A DNA stretch of 64,000 nt, from NCBI RefSeq assembly GCF_030684315.1, contig NC_081392.1, positions 620,001-684,000 on the forward strand, given 5' to 3'. The position numbers and the translations under genes are program-made. The notes under the pieces were generated by a model. It did no database searches and was not told the DNA's origin. It was given only the letters and a program-made list of their open reading frames with translations. The DNA is from Stegostoma tigrinum. Taxonomy: Eukaryota. This document shows, piece by piece, positions 1-64,000 of the stretch. Within the stretch, counting starts at the first letter, position 1. Every line of letters starts with the position of its first letter.

Positions 1-239
1 ATATAGTGACGATATATCAAAAGATCCTTCTCCAACTCTAGCTAAGATAAGATGTACATAGTGATAACACAGTCTGAGTAACTACTTCCAGACTTCTGCT
101 AAGCTCGTTAAAATCCCACATGCTAAACTAATCAAAATTCTTGCTCTAAGTCATCAGTTTCTCCCTTGGTTGCTTTTTCTGTCTTGGCCTAAATTCCCAT
201 CTAGCCCTGAAATGTAAAATTTTTCTTCCACATTAAGGA

Positions 240-1440
240 TGTTATACTGGAATTTCTAAAAATTAAAGATATGATCAGGTGGCGTCAATGAACTTGAACG
301 TTTTGGGAAAGAGAAATCGTTTTTAACTGATTTAATAGTCTTTTTTGTTAGGAACAAGCAAAATGTAAAAAGGATCCCATTGATCTGGTGTTTGGGGTTT
401 CAAAAATACATTTAGTAAAGTTCCATATCAAGGGCTATTACATGCTATAAGAGCACATGCTAAATGGAGTAACACCTTAGCACGCATACTAGATTGTTTG
501 GCTTGGTGTTTTTGTGTTGCCACTCTGTAACTTGTACAGCACCACAGGATCAGTTTTAGGATATGAACTATTTACTATCTGTGCCAATGACTTGGATGAA
601 GAGATAGTTAAATTTTTCAATGACACCATGGTAAAAAGGAAATCAGATTGCCAAAAAGAGATAAACATATAATGAAAATGGACTGTATGACAAATGAAGT
701 ATAATATTGGAACATATTGAACTGCACTTATTCACAGGAATTAAAAGAAAACTACACTTGATGAGGAGAAAATGCAGAATGCAACATGAAGAGGGATTTC
801 AGTGTCCTGGAGCAATAAATCAAAAAGTCTCACTTGCAGGTATAGCAAGTGATTAGGAAGAGAAGATGTAAGTTGGGATTGCTTACAATCAGGTTGGAAC
901 ATAAAAACAGAAAAATTTTATTTCAACTGTACAGCATTTTGGTGACACCCGGACTATTGCATATCATTTTGGTCTCCTTATACTAAAAATATGACTGTTT
1001 TAGAAGCTGACATAGAAGATTCAGGCGAATATTCCTATGTTGAAATTATTAATTTTTGAAGGTTGAATCAGTTGGATCTACGCTCATCAGCGTTTAGAAG
1101 AATGAGAGTTGATCTTGTTAAAACAAAAAAGTTCTTCAGGAAAATAGTTAGGATGGACATAAGAAAGACGTTTCTTCTTATTGCAGGAACTAGAACATTA
1201 TAAATATCATGAACAAAACGCCTCACTTTTAAAACAGATGGGCAGTTTTCTTTTCTTCCAAAAGGTTGATACTTCGTAGAATTTTCTTTTCAGGAACACA
1301 ATGGTGAATGAATGAATTAGATTAACTAATTAACAGTAATTCAAAGGATAATTTTGATACAGAAGGCAACTAAATGTTACGTAAGGAGAGACAGACGGGA
1401 AACCGATCTTATGCCATATGATCTTCTTGATTGGAAAGTA
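240..1440 (+). mobile_element. Old CR1 LINE ORF2 remnant
   Basis: Decayed GKSCLTNL, PQGSVLG and FxDDT-like nucleotide motifs and a CR1 3' region. Confidence 0.65.
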
Positions 1441-2439
1441 AATCCAAGAGACACATTTCAATCTGTGTTTCCGGGCTAAACTCTCTTCAAGAACGAGGTA
1501 AATGAAGTTGATGTAGGTGTTCATTGCTTCCCTGCCTCAGAGATGCTATCCCTGGCCAGTTACTAAGGGTGCATGAAGTAGATAAAGCTCTGAATGTCTA
1601 ATGCTTGTTGTACTGAAGGACGGACGATGCCGAGGTAAAAATGCCCTCAAACATGTGAATATGTTCATGATAATCTTAAGAAAATCTTGAATCAACCTGG
1701 GCCAGCATTCCTAATGAATTTTGAGGAAGGGTCACTAAACCTGAACTTTAACTCTTATTCCTCTCCGCAGATGCTGCCAGACCTGCTGAGCCTTTCCAGC
1801 AATTTCTGTTTTTGTTCTAACATTCTCTACGCATCAGCAGACTAGTTTTGGCTCCCAGTTTTCCTCTTGAACGCTTCTTGAATGCTTTCTGGGTGACTTT
1901 GGCAACTGTTGATTTGATGTCATAGTCGTAAGCACCACCTCAATCACTTCATTTAAATTCAACCAATTCAAGTCATTGTGAACAGCTCTGTCACATGAAG
2001 ATCTAACCTTAATCTCAAGCAAGGGAATTTTCTAATTCGTGTCCTAGAACTCCATGAAGGTGGTGCACTGTCTTATGAATGGGGTGGAATGTGGGTAAGG
2101 CAGGAAATGTACATATGCCTGCTAATTCTGGCTTTGTATCTAATATATCATCAGCTAGAGAGTAGCTCCAAAGGTGGTATTGAGATCTATCCCCTCACAC
2201 ATCGAGAAACAATCGACAGAACCCATTATCTAACATTGATGATATCACTAACTCCACGTAGGTCAACACAATAAATATCTACCGATGTTTCAGTAGGGGT
2301 TGGCATCATAACACCAATTTTCATCTCGCTGATGGCGGTGTTGCTGCTGAATTCAATGCTGTTGGTGACGACACCTTCTCTTGACTGTTGAGATCACAAT
2401 CTTGATTGATATTCCTCAGGTCAGTGCATCAGTATTGCC

Positions 2440-2800
2440 ACCCAATACTTAAAACGGGTCACCAAAGATCACTAAATATCCTCAGACAGCACCTTCCAAA
2501 CCCATGCCCATTTCCATCTAGAAGGAAAAGGGCAGCAGATATATGGGAACGCCACCACCTCCAAATTCCTTTCCAAGTCTCTCACCATCCTGACTTGGAA
2601 ATATATTGTTCCTTCACTGTAGTTGGTCAAAATCCTGGAATTACCTCCCTAATAGCTTTGCGGGTCAAACCACAGCAGGAAGACTGCAGCAGTTCAAGAA
2701 GACAGCTCACCACCACCTTCTCAAGGGCAACTAGGGATAGGCAAGAAATGCTAGCCCAGCCAGCGATGCCTACATACCATGAAACAAATTTTAAAAACTG
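2440..2800 (+). mobile_element. LINE 3' end fragment
   Basis: Its 3' tail (CTTCTCAAGGGCAACTAGGGATAGGCAA...) is shared with the bipartite SINE copies elsewhere in the window. Confidence 0.6.
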
Positions 2801-2902
2801 ATAGATTAATACGGGACTTCTAGAAAGTGTGCTGCGGCAGTATGTTACCCAGAACTAATACCAAGACAACAAAAAGAGTATAGTGGTTGGAGAATCTAAG
2901 GT

Positions 2903-4832
2903 AACAAGATGTAGAGCTGGATGAAAACAACAGGTCAAGCAGCATCGGAGGAGCAGGAAAACTGATGTTTCAGGCCTAGACGCTTCTTCAAATATGGAGG
3001 AGGGGAGGGGGTTCTGAAATAAATAAGGAGAGGGGGAGGGGAATAGAAGATGGATAGAAGAAAAGATAGGTGGAAAGGAGACAGACTGGTAAAAGAGGTG
3101 GGGACGGCGCAGTAAAGGTGAGTGTACGTGGGAAGCTAGAGAGGAGATAGTCCAGGGAGGATGGACAGGTCAAGGGGGTGGGTTGAGATTAGTAGGGAGT
3201 GGATTGGGGGTGCCACTTGAGGTGGGAGGTGGAAACAGGAGAGGTCCTTTGCAAGCCTGGGAGAGGGAGGCTCTGAGCTGGGGTAGGCTTGATTGTAGTG
3301 CCTGGAGGTGCCACCGCATTCGTGCGAGTGTGTGTTTCAGAAGTCGCAGGGAGAAACGCCTCTGAAGGGTCTCAATGCTCTGAATGTAGATATTGTCACG
3401 GTTGGGGGCAAATTGGGAAGGCTTGAATGTGGACTGTAGTCCATTGGGGATGATCTGGTTCTGTAGGCAGGTACTAAGAAAGCTGATGTGACTGTAGTAC
3501 TCGGTTTGCTTCAGGATGTGGTAGAACAGTTTCAAGGCCAAAGAGATTACTTTAGCACTTTCTCCCTGCCACTCCTGAAACACAGAGTCGCAACTATGCA
3601 CCGACACCTCCAGATACTACAATTAAGCCTAGCCCATGTCAGAGCCTCCCTCTCCCAGACCTGCAAAGGACCTCTCCTGTTTTTACCTCCCACCTCATGC
3701 CCCACCCCCAATCTCCCACCTGGTAACCTCATCCTGCCCTATTGACCTGTCCATTCTCCCTGGACTGACCTATCTCCTCCCTACCTCCCCACCTACACTC
3801 ACCTTTCCTGGCTCCATCCCCGCCTCTTTGACTGGTCTGTCTCCTCTCCAGCTATCTTCTCCTCTATCCATCTTCTGTCCGCCACCCCATCTTTCCCTAT
3901 TTATTTCAGAATCCTCTTCCCCTCCCCCATTTCTGAAGAAGGGTCTAGGCCTGAAACGTCAGCTTTCCTGCTCCTATGCTGCTGCTTGGCCTGCTGTGTT
4001 CATTCAGCTCTACGCCTTGTTATCTTAGATTCTGCAGCATCTGCAGTTCCTACTATCTCTGAAACAATCCTAACCCCACTGTGAAGCCTCTTCTGAGGAT
4101 GCCTACCCTGAAGAAGTTACCTCCCTTCCTCCAGAGAAACCTCAGTCGATCTCTCTCCCACTGTAATTCTCTCATAATCTCTTCGGCCTTGAAACTGCTC
4201 GACCACGTCCTGAAACAAACCAGATACTACAACCACATCACCTTTCTTGGTACCTGCCTAGAACCAGATCATCCCCAATGACCTTCAGTCCACATTCAAT
4301 CCTTCCCAATTTGTCCCCAAACGTGACAATATATACATTCAGAATATTGAGACCCTTCAGAAGCGTTTCTCCCTGCGACTCCTGAAACACTCAGTCGCAG
4401 CTCTGTCCCGACATCTCCAGGCACTACAATCAAGCCTATCCCAGCTCAGAGCCTCCCTCTCCCAGACCTGCAAGGACCTCTCCTGTTTTTACCTCCCACC
4501 TCAAGCCCCACCCCCAATCTCCCAGCTAATACCCTCATCCCGCCCCCTTGGCCTGTCCGCCCTCCCTGGACTGACCAATCTCCTCCCTAACTCCCCAGCT
4601 ACACTCACCTTTACTGGCTCCATCCCCGCCTCTTTGACTGGCCTGTCTCCTCTGTACCTATCTTCTCCTCTATCCATCTTCTATCCGCCGCCCCAACTCT
4701 CCTTATTTATTTCAGAACCCTCTTCCCCTACCCCATTTCTGAAGAAGTGTCTAGGCCCAAAACGTTGGCTTTCCTGCACCAATGATGCTGCTTGGCCTGC
4801 TGTGTTCATCCAACTCTAAACCTTGTTATCTT
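2903..4832. mobile_element. Penelope-like non-autonomous element: one inverted copy (2903-3550) plus two tandem copies (3560-4026, 4027-4832)
   Basis: The segments are visibly reverse-complement or direct copies of each other, as in Penelope pseudo-LTR structure. Hammerhead-like cores CTGAAGAAGGGTCTAGGCCTGAAACGTC at ~3933 and a decayed copy at ~4739. Confidence 0.75.
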
Positions 4833-5066
4833 AGTACCGTGGTTATTTATTTATTGCGGTTAGTGGGAGCTTGCACTACTAAAATTGGTCGCCCGGCATA
4901 TCAGCCACTATACTTTGATGAACTCACACAGTGGTAAAGATATTTGGTGCTTTCTGAAGTCAGCAGTGATACTTCCGTGATGGAATTTGTAGTTTCTCCA
5001 AACATTTTCTCTGTTTCAATCTATAATTGAATAAGACGGGAATCCAGCGGACGTCTACTTTGACAG

Positions 5067-5339
5067 GAATTCTCGCCTCTTCCGTGTCGCAGACACCCTC
5101 TCAGCTGTCGATGGCACCAGGAAAGTCTGACACACCCAGAAACACGCCGGTAAAGACTGGCCATGCCATTACGTTCTGGCATGATAAGAATGAGATCGGC
5201 CATTAGGAGTATTGTTTCCAATTAAACCTTCGAGACGCTTAAGACAGTCTAAACCAGCGGCACGCTGTTTGACCTGGAAGTGAGAGATGCCCCTCTATCT
5301 CACACTGATATGTACTTCTGTGTTCCTCGTATCACATAA
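5067..5339 (+). pseudogene. Degenerate inverted V relic of a different family
   Basis: Acceptor TTTGACAG|GA, then ILASSVSQTPSQLSMAPGKS (FR1-like, Cys23 lost), FWH at the W41 position and stops. Ends TSGTLFDLEVRDAPLSHTDMYFCVPR + CACATAA heptamer remnant; no nonamer. Confidence 0.7.
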
Positions 5340-6249
5340 TATTCGAAGCTCATTTTCATTCGCCTTGGATGGATACAGGACGTTCAGAGTTGATTCTGTC
5401 CGTATGAATGTGCCAGCGTTTCCAAACATGTTCACATTGTCCTAAGCCCTGCCCATAACTCAAGGTTTGAATTCGTGAATCTTTCTACTTCCCTTATTCT
5501 TGAATCTGTTTACTGCAGCCACTGTGATCCTGCGCTCCAAAACAAGCAATTCGTAGCATTGAAAAGGAACTCATCATACTCCGGTGATTCCAAGTGACTA
5601 AGCATCTCAACAAAATAACAATATTTTTAATGATTTTCAACATCTCCATCACATCTGCCCGTAACATTATCTGATGCCACGAAAAAAAAGCCAGCTTCTT
5701 CAATCTCTCCACTTGAATGAAATTCCTCATTTCCGGTTAGTGTACTAATCAACCTGCTCTCTACTTTTTCCTAGGGTTTGTCATCCTTCCCGAAACGTAG
5801 TTCCCACACGCAACACGACAATTCTGCTGCCGAAAATGACAATTTCTACTGGCTCGGCGTAACTCTGCTGTTTTAAGCTCTATTTCGTTTTTTTTTTATA
5901 AAACCAAGGTTGCATTTTTTTAAAGTCTCATCTTGTACTCACATCTGCAAAAACGTCAATACATAGAAAGACAAAGACAAGATGCAAATGGGAACATCGC
6001 CAATCTGCTTTTCCAGTTACAAGCTATCTATCCTGAAACAATGTTGGAGTTCCTCATGTCGTTGCGTCACGAATGCAGTAGCTGGAACGATGGCGGGATG
6101 GCCTAGTTCAGCTCCTATTTTCCATGTGGGCGTTGCTGAGATGATCATAAATGACGCTTAGGGCATTCACTTTCATGTAATTTTTAGCATATTTTATTAC
6201 AACAATATGCCAAAAGCAGCATATGACATATGACATGAATTTTGTATGC

Positions 6250-8900
6250 GTATTTAAATCAGTACAAAGAAAACAAAGAACAATACAGCTCTTCAGCCCT
6301 CCAGGACTGTGCCGCCACTTTTTGCCCTTCCGCACTAAAGTTATCTTTTCACTTACAGGATGCGTATCCCTCTATTCCCTTCCTAATGTATTCGTTCAAG
6401 TGCTTCTGAAATGATGTTATTGCTTCTGCTTCCACCACCTCCTCTGGTAACGCATTCCAAGCACTCACCACCCTTTGTGTGAAAAACCTGCCTCGCACAG
6501 CTCTTTTAAGCTTTCCCCCCCACCCCCCAACACCCCCACCACACCCCCAAACCCCACCCCCGACATTGAACCGCTGTTCCCAGTAATTGACCCCTCCACC
6601 TTGGAAAAAAAATGCCTCATACTTGCCAGGCTTTCCATGCCATTCACAATCTTATAAACTTCAGTTAGGTCGCCCCTAAACCTCCTGCAATCCAGTGAAA
6701 ACAAACCCAGTCTATCCAATCTTTCTTCATTGCTAAAATCCCATATACCTGGCAAATTCTTGGTAAACCTTTTCCGTACCCTCTCTAAATCACCCACGTC
6801 CTCTAGTGGTGTTATGACCAGAACTGTACGCCATAATCCAAGTGTGGCTTAAGTAAAGTTCTATAAACCTGCAGTGTAACCTGTCTATCCTTGTTCTCAA
6901 TGCCCCTCCCAATGAAAGCACGCATGCCATAAAGCCATTTGTCCTACCTTATCTATTTGGGCTGCCACATTCAGTGGCCTATGGACCTGCACATCCAGAA
7001 CCCTTTGCATTCAATACTCCTAAGGGTTCTGACATTCACTGCATAATTTCCACCTGTACTTGACTTTCCAAAATAGTTCACCTCACATTTGTCCGGATTA
7101 AACTCCATCTGCCGTTTTCCGTCTATGCCTCCAACTGATATGTATCCTGCTGTTTTCTCTGACAATTCTCTATCAGCAACTCCACCAATCCTGTGATAGC
7201 AAGAACTACAGATGCTGGAATCAGAGTCCACCAAACTTTGCATCGTTTGCAAACTTACTAATTTGATCAGCTACCTTTTCCTTCACATCAATTATGTAGA
7301 CCACGAACAGCAGAGGTCCAAGCACTGATCCCTGTGGAACACCACTAGTCACAACCCTCCATTCTGAAAAGCATCCTTCCACCGCTACTCCTTGCCTGCT
7401 TTAACTAAGCCAATTTTGTATCCATCTTGTCAGCTTAGCCGGATACCATGTGACTTCACCTTTCGCACCAGTCCTGCCATAAGGCACCTTGTCAAAGGTT
7501 TTACTGAACTCCATGTAGACAACATCAACTACTTATCCCTCATCAATCATCTTTGTCACCTCCTGAAAAAACTCTATCAATTTAGTGAGGCACGACATCC
7601 TCTGCACAAAACCACGCTGTTCATTGCTAATAAGTCTATTTACTTCTAAATGCGTACAGATCTTGTCTCTGAGAATCTTTTGCAATCATTTCCTTATCAC
7701 GGACTTGAGTCTCACAGGTCTGTCATTTCCAGGATCATCCCTGCTACCCTTCTTAAATATTGGGACGACATTGGCTATTCTCTAGCTCTTTGAAACCTTA
7801 ACTGTGGCCAAAGAAGCTACAAAGATGTCAATCAATGTTAAAGCAATATGTTCTGTTGCCTCCCTCAACATTCTGGGATAGATCCCACCAGGACCCGGGG
7901 ACTTATCTGCCTTAATGTGTTTTAAGATAGTCAACACCTCTTCCTTTTTAACTGTAACTTGGCTTAGAAACTTGACTCTTCCTTTCCTGAAATCATCCTC
8001 CACCAGTTCTTTCTCTTCAGAGAATACTGACATTTAGGGCCTCTTCTGGTTCCACATATATCTTCCCTTCTTTGTCCTTGAGTGGGTCAACCGTTTCCGT
8101 GGCTACCCTCTTGCTTTTTATATATGCATAAAATGCTTTAGGATTCTCCTTAATCCTACTTGCTAGTGAATTTTCATGACCCCTTTAACCCTTCTCATTA
8201 CTTGCTTAAGTTCTTTCCTACTTCCCTTGCATACTTCAAGCGATTCATCAGTTCCCATCCTCATAGACTCTATATATGCTTCCTTTTTCTTTCTGACTCA
8301 AGGTTATAACATCCCCGGTTATCCAAGGTTCACGTAATTTGCCATACCTATCTTTCATTCTCGGGGGATGTGCCGCTCCTGAACTTGTATCAAATGCCAT
8401 TTGAAATACTGCCACAAGTCTGATGTCGATCTACCCTCAGCCAGCCACCTCCAATCAAAATTCTCCAGTTCCTGCCTAATATTGTTGTGATCGTAGAATC
8501 CTTAAATGTGGAAACAGGCCAGCTGGCCCAAAAAGTCCACACCACTCCTCTGAACAGCACCCCAGCCACACCCAATACATTTCCTTGTCTCACCCAAACA
8601 TCCCTGGGCAATTTAAGCCTTTCCTACACATCCTTTGGACTGAGGAAGGAAACTGGAGCACCCAGAGGAAACCCACATAGACACAGGGAGAATATGCAAA
8701 CGCCACAGAGACAGTCGCCCGAGGCTAGAGTCAAACGCCGGTCCCGAGTGCTGTGAGGTAGCAGCACTAACCATTGAGCCACTGTGCCACGCGAAACTCA
8801 CCTTCCCCCTAATTGACACCTGCATTCGCAGACTGCTGTTATCCCGAACAATGAGTACCTTAAAAATCGGGGCATTATGGTCACTCCTCCCGAAATGCAT
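6250..8900 (-). mobile_element. CR1 LINE ORF2 fragment, interrupted by a SINE
   Basis: ORF pieces DKSPGPGGIYPR, QMEFNPDKCEV and LERVRKRFTKNLPG..ERLDRLGLFSL. Confidence 0.85.
8495..8790 (-). mobile_element. tRNA-derived shark SINE (HE1-like)
   Basis: A/B box head and the conserved central GGAGTTTGCAC...GGGTTTCCTC body. Confidence 0.85.
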
Positions 8901-9577
8901 ATATTACTACGTCTTTTGTGGCAATTCTGGCATCTATTTTTCTCTTCTCTGTGTTTGCTGGATGAAGAAAATTAGGTAGGCACAAGAACGATTGGAAGAC
9001 GTTGCAGACAACACGCTGAGGAAAATGATCAACTACCCAATTGTTGAGTCTGTATATGGAAACTACATTACTCGGCATGAAATTGGAGACAGTGTGCATT
9101 AAATGACTCCGCTTTAGTGAGGAAGTTATTAACCACCGCTATGACGTCTTGCGGGATGGCCAGAGCTAAGCTCAAAACGCCACACCACTTATCAGTGACA
9201 ATGGATGTAAACGTGGCCTCCAATTTTGAATCATAGAGGTCATTACAGTCAAGCTCATGCGAGCCAACTCACAAGAGAACTTTGAGGGCTCCTATTCATC
9301 AGGTATCTGTCATTATTTACCAAAGATTGCTTTGTCACTAATTTTAGTATGTCCTCAGAACAGATGTGCAAGCGCCCACCATATTCCATATGAATGTCAG
9401 TTTCCCTAATTTCTTTACGGCTTTGGTTCGACAACATATTCATTTGAAGGTACCAAACCATGAGTTCGTTTCACGCATCAAGAAATAAAGGCTTCCACTT
9501 GCAGATGCAGGTGCAATGACAGTTTTCGACAAGCAGATGTAGATCCTCGGTGTTACGCTCTGCCCTCCTCTCTTCAG

Positions 9578-9747
9578 GTTGCCATGGAAGTCCTTACCAT
9601 TCCTTGGTCCTCAGGAACTCAGTATTGCAGCAGACAATGAGTGCTTTGCATCGAAGTTCAGGACGGTTACTCGGTGACAAGGGGACTCACTGAAAATGTG
9701 GTTTAGAGCACAGTGCCACAGGACTAGCCACCCAGTGCAAGAATAAT
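9578..9747 (+). pseudogene. Possible internally deleted V relic
   Basis: Strong acceptor CCTCTCTTCAG|GT TGC CAT GGA (xCHG, leader-end like) and a 3' end DKGTH*KCGLE directly followed by CACAGTG (9709-9715). Only about 130 nt long with a poor nonamer. Confidence 0.3.
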
Positions 9748-10517
9748 GCAATCATTCACATTGGTCGACACATCTCATGTCTCAACACATCACGATACAA
9801 AGGACATTTGCCTGCTGAAATACGTTTCTCGTATCTAAAAATTCAGGGTACAGTTTGATAAGCTCTTCTAATGAAGCGTTGAAACCTGGATTGGAATGTT
9901 GTGTTATTACTGATTTGCTCTCCAGGAAGGACTGTATCTCCACCCCATGTTGTCAAGATGCAAAAGTGAACCAGGTGGAGTTGGTCCATCTACAGCCTAT
10001 AGCGTGTGTCTTGACGCAGACGTGACTCCTGGAATGTATAGCAAAGCCAAAGATTGACTAAAGACAGGTAAATATGTTCAGCTTCTAGACAACTGGTAAG
10101 AAATGTCAGATGGCTGGTTCTGAGCCTTTTACTTTCGAGATTCCTGTCACGTGTTTCTTAAGCTTCAAACAGCACGACAGCTGTAGATGGTAATATCGCG
10201 GCGCGTAAACTTAATTCTGATTGAGTTGCAAATATTTCATTCCCGATTAATGAAAAATGGGCAAGAATTGTGTGAAAGGGTGGCGAACGGAAAACAAAGG
10301 CTGTAAGAAGAGAAAAACGAAAGGAGCGAACATGGACTAGGAGGAATTTGCAAAAAAAGTACGTCGGCGGCATTAGTTCCAACAGCAGGTTCAGTCACGT
10401 GATTAGCCCGGCAACTGTCAATCACTGCCCACCAATCTGGTGACTTTTCTATTACGATCCTTTGTAAACGCTGTCTTATCGATCAGTAACGTTGGCTCTC
10501 AGTTCCTGAGCAGGGCG

Positions 10518-10581
10518 ATGGCAGTGTCAGTTCAAGCGATCACAGTCTGTCTCACCCTATCGCTCGGACAATGGATTCAAT
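10518..10581 (+). CDS. TRBV: Leader exon of inverted V (MAVSVQAITVCLTLSLGQWIQ)
   Basis: ATG at 10518, hydrophobic signal peptide, phase-1 donor T|GTAAGT at 10582. Confidence 0.88.
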
Positions 10582-10876
10582 GTAAGTATGAGGCCGAACT
10601 CACCTTTCGCAACAACGAAATAGGAAACATTTTAATTGTACCCAGTTGGGAGGATAATCAATACTATTAAAATAAATGGAATTGGATCAGTGCTGAGAGA
10701 GCAAACCGAGAGTTAATACGTAAGAGCGGAAAAGCAAATAAAACTAATCAGATAGCTCTCGGAAACCGCCGCCACAGAAAAGATGGGCCGAATTATCGCT
10801 CCGTCAATTGAAAAACTTCTTTGATTTTACCGGATGTCTTAATCTATAACTTTACCCTTCTCGAAATATATTCCAG

Positions 10877-11173
10877 GGGTTCGTGCTGCGCCGACTGTAG
10901 TCCAGTCTGCAACAGGGGCCACTATTCCACAAGGACAGACTTTCACTTTGACCTGCAGTTTAGACGGAGAGAGCATGGGCAGCTATACTATGCACTGGTA
11001 CCGCCAACAGGGGACAACAATAGAGTGGCTGTGCGATGAATATAAAAGCTGTGCATCGGGTTTAGACGACAGGTTCGAAGTGCAACACCTCTCTGCGAAT
11101 AACCGATTTACCCTGAAGCTGAGCAGTACCCAGTTGGCAGACTCTGCGACCTACTACTGTGCAGCCAGTATGG
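10877..11173 (+). CDS. TRBV: V exon, apparently functional, inverted relative to TRBJ/TRBC
   Basis: Acceptor TTCCAG|GG. Open frame WVRAAPTVVQSATGATIPQGQTFTLTCSLDGESMGSYTMHWYRQQGTTIEWLCDEYKSCASGLDDRFEVQHLSANNRFTLKLSSTQLADSATYYCAASM has canonical Cys23, WYRQ and DSATYYC. Assignment to beta is inferred from linkage and the 23-RSS. Confidence 0.92.
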
Positions 11174-11212
11174 CACAGAAACACAACCCGCCCATAAACT
11201 AATACAAAAACC
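11174..11212 (+). other. 23-spacer RSS of the functional inverted V
   Basis: CACAGAA + exactly 23 nt + consensus ACAAAAACC. Confidence 0.92.
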
Positions 11213-12425
11213 TTCCTGCTATCCCAACACGTACCTAGCTCCACCTGTGACCAGTGCACTCTAGGGAGTTCAGTAATCTAAAGAGATGTTGATATTTGGT
11301 ATGGTAATATGCGAGTTCCGAAAGTTACAAGATACGTTGCAGCCAAACATGGACTCATTGCGGCAAAACAGAGGCCATTCCACCTATCTTGCCCGTGAAA
11401 GCTCTCAGTAGAGCAATCGTTCTATTCCTTGTTCTATGTATAAAGCTCCACAGATTCACCAGGCATTAAGTTTCACGTTGTTATGACTCGCAGTGTGAAA
11501 CCGTTCATCTTCGAATTCGGTCCGCATCTCCCAGGCGAAACTTCACATCAGTATTCCAACATCTCTTCACCACGAGTTAATGGGAATAGTTTTTCTCAGT
11601 CATCCTTCTTTAAACCTAACTGTGTAATTTTCTAACATTGTCCCTTATTTAACCCTCTCCTAACTTCGTCCACCTCTATCAAGCATCCGCACGATCACTT
11701 TGCTCTAAGAACAAACCCAGATTTTTATGTTGCCTGATTTTGGGAAACATTTTGTGTTTGTATTTGTCTGATGCAGTTTTGTGCCACTGTGCTTTATTTG
11801 CAGAGCAGAAGTAGTCGCAGAGTCTGTCCTCTGCGCCTACTGATGGCCCCTCTTGTGTTTCCTACTGTGCGCTGAGCAGAATTGGGCGAGTCTCCTCGTG
11901 GTGGCTGGAATAACTTTACAAAGGTTCAGGATTTCCTCCCTTTTTTGTGCTCAGCACCTCTGTATAAAATCATAAGTTCCAATCCGTAATGTTTTGCCAC
12001 CAAGCCTTAGACGTTTATGCAAAAACGCAGGAAACACGGCGGATGTTTCTAAACCTCACTCAAAAATGCAAATAGAATATGTAAATGACGTTTTATTTGC
12101 AGATCTCAGTTGAGAGCTAGACGTTGCTAAACTGACATTCATAGGCCGTTTTGTTCTTCTGATTTCAGAAGTGGGTTTTTGTACAGTTCGGGATAGTGCA
12201 AAATACAACAGCAATAAATGAAATGCTGCTCACTTGTTTGAGATATTGACCTGGCTATGTTCCAGTACACGATTGGTTGATTCATCTTCAGGCGGAGTTC
12301 GTTCTCAACTCATGCACTTCCGCTCAGTGGGACGTCTTGCCTTCATAACACTCATCTTGGTAACACCAAGTCATTCATCAGCTTTGGGTTGCTTCATTAG
12401 AAGAGCAATAGCTGCCACGTCTGGA

Positions 12426-13068
12426 ATGAGCTTATTCATCTTTCTCTCTTTATTGTTCGGACGGTGTATCCAACGTAAGTGTTGAACAGCGGAAAACTGT
12501 TTTGCAAACTGTAAAATTGGAGAAAAAAGTCTATACACAAACTGAAGGCGATTCAGTCATAGCTTTAAAGAGAATATTGGATAAATAATTGAAAGAGAAA
12601 ATTGTACAGCTGAATGAAAGATAGGGTGCTGGAACTAAACTTTTAACTAGTTGGCGGCGTCTGATGGGCACAATGACACACTTCTATGCTAGGTTTTTCT
12701 ATTATTCGAACTCATTTATTTTTGTTTTTCATGTTTAGGAGTGAAGGCTGCACCTAACGTGCTCCAGTTTCCTCCCGCGGCTGCGATTTCACTGGAACAG
12801 TCTCTCACTCTGGGCTGCAGTTTGGAGGGAGGTAGCATGAGCACCTACACCCATGTTTTGGTATAGGCAAAAGGAACGCCTTTTCGAGTTGGTATGCAGT
12901 GGGTATGGCAGCTGTGGAAACGATTTTGAGACACGATTTGTCGTTCAGCACGTAGCTGGACTCAATAAATTCAACCTGCAGCTGAACAACCCCAAAGGCA
13001 CAGACTCTGCGACCTATTTTTGCGCCGCAAGGCACAGTACAAAACTGCAACAGACAGATACAAAAACA
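12426..13068 (+). pseudogene. TRBV: Inverted V pseudogene (leader 12426-12474, V exon 12739-13032, RSS 13033-13068)
   Basis: Leader MSLFIFLSLLFGRCIQ|GTAAGT. The V exon aligns without gaps to the 10877 V except for an extra C at 12850-12852, giving a stop at 12864-12866. RSS is CACAGTA + only 20 nt + ACAAAAACA. Confidence 0.9.
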
Positions 13069-13685
13069 TTCTTAAAGCATGCCCCAAAGCACATTTATAA
13101 GATCCTGCGGCAATTCTCTGCCATCAGAATTCTGGCATTTCTGTGGTACTTTGCAGACTGTGGGACATTCTAAAAAGCCCTTTCATCAATCGAATCGTCT
13201 CTTTTAATATTCGTCACTGTTTTACTCTTGGAGATAAGGCAGAAAAATACGCGATAAGCTCCCAAGCATAACAAACAAGGGTCAGAACATCGCATTCATT
13301 TTACATGAGTTTCAAAAAATTCTCTAGATATACACACTGACAGCACTGTAAAAAGTCCACCCACCGACCACACCTCATCTCCCCCTCCCCCGCCCCAGAT
13401 ACCCTACTGCACTCGTACCCAATGGCTATGCCGCAAATACGCAGTATCATTTCGTAGTATCAGACTATACATTGTTGATGTAGTCTCTAAATGTGACTAA
13501 TGTCTCTAAATTTAACCCACAATCCTACAACTAGGAGAGTGCTGCCAACTGAACCAATCTGCACTGGATATGATTTGATGTTACCGAACGCTTCTGCGCC
13601 ACCAGAGACTTATTTTAGTCAAGTTAAATGCTCAATATAGAGTACACATTATATAAGAGATGGTAAGAATTGCCGGTACTAGAGT

Positions 13686-13830
13686 AGAGATAACACAGGA
13701 GCAGGAAAGCTGACGTTTCGGGTCGGGACCTTTCTTCAGTATAAAAGGGGTCCCGACCCGGAACGTCAGCTTTTCTGCTCCTGTGATGCTGACTGGTCTG
13801 CTGTGTTCCTCCAGCTCCACACTGTGTTAC
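13686..13830. mobile_element. Palindromic Penelope-derived short element
   Basis: Inverted arms around 13741-13746; minus-strand core CTGAAGAAAGGTCCCGACCCGAAACGTC. Confidence 0.75.
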
Positions 13831-14711
13831 ACATTATATAATGCTTCTTGTTTACAATGTCGTGTGAAATCCAAACCCGTTCAAATTGAATCTTGTTTAA
13901 AGCTGTCAAAAGAACTCACGAACATCGCCACACTTCGTGGATCTGATGTGATGGCACCTGGCAACGTTACATGAGAAAAAGCGTCATTTTTTGAAGCAAC
14001 CGTTGACTGCGCACCCGCGCCGAAGTTCACTCAGAATTGAAGTAATTCATTAATTTCAACAAACAGTTCTAGCATTTTCTAACCAGATATACAAATAAAT
14101 TGTAACAGAAACAGAAATTGCTGGAAAAACTCAGCAGGTCTGGCAGCATCTGTGGAGGGAAATCAGAGTTAACGTTTCGGGCCCCTTGATCCTTCCTCAG
14201 AACGCAGAAATATATTGTTTTGGGCTACTTCTCCAACAGCGTAGATATCTTGCACAGGATTATATTAATGTCTCGGAAATAATGCGCCAAGTTTTCTAGC
14301 CATAAAACGTTTGGTGGAAATATAAGCTGTGTGGATAGAAAGAAACTGCAAAAGACAGCAGCCAGGTCAAGTGAGTAAACACGAGGTGAAAAGCGGGTAT
14401 GTAATGCGGGCATAAGTGTGGGGTTATTCAGTTTGTTACTAAAATTAGTCAAACAAAACATTTATAATGCTTGAAACTTTTGAATGCTGATTTTCAAAAA
14501 GGCCCAGATTGTACTATTACACGGAACAGAGAAAGCCAGGAGGCAGGTAAGCTAGTGCTGTGCAAGAAAACGGAAGCATAAGAGTCAGAGACAGCACAGT
14601 GTGGAGCTAGAGGAACACAGCAGGCCAGGCAACATCAAAGGAGCAGGAAAGTTGATGTTTCGGATTTAAAGAAGCGTCCCGACCCGCAACGTCAACTTTC
14701 TTGCTCCGTGA

Positions 14712-17620
14712 TGCAGTGCCAATCAAGCAGGCTGCTTTGTCCTGGATGATGTCAATCTTCTTGAGTGTTGTTGGAGCTGCATTCATGCAGGCAAATGAGG
14801 AGTATTCCATCACACTCCTGACTTTTGTCTCGTAGACGACGAACAGGCTTTGAGGAGTCAGGAGATGAGTCCGTCTCCGCAGAATACCCAGTTTCAGATC
14901 TGCTTTTGTAGCAATTGCGTTTCTGTGGTGAGACCGCCTGAGTTTCTGGTCAGTGATAACTCCCAGATGTTGATAGTTGGGGGGATCAGTGATGGTAACA
15001 CTGCTGAATGCCATGGGGCAGTGTTGTATTGTCTCTTATTTGTGGCCATCATAGTCAGACATTTGTGTGGCACAAATGTTACTTGCCACTTGTCATTCCA
15101 AGCCTGGATATCGTTCAGATCTCGTTGGATTTGCACATGGACTGCTTTAGTTTCTGACGTGTCACGAATGGTGCCAAACATTGTGCAATCATCAACAAAC
15201 ATCTCCACTTCTGACATTATGATGGAGGGAAGATCTTTGATGAAGCAGCTGAAGATGGTTGCACCTAGGACACTACCCTGAGGAACTCCTGCAGAGATGC
15301 TCTGGAGCTGAGATAATTGACCTCGAACAACCACGACCATCCTCCTATGTGTCAGATATAACTTCAACCACTGGAGAGTTTGCCCCCTGATATCCATTGA
15401 TTCCAGCTTTGCTAGGGGTCCTTGATGCCATACCTAGTCAAATGTAGACTTGATATCAAGAGCTGTCACTCTCACCTCACCTCTGGAATTCAGCTCTTTT
15501 GTCCATTTTGAACCAAGGCTGTAATAAAGTCAGGAGTTGAATAGCCACAGTTGAACACAAACTGGGTGTCACTGAGTCGGCTATTGCGGAGCAAATGCTG
15601 CTTCATAGCACTGTTGATGACATCATCCATCACTTTATTAATAATCAAGAGTAAACTAATAAGACAGTAATTGGCTGGGTTGAATTTGTCCTTATTTTAT
15701 GCATATGACATACTTCAGCAGTTTTCTCCATTATCGGATAACTACCAGTGGTGCAAGTGTACTGGAACAGCTTGGCTAGGGGACTGACAAGTTCCAGAGC
15801 ACATGTCTTCAGTGCGCATGCTGGAATGTTATCAGGGACTGTAGCATTCACAGTTTTCATTGTCTCCAGCCGTTTCTTGATATCACATGGAGTGAATCGA
15901 ATTGGCTGAGGACTGGTATCTATTGTACCAGGGACCACTGGAGGAGGCAGAGATAGATCATCCACTTCATCATTGTTGAAGCCAACCTGCCACTTTTCAT
16001 GAGTAGTTTCTGTTCGTTCTCTGGCACCTGGCAGGGTTTGATGCTGATCCCAAATGAGCACCCTTCACGCCTTATCTTTTGCACTGATGTCCTGGGCTCT
16101 TCCGTTTTTTCGAATGGGCATATTCATGGAGCCTCCTCCCCCAGTGAGGTTGTTTAATTGTTCCCCACCATGCATGAGTGGATGTGGCAGGACTGCAGAG
16201 CTTAGATCTGATCCATTGGTCGTGCACTGCAGAGCTTAGATCTGATCCATTGGTCATGGGATCACGTAGCTCTATCTTTGAATTGTTGCTTCTGCTATTT
16301 GGCGTGCAAGTACTCGCGTTTGGTGGCTTCACCAGGTTGATGCCTTATCTTCAGGTATGCCTAGTGCTTCTCCTGGCATGCCCCTCCTGCACTCTTCATT
16401 GAACAAGTGTTAATCTCCTGGCTTGATGGCAATGGTTGAGTGGGAGATATGCTGGGCCATGACGTTACTGATTGTGCTGGAGTACAGTTCTGATGGTCCA
16501 CAGCACATCATGGATGTCCAGCCTTGAGTTGTTTGATCTGAGAGAAGACTGTCCCATTTAGCATGGTGACCAATGCCACACAACATGATGGGGATTATTC
16601 TCAATATGAATGCGGGACTTCATCTCCAAAGAGACTTTGCGGTGGTCACTCTTAACCGATGCTGACGTGGATAGATGCCAGCACACCTGGTAGATTGGTA
16701 AGGATGACGTCAAGTATGTTTTTCTCTCTTGTTGGTTCCCTCACCACCTGCCGCAGACCCAGTCGAGCAGTTATGCCCTTTAGGATTCGGATCAACTCCG
16801 TCAGTTATACTGTTGCTGAGCCATCTTGGTGGTGGACTTTGAATTCCCCCACCCAGAATTCATTTTGTGCCCTTGTTACCCTCAATGTTTCCTCCAAGTT
16901 TAGATCAACATGGATGAGTACAGATTCATCAGCTGAGGGAGGACAGTGTGTGGTAATCAGCAGCAAGTTTCCTTGCCAATGTTTAACCTTAAGCCAAGAG
17001 ACTTCCTAACGTCCAGCGTCAATTTTGAGGACTCCCAGAGCAACTTCATCACAACTGTGTCGCCATGTTTTCTGTGTCTATCCTGCCGATGAGACAGGGT
17101 GTATCCAGGGAGAGTTTTGGTGGTGTCTGAGACATGTCTGAAAGGTTTGAGTCCGTGACTATGACTATGTCAGGCTGTTGTTTAACAAGTTTGTGAGACA
17201 GCTCTCCTAATTTTGGTACTCGCCCCCAAATGTTAATGAGGAGGACTTTGCAGGGTCGACAGGGCTATTTCTGTCGTTATATTTTCCGGTGCCCAGGTAG
17301 ATGCAATGTGATCCTTCCAGTTTCATTTCTTTGTAGCGATTGGTACAACTGAATGGCTTGCTAGGCCAATTCAGAGAGCAACTGAGAGTCAGCCACGTGT
17401 GCTGTGGGGTTGGAGTCACATGTAGGCCAAGCGAGATGAGGATGGCATTGGATAGGCCAAACCAGGTGAAGAAGGACATTAGTGAACCAGATGGGTTTTT
17501 ATTTTCGACAATCGACAATGGTTTCATGGTGATCAGTAAGCTCTTAATTCCAGAGATTTTATTGGATTCAAATTCCATCATTCACCGTGGCAGGATTCGA
17601 ACCCGAATCCCCAGAACATG
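14712..17620 (-). mobile_element. CR1-group LINE, near full length, single decayed ORF (APE endonuclease + RT)
   Basis: The RT motifs GVPQGSVLG and FVDD are in ORF 14894-15397. The APE N-terminus KVLLINIWG..LGELSHKLVKQQPDIVIVTDS is at ~17150-17250. The 5' end carries a tRNA-like B box (GGGTTCGAATCC on minus, ~17593-17604). Confidence 0.85.
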
Positions 17621-18123
17621 TAGATTCCGTGCAATTCTACCGAACAAAATGCCAAAATTTGGAAAAAGAAGTGCCAGCTACAAAGAATTCTGAGGATTAA
17701 CTTGAACATTTAGGATTAACATTAACTCTGTCTCTCCAGGAATGCTGCCAGACCTACTGGGTTTGTCCAGAATTCCCCGCCTTTGTTTAGGATTTCCATT
17801 ATTCGCAGTATTTTGCTTTTATGTAATAGACAAGCCAATTAGATGGATGTTTTCCCTCGCGATATCTCTTCAAAAATTCCTTCGTAATTAGCAGAGTTAA
17901 GCAGAGGGCCTGGAATCACAGGCACGTGTAATGGCCGATTATCGCCAACAAGAAACAGTGGAGATATTGTTTTGAAGCATGTCATTGATTGCTTCTTAAC
18001 GTATGATTCCTATTTAACTAATTGAAGCAGATCTGAATCTGGCCTGTCTGCAAGATCAGCAGCCGAGAAATACCACCTTGCCACCACGTTGCTTCATGAT
18101 TGCTTCCAGTTCATTGCTGTTAT

Positions 18124-18441
18124 TAGATTAGGTTAAATTAGATTCCCTACAGTGTGGAAACAGGCCCTTCGGCCCAACAAGTCCACACCTCCCCTTGAAG
18201 CATCCCACTCAGACCCACCCCCCTATAACCCACGCAGCCCCAGAACACTATGGGCAATTTAGCATGGCCGATCCACCTCGCCTGCACATCTTTGGACTGC
18301 GGGAGGAAACCGGAGCACCCGGAGGAAACTCACGCAAACACTGGGAGAACGTGCAAACTCCACACAGACAATCGCCCGAGGCTGGGATCGAACTTGGGTC
18401 CCTGGACCTGTGAGGCTACAGTGCTAACCACTGAGCCACCG
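18124..18441 (-). mobile_element. tRNA-derived shark SINE (HE1-like)
   Basis: Same family; (AATCT)n tail at 18124-18142. Confidence 0.9.
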
Positions 18442-19239
18442 CAGCGGAAGAACAGAAGTGAGCATCAACCTCCTGACAGTTTGATTTTATCTGATGTATT
18501 ATAATAGTGAACCAAATGCCGCGTTCCTACCTCGACAATTGTTTCAATTCTATTATAATTTAAGGAAGGATGTCCAGACCTCAGAAAGATTGTAGAGTAG
18601 GTTTGCAAAAATGGAGTGACGGATAAGGTTCCACAATCATAAGGCGTGATGGAAGAGGACAGGGTGGATTTGATGGGGAAAATAACTGCAGGTGAACTTC
18701 GAGATGGGGTAACTAATTCAGACAGAGAGAAAGAGAGAGAGATTGAGATCCAAAGGGAAATACCAAGGTGTTTGAAACAGAAGGACGCATTTCAAATTCT
18801 CTACCTTGTCACAACAGAAGGCTTTCTTTTTTGACATCCTCGCCAAAAGTTAGAAAGTTTCTCTCTTTTGATCATCTGAAAGATCACATACGATAGCTAA
18901 TTTATCTCTCACCCTCAAATAACTAAAATGTGAGCAGTAGGCGGGAAGATACTCTCTCGTCTACTCATGCTGTTCCACACATACATAGTGCACTATAGCA
19001 TACAAACCGTCCAACCACCTAAGTCAGCGGCTGAAACAGAGGGAAAGAACAAGAGAACGACAGACCAATTTCAGCAAGGGATCCGTGACCATGAAACTTA
19101 AAAATTAAGGGGTAAGTCCCCTGTGTTTGCGCAAGGAATTGAGAATCTGGATGGAAATACCGTGTAGAGCAGGATCTCGGGGGAGAACAAAAGAACACGT
19201 TACCAAAGCCTACAGACTGGGGCTTCTGAACTGTGAAAA

Positions 19240-19990
19240 ACTAACTGCTGAAGCTGGAAATCAGACACAAAATCAGAAATTACTGGATAATCTTAGCAGG
19301 TCTGACAGCATGTGTAGGGCAAGGTAGAGTTAACGTTTTGGGCTCAGTGACCCTTCTTCAGAACGGATGGTAGCTAGGGAAGGATGGTACTTATGTTGGT
19401 GAAAGAGTGGGGAGACGAAGCGCAGGCTAGGTGACTGCTTTGTAGCACGGTCTGACCGCAAACATGAGCCTGATCTTTCCATTGCCTGCCAATTCAACAC
19501 ATCACCGCGTTCACTGGCCAACTTCTCTGACTCGGGCTCGCTACAGTGCTGCATCGAAGTTCAGCGCAAGCTGGAAGAACATTACCTCATTGTGTGCTTG
19601 AGAACCCTGCAACCTTCTGGACTCAATATCAAGGTCAATCATTTTAGCGCTTAAGCACGTTCTCTCATGTCTTTAACCTCACATCCACAAACCAGATCTT
19701 GTCATCACATAGTCTACCGCCACCAACAACTCATTAACAGCCACTAACAGTCCCCATTCATTCACCCAGGCTGACCTTTACCCATTCCTTTTGAGTGCCC
19801 AACTGTGTTTCTGACCATCTGGGCTTCATCTGCACCTATCGTTACTCCCTTCCCCCACCTTACCCACCCATCCTCTAGTACAAATATCAATCTTTTACTA
19901 GCTTCCATCGGTTCCAAAGAAATCACTGAACGAAACCTCAAGTCTGCTTTCTCTCTGCAGATGCTGACAGACCTACTGAGTTTTCCAGTA
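19240..19990 (+). mobile_element. Penelope 3' fragment (GIY-YIG endonuclease remnant) with inverted terminal copy
   Basis: GETKRRLGDCF at ~19410-19442 matches the GIY-YIG YIGETxRxLxxRF motif. The terminal repeat at 19250-19365 is inverted relative to 19910-19990. Confidence 0.7.
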
Positions 19991-20608
19991 ATTTATGTAA
20001 AGTTGAAAATGGAACTGTGGTTCCCCAATTATTTTTCCACCACCCATAACACCAATGGTTTAGTTGTCTGTGTCTTGCTGTGTGAATGATTTGGAATTTC
20101 AAAAAGGTTTTAGAGTTGCAACTAGCAGAGATATGTGTTGACAGCTCATCGTTCTTCTAATTAGAATTAGCTTTGTCTGTATTAAGTAACAGTTATTGTC
20201 AAGTATGGGAGCTTGGTCAGAGTTTACTGTTAATTGGGTTCCATCAGACAATTAAATTAGTGATCTTCTTATTTAGATTGAATTTTTAACTATTGTGTTC
20301 ACCCCAGGAATGGAGCATGAAAATCAGCACCCCTATGCTTCACTGGTGAAAGTAAGAGCTACTCTTGGATAGTTAACATTTTTCAAATTGCAACTTTATC
20401 TCGTGGTCCATCATTGTACTCATTACAAAAGTGTCAGTTTAACCCATGATGTGAGGACACTAAGTCTGAATCAGGTATTCCTAGACTCTCGTTTTCACTT
20501 AATAACGTTCTTCATGGATCTTCACACATCTATATCCTACAATACTCTGATCTCTCTTCTCTCTTTTCCTTTCATACCTTTCCCATATGGTTGTGCATGT
20601 CTGTAGGG

Positions 20609-20943
20609 CACTGTTCTATTCCACATGCATAATATTGCATCATCCCAAATTCAGCATAAAACTCAAACGGAATTCCAATCTCTCAGCACATCCAAGACGT
20701 AGCTGAAACCATACAGTCTGGTTTCTAATCCTGGAACTTGCATAAAACCACCTGTATTATACGGATCGTTATTTTCTTCCAACCGGTATTCAATTTAGCT
20801 CATTAGATTACCACTAATATTTCTGGTATCCACCTGGTAGCAGTAGTCCTGAGATACCGTTGCAAAAGTTTTTAAAATTTCTATAGACACTGAATGCTTG
20901 CCTTCCCTCAACCTCTTGGTTTTGAAGAGGCAATCTGACTAAG
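20609..20943 (-). pseudogene. Possible highly decayed V relic on the minus strand
   Basis: Ordered fragments LSQIASSKPRG*GKASIQC ... YCYQ (W-to-C?) ... DDAI-x-C-M-W-N followed by AACAGTG, at roughly V-domain spacing, with many stops and frameshifts. Confidence 0.3.
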
Positions 20944-21069
20944 GCATACTTTGGGATCTTTTATATTGCTGTCAGTTCCTTGCAAGGGCCTCCATTTTCA
21001 ACTTTACTGAACAATGTGATCGGGAAAGAATACACAAGGTGCTACTTTTCGTTCTCTTGATATGTTTGG

Positions 21070-21365
21070 AGCGCACAGTGGCTCAGTGGTTAGCACTGCT
21101 GCCTCACAACACCAGGGACCCGGGCTCGATTCCACCCTCGGGTGACTGTCAGAGTGGAGTTTGCACGTTCTCCCCGTGTCTGCGCGTGTTTGCTCCGATT
21201 TCCTCCCACAGTCCAAAGGTCTGCAGGCTAGGTGTTTTGGCCATAGTGTTCAGGGATGCGTGGATTAGGTGAGTTTATACGGGGGTGGGTCTGGGTGAGA
21301 TGCTCTGGGGGTCGGTGCGGACTTGTTGAGCCGAGAGGCCTGTTTCCACACTGTAGGGATTCTGC
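21070..21365 (+). mobile_element. tRNA-derived shark SINE (HE1-like)
   Basis: GTGGCTCAGTGGTTAGCACTGCTGCCTCAC head and family body. Confidence 0.88.
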
Positions 21366-22587
21366 GATCTATGTTCTGAAATTCTCTGAAAGAGTGTTTC
21401 CTTCCTGTGTGATCCACTGGTTGTACCAACTGTAGTTTCTAAATCCTTCACTTATTCTGAAGGAGTATGAGATGTTTCCACCTTTTGTCGTGACTCATGA
21501 GCATTAGACCTAGGACTATTGACTTTCGGAAAAGACAGGGCCGAACTCCCTTGAGGAAAAGCAAAGTGGAAATGGTAACACATGATCTTATTGATGGGGA
21601 CAGCGAAAATCTTGTTCCCGTGTCTCTGCTCAAACGATGCTACTAAGCTAAGGTCGCTTCCCTTCTTCGAAAGAAGAGGGAATATCATATTTGTTAGACA
21701 TGAAATCGCCATATGAATCAATGTTGAAAGTCCATTAAGCAGCCATCTTTATTCGATAAGGCATATGAAACAAAAACCGAAAAGCTTGAAGAACGGTCAC
21801 TGGATGTTGACTCTGCTTTTCTCTCAACAAATGTTTCCAGACCCGCCGAGTTTCTCCAGCAATTTCTGTTTTTGTCATATAACAATAACTCTATACCTTT
21901 TTAATGACTGGTATCAATGAATCTATATTTTCGGTTCTTTCAGCGATTTATTTTAAAAGATGGTAATCAATTTCGCGTTACAGTAAACTGCTACAAATTC
22001 GGTGACAAAAACAGAAGCTGCTGAGAAAGCTCAACAGGCCTGGCAGCATCTGCGAAGATAAGAACCAGACTTAACATTGCGGGTCTGGTGACCTTTCCTC
22101 AAACTGCAATTCTGAGGTGCTGATGCCGCCAGACCTGCGGAGCCTTTCCTGCAACTTCTGCTTTTGTTCCTGGTTTACATCAGCCACAGTTCTTTCCGTT
22201 TTATACAAATTCGGTGGTGGATCCAAAAAGCGAACCCAGTGGCCTGAAGACCTCGCGGGTGCCAGCTGTCAGGGCTCATCCACTTACTTTCAAATTATTA
22301 AACTTAATCTTAAATAATATTTGTATCTATTCTAATATTAAACGGATTATAACGTAAGTTCTAAAGGCCCGCCTACATCTTCAAGAATGAAAATTGATGC
22401 AAAGTGCTTATTATTTTCTTGCTATATACTCTTGCCTTTGTAACATCTCCTTGAATATTCTCAAATGGCCCAGGCAAGTACTTCTGAATTATCTAGATGT
22501 TCTGTGAAGCCTTTTGCATGTACTAGTTATGTTAAATGTGCAATTCAAATGCACGTTATTCTTGCTTGCTTTAGCAACACGGACATT

Positions 22588-22606
22588 GCGCCTCCAGAGG
22601 GAGATG
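22588..22606 (+). promoter_or_regulatory. CTCF-like motif
   Basis: GCGCCTCCAGAGGGAGATG resembles the CTCF core CCASYAGRKGGC and lies in unique CpG-containing sequence. Confidence 0.4.
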
Positions 22607-23509
22607 TTGACTCACAAACGCGGCGAGCCTTTGGCACAAGACACTTTTAACGAAAGATCTCCGCCTTCCACTGGGGTGTTTATTCATATTGTGATTTCTT
22701 ATTTCCACATACAAGAGGCAATTAATGAGATTTGATGTGGAAGTATATTACCTAAAGGAGGAGTACAGGAGAAATTGGCAGAAGCAATGACAGGAAGTGC
22801 AACTGAGTGAGCGACCGAGAACGAGGGACGCAAGAGGGAGAACGACAGAAATGAAGGCATAAATATATGCAAAATCAGAAAGAGATGGATATACAGAGGG
22901 CGAGAAAATGAGATTAGGGAAAAATTAGGGGAAAGACAAATTAAGTAATACAGCAACAGGGCCGAGAGACAGAGAGATACTGGGAGAGAAAACCTTTGCT
23001 TGCATAAATGTTTCTTTGCCGCTGACCTAAGTTTTGCAGTGCAGCAAATTGTATCTCTATATTTAATACTTCTCCTTTAACCTCGTAAGAGTTTTGCGGA
23101 CAACATTCACACTTGCAGAGATAACATTACTGGAAAAAAGGCCAAGATTCAGAGCATGTTAATAAATAGCGATATTACACGGAGACCTGGCGTTTAACGT
23201 TAGCCACATTGTTTTAGATGCAGATGAGCTTTTTTCTTTTAAAATCAAGATTTGGAAAGATGTTTTCAAATTTGCCTGCGTGTGAGAAAGGGGTGGTTTT
23301 TTGTTAATAATGGATCTCCTGTATTTGTCTCTGCCCCTGTTCAAAGTCTTACAAAACTATCGTCCAGCCAATTTACTGACCCGAATTTGCTCCGCGCGGA
23401 AGTTATTCAATTTCAAGTATATTATCTTCACCCTCGAATCCATTTATGAGCCAGTCTCTTCGTTCACCTGAAATCACATTCGGCCTTGCAACTGTGCGCG
23501 TGTCCCTAT

Positions 23510-25870
23510 GACGTAAGAGCAGAATAAGGCCAATCGGCCCACCGAATCCGCTCCGCCACACAATTAGATCATGGCTGCTCTGACAATCCTCGCTTTCACT
23601 CTCCTGCTATACCCTGGCTCTCTTATTGCTTAAACATCTCTCTAATCTCGGCCTTGAATATAGTTAAGGACTCAGCCTCGACAACCCTTTTCAACTGGAA
23701 AATTATAGCTTTGTCACCCTCTTAGAAAGAAAACGCCACACATCCATCTTAAGTGTTTGAGTCCTTACACTGAAATTATGCCCTCAGGTCCCAGACATTC
23801 ACATAAGGAAAAACAGCCTCCGTGCATCTACCCTGTCCAGCCACCTAAGCATCTTATATGTTTCAATAAGGTATCGTCATATTCTTCATGTACATTCTCC
23901 TAAATGCCAATGGTCACAAAGCCAAACTGCTCACCCTGTCCTCATACCTCCATATCTAGATCAACCTAGTGAACTGCTTCCAAAGCCAGCACATATTATC
24001 TTTGATAACAAGATGAGAATTTATTCACCCTTGTTGTTGACCCTTCAATTGAGGGAAACAGCTCCTTTCTATCCACCCTCTCCAAGTCCCTCATAATCAA
24101 ATACATTTCCCCACTCAACGTTCCCTGCTCACAGAAAACAAGCCATGCTTATTCAACCCCTTTCAAAACTGAAATGTTCCAACTCAGGCAACATTCTGGT
24201 GAATCTACTCTGCACACCCTCCCCAAAGCAATCAAATCTGTTCTAATATGTGGTGGCCAGGACTGAAAACATTAGTCCAGCTGTGGCCTAACCAAACTCC
24301 TGTATAGCTCCAAGTTAAATTCTTTGGTTTTAGAATCTATGCCTTGACTGATAGAGGCAAGTGTTCCCTCGGCCTTCTTAACGACCCTATTAGGCTGGCC
24401 TGCCACCTTTTGGGATCTGAGGACAAGTACCCCAAGACCAAGAACACTCTGTTCCTCTGAGCTGCTTAGTGTCCTGCCATTCATTGCATTCTCAATATTC
24501 CTTCTTCCAAAGTACATCACCTCACACATATCAGTGTAAATTCCATTTGCCATCTATCTGCCCACTTGGCCAATCTGTCAGTACCCTCATATAGTCATAT
24601 CATAGAAACAGGCTTTTTGGTCTGCCATGTCTGTGCCAACCAACAAACTCAAAACTTCACTAATCCCTTTTACCTGCACTAGGCCATAGTCTACTAATCT
24701 CCAGCATTTTTGATGCTTATCCAGATGCTTCTTAAATGTCGTGAGCATACCTGCTCCTATCACCCTCTCAGCAGAGTGTTCCATATTTTAAGTAACTTCT
24801 GAATGAAAAATAAACCTTTCCTCAGATCTCCTCAAAACCACTAACCCTTCACGAATGTATGCCTTCTGGTCTTAGATTCGTCTACTACAAGGAGAATATT
24901 CTCACAGTCCACCTTGTCTCCATCTTACATAATGTTGTTTACCTCAATCATATCCTGCCCTCTACCTCCTCTGCTCCAAGGAAAATAAACCGAATCTAGC
25001 CAGTCTGTTCTCTAACGAGTCTTTCCAACCCAGGCAACACCATGGTCAATCTCCTCTGCACCTTGTCCAGTGAAATTCATGTCCTTTCAACAGTGTGGCG
25101 ACCAAAACTGCTCACAGTATTCCATCTGCTAAGAAAGTTGAAACAAAAGTTCTTGCTTTTATGTTCTATACTTGTTAACGAAGGTAAGCATCCAGTGTGC
25201 CTTCTTCACCACCCTGTTTCTCTGCACTGACACCTTCATGGATCTAAGGTCTTGTACACCAAGGTCGCTTTGCTTCTCAGTATTCCCTAAGGACTATTGT
25301 GTAGATTCTTCCCTTATTAGATGTCCTACTGTGCATCAACTCACATTTATAGAGTCACGGAGTCACACAGCAAGGATACAAACCTTTTGGTGCAACTCAT
25401 CTGCGTTGACCAGACATCACACTATGACATCATAGAATTTGTCAGCATTTTGCCCATATTTCCTCTAAACTATCCCGCTTCTTTTTTATATACCCATCCA
25501 GATCCCTCTTAAATGTTGTAATTGTCCCAGCCTCCAACACTTCCTTTGGAGCTCATTCCTTGTGCTCACCACTCTCTGTGTGAAAAGATTACCCCTCAGG
25601 TACTTTTTAAATCCTTCCCCTCTCACCTTCAGCCTATGCCCTCTGGTTTTGGACTCACTAACCCTATAAAAATGACCTTGGCTATTCAGTCTATCCATGC
25701 CCCTCATAATTTTATAAACTGTTATAAAGTCACCCCTCAGCCTCTGACACTACAGAGAAAAAGGCTCCAGTCTATTCAGCCTCTTCATATAACTCAAACT
25801 GCCATCAACATCAGACAGACTACTGTGACAATCCTCCTCACTATCAACAACACCACTAATTTTTGTGTCA
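23510..25870 (-). mobile_element. Nested CR1 3' fragments
   Basis: Several repeats of CR1 C-terminal motifs (LYRSLVRPQL, KTRGHRLKV, FTQRVV, FTDDTK). Confidence 0.8.
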
Positions 25871-25903
25871 TCTGTAAAATTAATAGCTACACCATTTTGG
25901 AAA

Positions 25904-28900
25904 TGCTGGGACGAAGGGCTGAAAGTTAATGATGAAATTTGACATCTGCATGTGAAAATAGATTGTACAGGATTGGAAAATAGGCTGGAAAAGTTTAGAA
26001 TAATATTTGACAAGCTGCATGTCCTGGAATGAGTCCTGTGAACATTCCTTTATGAGCCAAAGATGACACCTGTACTTGTTTTCTATACCAGCCAGCAATT
26101 TTGTCTTTCTGTATCTGCTTTCTTTGTGCTGGCTGTTTGTCATACCGTATAAGAGAGAGACAGTTTTCATTCCAAACTGCTGCTGCTGCTGTGGGACTTC
26201 ACCTCAGCTCAGAATCACGAATGGTCCTAGGAATGAACCTGAGCCAATGGACCAGCCATCAATCAAGGGGCTCCTGATGGGAAGAAGGGCGTGAGACCTT
26301 TTGCTTTTCTAGAAGGGCGTGGGGCTTGTTGCTTTTACTCTTTTCTCTTCCATTTATTATTGCCACTATAATTGTTTGTTATTCCATTATAACCATTATT
26401 ATTACTTCATAAACTTTCATATTTAAGCAAATTGCTGTGGTCAAGCCTTCCCTTAATTATATTTACCCGAGTCTGGAAAGAGCCACTTAGATACATATTG
26501 TGATCCAAGAAATTTTTAGGCGAAAAGGATGGGAATCAGGAAAATATTTAAGAAAGTGGAAAGGCAACCTTATTTTCTGGAAGCCTTCTGCATTCCAGGA
26601 TAGAATATGGTAGACTCTGAATTTGTAGATCTGTAGCTAACATGTTGCCACAAACAGGGCATCCGAAAGAGTAGGGGGCAGTTATAACTGGAAAAAAAAG
26701 AAATAAGTAGAGGCCATGTTTCTGCACTGAGCAAGTACCCTGAACCCTTGTAGAAGTGTTAACTCTTTGTTGTGGTCTGGTTTGAATGCATCTTTGTTTA
26801 TTGGTTGCTAAATGTTATCTTGTACAATTTGTCTCTTTTTACTCCCTGGAGGTCAAGATCTGGGGATACTTCAAAGTTTTAGCTTGCATTTTGGGAATGT
26901 TTGGTGATTTGAAAGTGTGGTGTGTGCCTGTATTCGCGTGGGACATGTATGATTAATATAACCTTCTTTTAAGATATCATCAGAGGTTGTGTAAGGCAAA
27001 AAAAATCTGCAAAACATTGATTCAAAAATTTGGTTTGTAAAGCTTGGTAAAAATTTACCTTTTGGAATTGGCTCCATGTTGTGTTTGGACTTGGGTAAAT
27101 TTTAATTCCAGAAATTACCATACATCTGGAATTTCATTTTCCAGTCAGAGTGAACTTCCAAATAATGTTTTAACATGAGTTAATCTTTAAGTCCCAATAA
27201 TAAGATTAATTCATTGCTAATATCCAAGTGATAGGGATATTGGAATGTTAAAAAAAATACGACTCCCTGTTGCAAAGAGCTTTGGAAAGGCAAATTTAAC
27301 AAAGGGGCGGACTTTACCTTCTTTCAAGGAGGAGGGGAGACAGATGATGTAATTACATACAGGAGTTTACACCCATCCCCTATATTGAATACGTACTAGC
27401 TTAACACTAATTAACCCATTTCTGCTTGATGTGGAATAAGTGGGGCTTGTTCGTCTTTTTTTTAGAAATTGGAGACACTAAAGTCTGATCCCATTTGCAG
27501 AACCTCAATGTTGCAATACAATGATGAATGGGGCACCCTCAACCCATCAAGCCATCCATCAATGACGCATTTCAGTGCTGGGGATGTACTGTGGAAACAT
27601 CAATTGTAGTGAGTGTCAGAAATCTCAAAAAACCGCTGAGCCCAGGTACACTTAAGTGTATAATGACAAAAACTGAGTTAAGATTCACATGCCCTGGTAT
27701 TCTAAAACATTTAAATGGAATAGTTACCAGAAAATTTGAAGGGATTCTGGGAAATGGTAAAAAGCATTAACACAATCTCAATGATTTCAATACATAAAAA
27801 TGGTTAGCGACTTTAAGGGAGTAAACAGAATATTGAATTTGGACAAATTTACACAGAGATATATCATGTATCTAGAATGAGTTGTCAAGTAACTTTTAAA
27901 AATGTGCGTCATCTTAGAGAACAAACAAAGTATCTTGTGCCTGAATCAAACAGAAATGTTTGACTTCTGTTTTAAAATATTACAGGATTATGTTCCATGG
28001 TCTACAAAATGCTACAGATCTCTGGAATTAGATATGGTGGTAATAGTTAATTCACGGAATTGGATGAGATGAAGTAACATGGGGTGGAGACTACTGGCAG
28101 AAGACAAAAAGAAAGTAGAATAATGGGTTGAAGCAGCAACTCAGGTTAAAATGCTACAGGTGTGAAAAGGAGGTTTGGATGAGAGCACAAAACGGATTTG
28201 TCTTGGTGATTTTCGTGTCCTTGTCTTTTCTTCTAAGAGAATTGAATTGGTGATCAAGCTAACACCGAAGGCATCAGGACCATACATAGAGAGACAAGCA
28301 AAACCTCACAGATCAATTGATTAGATCATGTGGGAGTCATGAATGTGGGACAGGTCTTGAGATACCAACATAAGTGCACAAAAGTGAATATTGCCTGAGA
28401 GGTAACAAATATGAGACTGCACTGAAGAATGGGTCTCAGACATAGACACTAGTCGAAAGGATTAGTGTGGCTTGGAAGACCACAAAACATAGTTTAAATG
28501 ATAAGACACTGACATGAAATCCACAGAGAAACTGACCTTAAAACAATGAAAGTGGTATTACTGAAAGGGATATAAAAGAAATGACAATCAAAATAAAAGG
28601 TGTGATTGGCTATTATATCAAAATTTTGCAGAAATGAAAGAATATGGATTCTTGGAGGAGTAATAGTGGACTGAGTGAAAGGGCTCATTGGATGACATAC
28701 ACATACCCCATCTTGAGTGTTTATATTATGCATGCACTCCAGTACTTACCATGTATATTGTAGTTCAAAATGGGGTATCTGCATTTGGAGGTTGTTACCT
28801 CGCAATGATACAATCATTCATAAAATTGGCGAGAAGGGAAACATATTGAAGAAGTGTCCTCAAATCAGATACAAATAAAGAGAGCTGGAGAAACTTTGAG

Positions 28901-29973
28901 CCCATGTCTGATGTTATTTTACTGTTATTGGGTGAGGTGATTGGTGAATAGGAAACTGGAGAATAAAAACAAAACAGAATTTAAAAAACCTGAATCTGAA
29001 TCATACTGAATTTTAGTGCACAGCATGTAAATCTATTAACTGAAAAGAATGTAGACAATATTCTGGTCACCCCAATTAGGAGGCATGACTTGCTGGTTCC
29101 ATCACGGCCTTGATCATTTGTCAAGGATGGTATATATATATTTAGGGTGCAGTCCCCAAAGACCGGTGCGCTCATTAATTTGATGATACACATTATTGAT
29201 ATTTTATTTGTATTGATGATAGGTATTTTCATAGTAGCTTGAATGTTTTGGTGCAGATTACATACTCTTATTATACATTCCCATTCAGCTATTGCTGATT
29301 TGCATCTGCATTTGCAAGTGTAACATGCTATCAAATATCATCAGGGGAGAAATGTATAGGATGGGCTGAAGGGCTAAATGTTAATGAATATATTCGACAG
29401 CTGCATGAAAAAATAGATTACACAGAATGGGAAAATAGGCTGGGAAAGTTTAGAATACTACTTGACAAGCTTCATGACCTTGAATGAGTCCTGTGATCAT
29501 TCCTTTATGAGCCAAAGATGACACCTGTACTTGTTTTCCCGTCCTTTGTTTTCTGTACCAGCCAGCAGTTTTGTCTTTCTGTATCTGCTTTCTTCGTGCT
29601 GGCTGTTTGTCACACTATATAAGAGAGAGAGAGAGTTTTCATTCTGAGCTGCTGCTGCTGCAGGACTTTGCCTCAGCTCAGTATCATGAACAGTCCAGGA
29701 ATGAACCTAAGCCTATGGACCAACCATCGATCAAGGGGACTCCTGATGGGCAGAAAGACATGAGACTTGTTGCTTTTTCTAGAAGGACATGAGGCATGTC
29801 GCTTTTTCTCTTTTCCCTTCCTTTTATCTTATTATCACTATAATTGTGTATTATTACCATTATTATTATTACCATTATTATTACCTAATAAACATTCACA
29901 TTTAAGCAAATTGCTGTGGTTAAGCCTTCTCTTCTGGAAAGAACCGTTTGTATACTCGCTGTGTTCCAAGACA
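25904..29973 (+). mobile_element. Deleted LTR retroviral element (5' LTR ~25904-26512, PBS 26518-26535, PPT 29343-29352, 3' LTR 29353-29973)
   Basis: Two ~610-bp direct repeats; the 3' copy has TG..CA ends, TATATAAG and AATAAA. PBS AGGCGAAAAGGATGGGAA matches TGGCGACGAGGATGGGAT (tRNA-Ser GCU) at 14/18. PPT is AGGGGAGAAA. Internal region has a KCYRCEKE zinc-knuckle start (~28150) and a hydrophobic env-like TM remnant (~29150-29320). Confidence 0.85.
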
Positions 29974-30079
29974 CATCTACATTCACATCCAACTTGTTAG
30001 TGTACATAACAAACACTGCTCCTATGATGCTGCTTGGCCTGCTGTGTTAATCCAGCTCTACACCTCGTTATCTAAGTAA

Positions 30080-33000
30080 GGGTATAAGCACTGATCCAAT
30101 AGGTCCACCACAGGTCAAAGACTTCCAGTCACAAAAGCAACCCTCAAATCCAGTTTACCATCTTCTGGACCAGCCTTCCATGTGGGACATTGTCAAAGGA
30201 CTTACTGAAATCCATGTAAACAATATCAACTGCACTACCCTCATAAATACATTAAATTATTTTTTTCAATAAACTCAATTAATTTAATCAAGCAGGACCT
30301 TTCTGTAGCAGATCTGTGCTGACTATGCCTGATCAATCCCTGCCTTTCCAAGAACTGAATAATCTTGCCCCTCAGAAGTTTTTCCAATAATTTTCCTATC
30401 ACTGATGCCAGACTAACAGGTCTGTAATTACATGGCCTGTCTTTGTTTTCCTGATTTCTTTCTTGAGAACACTCTGCATTTTCTTTTCTTTTGAAGGGTC
30501 TGCCCTGTCTTTAATGTTCTGTGCCTAACATGTGTTTCCTCCTCAAAAAGTTCTGAAGAAGGGTTACTTGCCTCTCCCAGTTTAGACTTTTACCCTCTAC
30601 ATTACCTCCATCATTTTTCATCATAATTTTGCAACTTACAGAATTACAGTAATTATCCCCAAAATGCTTGACCAATAAAATCTCAATCACTTGACTGGCT
30701 TCATTCCCTAAGATTAGGTACAGCACTGTACCGTCTCTAGTAAGACTATCTCTGTACAAGCACAAAAAGCTCTCCTGGATCCAGTTTTTAAAATTTAGCC
30801 TGTCGAATCCTTTCATGATAAGACAATCCCAGATGATGTTTACGTAGCTACAATTATAACCATATTCCACTCACACCTTTCTGTGATTTGTCTACGTATC
30901 TGCTCCTCTATCTCCTTCTGAACGTTGAAAGGCATGTAATATAATGCCAGTTAAGTGACCACCCCTTTTTTCATTTCTGAGTTCAACCCAGATGGACTCA
31001 TTTGAAGAACCTTATGAGATATCTCCCTCATTTCTGCAGTGTTTGTTTTCTTTATCAATAAGGCAAGGTCCCCATCTTTCTTATATTCCCCGCTATCACA
31101 ATTAAAACTTCTATAGCCCTGAATGTTGAGGTACAAGTGCTGCTCTTCCTTGAATCATGTCTCAGTGAGAACAGCAATATCATATTCCTACATGCTGATC
31201 AATGTTCTAAGTTCATCCGCCTGACCAGTCAAGCATATTACATTAAAATTAGTTTAATTTAGCTTTCCAGACTTCCCATATTCTTTATCATGCCAGGTCT
31301 TCTCCACATGTTTGACTGTCTTAAAATTATTTCAGCATCTGATTGGAACTTGCTCCTAATTTTACATTTATGCTGTGACCCATCCCCCTGCCAACTTATT
31401 GAAAACCTCCCCTACAGCACAAGAAAATCTCCCAGCAAGGATAGTCGACCGGTTCTGTTTCAAGTGAAACCTGTTCAGCTTGGACAGGTGGCACCAACAA
31501 CAGAAACTGTCTCAATTATCCAAAAATCTAAAACACTCCCTCCTAAACTATCCCTTTAACTGAGTGTTCATCTGACTTATCTTCCTATTCCTATACTCAA
31601 CAGCATTTGGCACTGGAAGTAATCCAGAGATGCCAGCTCTATTTGACCTCTTCTTTAATCTGCCACCCAACTCTCTAAATTCCTGTTGCAGGACCTTATT
31701 TCACTTTTTAACCTATTTCATTGACACTGACATATACCACAACTACTGGCTGTACATCCACTTCCTTCAGAGTGCTCTGCAGTTGCTCTGTGACATCCCT
31801 GACCCTAGTTCCAAGGAGGCAACATAACATTTCTGACTCTTGTTTGCTGTCACAGTTCCTCTTACAATTGAGTCCCCAATAACTAAACTGCTCCCAGTCT
31901 TCTTCCTACTCCTCTGCAATGTAGCAGAGACAGACATGATAATGACAAACTCAATTGTTGCCACTTTGCAGACCATCCACCCCACCAGTATTGAACAAGG
32001 TTTATCCGTTTGAGTGGGAATGACCGCAGAGTACTCCTCGCTACCTGCCCATGCCTGTTAGCCTTCCTAGCAGTCACACAACAATTTCTATCTATGAGGC
32101 CTTTAATTGTGTGACCAGCTCACTAAACATGCCATCCACATTGACCTCGGCAGAGTGAATCTATCTGTAGCTTCAGCCAATAGATATCAACCAGGAACTG
32201 CGGCTCAATACATTTCATGCATACATTGTCACCATGGATTTCCCACAAATGACAGAAGGAACATTCAATGGGACCAATTTGTCCTGCCATTGTGATCATT
32301 ACTAACAACAAACAATAAACTAAGAACAAATTACTCAATGTCAGCCACTATTTACCAAGGCCAAATTCTTTCTCACTCTGCCTCTCTATTTTTAACAAAT
32401 TACAGTCTCTGGATTCATTGAAGGTTCACTCAGCTCTGCTTCTATTCCATTGCTGCTCTGACAGAGTATGATGTGGGCCTTGCACCTCAGGCTTTTATCT
32501 GGGAACTCCATTCACGCCTAGGTTTGCGCTATTCCACTCCTCTCCTGCTGAACAAGTTTGATCCGGATCCTGCTCCTTAGGCTTCTACTTGGAATGTTCA
32601 CTGCTACATCCATCACTCAGTTCCACTTCTCTCCTGTTACTGCTCTGATAGTAACCTAAGGTCTTCTTCCTCACTGTCAACAGCCTTCCAATATGCCGCT
32701 GACACCAGCCCCACTCACAAATACATCCTTCTTATCACTACCTTCTGTCTCCTGCCACTAAGCCAATTTTGGATCTAACTTGCCAGGTTACCCTGGATTC
32801 CATGTGCCTTTATCTTATTTATGAGTTTCCAATGTTGTGCCTTGATGAAGACTTAACTGAAATCCTATATAAACTACATCAGCTGCACTACTGTCATCTA
32901 TACACTTGGCCACCTTCTCGAAAATTCAACCAGATTTGTTAGGTATGACTTCCCATGGCAAAGCCATGCTGATGCTTCATGATCAAACCCTGCTTCTCTA

Positions 33001-33290
33001 AACTGAGGTTAAGTTTCTTCTTCAGAATGTTTTCCAAAAGTTTCCCTACTACTGAAATGAGGTTTACTGGTCTATAGTTTCCTTGTCTATCTCTACCACC
33101 AATCTTGAAAGTGAAAGCACATTGGTTATCCTCTTATCTTCCAGCACCCCACCTCAAAGGCAAGAAAAGAATTAAAAATTTGGGACAGGGCCTCTGTGAT
33201 TCCTCTATTGTCTTTTCCAGGAGTCTGAGACACAAGTCATCTGGACATAGGGATATGATCCCTTTTAGACAAGCCAAAACCTTTAATGCT
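30080..33290 (-). mobile_element. CR1 LINE fragments including ORF1 remnant
   Basis: LVIGDSIVRG (SGNH esterase GDS motif) in ORF 31767-31985, Cys-rich CSFCHLWE..CMKC in 32123-32338, and endonuclease and RT remnants downstream. Confidence 0.8.
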
Positions 33291-33589
33291 CTGGGTCCAT
33301 GGGTCTCACCTTACCCTCCTGAGATGTGGCATGGCTGAACTCTCCTGACTAGGTTCATTTCCTAAGGTACACTTACCTAATAGTCTACCCCAAACTATGG
33401 GCTCCTATCTTATTAAGTTGCCTTATGTATAATACTATTTCTAATGCTCGTTAAAAACCAAATCTATCACACTTACTAGTTCTGCTTTACCTACACTGTT
33501 TCTTACCTCCACACAGAAAGTCAATAAATTTGACAGGCTTGAATACTCCTTCATTGCAGATTCTGATTTATAATACTCTCCTTTCTCGC

Positions 33590-35155
33590 ACTTTCTCCAA
33601 CCAAGGTGGCTAGGCCCCCAGGACCTGATGATATCTTCCTCAGGTTATTGACTGAGTAAAGAAAGGAGATTTCAAGAGCCTTGATCAAGATCTTTGTATC
33701 CTCACAAGCCACTCGAGAGATCCTGGAGTATTGGTGTGTAGTAATGTTGTTCTGCTGTTCCAGAATGGAAATAGGGACAATCCAGGGAACTATAGACCAG
33801 TGAGTCTCACATTGTGGTTGGGAAGCTATTGGAGAGAACTCTTGGGGATAGGATTTGGAAAAGCTTGGTATAATTAGCGACAGTCAGCACGGCTTTGTGC
33901 AGGCAGGTCATGTCTTACTAACTTGACTGAATTTTTCAAGGAGGTGATGAAGGTTGTCAGTAAGGGTAGAGCAGTGGATATTGACTACACAGATTTTAGT
34001 AATTCTTTCAACAAGGTCCCTCAAGGTAAGCTCATCCAGAAGATTAAGATTCATGGGATCAATGGTGACTTGGCCACATGGATTCAGAATTGACTTACAT
34101 ATAGAAGGCAGAGAGTTGTGACGGAGGGGTGTTTTTTTGGCTGGAGGTCCATGACTAGTGGTGTCCCGCAGGGATCCATACTGGGACCTCTGCTTTCATG
34201 ATATATAAAAATGATATGGATGAAAATGTTGATGGGCATGTTTGTAAGTTATCAGACAATACAAAGATTGCGGGAGTTGTGGATAATGTTGAAGGTTGTC
34301 AAAGAATATTGCAGACTATAGATCATTTGCAGTTATGGGCAGAGAAATGGCAGATGGAGTTTAATTCAGATAAGTGCACTTTGAGGAGACCAAATGTTAA
34401 GAAAAATTATATAGTTAATGGCAGGACCCTGAACAGCATCGATGTACAGAGGGATTTTGGGTTCAACCCATTAGCCCCCTGAAAGTGGCCACTCAGCTGG
34501 ATAGGATGGTAAAGAAGGTATATAGCATGCTTGGATTTTTTTTTGGTTGTGGAATTGAGCACAAGAGTCTTGTTGCAGATTTATAAGACTTTGTTTCAGC
34601 CATACTTAAGAGTATTGTGTTCATTTCTGGTCACCATTTTACAGGAAGGATGTGGAGGTTTTGGAGACGGTGCAGAAGAAGTTTATCAAGATTTTGCCTG
34701 GGTTAGAGGGCATGAGCTAAAGGAAAGGTTAGAAAAGCTCTGTTTTTTTTCTTTGGAGCAGCAGAGGCTGAGGGAAGACTACATAAAGTCTTTAAAAATT
34801 TGATGTGCATAGATAGGGTTGACATTAAGATTCTTTGTCTCTGGGCTGAAATGTCTAACACTAGAGGTCATGTGTTTAAGGTGAGAGGGGGAGGTTCAAA
34901 GGAGATGTGAAGGGCAGTTTCTTTTACACAGAGAGTGGCAGAGTCTAGAATACACTGCCAGGCGTGATGGTGAAGGCAGATATGAAAGGAGCAGTTAAGG
35001 GATTTTTAGATAAGCACATGAATACACAAGGAATGGAGAGATATGGTCCAAGGGCAGATAGAAGGGAATAGTTTAATTTGGCATCATGTTCGGCACAACA
35101 TTCTAGGCTGAAGGGCCTGTTCTTGTGCTGTATTCTTACATATTCTATGTTCTAA
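33590..35155 (+). mobile_element. CR1 LINE ORF2 3' half
   Basis: NYRPVSL, PQGSILG and WAEKWQMEFN motifs; TTCTAT tail. Confidence 0.88.
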
Positions 35156-36074
35156 CTCTGCACTGTTGCATTTTCTCCAATGGTTATTTCTACCATTGAT
35201 TACCTTTATAATTAAGAAGAACAAGCGAAGACCTCATTGAAATGAGCACAATTTTTAAGAGTCTTAACAATATGGATGCTGAGAGGACATTCTAATTTAT
35301 GTGAAGCATTTAATTTTTTAAAAATAATTTATTCATGACATGTGGGTGTCAGCAATTATTGTGCATCCCTAATTACCCAGAGCAATTAAGAGTCAACCAC
35401 ATTGTTGTAAGTCTGGAATCTTATGTAGGCCAGAGCAGCTAAGGATAGCAACTTCCTTCCCTCGCAGTTATTGGTGAATCAAGTGTTGTTCCTTCCCTCC
35501 AGACAATTGGCATGGTCATCTTTAAAATTTTAAATCCATGTTTTTTATTCAATTTAAGTTTACCATCTACTATGGCAGAATTTGAACACAGGTCCCCAGA
35601 ACATTCCCTGGGTCTCTGGATCAATGGTCTATTGATAATACCACTTGGGCTGTAGCCTCATATCAGTTTTAAATTATGTTATGCTTCAGGGAAACATATT
35701 GGATGTTTTATTATATAAGTGCAGTTCACTGTTGTGACTCAGAGTAGCTGCAGGAAGTTGCAGCTTGAGGCATGTTATCCTTGCCTTTACATCTGTCTTT
35801 CAGTGAAGAACTGACAAAAATACTTTATTGATCCTCAGGACCTGATTTACATGGTTGCTGACACCATTAAGGTATTAGAAGTCAAATTGTGAGTCATATG
35901 CCGATGTTTTGCTCAAATCAAGTATCAACATCAAGGGTCTATTCACACAGGTGAAAGCTCTCAAGGTTTTCATGCCCCACTAAGAAGTGACAGTGAATCT
36001 AGACAGGGGAAATAACTAAAGTCCTGCATTGGCAGTCTCTGAATTTTCATATCTCCTCAATGGGCAATAAAGCA

Positions 36075-36680
36075 TTTAGGAAAAATGAGGTGGAAATATA
36101 GACAGAAGTGTAAATAGGAGATTGCAGTAGGGACAAAGACACACAGGTGGAGAATTTTTAAGGTAGTGATATGTACAAACACAGATAAATAATAGGGAGA
36201 TAATTAAAGGCAAGAGAAACAGTGATATGAAAGAGGTACAGATAGGAAAACAGCAAGATGGAAATTCCAAGAAAGAGATGAAAAGAAAACCCACAAAGAT
36301 TGACAGAAAGAGTAATAAGGAGAGAGATATGACTAACAGAGCTATATAGTTAGGTGGAGTGAACATTAGAATCAGAAAGGATGAGACAGTATAAATGACA
36401 GAAAAATGAAAAGGCTGTGCCTTACAGAGAAATAAAGCAAGGAAACTCATACTCACAAAGATATTTTAACAGAGGGATAGAGGCAAAGGAAACAAAAAAT
36501 AGGAAGAGCAGAAGAGACATATAGAGTATAAATGAGAGAGATCTACAGGCAGGTACAAAAGTACAGAGATGAGTGGAGATACAGAAATTACTGGATATAT
36601 GGAGAAAGGAACAAACTGAGACAAGGTGGAAGGGAGGGATAGACAGAGAGAAAGGAGAGAGAGATAAAGCCAAGAACTAA
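36075..36680 (+). repeat. Purine-rich (GA) low-complexity tract; similar tracts at 22740-22990, 42830-43250, 44020-44310
   Basis: Strong A/G strand bias; produces spurious hydrophobic minus-strand ORFs. Confidence 0.8.
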
Positions 36681-37489
36681 CAGGATGGTTGTGAATGCAT
36701 TATGCTTATTAATTTCATGTACACTCTACTCCAGAAGTTAAAGAATGACTTTGTCCATTGTGTGGCATTTCCTTAAACCTTCTCTTCTGTTCTGCCCCTA
36801 CAAATCTGACTAGCATTCCACTTTCAAGTATTTATCCTAATCCCTTTTCAAAAACTGCTTTCAAATTTGCTTCCACCACAATATGTAGGCAGTGCTGTCA
36901 ACTGGTTGTGCAATTTGAAAAAAGAAATTTCTTTTTTTCTGGTTCTTTGGTCTACTACAATAAATCTGCTCTCTCCAGCTGTAGACTGTATCAAATGCCA
37001 GTTTGAAAGACATGTTCTATGACTAACTCAATCAGTAGTGTGTACCATATAAAATGGGTTGTAGCGACTTGTTTCTGGACAGCTGAACAACATTGAAGGC
37101 CAGAAATGTTTTGGATTCTCTGGATTATCACCAGTCAAAACTTCCACCTGAAATGTTGTTGAATCCTTTTAACTAGACTGCCTGAATGGCAGCTGTGATC
37201 TCGCTAATAGTACAGTCACCATACGATTCTAGTTAAGCAGGAGACTCTCCAGTTCTTACAAACTGCCATGGATACATCCGAAAGATGTACAGATTGATAA
37301 ACAAGTTGAGTTGCTTATGTTATACCCTCCCTGGCCATTAAGTCCTGAGGTAGATTTTGAATACGTATCCAAGCTTAGAGATAATGATGCTATTGTTTCT
37401 ACATAAAGATCTCCCTCCTACTTTTCTGAGATATTTGATTATTTTAATAAGTTAAAATGACTATTTCTTATGAATAAGAGTTAAAATAT

Positions 37490-38100
37490 TATTCACCAGC
37501 CAGAGCATTGAGTTTAAAAATTGGCAGTAATGTTGCAGTTTTATAGGACATTAGTTAGGCCAAATTTCAAATGTTGTGTTCAGTTCTGGTCACCACACTA
37601 CCAGAAGAATGTGATGGCTTTGGAGAAGGTACAGAAAAGATTTACCAGGATATTGCCTGGTATGGAGGGTATTGGCTATGAGGAGAGGTTGGAGAAACTT
37701 GGGTTGTTCTCACTGGAACAACAGAGGTTGAGGAGCAACCTGATAGAGGTCCAGAAGATTATGAAGGGCATGGACAGAATGGACAGCCAGAAGCTTTCTC
37801 CCAGGGTGGAAGAGTCAGTTACCATGGGTTTAAGATGCAAGGGGCAAGGTTTAACGATTATGTACAAGGCAAGTTTTTTACACAGAGGGTGGTGGGTGCC
37901 CGGAACTCACTGCTGGCGGAGGTAGTGGAAGCAGATAATATACTGACTTTTAAAGGGTGCCTTGACAAATATATGAACAGGATGGAAATAGAGGGATATG
38001 GTCCCTGGAAGGGTAGGGGGTTTTCGTTGTGATGGGCAGCATGTCGGTGCAGGCTTGGAGGGCTGAATGGCCTGTTCCTCTAATGTAATTGTTCTTTGTT
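37490..38100 (+). mobile_element. 5'-truncated CR1
   Basis: ORF 37521-37925 contains CVQFWSPHY..LEKVQKRFTR. Confidence 0.88.
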
Positions 38101-41100
38101 CTTATTATTTTATTTCTGCAAACTGAAACCTGCACTTTTGGTTTGGAACTTATGTAAAGCATACAATAAATGATCTATTCAACTTATGTATTGTGATAAA
38201 CTGTAGTTTCCACTAGCTGTTCCCTTTACAAAACTATATAATTGAGTACCTCATTTGAAGATATTCACAATGTGAAATGAAGGACTAGTGAAAATGCACA
38301 ATAAGGGCAGGGTCAAATAAAGCTCAAAACGTGGGAAACTCACAGCAGATGTTGGACCTAATCTTTAAGAAATCGTAGGCAATGTTTACATGATAAGAGC
38401 TTTAAAATGAGAAAGCACTAGCTGTTGGAAATTCACAGTAAATGCAAGGACTGGAAAATGCCAGAAAGCAGTGGAACCCACACAAGATAAAGGAAAATGT
38501 CAACCTGCCAACTGAACTCACTGAACCTCTTCCAACACAAGGTGCACAGTCTGTAAACAAACAATTTAAGAACTTTTAGAGCACTACTAATGAATTGCAA
38601 CACCAAAATGCCATCACATTTTCATTAAAAATGATAAATGATTCACAAAAATTGCTAATAGGTCATAAGTTCAATAAGTTGGTCAAACAAGTTTAAAGGA
38701 GTTGTATCACTGAGGAAGTGACCTCCAGGTGCAGGGAGCCATCAAGAGACAATAGAAAATTGTAAAAACTGAAAGAATTGCAGATGCTGTCACCAGGAAT
38801 GAAAACAGAGGTTGTTGGAAAAGCAGAGGTTGTTTAGTAGCATCTGTGAAGAAAGATCAGACATAACATTTTGGGTCCAGTGACCCAGTGGAAAGAAGTC
38901 ATTGAGTAATCCAAGAGGCCAGAATTAGATGAACTCAAGAACATCAGCATTTCAGAGGTTTGTGGGCCTGGAGCTAGTTGCAGAGTCAGGGAACATTTCA
39001 AATATTTCAAAACGAGTATGAAGATTTTCAAAGATGCTGATATGTCAACAAGCTAGCTCATTTTGGTTGGATGGTTGGTTTTGTATTGCAGAGTTAAGAC
39101 TACAGTGCAAATTCAATTCCCACATTGCTCAGGTAACCATGAAGATTACCATGTCATTGACGACTAGGTGGATAGAAGAATGTGACCAGATGCAAGCTAA
39201 GACTTAGATGACAGCCCATTGGAATAAGATCAAGTTTGTAGAAAGTAGAAATTAAGTGAACAACCAAGAAAAAAATGTAGGAAACACATAAAGGTTACAA
39301 GGTCAAAATAGCAAACATAAATAGGTCAAAGTATGCAAAGGAAACACATTTCTGGAGGAAGCAATAGAACTGGTACATTACCATGCTATATGAATTCAGG
39401 ATTATGTAATACAAGAGACAGCACAGATAATTAATGATGGGGTGGGTGACAGCTTATCAAAGTAATTGTGGTTAAATCAATCGAATGAATGTAGGGACAC
39501 AGAGCTTTGAGGGGAATGACTGAAATATATTGGACCATTTGCCTTAATGGAGAGTCTGGAGGTGAGATACAAGGTGCACACATACTTAGGTGCTAATGGT
39601 ATTAGTGAATGCTTTAATTTTTCAGTCACTCTATGGGCATGTGGAAAATAGAGAATACATTGCCAATTCCATTGCTCTTGAAAAGACAATTATGATCCAC
39701 CTTCCTGAGCCAAGCAATGGATCAAAAGTACAGATCTTCCTAACAGTTTTGCAGTTTTCTCTTTCATTTCTGAAAGCAACCACATAGTTGTGAGTCTGGA
39801 CTCATAGACCAGACCATTTAAGGCAGGCAAGCTACCTTGTTTTAGGGACATTAATGAAGTAATAATAAAGGAAATTAACTGCTCAACAATTTAGAAGGTT
39901 AAGGGGTGATCTGGTTGAAGATTTCAAAATATTAACATGCAAATACTGGGTAGATAATGATAGCTATTTCCGTTGAGGATTATAGAACTGGGGGCCATAG
40001 TTTGAGAACTAGGGCCAGACCATTCAGGAGATATGTCAGGAAGCACATCTACACTTGAAAAGTAGTAGATGTTTGGAAGTCTCTTCCACAAACCACAATG
40101 AATCCAGGAGCAGTTGCTAATTTTAAATCTGAGATTGATAATTTTATATAGCATTACAGCTCAGCCATGACCTCATTGAATGGTGAAACAGATTCGAGGA
40201 GCTGAATGATTTCCTCCTGTTCTTATGTTCACATGAATTTTGAGATAATGTACGGAAGCTTTCCAAAATGAGTTTGTAATATCGATGCTGCATTCATTTG
40301 TACAAATTAAATTATCTGCCATGACGGTTTCTGATCTCATATCTCAAGATTATTAACTCACACATCTAGATTACTAGTCCAGTCAAATGACAACTCTGCA
40401 AACTTACCCTGTAACGTAACATTTTGTTTCATTTGCTCTGGTGGAAAAACGCAATGGCTGTGGGTTTGCTTAAGTAATCAGCATGTTAAGCCCACATACC
40501 AGGCTGACGTTCTGTTCATATTGCATCTGTTGACCTATTTAAATCTTTTGCAGCTGTTCTCTGATAAGCACACATCCTGCCTGTTTGTATTCTGTGTCTG
40601 CTTTCTGTGTAATTTGATAATGTTGCTGTATCTTACCAAAAGTTTCCAGATGAGCATTAAAAGCGAAAAGTGCATACAAGTTTGCAGGTGTTCAAGCATT
40701 AATTGAAATGATGGAGCAGATGGAAGACTGGGACTTGCTGAATTGCTCTCACCTAGTACCAGTACTGACTCAGGTTCTGAACGGTCTCCTTCTGTGTTGT
40801 AACCATTCTGTCACTTAAAGAGGCAGAGAGAGAGTGATTCTTCTGCAGCAAAAAAATTGTGTAAGATCCTTAATCATATGTTCAGGAGCTCAGAAAATTT
40901 TTTTCCTAATATTTTCTTTTGTGGCATTAGATTACTTGGAGTTTTCAAGATTTAAGGATGATCAAATGATTTGACAAGTTAAGCAGAAAACAAATAATTG
41001 TTTAGGGTGGGATATAGAATAAAGGAGAATATCTTTAAAATTAGAGAGGGCCATCCAAAATGATATTATGAGGTGCTTTTTTTCAGACAAGAGTAGAGAT

Positions 41101-43299
41101 AAACTAGAATTTGATTCTCCTAGTAAGTTCTCGAGGCTGCACTTTATCTTGAAGACATCAAAATGAAGATGTTTTAAAGACATGGTTTCAAGTGTAACAG
41201 ATGAGCGAAAGTTGAGCTAAGATGGAAGCAAACTATAATGCATGCAAATGGCAGTAGATATTCAAGGGACTGAATGTTCATTTCCTGTGATCATGACACT
41301 AGGGCAGTTGAGTGACAGTTTGGAAACCCAGCAACACAATAAGGAAATTACCTTGACATGCACTTGTCTACAGTATGCATCACTTCACATGGTTGCTCAC
41401 TATTAGTCTGATAGACTGGCTGCATCATTGTATCAGGTTGTACAGCCATAATAATAGAAGTTCTGGAAAACATTCATTCATGCTCAGATGAGAAGCAAGC
41501 ATGTTCTACTTGTTGCTTATTCTCCAAGTTCACAACTGCAGTCATCAAATGATACAGCACAGAATGAAGGTCATCCTAAGAGAGATTTATTCAACTAGCA
41601 AATGGCCCTGTGGGAGGATATACATATCAGATTCATCTTCCAAAGTTATTTTTCAACCTCCAAACCCCTTTCAGAAAGTGTATTTCAGACCACAACCTCA
41701 AATTATGGCATTTATTTCCTACATGCCACCTTTGGTTCCTTTACTTAAAATTTGAGATCTGTTAACTGAGCTTCTCTCTAACCTCTCCATCAAATCCACT
41801 CTTATTTCTGTAACTCCATCACATTCCTCCACCTTAACTCCTTACTTTTATCATTCTAAGAGAATAATTGCTGCCTTTCTAATCCATCCAGCAACTGAAA
41901 GACCTTCCATGCTGGTACCATTCTTACAAATGACTTCTATATTCTTGCTAAGACATTGAAGCCCTTCCTAATCTGGAAGAGCAAAGTAACTACTATGTTA
42001 TATTCCTGTCAGCCCAGTACCATTCTGACAAATGGCATCAAAATTTTCTATACTAAAAGAAAAACCTCAGTTTTCCCACAATAGGAGATAAATGATGCTT
42101 CCCTGTAACCATAGGCCCCTACACCTTGCCCCAGTACCAGTTGGGCAATCTCCAATAGGTTTCTTTGTTCTGAATGACTGAATAGTAGTTTCTCCAACTG
42201 CTCTATAAAACTAAAGTCCCTTTTTAAATCAAGAATGTAGAATTAATGGAGCAACCAAGGCTGTGTGACACAGAAGACAAAGTAATCCTTTGCATAAACA
42301 GCAAAAGACAATACCAAGCATTGTCCTCGCAGGCAACTTCAGAGTAACAGTCACAACTTCTGTTCCATTTTATTTCACAGACGTGGCCAGATAATTTATA
42401 TAAAACTAATAAAATACATTGATTATTAGCTGGAGACTGACAAAAACTAGCAGGTTTTCAGCACTCACTACAAATTGAATAGATCTGTACGTGTGAGTAT
42501 TTCTGTACCCTGACATTGTAGTTCATGGTTAAGTCTTTGCTCTTTTTCAGGCTGCCTATCTCTCTTATTATTGCTTGGCAAATTTCAGTACCAATATCTA
42601 TCTACCTAGCCCCCTTTTTACCCATGTATCTATTTGTCTGCCAAATGATCACTCTATTTATTTAGTTCCCTAACTCTTGTTGTCTCTTTCACTTTCCCTC
42701 TGTCCCATCTCTTTCTCAGGGTCTAAATTTCTCTCTGTTTTACACATAGCATATCTGAGATGACAGGAAAGCAATGCTATGAAAAGGGAGCAGAGAAATC
42801 ATTATTTGAAATGTGTGTTGTTTTGTAGATGAAAGAGAAAAAAGAAAATATTAAGGGGACATTGTGAGAAAAGAAGTTACGAGGCATACTTGTCTGAATG
42901 ATTTAAATGCAAGGGAGCCAAAGAAGGAAACAATGAGAAAAGAAGGAAACAGAGGCCAAAACAGCAAATGTAATGGAATGAAGGCATGAACAGAAAGCTG
43001 AAAGAAAGGCAAATAACCAGAGATAAAAATAGATATAAATATGAAAGAGAAACCAAAGGAATGAAAATAATAGGCAAATATTTGATAGAAGCAAAGTAAG
43101 GCAGAAAGGGAAAATGTGTTTTTGCAAAAGAAATTAAAAATGGAAACAAAAGAATCTGAAATGCAAGTTATGAAAACCAAAATGGACAGAAAAGGTGATT
43201 TTATGGAAATAGAGAAATGAAATTAGGAAAGTTATGATTAAACATAAAAAAGGTAACCGTGGCCTTTAGCTGGAGAAATATATCAATGACTTTTCAAAA

Positions 43300-43560
43300 C
43301 ACCTTCACATGGAGGTGGCAGGTGGAAAGGATTCATTATTCTTATCAACCGGCAGGAAAAAACAGAACACTATCTCAGTCAGTAGGCGTCCCAACAAAGA
43401 GCACCATGACTGCAGCTCACCCATTCTGTTAAACCACAGAGCAAAACTTGTGTACAATGACCTACTTTTGAAACCTCTCAGCAGAAAGCTGCACCATACC
43501 ATTTAAACGCTCAGATCCCACAATTTCCGTTCAACCTGTTTATCAGCACAGCTGCGTGAT
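43300..43560. promoter_or_regulatory. Candidate TCR beta 3' enhancer
   Basis: Non-repeat block about 3.5 kb 3' of TRBC. Contains E-boxes (CAGGTG 43319, CAGCTG 43549), GATA (43341, 43370, 43540), ETS (CAGGAAA 43353), TCF/SOX (AACAAAG 43393) and RUNX (AACCACA 43432). Position matches mammalian E-beta. Confidence 0.4.
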
Positions 43561-44309
43561 GTCTTGTTTTTCTTTTCACTTGCAATTCAAGTATTATTTT
43601 GAAACAATATTCTTCAGAGATATCTGATCAACTTTGGGGATGATCATTGATATCAAATTTAAAGTCAGAAAACATGATCACTTTATCAAATTTGGCACTT
43701 AGTTGATAGCTTTTGGAAAAGTAAAATTACTCTTTAACTCTAATTATGGAATACCAGCAAACCTTCTCTAGACTCTTCCCTCTTCCACTGTTATTGCTGA
43801 CATTTGTTGAACTTCATATTTCACTTGAAGAAAATATTCAGAGTGACTGGGGGAGCTGGGGCAGGTTTCAGCGGGGTGAATAAGAAGACAAGAGGGTAAT
43901 AATTGGAAAAGAGAGGTTACATTATTATAAACCCAACTGAATTCATGCAAGAGAGTGTGGGGATGGTGGACAGGGAAAGGAACAGAAGTAGTAAAAGACA
44001 TGTATATGCAACGAGGGATAGCAAATGAAAGGCAATGAGAGAGAGACAGAGAGAGAGAGAATGAGGTTAGATGTGGAAAGAAAGAGCCAAAACAAAAGGA
44101 CAGTAAGATTCATTCAGAAACTTAGATAAGAAAATGAAATTAATGATAAACTGCACAAAAGTAGGAGATAGAAGGAGACTGAGGGCAGACATTGAAAAAG
44201 ACACAGAGAGAGAGAGACATGTTGGATAGACAGAGAAAGAAAGGAAAAAGAGACAGAGAGGGAAGGTGACAGTGAAAGGAAGGCAGATAGTTAGAAACAG
44301 AAAATGGAG

Positions 44310-45990
44310 CAGAAGCATCCAACTCATTAACCTGTTCATGCTTTCTCCCAATATTCTTCAATCCCTTTAGCCTTGAGAACTGTATTTTGAAAGCCTTAAA
44401 TATTTTGGCCACAAACGTTCCCTCTGGAAAATAATTCCACAGGTGAACCTTAACACTAACCCCTCACCCTAATCCTGAACCTATCACAGGCTTCCCATTC
44501 TTAGGGTGAAGAAATTGCTCCTCATCTCAGTGGCCTACCCTGTATGCTAAGACATTGAGCCCTGGTTCTGGACTTTCCAATAATTGGGAACTTACTGCTT
44601 TGCCACTGTAGTTCTGTTAGACTTTTATAGGTTTTTATGAGATACAACCATTATTCTTCAAAATGACATTGAATACAGTCACAATCAATCCAGTCTCTCT
44701 TCACACATCCAAAAAATTAGCCTGCTAAACCGTTAGTGCAATCACCCCATCGTTAGAACTTCCTACCTTAGATAAGAAGTCCAAAACTGTACATAATATT
44801 CCAGGGGTGTGTTCTTACCAAGGCCCAATAAAATTGTAGTTAGACATCTTGCTCCTGTACCCAAATCCTCTTGCTACGAAGGCCAAAATAACATTTGCTT
44901 CCTTCACCTGCATGCTTACTTTTAGCAACTGATGTACAAGGTTATCTTGTTATCATTGTACCTAGAGTCGTAGCTACATACAACATGGAACCATGCTGAC
45001 CAAGTTTCCCAAACCAAACCTGTTCCACTTACCTGCATTTGGCCCATATCCCCCAAAACCTTTCCTATCCATATGTCTTTTAAATGTTGTAACTGTAACT
45101 GTATCTACCACCTCATCTGGCAGCTCATTCCACATACGAACCACTCTTTTTGTGTAAAAGTTGCCCCTCCAGTCCCTTTTAAATCTTTCTCTTCTCACCT
45201 TTAAAATAGGCCCCTGGTTTTGAACTCACCCACCCCAGGAAAATAACCTTTGCTATTTATCTTATCCACGCCTTTCATGATTTCATAAACCGCTATTAGA
45301 TCACCACTCAACTTCCTACGCTCTCACGAAAAACACACCAGCCTATCCTTGTAACTCAACCCCACCAGTCCCAGTAACATCCTAGTAATTATTTTGGAAC
45401 AATCTCCAGTTTAATAATAACCTTCCCATAGCCTCCCACTCTGTCACTCTTCAGGCAATAATCTGCCTTCATATTTTTGCTACCAAAGTGGATAACCTCA
45501 CATTTATCTATATTATACTTCAAGCCTGGCACATTTACCCATTCACTCAGCTTTTCAGAAAATTACACAGCCATCTGTGCTTCCTCATTACGGTTCATCT
45601 GTCTCCTAGCTTCATTTTGTCTGAAACCATTTTAGTTTCAAATCAAAGTCATTTTCTATACATTGTAAATGTCTGGGGTTCAGCACAGACCCCTATGATG
45701 CTGTGCTCATCAATGCCTGCAACTCAAAAATATCAGTATATTCCTATTCCTAGCTGTCAACCAGTTTTCTACCCAAGTTAACACACCATCCCACATGCTC
45801 TAATTTTATACACAAACATAAACCCAATGCCTTATTTGGAAACTTATTGTGGGTATTCTGAAAGTCCAAGTAAACTGCTCACCCTTAGCAACTGTAATAA
45901 TTATATCCTCACAAAAACAAACAAGATTTGTCAAACATGATTTCCCTTTCCTGAATCCATGCTGACGCTGTGCATTTCTGTCACTGTTTT
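44310..45990 (-). mobile_element. Nested CR1 fragments
   Basis: QHGFRKGKSCLTNL and CR1 3' motifs. Confidence 0.8.
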
Positions 45991-46303
45991 CAAAACTGTT
46001 TTTCACTCTTATCTCTAGATTTTATTTTAAGAATTCAACCTTCTGCAATAGTAGAATTTCAACACAGACCCCCAGAATATTGCCTTCTTATCTAACAATA
46101 ATGCCATTAGACCATCACTTCTTTTGGAAATGTGATGAAGGCAAGTTCCCTGTATATCTCTTTTCATGAGTTACCCTTTGATACTTTCATTGACAGCATT
46201 CAACAAAATATATATTGGAAAATAGATGGGAAATGAAATGCGAAGGACATGGGGTAAAATTCAAATATTGATGAAAAGTCAAATTAGTTTTCAAAACTTT
46301 CTG

Positions 46304-46755
46304 TTTATTTCTTAAACAATTAACAGGTAGCAATATATACAGAGATCGTGTATGACTTGTCTATACCAGATCTACTGAGGACTTTGTGACAATGCATGAT
46401 TCTAATCTCTATTTTCATTGCAATCTGTAAGGTGATAGCTTTGACATTTGCATTAAAGGGGTTTTGAGTTCCAAACGCTTTCTACTGCCTCATAATATAT
46501 ATGGCTTTACAAAAATATGATTTGGGATGTAGAAATTTGCTTGCATAGTTGGATTAGAGAAACTGGGTTAGTTGATCTTGTAATTAATTGGAACTCATAG
46601 TTGACACTGAAAGAACAGGCACATGCATAATTGGTTGAATATCCTCCACTTGCACTCTAATCTCTCTAATTATATTTAGATTTTTTTTAGAAAGCGCTAG
46701 CATTGGATAATAAATGACAGACTGGTACAGGAATTGTGCAACTTTGAAATTTAAT
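46304..46755 (-). terminator. Candidate TRBC polyadenylation signals (ATTAAA 46750-46755; AATAAA 46304-46309)
   Basis: Hexamers on the minus strand about 260 and 710 nt after the stop. Which one is used cannot be told from sequence. Confidence 0.35.
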
Positions 46756-47015
46756 CTATTCAGACTACTGACAAAAGAAATTAAACAATGAAAATAATTA
46801 TTCTAGTTGAAAAGGAAGATCAAGGCATATTTTTTTCTGATAATCTCAAGCAACACCATTGGAGAGTCAGGGGAAAGGTCAAATTTACACTAGTACAGCA
46901 GGAATGGACCGGATAAAGTTACCGATTGATATTCACAATACACTGGATTTGTCTCTCCTTCCTCTTTCATGTGTTCTGCCGTTATCCATCCACTAAGTTC
47001 AATGCTTTGTAACGA

Positions 47016-47042
47016 TCAGTCATACCTTTTGCTGGAAGTGAC
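47016..47042 (-). CDS. TRBC: TRBC exon 4 coding part (cytoplasmic tail VTSSKRYD-stop)
   Basis: TTTCTTATTGGGCAATAG|GTC ACT TCC AGC AAA AGG TAT GAC TGA. Phase 0 matches exon 3, and the short basic tail is typical of TCR beta. Confidence 0.8.
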   Translation of the reverse strand, partial: VTSSKRYD

Positions 47043-47339
47043 CTATTGCCCAATAAGAAAACAGATGTATAACCATCAGGAGAATCATACAATGACTGAG
47101 CACTTAATGATGTTATTTAGTCCATTGTATCTCTACTCGTGCTTTGAATGAGCTTTCCAATTATTCTGTTCTTTCCCTATGTTCCAAATTCTGTTGCCAT
47201 TCAAAACACTTCTGCTGTCATTAGGAAATTAGAAATTTATCTCCTTTCAAGCAGTACTCACCAATCACAACATTTGTCTGTTTAGTAAAATAGCTCTCAT
47301 CTTTCCCATTGCTGACTGCTGATGCTAATCTTAATAAGT

Positions 47340-47765
47340 TTCCCAGGGACATAATTTACATGGCCCACAGCCAGGTCTGACCCATCTCCCGCACTTCAGC
47401 CCTCACCTCTTACTTGCCTTCCCTACCATCCCATCAACATCCACATTCAGAGGATCATTAGCTACCATTTCCACCACCTCCAGTGGGATACCACCACTCG
47501 ACACATATTCCCCTCCCCTCTCTTCTCAGTCTTCAGTCTTCAGGACATCCCAGTCCACTTATCCTTCAGTGTCAACTCCCCCCACAGCCCCATGGTGTCT
47601 GCAACCGCAGAAAGTGCATTACCTGCCTATTTACTTCCTCCCTTCTCAGGTGAATCAGCACTTAACCCATACTCCACTCAATCTGAAGAAGGGTCACTGG
47701 GCCTGAAATATTAACTCTGATTTCTCTATAGACCTGCTGAGATTTTCCAGCAATTTCTATTTTAA
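47340..47765 (+). mobile_element. Penelope fragment in TRBC intron 3
   Basis: C-rich decayed ORF-like remnant ending in CTGAAGAAGGGTCACTGGGCCTGAAA and the shared terminal repeat. Confidence 0.6.
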
Positions 47766-48529
47766 ACTTGTGAAGTTGGTAGGAAAGGAGGAAAGTAAAA
47801 TTTTAATTAAATTTTAAGGTCCTGGAAAAACTTGGAAGTGCAAGTGATCTAACTGTCCTTGTGCAGAATTAACTAATTAACTTGCAGATAGAGCAAACAA
47901 ATAGGGTTGAAAATCACATGTTGACTTTTACTTCAAGAGGATTCAAGATTAAAAGCAAAGATGCCTTGCTGAAACTCTCCAGGGAACATCTGGAATACCA
48001 CAAACTATTCTGGTTTCTTTTCAGAGAAATAAAACCTGCCTTAGAAAGGCACAAGAAAAACCAAAATAAAACAGCTGAGCTGAAGGGGTAGTCCTTCCAT
48101 GCAATTATGCTCCGAGGAATTTAGAAGAATGTGAGCTAGCCTTATTAAAACAAATGCAACTCTTACAAGTGAGAAGACATGATAGGTGTCTGAGTACACA
48201 GACATAATAAATTAAAGCACAGGAATTTACAGAATGAAAGTCTCAAGGATTGGACAGGATTAGCCATTATTGCATTAAATGGGAGAATGAGGATGAGGGA
48301 ATCAAAATAAATTCTGTTTCTGTTTTTCATTTTCATCTCTAATGGCAAGGAGTTACTGAGGTGAAAACATAGACACCTTTATTGGTAAGGTAGACAAATG
48401 CCCAAGGGCCAAATCACTAGAAAGTTTATTTGAAATCAGAGCAGGTTAATATGGTATATGAACACCGAATAGACAAGCCAGGCCAAATGATCTGTGTTGT
48501 TCACTCTTCATAATTCTACCACCGTGCTG

Positions 48530-48837
48530 CGGCACGGCTCAGTGTTTAGCACAGCAGCCTCACAGCGCCAGGGACCCGGGTTCAATTCCCGCCTTGGGCA
48601 ACTGTCTGTGTGGAGTTTGCACATTCTCCCTGTGTCTGCGTGGGTTTCCTCCGGGTGCTCTGGTTCCTCCCACAGTCCAAAGATGTGCGGGTTAGGTGGG
48701 TTGGCCATGCTAAATTGCCCGTAGTGTTCAGCGGCGTGTGGGTTATAGGGGGATAGGTATGGGTGGGATGCTTCAAGGGGCTGTGTGGACTTGTTGGGCC
48801 GAAGGGCCTGTTTCCACACTGTAGGGAATCTAATCTA
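48530..48837 (+). mobile_element. tRNA-derived shark SINE (HE1-like) in TRBC intron 3
   Basis: B box GGTTCAATTCC, family body, AATCTAATCTA tail. Confidence 0.9.
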
Positions 48838-48996
48838 AACCTCTGAAAAGGTGAGTTCCCACAATGACTTCGTAGACACTGCACATTCATTCCAAAACCC
48901 AATGTGGAATTTTCCAATTACTTGGAAAAATCTATAGCATGGCATAAATTATATATGTCAGCCAATGAATCTGCACCCGAGATTATATTTATATTA

Positions 48997-49525
48997 CTTG
49001 GAATACTGCGTCCAGTTCTGGGCGCCCTATTATAGGAAAGATGTGGATGCTTTGGAGAGGGTTCAGAGGAGGTTTACCAGGATGCTGCCTGGACTGGAGG
49101 GCTTATCTTATGAAGAGAGGTTGACTGAGCTCGGTCTCTTTTCATTGGAGAAAAGGAGGAGGAGAGGGGACCTAATTGAGGTATACAAGATAATGAGAGG
49201 CATAGATAGAGTTGATAGCCAGAGACTATTTCCCAGGGCAGAAATGGCTAGCACGAGGGGTCATAGTTTTAAGCTGGTTGGTGGAAAGTATAGAGGGGAT
49301 GTCAGAGGCAGGTTCTTTACGCAGAGAGTTGTGAGAGCATGGAATGCGTTGCCAGCAGCAGATGTGGAAGCAAGGTCATTGGGGTCATTTAAGAGACTGC
49401 TGGACATGTATATGGTCACAGAAATTTGAGGGTGCATACATGAGGATCAATGGTCGGCACAACATTGTGGGCTGAAGGGCCTGTTCTGTGCTGTACTGTT
49501 CTATGTTCTATGTTCTATGTTCTAT
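48997..49525 (+). mobile_element. Young 5'-truncated CR1, antisense in TRBC intron 3
   Basis: Uninterrupted ORF2 C-terminus (LEYCVQFWAPYYRKD...FFTQRVVRAWNALP) and a clean (TTCTATG)n tail. Confidence 0.92.
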
Positions 49526-49624
49526 TTACTGCTCTTGTCATCAAGGCAATTTTGGACTGAGGATACCACCATTATGCACTAGCAAAACTGAAGTCAATAG
49601 ATATCAGGGAGAAATAAAACCTTT

Positions 49625-50091
49625 TGTGTTTCAAGAAGGCAGCTCATCATCAGCTTCCCGAGGGCAATAGGATTATTCAATAAATAGCCTTGTGAATACC
49701 CACATCCTATGAATAATTTTTTTTAAAAATCTGTTAAATGAAAATCATAGAATCATACAGTACATAAGAGGCTCTTTGACCTATTAAATCTATTTCACCA
49801 AAGCTACATTAAATCCAAACTAATCCCACCAGCACTGAAGGCTGAAGACTGAGAAGAGAGGGTAGGGGAATATGTGTCTGTGTTTCAAGAAGGCAGCTCA
49901 TCATCAGCTTCTCTAGGGCAATAGGATTATTCAATAAATAGCCTTGTGAATACCCACATCCTATGAATAATTTTTTTTTTAAATCTGTTAAATGAAAGTC
50001 ATAGAATCATACAGTACAGAAGAGGCCCTTTGACCTATTAAATCTATTTCGCCAAAGCTACATTAAACCCAAACTAATCTCACCAGCACTG
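49625..50091 (+). repeat. 213-bp tandem duplication (49625-49837, 49879-50091) with templated spacer
   Basis: Near-identical direct copies. The spacer 49835-49878 is the reverse complement of 47500-47543. Confidence 0.92.
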
Positions 50092-50296
50092 GACCAACAG
50101 TCTTGAATGATATAATATTTTGAGTTCTCATTCAAGTACTTTTAAAATGTTGTGAGTGTACCCACTTTGACTACCCTCACAGGCAATGCATTCCAGATGC
50201 AACCACTCTAAATAAAACATGTTTGTTCGTTTTTAAAAATACCCAGCTTAAATATATGATGCATATTTCTAAGAATGTAAGTCAGTTCAATCTTAC

Positions 50297-50403
50297 CTTA
50301 GCTTTCCAAGCAAGAAATGACACGAACAATGCATACAAGATGCTTTTGCAGAACAGGATCACATATGTCAATTTTGCTGCTCCCATGCTTTGGAATTTTT
50401 CTT
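50297..50403 (-). CDS. TRBC: TRBC exon 3 (connecting peptide and transmembrane)
   Basis: TTTCACAG|AAG...AAG|GTAAGA, 107 nt. Encodes EEKFQSMGAAKLTYVILFCKSILYALFVSFLAWKAK, with the TCR-beta TM motif YxILxxKxxLY including the CD3-interacting Lys. Confidence 0.95.
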
Positions 50404-51578
50404 CTGTGAAATGATTATATTAAAGTATATTTAGATTCTCTCAAACTTTGTGGATAAACTGTTCAAAAACAAAACAGATTTGAACTTCAGAAGTCTACTT
50501 TTAGCATCAATTTGTAAAAAAAAGTCAGGTCAACTTTTGGGAAATACCTCTAGGCCGACTTCCCTATGACAAGTTTATGTCAACAAGGCGGGGGGTCTCT
50601 GACACAGTGGTAGAGTCTGTACCACTGAACCAAGATACCAACATCCCATTTATTTCAGAGCTGAGTAATAACGTCTCTGAAACGTGATGATTAGAGAACA
50701 TCTACTGCAACAGCACATCATATTTAATTTTGAACACACTGCTTGCTTTGGGGATCTTTGAACTAAAGCAACTTGTACCCAAAAATGTAAAAGAAAGTCT
50801 GAAATGGGAACACTGAAGTGTGCGAATTAAGAGTCATTAACATCTGTGATCCTTCGTAGGAGTAATGTTCAAACTCTTCTCAGAGAAATGAGCTTCATTA
50901 ATGAGGCTAACATTCCTATTGCCAACTAAGAGGGAAAGTTGAAATTTGAAGTAGCCTCTTTTAAAGGGGAGGTATTCAAAATTGAGATCAAGTATGAATT
51001 TTAAGTGCAAGATCTTGAAGCAGTATTGATTTTTCCTCAACTATTACTCATTCATAAAACAAGATCAGCAAAAATAAAATGACATGATTATTTAAAATCT
51101 CCCGGCACAAAAGGAGACATTCAGCCCAATGAATATTCTCTGCAGAGAAACCAACTAATTCCAGTCCACTTTTCAAATAAATTTATTTCCTTCAAATGCT
51201 TCAACCTCCTTTTGAAATTATTGGCCTTCCCCATTTCCACTATAGTTTTCTGTATTACCAGACCACTACTTCATTCTGAATCATACACAGCCACACACTT
51301 CACTGCCCCTACCCTATCCTGATTATTTTAATATTAGCTCATGGAAACAGATTTTCTTTACTTGCCTTTTCAAAATCTGTAATAATTTTGTCCTACTCTG
51401 TCAAATCTCTACACACTCTCCTTTTCTTCAAGGAGAAAGGTTTCTTCTTGAACTTATTAGATAAAATCTTTCATCACTAGAACTACCATGGACTATCTCC
51501 CCTGCATCTTTTAAAGGATCCTCCCAGACTTTCTAAAATGTGTTGTCCAGGTACAGGTAAAACTAGTCAGAAACTCAC

Positions 51579-51599
51579 CTTTACTAACACCACAGGCTC
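51579..51599 (-). CDS. TRBC: TRBC exon 2 (hinge, 21 nt, GACGVSK)
   Basis: TTTTTTCTTTTAG|GAGCCTGTGGTGTTAGTAAAG|GTGAGT, phase 1-1. Contains the interchain-disulfide Cys (compare mammalian ADCG). Confidence 0.93.
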
Positions 51600-51871
51600 C
51601 TAAAAGAAAAAAGACACACAAGCATTTAACATCGCAATACTTTATGGGTCAATTAAGTAGATGTAGATAGGCAAAATTGTAAGTCCCAATGCCTTATCAA
51701 ATCATTAAGTCTTTTAAGTGAACCTCTAATTTGATATTTACTATGACAATTGTAACCCAGGCTACATTTTTCTTGAATTATCTATTGAATTGTTTTTAAT
51801 TGAATGTCTGGAACTATACAAATTCTTTGTAACTCACAGAAGATGATGATGAATTTCACTCAAGTACCTAC

Positions 51872-52213
51872 CAATGCTGATGGTTATATTTGCACTGTGT
51901 GTCTGTTCCTTTTTTGAAGTGTAATGATTCACTTTGCACTCAATAGTTTGAGGCTCGACCAAATCAGCAGCTTGCAATCGTAACCGACTGCTGATGCTGT
52001 AGGATTTTTTCCCATCCTCTGGCTTGGAATTGAGGTCAGTCAGAATCTCTGCATCATTGTCCAGCAAAGGCTTGTTATTAATGATCCAGGTGATCTTGAT
52101 ATTGTCTGGGTAGAAGTTAGATATTAGGCAAACCACAGTTGCCTTCCCCTTCTCATTAATCTCTTCTGGAGAGGGCAGAAACATAGTGATTCTAGGATCT
52201 TTAACAGCGCCTT
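51872..52213 (-). CDS. TRBC: TCR beta constant region exon 1 (Ig C1 domain)
   Basis: Acceptor CCCTCACAG|AAGGC at 52214/52213 and donor G|GTAGGT at 51872/51871. Translation (E)GAVKDPRITMFLPSPEEINEKGKATVVCLISNFYPDNIKITW...SYSISSRLRL...IECKVNHY... has TCR-beta hallmarks (PSxEEI, ATxVCL, FYPD, YSISSRLR). Confidence 0.96.
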
Positions 52214-55200
52214 CTGTGAGGGAATTAAATAAAAATTACTACAAAGAACATGGATGAAGATGAAATTGTTATGTGAATTTTAAGAAATAGACCTTTCGAT
52301 CTTACCCAGAATTGTTAAATCCTTTGCAACTTTCAAATGAAGCTTATTAATGTTAACTATTATGAAAAAATTATCTAATCATATTAGAAACAGGAACATT
52401 TTAAGTGAATTATCCAGGGATAGCAAAAGATGATAATCAGAATATTTTCTTGATCCAGTTCTTTCTGTCTCTTGCCTATGAGTTTTCCTATTAATCTGAA
52501 AATTTTTAACTAACTTCTGATCCAAAATGATATCTTATTTTTCTTATTTACTGGACTCTCATTCACTATATTTCATTGTCCAAGGAACTTACAAATACCA
52601 CTTTTGTCTGTTACTTGAAATGTGACCTTAAATATAATACAACCAGCCATGGAATGATACAGCAATGAGGGAAGATATTAGACAAATTGGTGAGCTGTGG
52701 CATAGTGGTAGTGACTGGACCAACAGATTAATGTCCTGGATGGAATTTGAACTCAGCTAATAACACTGGAAGACAAATCCATTTCAGAAGTAACGACCAT
52801 GAGACTATCATTGATTGCTGTGGGAAGAGAAGACAATGACTTCTCAGGATAGATACCTGCTATCTTTATCTAGGCTGGTCTACATGAGACTTCAGACCCA
52901 TTGCAATGTGTTTTCATCTTAGGTTAATTCTCTGAAATGATTTAACCAGCCATTCATTTTGATAGGCAATTTGAGACAAACATAGAATACAGAATTAGAC
53001 TAAAGAAAAGTAAAGAACATGATTCATTTTTGGTAAGATATTGAAATAATCACCACTCTACTGTCCTGAAAAGCCCCGCAAATGAAATTCAATCAAATGT
53101 CCATAACTTCTTTTATGGAGTTTACTTTTTCTTTATTTGTTTTGGTATGCAAGCTTCATTGACAATACCAAAAATACTACTCACCTCAAATTGCTCTCAG
53201 ATGATTGAGAGTGGCTGCCAACCATTTTAAAGGACAGGTGCCAGCCAATCACATTGGTGTTAGACTGAAGTCAGAATAATTTAGACAGTGTACACATTTC
53301 AGATGCCCTTCCCTAAAGGACTGAATTGAGCAAAGTGTGTTATGAAGACAATCCTAAACTTTCAAGGTCATCATTGCTAAGTGGGACTCATATTTAATTC
53401 CAGAATTGCAACTTATTTCATTTTAAATTTCTCAGATACTGCCACGGGACCTAAAACCTTGTCTCTGAACATTTGGCCTGGCACTTCTATTTGTCCACAA
53501 CTAAAGTTTGAATTTGGTCAGAATAATTGCACTGGGATCTTCCCCCTCAGATTTGCATTTCTGTTCTATGGCTGCAACTAGTATTTCTTTGAAATTTGCT
53601 CATGGGGATGTGGGTATTGCTGCCTGGGCCACAGAAGCAGGTAAGAGTCAAACACATTGGAATGGGCCTGGAATTACATGTACACCAGACCAGGATAAAG
53701 ATGACGACCTTCCCTAAAAGGCAATACTGAACCAGATGGGTTTTTACGACAATCAGCAATAGTGGGCAATAGGCTAGCTTTTAGTTTAAGGTTTGGTCCT
53801 TACATGAATAAGGATGTAATTCGATGGCGGCAGTTCAGATAAAGTTCATTTCAGAAATAAAAGGCTTGTCTTACGAGGAGAGATTGAATAGTTTGTGCCT
53901 ACACTCGCTGGAGTTCAGAGGAATTAGATGGGATCTAGTTGAGCTACATAAAATACTCAGGAGGTATAGACAAACTCGATGCAAAGTAATTGTTTCCCTT
54001 TGTGGGAAAATCTGGAATGAGAAGTCATGGATTTAGGCCACAGGATAGCTGTATAAAATAGTGATGAGACAGAATTTCTTCTCTCGTAGGATCATGAATC
54101 TGTGGAATTCACGATCCTAGAGTAAGGAAAACACTAGGACAGTAAACAAATTTAAGAGGGGAAGAGATAGACATATTTTAAATAGTAACAGGTTAAAGGG
54201 CTATGGAGTGCAGGCAGAAAAGTTGAGTTGAGGCCGAGATTAGCTCAGCATACTTATGTTAAATGGCGAGGCAGACTCAAGGGCCTGAACTGCCACTTCC
54301 TAGTTCTTCTGATCGTATGTTCTTATCGAGTTCAAATGCCATAATTTGCCATGGTATTCTAAATATTTGTTAGTGTTACTGCTTACTTATGTCAACACTT
54401 TATTATTGAGAGCATTATAATTGTATCAACAACTTCAATTTCTATTTCACAGTCTCTGCTTTGAAGAGAATGATCCTAGTTTCTTTCATACTTTTACAAA
54501 ATGGAAGCCTCTGCACTCTGGACTCATTCTAGTAACCAGCTAGATACCTCCTGCATGGCCACGACACCTTACCTAAATTGAGGTGACCAGGAATTTGACA
54601 TTATGCTGAGGAGAGGTGTAAACCATGCTTTGAGGGGCAAATACATCCGCATTTAGCTTGCGCTGTTCATGAAATAAAGATTTCACAAGGACGTCAGCAG
54701 TAGGCCATGTCGAGCAACAACTTAATACTGGGTCAGAGATATTTTGTACACCTTACCAAAGCCTTGGCCATATGATGTTTATCAATACGAAAAGAGAGTT
54801 AGATAAATCGAGATAGAGACCCAATAGACAGGCATGGAAAAGTTAATGGAAGGAATCCCAGAGTTCAGGTCCCAAATTTTTGAACATAAAGCTCCAAAAG
54901 TAGGATACATAGAGAAGGAAATGCACGAGAGACCAGAATTAGAGATCACACAGATTGTATGTTCTTATTATTACTGATCCTCCTTGCATTTGAAACACTT
55001 CATGATTTTGAACACTTCCATTAAATCTCTCATTTAGCAGCCTCTGTCCTAAGGAAAACAATCTCAACCTCTCCCGAGTGTCCACGTAATTAAAATCTTT
55101 TGAATATATCTCCCATTAACATTTTTAGCCATAAGGAGATCCTAAGTATCCATTCATCCTTGGTAAAACTCTGGTATTTTAATGAAATGATGGAACAAAT

Positions 55201-55739
55201 TCCGGTGATGAGTGATTACTTCCTGGCCTTATATTGTTTATTCTGGTTCATTAGAAAGGACTTCCTTGGGTTTGTTTGTTACTTTTCAAAAGCCGCTGAT
55301 TAAGGGTTATGGCTGTTATCAACTTAATAAGCATGAATTTGGTTTGATTTGTTTTATTGTTGTCACATGTACCAAGATAGAGTGAAAAGTATTGTATTAC
55401 ATAAGGGATGATTCGTCTGATAATAGAGTAAAGGGTAATAGAGAATAGGGTAATAGAGCAGAATGCAAAACATAGTGTTAAAGCTACAGACAAGGTGTGG
55501 AAAAAGATCAACTCTAATTAAAATGAGATGTCCATTCGTAAATCTAACAACAGCAGGGAAGCAGGTGTTCTTAAATTTCAAATTCATGGGTTTGCTATTT
55601 GAAATAATCATGGCAAGTTAAGAATTGTCTTTCTGTTGCTCCTCCTATCACCCTAACAGCTATTTCGACCAGGAGATCTGCTGTCTTATATGACCCTATT
55701 GATACTTTGGTAAAAATGTATATTTTCAGATTGGTCATC

Positions 55740-57530
55740 AGAAGAGTCATAGAGTTATACAATTCTGAAACAGACACTTTGGCCCAAATTTTTCCAAGCT
55801 GGCCACGTATCCTCAACTAACAAGTCCAATTTGTCAGCAATCGCTTCATATCCCTCTATTCTTTTCCTATCCACATACTTGTCCAATTATCTTTTAAATA
55901 TTGTAATTGTACTCACCTCTACCATTTCCCCTGGCAGCTGTCTTCTATATATGCACCACCCTTTTTTGTGTGAAAAAGTTGCCCCTCAGTTCCATTTTAA
56001 ATCTGTCTCCTCTCACCTTAAAACTGTGCTCTTCATTTTTGGACTCCCATACTCTGGGGAAAAGATCTTGGATACTCAACTTATCTATGCCCCTCATGAT
56101 TTTATAAACTTCTAAAATGTCACCCCTTGGCATCTTATGCTCCAGGAGCATAAGTCCCAGTCTATCCCTATAATGCAAACCTTCCAGTATCAGCAACATC
56201 CTTGTAAATCTTTCTTGCTCCCTTTCCAGTTTAATATTATTCTTCCTGTGGCAGGGTGATCAGAATTGTACACAATACTCCAAATGTGGCCATACCAATG
56301 TTTCACACAGCTTTAACATGACATCCCGACTCCTGTACTTAGTGCTCCGCACTATGAAGGCAAACGTGCCAAACGCCTTCTTCAACACCATTTGCAAGGA
56401 ACTAGGTATCTGCACCTCTAGGTTTCCCTTTTCAATAACTCTGGGTCCCTACCATTAACTGTGTAGGTCTGCCCTAGTTTGTCTTACCAAAATACAATAC
56501 CTCACATTTATTTAAATCGAACTCCATCTACCATTCCTCGACCCAGTTGATTATGACCACGTTGAACGCTTTGATAACCTTCTTTGCTGTCCACTACACC
56601 ATCAATTTTATTGTAATCTGCAAACTCCTTTAATCATGCCTCCTATTTTCTCATCCAAATCATTCATATGAGTAACAAACAACATGATCCTTGCAGCACA
56701 CTGCTGGTCAAAGATCTTCAGTCTTGTAAAAAAAAAACCTCTACCACCACCTTTGTGTCTCCTACCATCAAGCCAATTTTGTACCCAATTGGCTAGACCT
56801 ATCCAGATCCCGTGTAATTTAATCTTACTAATGAATCTACCATGCAGAACTTTGATGAAGGCCATGCTAATATCCATGTAGACAGCAACTACAGCTCTGC
56901 CTTTGTCTATTCTCTTTGTCACCTCTTCAAAAAAACTCAATCAAGTTTGTGAGGTTCAAATTCCTACGCAGAAAGCCACGCTGACTATCACTAATCAATC
57001 CACATCTTTCCGAATGCATGTATGTCCTGTAAATCAGAATCCCTCCCACAACTTACTCACTACTGATGTCAGGTTGGCCAGTTTGTAGGTCTCCAGATTT
57101 TCCTTGCAAACTTTCTTAAATAATGGCACAACATTAGCCACTTTCCAGCACCCCACCCATGGTTATTGATGATACAAGTACCTCTGCTAGGAGCCCCACA
57201 ATTACTTCCCTAGTTTCCCATAATTTCTTGGGACACACCTGATCAGCCCCAAGGATTTATCTGAGCAAGGGTCACGGGACCCAAAACATTAACTCTGTTT
57301 TCTCCTCCACAGATGCTGCCAGATCTGCTGACCTTTTCCAGCAACTTTGTTTTTGTTCCCAATGATTTATTTATCTTTATGTTTTTTATGGCCTCCAGGG
57401 ACTCATCTTTTGTAATATGCATTATTTTCAAGAGATCACTATCAATTTGCTCGCATTCCCTTGTTTTGATTTCCTTCTCCATAGTAAATACTGATATGAA
57501 ATACTCATTTAGGATTTCACCCATCTCCTT
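55740..57530 (-). mobile_element. CR1 LINE fragment in the J-C intron, with a Penelope short insert at 57265-57360
   Basis: MGEILNEYF, FFEEVTKRID and FFTQ motifs. Confidence 0.85.
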
Positions 57531-58000
57531 AGTTACTCTTTTGTCCTCAATACATCCTACTTAGTTTATACTTGCAATAATTCACAGTGTATTTCTACCA
57601 ATAGTTGCAGGAAAATTTTGCCTCCTGAATGATGTATATGGTGAGATTTTTCAATTCAACAAGATGCCAGATTAAAAATGCAGCAAAGTTCTCCTGATAA
57701 ATAAAAGGTGTATGTGTGTGTCTCCCTCTGTGTTAGTCATGAAAGGGTAGAGTCTTGCATTGAATAGCATTTAATAGATTGATTGTGAGCAGTAGGAATT
57801 TCAGCGAATAGACTCACCAGTTTACGGCATCTCCACTTGAGGCTGAATGCAACAATAAATATGCTATTCTCAAAGAAAATCATGATTACAAAGCCAGCTT
57901 TAAACTAAGAGCCAAATGATAAATTGAACCCATGCCGCTGCCCAATGGAGATAACTTAGGAACAATTAAAGTCATGCAATGCTTCTAATCCTTCATCTAT

Positions 58001-58076
58001 CTGCAACTACTAACATGCTCTCGGTGCCAAATGTAATAATTATTTGAGCACAGTGCTACAGGATGATGTTAAAACA
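58001..58076 (-). pseudogene. TRBJ: TRBJ pseudogene (QIIITFGTESMLVVA), donor lost
   Basis: J body 58001-58048 reads FGTE and ends G|ATAGAT instead of G|GT. RSS is CACAGTG (58049-58055) + 12 nt + weak nonamer GTTAAAACA. Confidence 0.72.
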
Positions 58077-59095
58077 GTCAACTATTTAAAATACTGTCTT
58101 CAGAAAAGATTCTTAAATGATAGACTTACATCCTATTAAACTTAATTTAAAGATGGTCAGAAAATACACTACAACATCACATTTTGCATTTCATATAAGG
58201 TATTGAATTTCAATAAATAAGGGATGCTCCACAGCAATCTTGACAGCCAACAGTTAACAACCATACACCTAAGCGTATTGAAATCTTAAAGAGTTGGTCA
58301 AACTAAGTGGATAATGTGGTATGGAAATTTAGGGGCTATTTTCCAGAATTGAGTATCTTGGCAGTTGAGAACATAGCCTCAAAAGGTGGAGAACTCAAAA
58401 TTGAGCAAACTCACCCTGAACAGACAAAGACATGGGGATGGGGGTAATGAGGGAAATTGCAAATTTGGATTGTAGTTCAACTTCAAGAATTCTGGAGGAA
58501 CATCATAACATTGAGTTGAGGAAATGTAAAACTTTCTACAGCAGGGAATACCTGAGATGTAAAACTTCGCACTTAAAATGAAAGCAGATAATGAGAGGAC
58601 ATAGGAATAGAAGGATAGGTTGATAAAGTGAGATAATAAAAAAAACCAGGAGGATGTGCATCTCGAGGATTGTGTTCAGTTTGGCATGACATGTTTCACC
58701 AATTTCTGGAAATGAATAATCCACAAGATCTATAATCCATCTTTGGGGAAGTGAGCAAACATCTTGAAACTTCCTTTTTAACAATGCTCTTAATATCCCC
58801 AAAATAATGGACTCCAGCAGTTAACAGGGCAGATCGCCACCAACTTCTCAAGGACAAGTAGCTCTGGCTGATAAATGTTAATTTTTCCAGAGATCCTTGC
58901 AACAGGCAAACAATCAAAAATGCTCTTTCCATTATTCATATCAAAGTCACATATTAATACTTCCAATGAATTTTAAACTTGATATTGCCGGCCAGAAATA
59001 TTTGTCTTAGAAAAACAGCAGAATGCTTAACTTCCAATTCCCTTACGTATTTGAAAAACAAAAAGCATTGCCACATTTTTTAATTTGCAACTCAC

Positions 59096-59155
59096 CCAAA
59101 ATGGTCAGTTTAGACCCTTCGCGAAAGAAATAAGCATAGTTTCCAGAGCACAGTG
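59096..59155 (-). pseudogene. TRBJ: TRBJ pseudogene/ORF (SGNYAYFFREGSKLTIL) with RSS disrupted by a CR1
   Basis: J body 59096-59148 is open but reads FREG instead of FGXG. Donor G|GTGAG is intact. Heptamer CACAGTG is at 59149-59155, but no nonamer follows at 12 nt because a CR1 starts in the spacer. Confidence 0.88.
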
Positions 59156-59163
59156 TTTCATTC

Positions 59164-59789
59164 ATTTTTAGCTTTCATTATTAGAAGGATTGAGTTCAAG
59201 AGCTGTGAAGTTATGCTCCAACTTTACAAAAGCCCAGTTCGGCCACATCTGGAGTATTGTGTCCAGTTCTGGTCACCTCATTACAGGAAAGATGTGGAAG
59301 CATTGGAAAAGGTGCAGAGGAGATTTACCAGGATGTTACCTGGAATGGAGAGAAGATCTTACAAGGAAAGGTGGAGAGAGCTAAGGCTTTTCTCTTTAGA
59401 ACAATGAAGGATGAGAGGTGACTTCATAGAGGTGTACAAAATGATCAGAGGTATAGATAGAGTAGACAACCAGAGACATTTTCTTAGGGTCGAGGTAGCT
59501 CTAGGGTAGGGGGTAGGGGACATAGTTTTAAGTGAAAGGAGGTAGATATAGGGGAGATGTCAGAGGTAGGATCTTTACTCAAGGAGTGGTAAGGATGTGG
59601 AATGCTTTTCCGGAGAGGGCAGTGGAGTCGGCCTCATTAGGGGCATTTGGGCTATTAGCTAGGCATGTGGATGATAGCGTAAGGTAACAGCGGAGGTTAG
59701 GTAGACCTTAGGTCTTGGTTAAAAGTTTGGCATAACATTGTGGGCCGAAGGGCCTGTACTCTGCTGTATTGTTCTATGTTCAATGTTCT
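59164..59789 (+). mobile_element. 5'-truncated CR1 inserted in a J RSS spacer
   Basis: ORF 59153-59407 contains VRPHLEYCVQFWSPHYRKD; TTCTAT-type tail ends at ~59790. Confidence 0.92.
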
Positions 59790-60084
59790 ATTCTGATTAC
59801 AAAACTGTTTCAGCTTCCAAAAAATTGGGGAATTTTGGATTCATAATAAAATTAACTTTTTGATAGCTCTAAAAACCCATACAGGAAAAAAAGCTTTCTT
59901 TAAAATAGCTTTCCTTTTATATAATTCTACAATCAATGTTGACCCTTCTCTGTCTTTCAGATCTGATCCATGTCCTAAATGCATTGAATGCAAAAGGTAT
60001 TTCAGCAAAGAAATTAATATCTCAACTCTCTTTCGTAGCAATTTTGACAACACACATTTTCCAAGTGAACCCAACATTTGTTAC

Positions 60085-60162
60085 TTGTTACAATCAATTT
60101 AGAGCCACTTCAAAAATAATATTGAGTTCCAGAACACAGTGTGAAACCCTTTTCAGAAAACA
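60085..60162 (-). pseudogene. TRBJ: TRBJ pseudogene with in-frame stop (SGTQYYF*SGSKLIVT) and 12-RSS
   Basis: J body 60085-60134 has TGA at the first Gly of FGXG; donor A|GTAAC. RSS is CACAGTG (60135-60141) + 12 nt + CAGAAAACA (60154-60162). Confidence 0.85.
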
Positions 60163-62609
60163 TTACAAGACAAAGTGTTTTTTTTAGCCAGTCTTGTGAT
60201 TGGCCATTGTTAACTTGAATGATTGTTTATTTCATCTCATTAAGTTAATTTTAATCCACCGCCACATTAAAAAGATAATAATTATAAAGCAGGAAAGGAG
60301 ATCTATCAGTCAATAAATCTTCTAAAGACACAAGCAACTAATTTTACTCAACTGTCTTCTTTCTGCATTGCCTTGTAAATATTTTTCAATAAATCATTTT
60401 TATGCCCAGGTTCCATTAAGCAACATTAAGCACCACAACACATTCCATATCAATTCAATGTCCTCCATGAGAAATGACTCTGCTAGGTCTTTTATCAATT
60501 AGCGCAAAATCAGTATCATTGGTCACTGGCCATTCTGCCATAGTAAGCTTTCTGGTTGTTCATGCAAGATCTTAATTTGTTTTGAAAATGTTGATTAAAC
60601 CCCCCCAGTTGTCCCTTACTGATCTGTAGAGAATTATAGCAAATTTCAGATTCACACAGTGTCTCATGTCTGGCCCCATTTTAGTAAATCAATACTGTTC
60701 CATATCCAAGGCTTGAAAAACAATCTAATGCATTTTGTTCAAAAGTGAACACATTTCTTCAACTGTGACCCAACCACTGATTCCTAAAAGTTGACCAAAA
60801 TTTATTTTCTTAACTCATCTTAAACTCTTAATGAGTGACTTTCTGCACCCTCAACTCTTCCTCCCAGATATTTTGAGTATTTAGGAACATCATTGTCCCT
60901 CCATCACAGTCCTATGTTCTCTTGAAATTGCAATTGTACATACAAGTTAGACAAATCAAACTTTTGTATACTAGGCAATTATCACCTATCAATTTCTGCC
61001 TGGTCATTGAACCCTTTTTAAGAAATAATGGAAATTCCAGAAAGATTTGGGAACCTCACTCCAGCTATCATTAGCATTATTTTCATGTATTGGCAGCAGC
61101 AGTATTAAACTACAGGTGTTGAGTTGATAAGAAATATTTCACCACAGTTTCTTGACACAACCTTACACAGTTGGATCATAAATTCTGAGCCTTTAATTCT
61201 CCAGATACACCTAAATAAAGTCATTTGTTCAATTAACTATTGTATTGCATTCATTCATTCTTCCATATCTACATTTTTCTTTCCATCTGTCGCTTTGCAT
61301 TTCTGGCTGTCCACATTGATCTTCATCTACCGCCACCCAGACTCACCCCAACATTTAGTTATTTTGTTTGCTGCTTCTTTAATGTAACAATTATTTGTCT
61401 TCCTGATTTCCTGATTTCCTCACTTTCTCCCAACTGAAGAGAGCAACTGTTTCACAGTTTCAATGCTTCTTGAGACTAAAAAGCAATAATTTACTCAAGA
61501 CTGTTAACTTATTGCCATCACTAATGTATGATAATTGGGTACTTCCTACTTCTACATCGTCGTGTTACAAAACAAATAATCTAGTGTTCTGCCAATTTGA
61601 ACAGCATCTCCCATTATTATTTGATGTTAGTCTTCTTGAAGTTGACTTCAAACATTTGCAATACCATCTATCCACCTGCAGACCTGTTAACCCTGCTAAT
61701 TCTAGAATATTTTTTCTCAGAATTCTTCATAACTTCTAATTTAATTCTACACTCAAGGTTAATCAGGTAACCTTGATTCCATCACACAAAAAATGTCCAA
61801 CTTGCATAAAACCATTAGGACTGACCCTTCTCCAAAATGTACTGGCTGCATTTTCCCAACCACTCTATACTTAACAACAGTACCAAAATGTAACATAAGT
61901 AAATAGATATACAAATATGCAAGTGATTATACAGATTTCTAGACATGCATAAAAAGGAAACAGAAAGAGAGATTTGTAGCTAGTGGACAAACAGATACAT
62001 AGAGGATCAAACGAATAATGGATATTTGAACATTTATATGCTCACAAACTCATTAAAAATAATCAAATTTATCTCATACCCACAGTACGAAGTATCAGCA
62101 AAACACAGGACTAGATGTTTCTATTAAAATATTTCGCCACTCTCTTTTACAGTCCCTTCCTAATCTATTAAAGATTTTAGATGAAAGGGGATGAATAGAG
62201 TAATAAAAATATCCACAACAGGAACCGGCCCCCCCATCATTCAGGTCCATGTCAATGTCTCCTGCAACTCTCCTTATGCCATTCTACTACAATATGTCTC
62301 CGTTCCTTTCTCCTTCAAGAATGTATCCAGTTTCCACCTTAACTGCACCTTAAATGCATCAATACTGTTCACTTCAAAATGTTTGATAGGATAGCTAGCC
62401 TTAATGTTTACAACAGGTCTTTGGTGAAGCCTCTCCTGAATTTCTGATTGGTTTTATTACCAGTTATTTTATATTTATAGCCTCTGAACATGGTCTCAAC
62501 AGCAAGTCAAAGTTAAACTATTTTGAAACTCCTTTCATCATCTGAAAAAAGCTGTAGGCTTACTCCTCACCTTGCTATTTTCCACAAAGTGAACCCACAT
62601 AGTTGAGTG

Positions 62610-62819
62610 ATAATGGGAATGGCAGATGCTGGAGAATCCAAGATAGCAAAGTGTGGAGCTGGATGAACAGCAGGCCAAGCAGCATCTCAGGAGCACAAAA
62701 GCTGATGTTTCGGGTCTAGACCCTTCATCAGAGAGGGTCTAGGCCCAAAACGTCAGCTTTTGTGCTCCTGAGATGCTGCTTGGCCTGCTGTGTTCATCCA
62801 GCTCCGCACTTTGTTATCT
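62610..62819. mobile_element. Palindromic Penelope-derived short element with target-site duplication
   Basis: ~85-bp inverted arms (62641-62819). Flanking direct repeat CACATAGTTGAGTG at 62596-62609 and 62820-62833. Minus-strand core CTGATGAAGGGTCTAGACCCGAAA at 62708-62731. Confidence 0.85.
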
Positions 62820-62834
62820 CACATAGTTGAGTGT

Positions 62835-63160
62835 TTTTTTTAAATTCATGCACAGTTTGAGGGCATCACCAGATAGGACAGTATTTATTGTCCATTCCTA
62901 ATTACCTCGAGGGCATTAAGAGTCAATCACATTATTATGGAGTCACATGTAGGCCAGCCCAGGTAAAGGGCATTAGTGAACCAGACGGGTTTTTCCTGAC
63001 AATTGACAATGGACTCATGGTCACCATGAAATTCATAAAGCAGAGTTTTATTAAAATCATATTCCACCATCTGACATGGTGGGATTCCAATGCATGTCCC
63101 CAGAACATCACCTGGGTTCTCTAGATTAATAGTCCAGCAATAATCCCACTGGGGCATCAT
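62835..63160 (-). mobile_element. Bipartite SINE (tRNA-like head + LINE 5' UTR + LINE 3' tail); other copies at ~35320-35660, 52695-52980, 53125-53480, 53585-53790
   Basis: Shares GAGTCACATGTAGGCCA...CATTAGTGAACCAGA..GGGTTTTT with 17340-17620 and its tail with 2700-2800. Confidence 0.7.
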
Positions 63161-63746
63161 TTACCAGTTCAGCTGCAGCCAATGTTAACCTTTGTTATGT
63201 TTAAAAATTTATCCAATGTCTCTACACTGGCACAGTTAATTAAAATTACAATATTTAAAAGACATTTAGACTGGTACATGGGTCGGAAGGGTTTTGAAGG
63301 ATATGGACCAAATGTAGGTAAATAGAACTAGTTCAATTTTGGATATCTGGTTGGCATGGACAAGTTGGGTCAAAGGTCTATTTTTATACTGTTTGATTCT
63401 ATAACTTTAAATATTGTATATTTACTAGAACTGCAATTAGTCCAGTTGAATATGATACTTTTTTGTTGTATTGCCTTGCATTCTTGCTCAACATTCAGAG
63501 ACCAAATTCAATAATTCTGTTGTGCCTATGTTATCTCTATTTCTGCTTATGTTAGGGATCTTCAGTTATGTTGTCTCAAGGCAATGAATTAACACATTTC
63601 CTCAAGGGCAATGAATTAACACATCTTCCACTGTAAAGATCATACTTATTTTACCAAGTTCCTGTGTTTCAACTCCCTCAACCAAACCCTGCATAAAATT
63701 ATTAATTTAAACAACTTTCTCGAGCACAGGGAATATAATCACTTAC

Positions 63747-63790
63747 CGAAAATGACCAGCTTCGTCCCATTTCCAAAATAAGCTTCGTTA
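63747..63790 (-). CDS. TRBJ: TCR beta J segment, intact (NEAYFGNGTKLVIF)
   Basis: FGXG motif and donor G|GTAAGT (63746-63741). Phase is compatible with TRBC exon 1. Confidence 0.95.
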
Positions 63791-63818
63791 CACAGTGGTA
63801 CCAAGCTGCAGCAAAACC
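63791..63818 (+). other. 12-spacer RSS of the intact J
   Basis: CACAGTG + 12 nt (GTACCAAGCTGC) + AGCAAAACC (7/9 to ACAAAAACC). Confidence 0.9.
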
Positions 63819-64000
63819 ACGCTCAAGTCTGTGTTACTAAGTTTATTCTGTTGAAGTTCCTATTATAGTTCCTAACTGGCCTTAGGGGGCATAGGATAAG
63901 TGGTGACAATTCACTCTTTAGATCCTCTTTCACTATTCAATTACATCATGATTTATTGGTATCTCAAATCCATTACCCCACCAGGATTATTTAACCCTTA

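Follow-up and report, generated by a model that had tools for sequence, protein, structure and literature searches.

At the locus examined here, a T-cell receptor beta (TCR-beta) J segment carries a perfect heptamer at its coding border, and a nonamer-like sequence is found only beyond a retrotransposon; the question is whether this element was inserted into the spacer of a 12-RSS, and whether the insertion put the J out of use or befell a J that was already dead. The window, i.e. the whole stretch of DNA that was analysed, is 64,000 nt long, and positions given without a contig name refer to it. A first-pass annotation made from the letters of the window had proposed that a CR1 LINE separated heptamer from nonamer and thereby switched the J off; the TCR-beta identity of the locus, the age of the insertion and its sharing with a relative were not in that reading and were added by the present analysis. 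The split J and its insert consist of the following parts.

59096..59148, minus strand: TRBJ coding segment, 53 nt, SGNYAYFFREGSKLTIL, with FREG where FGXG is expected
59090..59095, minus strand: splice donor GTGAGT of the split J, intact
59149..59155, plus strand: RSS heptamer CACAGTG of the split J, perfect
59156..59163, plus strand: heptamer-side part of the spacer, 8 nt, in the left copy of the target repeat
59164..59167, plus strand: four putative extra nucleotides at the 5' junction, without LINE homology
59168..59790, plus strand: 5'-truncated CR1-like LINE (end of ORF2, 3' UTR and tail), antisense to the TCR unit
59770..59790, plus strand: LINE tail, three 7-nt repeat units
59784..59793, plus strand: right copy of the target repeat, overlapping the tail, with the exact 4-nt core at 59790-59793
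59794..59797, plus strand: nonamer-side part of the spacer, TGAT, 4 nt
59798..59806, plus strand: orphaned nonamer TACAAAACT

The identity of the locus was determined by a scan of 304 kb, which showed two D-J-C clusters in opposed orientation, and V genes with 23-RSS both between the clusters and outside them. Of the minus-strand cluster, the J-C part falls inside the window. The D, flanked by a 12-RSS and a 23-RSS, is about 2.1 kb past the window end, and the split J sits between this D and the TRBC exon on the same strand. The other elements of the cluster are as follows.

50297..50403, minus strand: TRBC transmembrane exon, open frame
51872..52213, minus strand: TRBC Ig exon, open frame (Pfam C1-set, E 3e-17)
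58001..58076, minus strand: downstream neighbour J (TRBJ_14 position) with 12-RSS, carrying FGTE, K>M and donor GT>AT
60085..60162, minus strand: upstream neighbour J (TRBJ_12 position) with 12-RSS, with a stop codon in the FGXG glycine and a weak donor
61495..61545, minus strand: decayed J remnant (TRBJ_10 position), RSS not recognised, upper coordinate approximate
63747..63818, minus strand: intact J (TRBJ_09 position) with 12-RSS, spliced to C in a relative

The C exon of this cluster is 48-50% identical to chains named TCR beta from nurse shark and epaulette shark, 63% identical to a Chiloscyllium plagiosum model and 55% identical to the C of the other cluster, which in turn is 77% identical to a whale-shark model. 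Judged by these matches, the locus is TCR-beta in a carpet-shark-like genome. The other cluster lies on the plus strand (C51:757048-769822), back to back with the window cluster and 71 kb away; of its seven Js, the final one has a stop codon ahead of the donor. On a different large contig (C59:6154580-6191831), a third TRB D-J-C cluster was found together with V genes, and its C resembles published nurse-shark TCR-beta chains and the whale-shark model; since the table for the bamboo shark C. punctatum has two clusters on one scaffold, this suggests that TRB occupies two places in the present genome.

Within the window, 57990-61550 holds three adjacent Js that are transcribed in the bamboo shark and are all broken here, together with the decayed remnant; a remnant at the J11 position was sought at 60900-61300 and was not recognised there. 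The window cluster may rest on one or two Js. The first J of the cluster (HCNFGPGTKLTVL, at about 1000-1070, C51:685009-685060) has an intact frame and donor and is without a clear 12-RSS. Beyond the C exons, two convergent V segments with 23-RSS lie about 600 bp apart, of which the one at 10954-11212 (plus strand) is open with a Pfam V-set match and the one at 11753-12200 (minus strand) looks frameshifted. A high-copy short repeat, with many copies in the 304 kb, forms an inverted pair between two Js at 62609-62820 (179 bp, 88% self-complementary), and a 27-bp tandem duplication is present at 63575-63629, in the intron right after the intact J.

In the split J, the heptamer lies at the coding border, a GT donor is present in J phase, and FREG is the one visible coding lesion, frame, heptamer and donor being whole. 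The heptamer and the G-to-R change in FGXG had both been read correctly in the first-pass annotation, as had ATTC at 59790-59793, TGAT at 59794-59797 and the nonamer-like 9-mer at 59798-59806. Of the features expected of a functional TRBJ, the FGXG motif and a nonamer at 12 (+/-1) nt from the heptamer are both missing: the distance from heptamer to nonamer is now 642 bp, the 9-mer at 12 nt in the present allele scores -11.6 bits by the local J-beta nonamer matrix described below, and no nonamer-like site, none with an A tract, was found at 11-13 or 22-24 nt from the heptamer. RAG pairs a 12-RSS with a 23-RSS of fixed geometry; with heptamer and nonamer 642 bp apart, it cannot use this J as a 12-RSS, so the J is a pseudo-segment.

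The next 257 bp after the heptamer were used as the query against the own genome, and the 40 that were scored of 4469 candidates were 91-94% identical, the site itself aside. Aligned with the 29 best other copies, the insert is homologous from 59168 to about 59790 (84-88%). The family is dispersed and high-copy, and a longer copy (L039) carries a reverse transcriptase domain upstream (Pfam RVT_1, E 1.7e-21). The sister copies reach further 5' and stop at the same tail, which gives the element a truncated 5' end and an intact 3' end; the tail is made of short tandem repeats and not of poly-A, its 7-nt units being present in 27 of the 29 copies. The element is a putative member of the CR1 clade, judged by the C-terminal motif of its ORF2 and by its tail. 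Alignment with the close copies starts at 59168 in 27 of 29, at 59169 in one and at 59164 in one, and the bases at 59164-59167, which mismatch those of untruncated copies at the same place, are best read as extra nucleotides. The earlier claim of about 630 bp of LINE after the heptamer therefore stands as to a real insert with an RT-bearing sister copy, and is corrected as to the start of the homology, which is 59168 and not 59164.

The ATTC repeat that had been described at the two ends is present, yet it is only part of a longer imperfect repeat (59154-59163 versus 59784-59793), which is exact over 4 nt, identical at 8 of 10 positions in its extended form and overlaps the tail. Matches of 4-5 nt are common by chance, and most sister copies have 4-5 nt common to both junction regions. 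Comparable junctions occur in some sister copies: of 25 with the 5' end in view, L017, L019, L031, L032 and L040 have 6-10 nt in common near their two ends.

Among the direct repeats of at least 3 nt between the two junction zones, there are two of 4 nt, both of which give an excision of 630 bp and a spacer of 12 nt, and six of 3 nt, which give spacers of 6 to 17 nt. The two 4-nt repeats are parts of the same imperfect 10-nt repeat in the 630-bp register, and its match level of 8/10 is reached by 0.09% of 10-mers in 304 kb. Removal of 630 bp thus rebuilds a 12-nt spacer followed by the nonamer, as had been claimed, and the ancestral spacer letters are ambiguous because any 630-bp excision gives 12 nt. 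For the scoring of nonamers, a local matrix was used in place of the RIC score; it was built from 15 other J-beta RSS of the own genome, hand-picked by eye from three clusters with decayed Js included, and it left out four further J-like segments without a clear RSS. The 9-mer at 59798-59806 scores 5.8 bits, against a leave-one-out median of 4.9 for the 15 other J-beta nonamers; 5.8 bits is reached by 0.32% of random 9-mers, and the 9-mer at 59798 is the best of the 21 start positions after the tail. AAAAC at nonamer positions 4-8 is shared by the orphaned nonamer and 8 of the 15 others. An equal score occurs somewhere in 3.9% of random 13-position windows and in 2 of 27 sister-copy flanks (two of 29 copies, without a tail, were dropped), so that the 9-mer by itself is only suggestive. 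The case for the split spacer rests on the 9-mer, the repeat register and the bamboo-shark spacing together, and by this combined evidence the 12-nt register appears well supported.

According to Supplementary Table 3 of PMC10322711, C. punctatum has the same arrangement of two opposed D-J-C clusters, with V genes in the interval and on the outer sides, and each of its TRBJ_12, TRBJ_13 and TRBJ_14 is given there as 'F, transcribed functional element', in a table without usage frequency. By order, spacing and length, and from coordinates only, the split J corresponds to TRBJ_13 of the D2-J-C2 cluster as its positional ortholog. The donor-to-donor spacings here and there (bp, bamboo-shark values from the coordinates in PMC10322711) are 216/221, 568/543, 1212/1692, 263/257, 378/378 and 1493/3927 in the first cluster and 1263/1252, 2252/2383, 1410/2822, 989/369 and 1095/1373 in the second, with close agreement at 1263/1252, 216/221, 568/543, 263/257 and 378/378. 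The interval from the split J to the preceding J is 989 bp here and 369 bp between J12 and J13 in the bamboo shark, by the coordinates of PMC10322711; the excess here is 620 bp, against an insert of 630 bp, and with 630 bp removed the interval becomes 359 bp, leaving a residual of 10 bp. The RSS offsets of -53 and -56 in the same table differ by 3, as do the J lengths of 50 and 53 nt here. The two species are therefore alike in the two-cluster layout, the J order, similar spacing and consistent J lengths, and unlike in that J12, J13 and J14, listed as transcribed and functional there, are all broken here. The first-pass annotation had named an orthologous empty site as a check; by its coordinates, this bamboo-shark interval has no room for the insert. 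As the deviation exceeds 250 bp in four of the 11 intervals compared (1212/1692, 1493/3927, 1410/2822 and 1095/1373), the spacing supports the empty state and does not prove it.

Other sources of an empty or intact counterpart gave the following. When the J flank was searched as DNA against the own genome, only the site itself came up, self-BLAST over 304 kb gave no duplicate of the flanks, and no close copy of the split J was seen among the Js of the other two TRB clusters. At the protein level, no intact ortholog was found among 27 of 32 distinct homologous proteins (26 motif-scanned, one read; five teleost proteins were left out).

When the LINE copy is compared with the column majority of the 29 copies nearest to it, 54 of 610 sites differ (8.9%), with 12/253 in the part used to choose the copies and 42/357 in the rest. 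The insertion is thus old by comparison of its letters, being 5-9% diverged from its sister copies. Four of the 14 listed runs were compared, three of them from one relative (organism B, two studies) and one from the same species; X8 and X12-X14 (share 0.00-0.01) were left out. Organism B differs from the window by 6-10% over six listed pieces, i.e. it is about 92% alike, and its runs contain spliced joints, with the RNA status marked as guess or unknown. In two of the three organism-B runs, a single contig covers the J, the heptamer and 48 nt of the LINE; these contigs have 41 differences and no gaps over 472 nt, and 45 differences and 4 gaps over 590 nt, and forcing the empty-site sequence on them costs 35 more mismatches in 52 nt. 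Since the 5' junction is common to organism B, the insertion predates the split from this relative, and for the same reason organism B provides no empty site. The 3' junction is not bridged in organism B, which there has 14 nt inside the LINE and 269 letters uncovered. Run X3, from the same species, bridges both junctions without a difference, reaching 31 and 39 nt into the LINE; it belongs to the study that also supplied the best-matching runs, and is possibly source data and not independent. No RNA run of the own species was among those listed, which speaks neither for nor against use of the J.

The same runs were used to judge whether the split J is in use. In organism B, splicing connects the J at 63747-63790 with the C exon at a depth of 728 and 27, so the cluster is expressed through another J in the relative; in run X5, an intron contig ends beside the donor of this J. 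At the split J, organism-B contigs pass the donor unbroken at a depth of 21 and 5.7, neighbouring intron contigs having 20 and 5.3, and the stop-codon J at 60085-60134 is likewise crossed unbroken in run X5. This hints at little or no use of the split J in organism B, with the limit that contigs drop rare variants and that 15 of 2671 spliced joints were listed, so that low use could escape. In run X7, a C-exon contig continues for 48 letters that match nothing in the compared stretch and may be the first J (HCNFGPGTKLTVL).

The insert, its ends, the J and the cluster are direct observations. The reading that accounts for them best, with a probability of about 0.8, is that target-primed reverse transcription placed a 5'-truncated CR1-like LINE in the 12-nt spacer of a TCR-beta J before the split from the relative that is about 92% alike, and that the J is now a pseudo-segment whose loss was close to neutral. 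The bases targeted, where the heptamer ends and the spacer starts, seem to resemble the 7-nt tail repeat of the LINE, which could have let the RNA tail anneal at a nick there and start reverse transcription. This would have ended after about 620 nt, the 5' end would have been joined with four extra bases, as far as one old copy can tell, and a target repeat of 4-10 bp would have been left behind. The loss may have been nearly neutral in that other Js still serve the cluster, the genome has two further TRB D-J-C clusters, and point changes put both flanking Js out of action.

For the order of the lesions, the LINE as the first hit and G>R as a later neutral change is somewhat favoured. A Poisson model, crude and with 20-40 constrained sites set by the author's choice and a neutral divergence of 4.7-8.9%, gave 0.49-0.80 for this order and 0.20-0.51 for the reverse, in which the J was already dead or barely used, by G>R or by relaxed selection on the 3' J block, and the LINE came as a neutral passenger. 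This second order, which contests the order only and which we regard as a real though lesser prospect, draws on the neighbours, broken by point lesions (a stop codon with a weak donor in one, three changes including GT>AT in the other) with a third J a remnant, and on the density of repeats: at least 10 repeat blocks in 13.9 kb, as counted by local self-comparison, imply a 6-8% chance of a neutral hit on one of 5-7 spacers, and repeats amount to 3634 bp in the window cluster versus 796 bp in the other cluster on the same contig. Had a point lesion come first, the heptamer, the donor and the other conserved codons would have to have stayed unhit over at least 5-9% divergence. With both flanking Js carrying point lesions, a LINE that switched the J off is only modestly favoured over one that landed in a dead J; of the first-pass proposal, the LINE in the 12-RSS spacer and the lack of a usable nonamer in the present allele hold, while causation is not established, given the neighbours, the chance of a neutral hit and the range of the model. 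Whichever order applied, selection on the 3' J block was weak in this lineage.

The remaining alternatives touch the spacer, the use of the J and the primer. That the 12-nt reconstruction is coincidental, a target-site deletion having removed the genuine nonamer with the end of the spacer, and the 9-mer being an A-rich chance match, is rather improbable: the frequency of equal scores in random windows and sister flanks, the weakness of a 4-nt repeat of a kind seen in most sister copies and the 10-bp residual against the bamboo-shark spacing speak for it, and it would leave unexplained that both 4-nt repeats and the 8/10 repeat fall in a single register giving 12 nt, exactly where the best 9-mer of 21 starts. 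That some low-level use of the split J persists, by way of the perfect heptamer alone or of a cryptic nonamer within the LINE, is very unlikely; the intact heptamer, frame and donor would permit it and contigs cannot reveal rare transcripts, while the score of -11.6 bits at 12 nt, the lack of an A tract at 11-13 or 22-24 nt and the unbroken contigs of the relative at intron depth speak against it, as does FREG, which is likely to disturb the fold. A germline RAG nick at the heptamer as the primer is hardly credible. The insert lies within 20 nt of the RAG cut site, and shark germ cells reportedly rearrange Ig genes (PMC2193156). RAG nicks the plus strand between 59148 and 59149, and the 3'-OH so formed would prime a LINE in the opposite orientation with the junction at the coding border, whereas the junctions observed lie within the spacer and nothing is missing from the coding end; this origin was rejected on the geometry of orientation and junction position. 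A further idea, that the LINE struck first and, inserted in antisense, contributed through silencing or altered RAG access to the shutdown of both flanking Js, one retrotransposition thus pruning three adjacent TCR-beta Js, with heptamer and T-rich spacer sites perhaps favoured as CR1 targets because they mimic the tail repeat, is unlikely and is offered as speculation.

With the LINE insertion into the 12-nt spacer as the preferred reading, the split J is a real and tidy molecular fossil, yet an ordinary kind of gene loss, the neighbouring segments having decayed too. It is a clean, datable case in which a retroelement disrupted the 12/23 geometry of a V(D)J signal and both motifs can still be read. 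With related carpet-shark genomes, it could serve as a presence/absence phylogenetic marker and would allow a direct test of whether J decay is begun by insertions or precedes them. Its bearing on shark immunity is small: about 20 Js were seen across the three TRB clusters, and this one belongs to a block that was already in decay.

Among titles and abstract starts of the open-licence literature, with subscription journals and IMGT tables outside this scope, no described case of a LINE inside a J spacer was found; the available parts of PMC11754216, PMC5931798 and PMC3747384 contain nothing on the split J, and the available part of PMC12227049 is without term matches. Pseudo-segments of Ig and TCR loci with damaged RSS are known, e.g. 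the human VH pseudogenes as described in the part of PMC2212390 consulted, which resemble the present case in an altered spacer length or in a nonamer lost by truncation in the spacer, with one VH having an Alu in its coding part; they differ in being V segments changed by truncation or drift, and that part describes no LINE between an intact heptamer and an intact nonamer. LINE-linked losses in receptor loci are known for IgD in opossum and rabbit (PMC12269197, in part), where, as here, LINEs are found where a receptor part vanished and cause is hard to separate from consequence, and where, unlike here, whole constant exons and not a 12-bp signal were affected. LINE integrants with microhomology are known for zebrafish ZfL2, and extra nucleotides at the 5' junction were reported for about half of its integrants in DT40 cells (PMC4760211, in part); those are cell-culture data on other LINEs, whereas the junction type here is deduced from one old copy, and the two are alike in the 5' extra nucleotides and a short stagger of about 5 bp.
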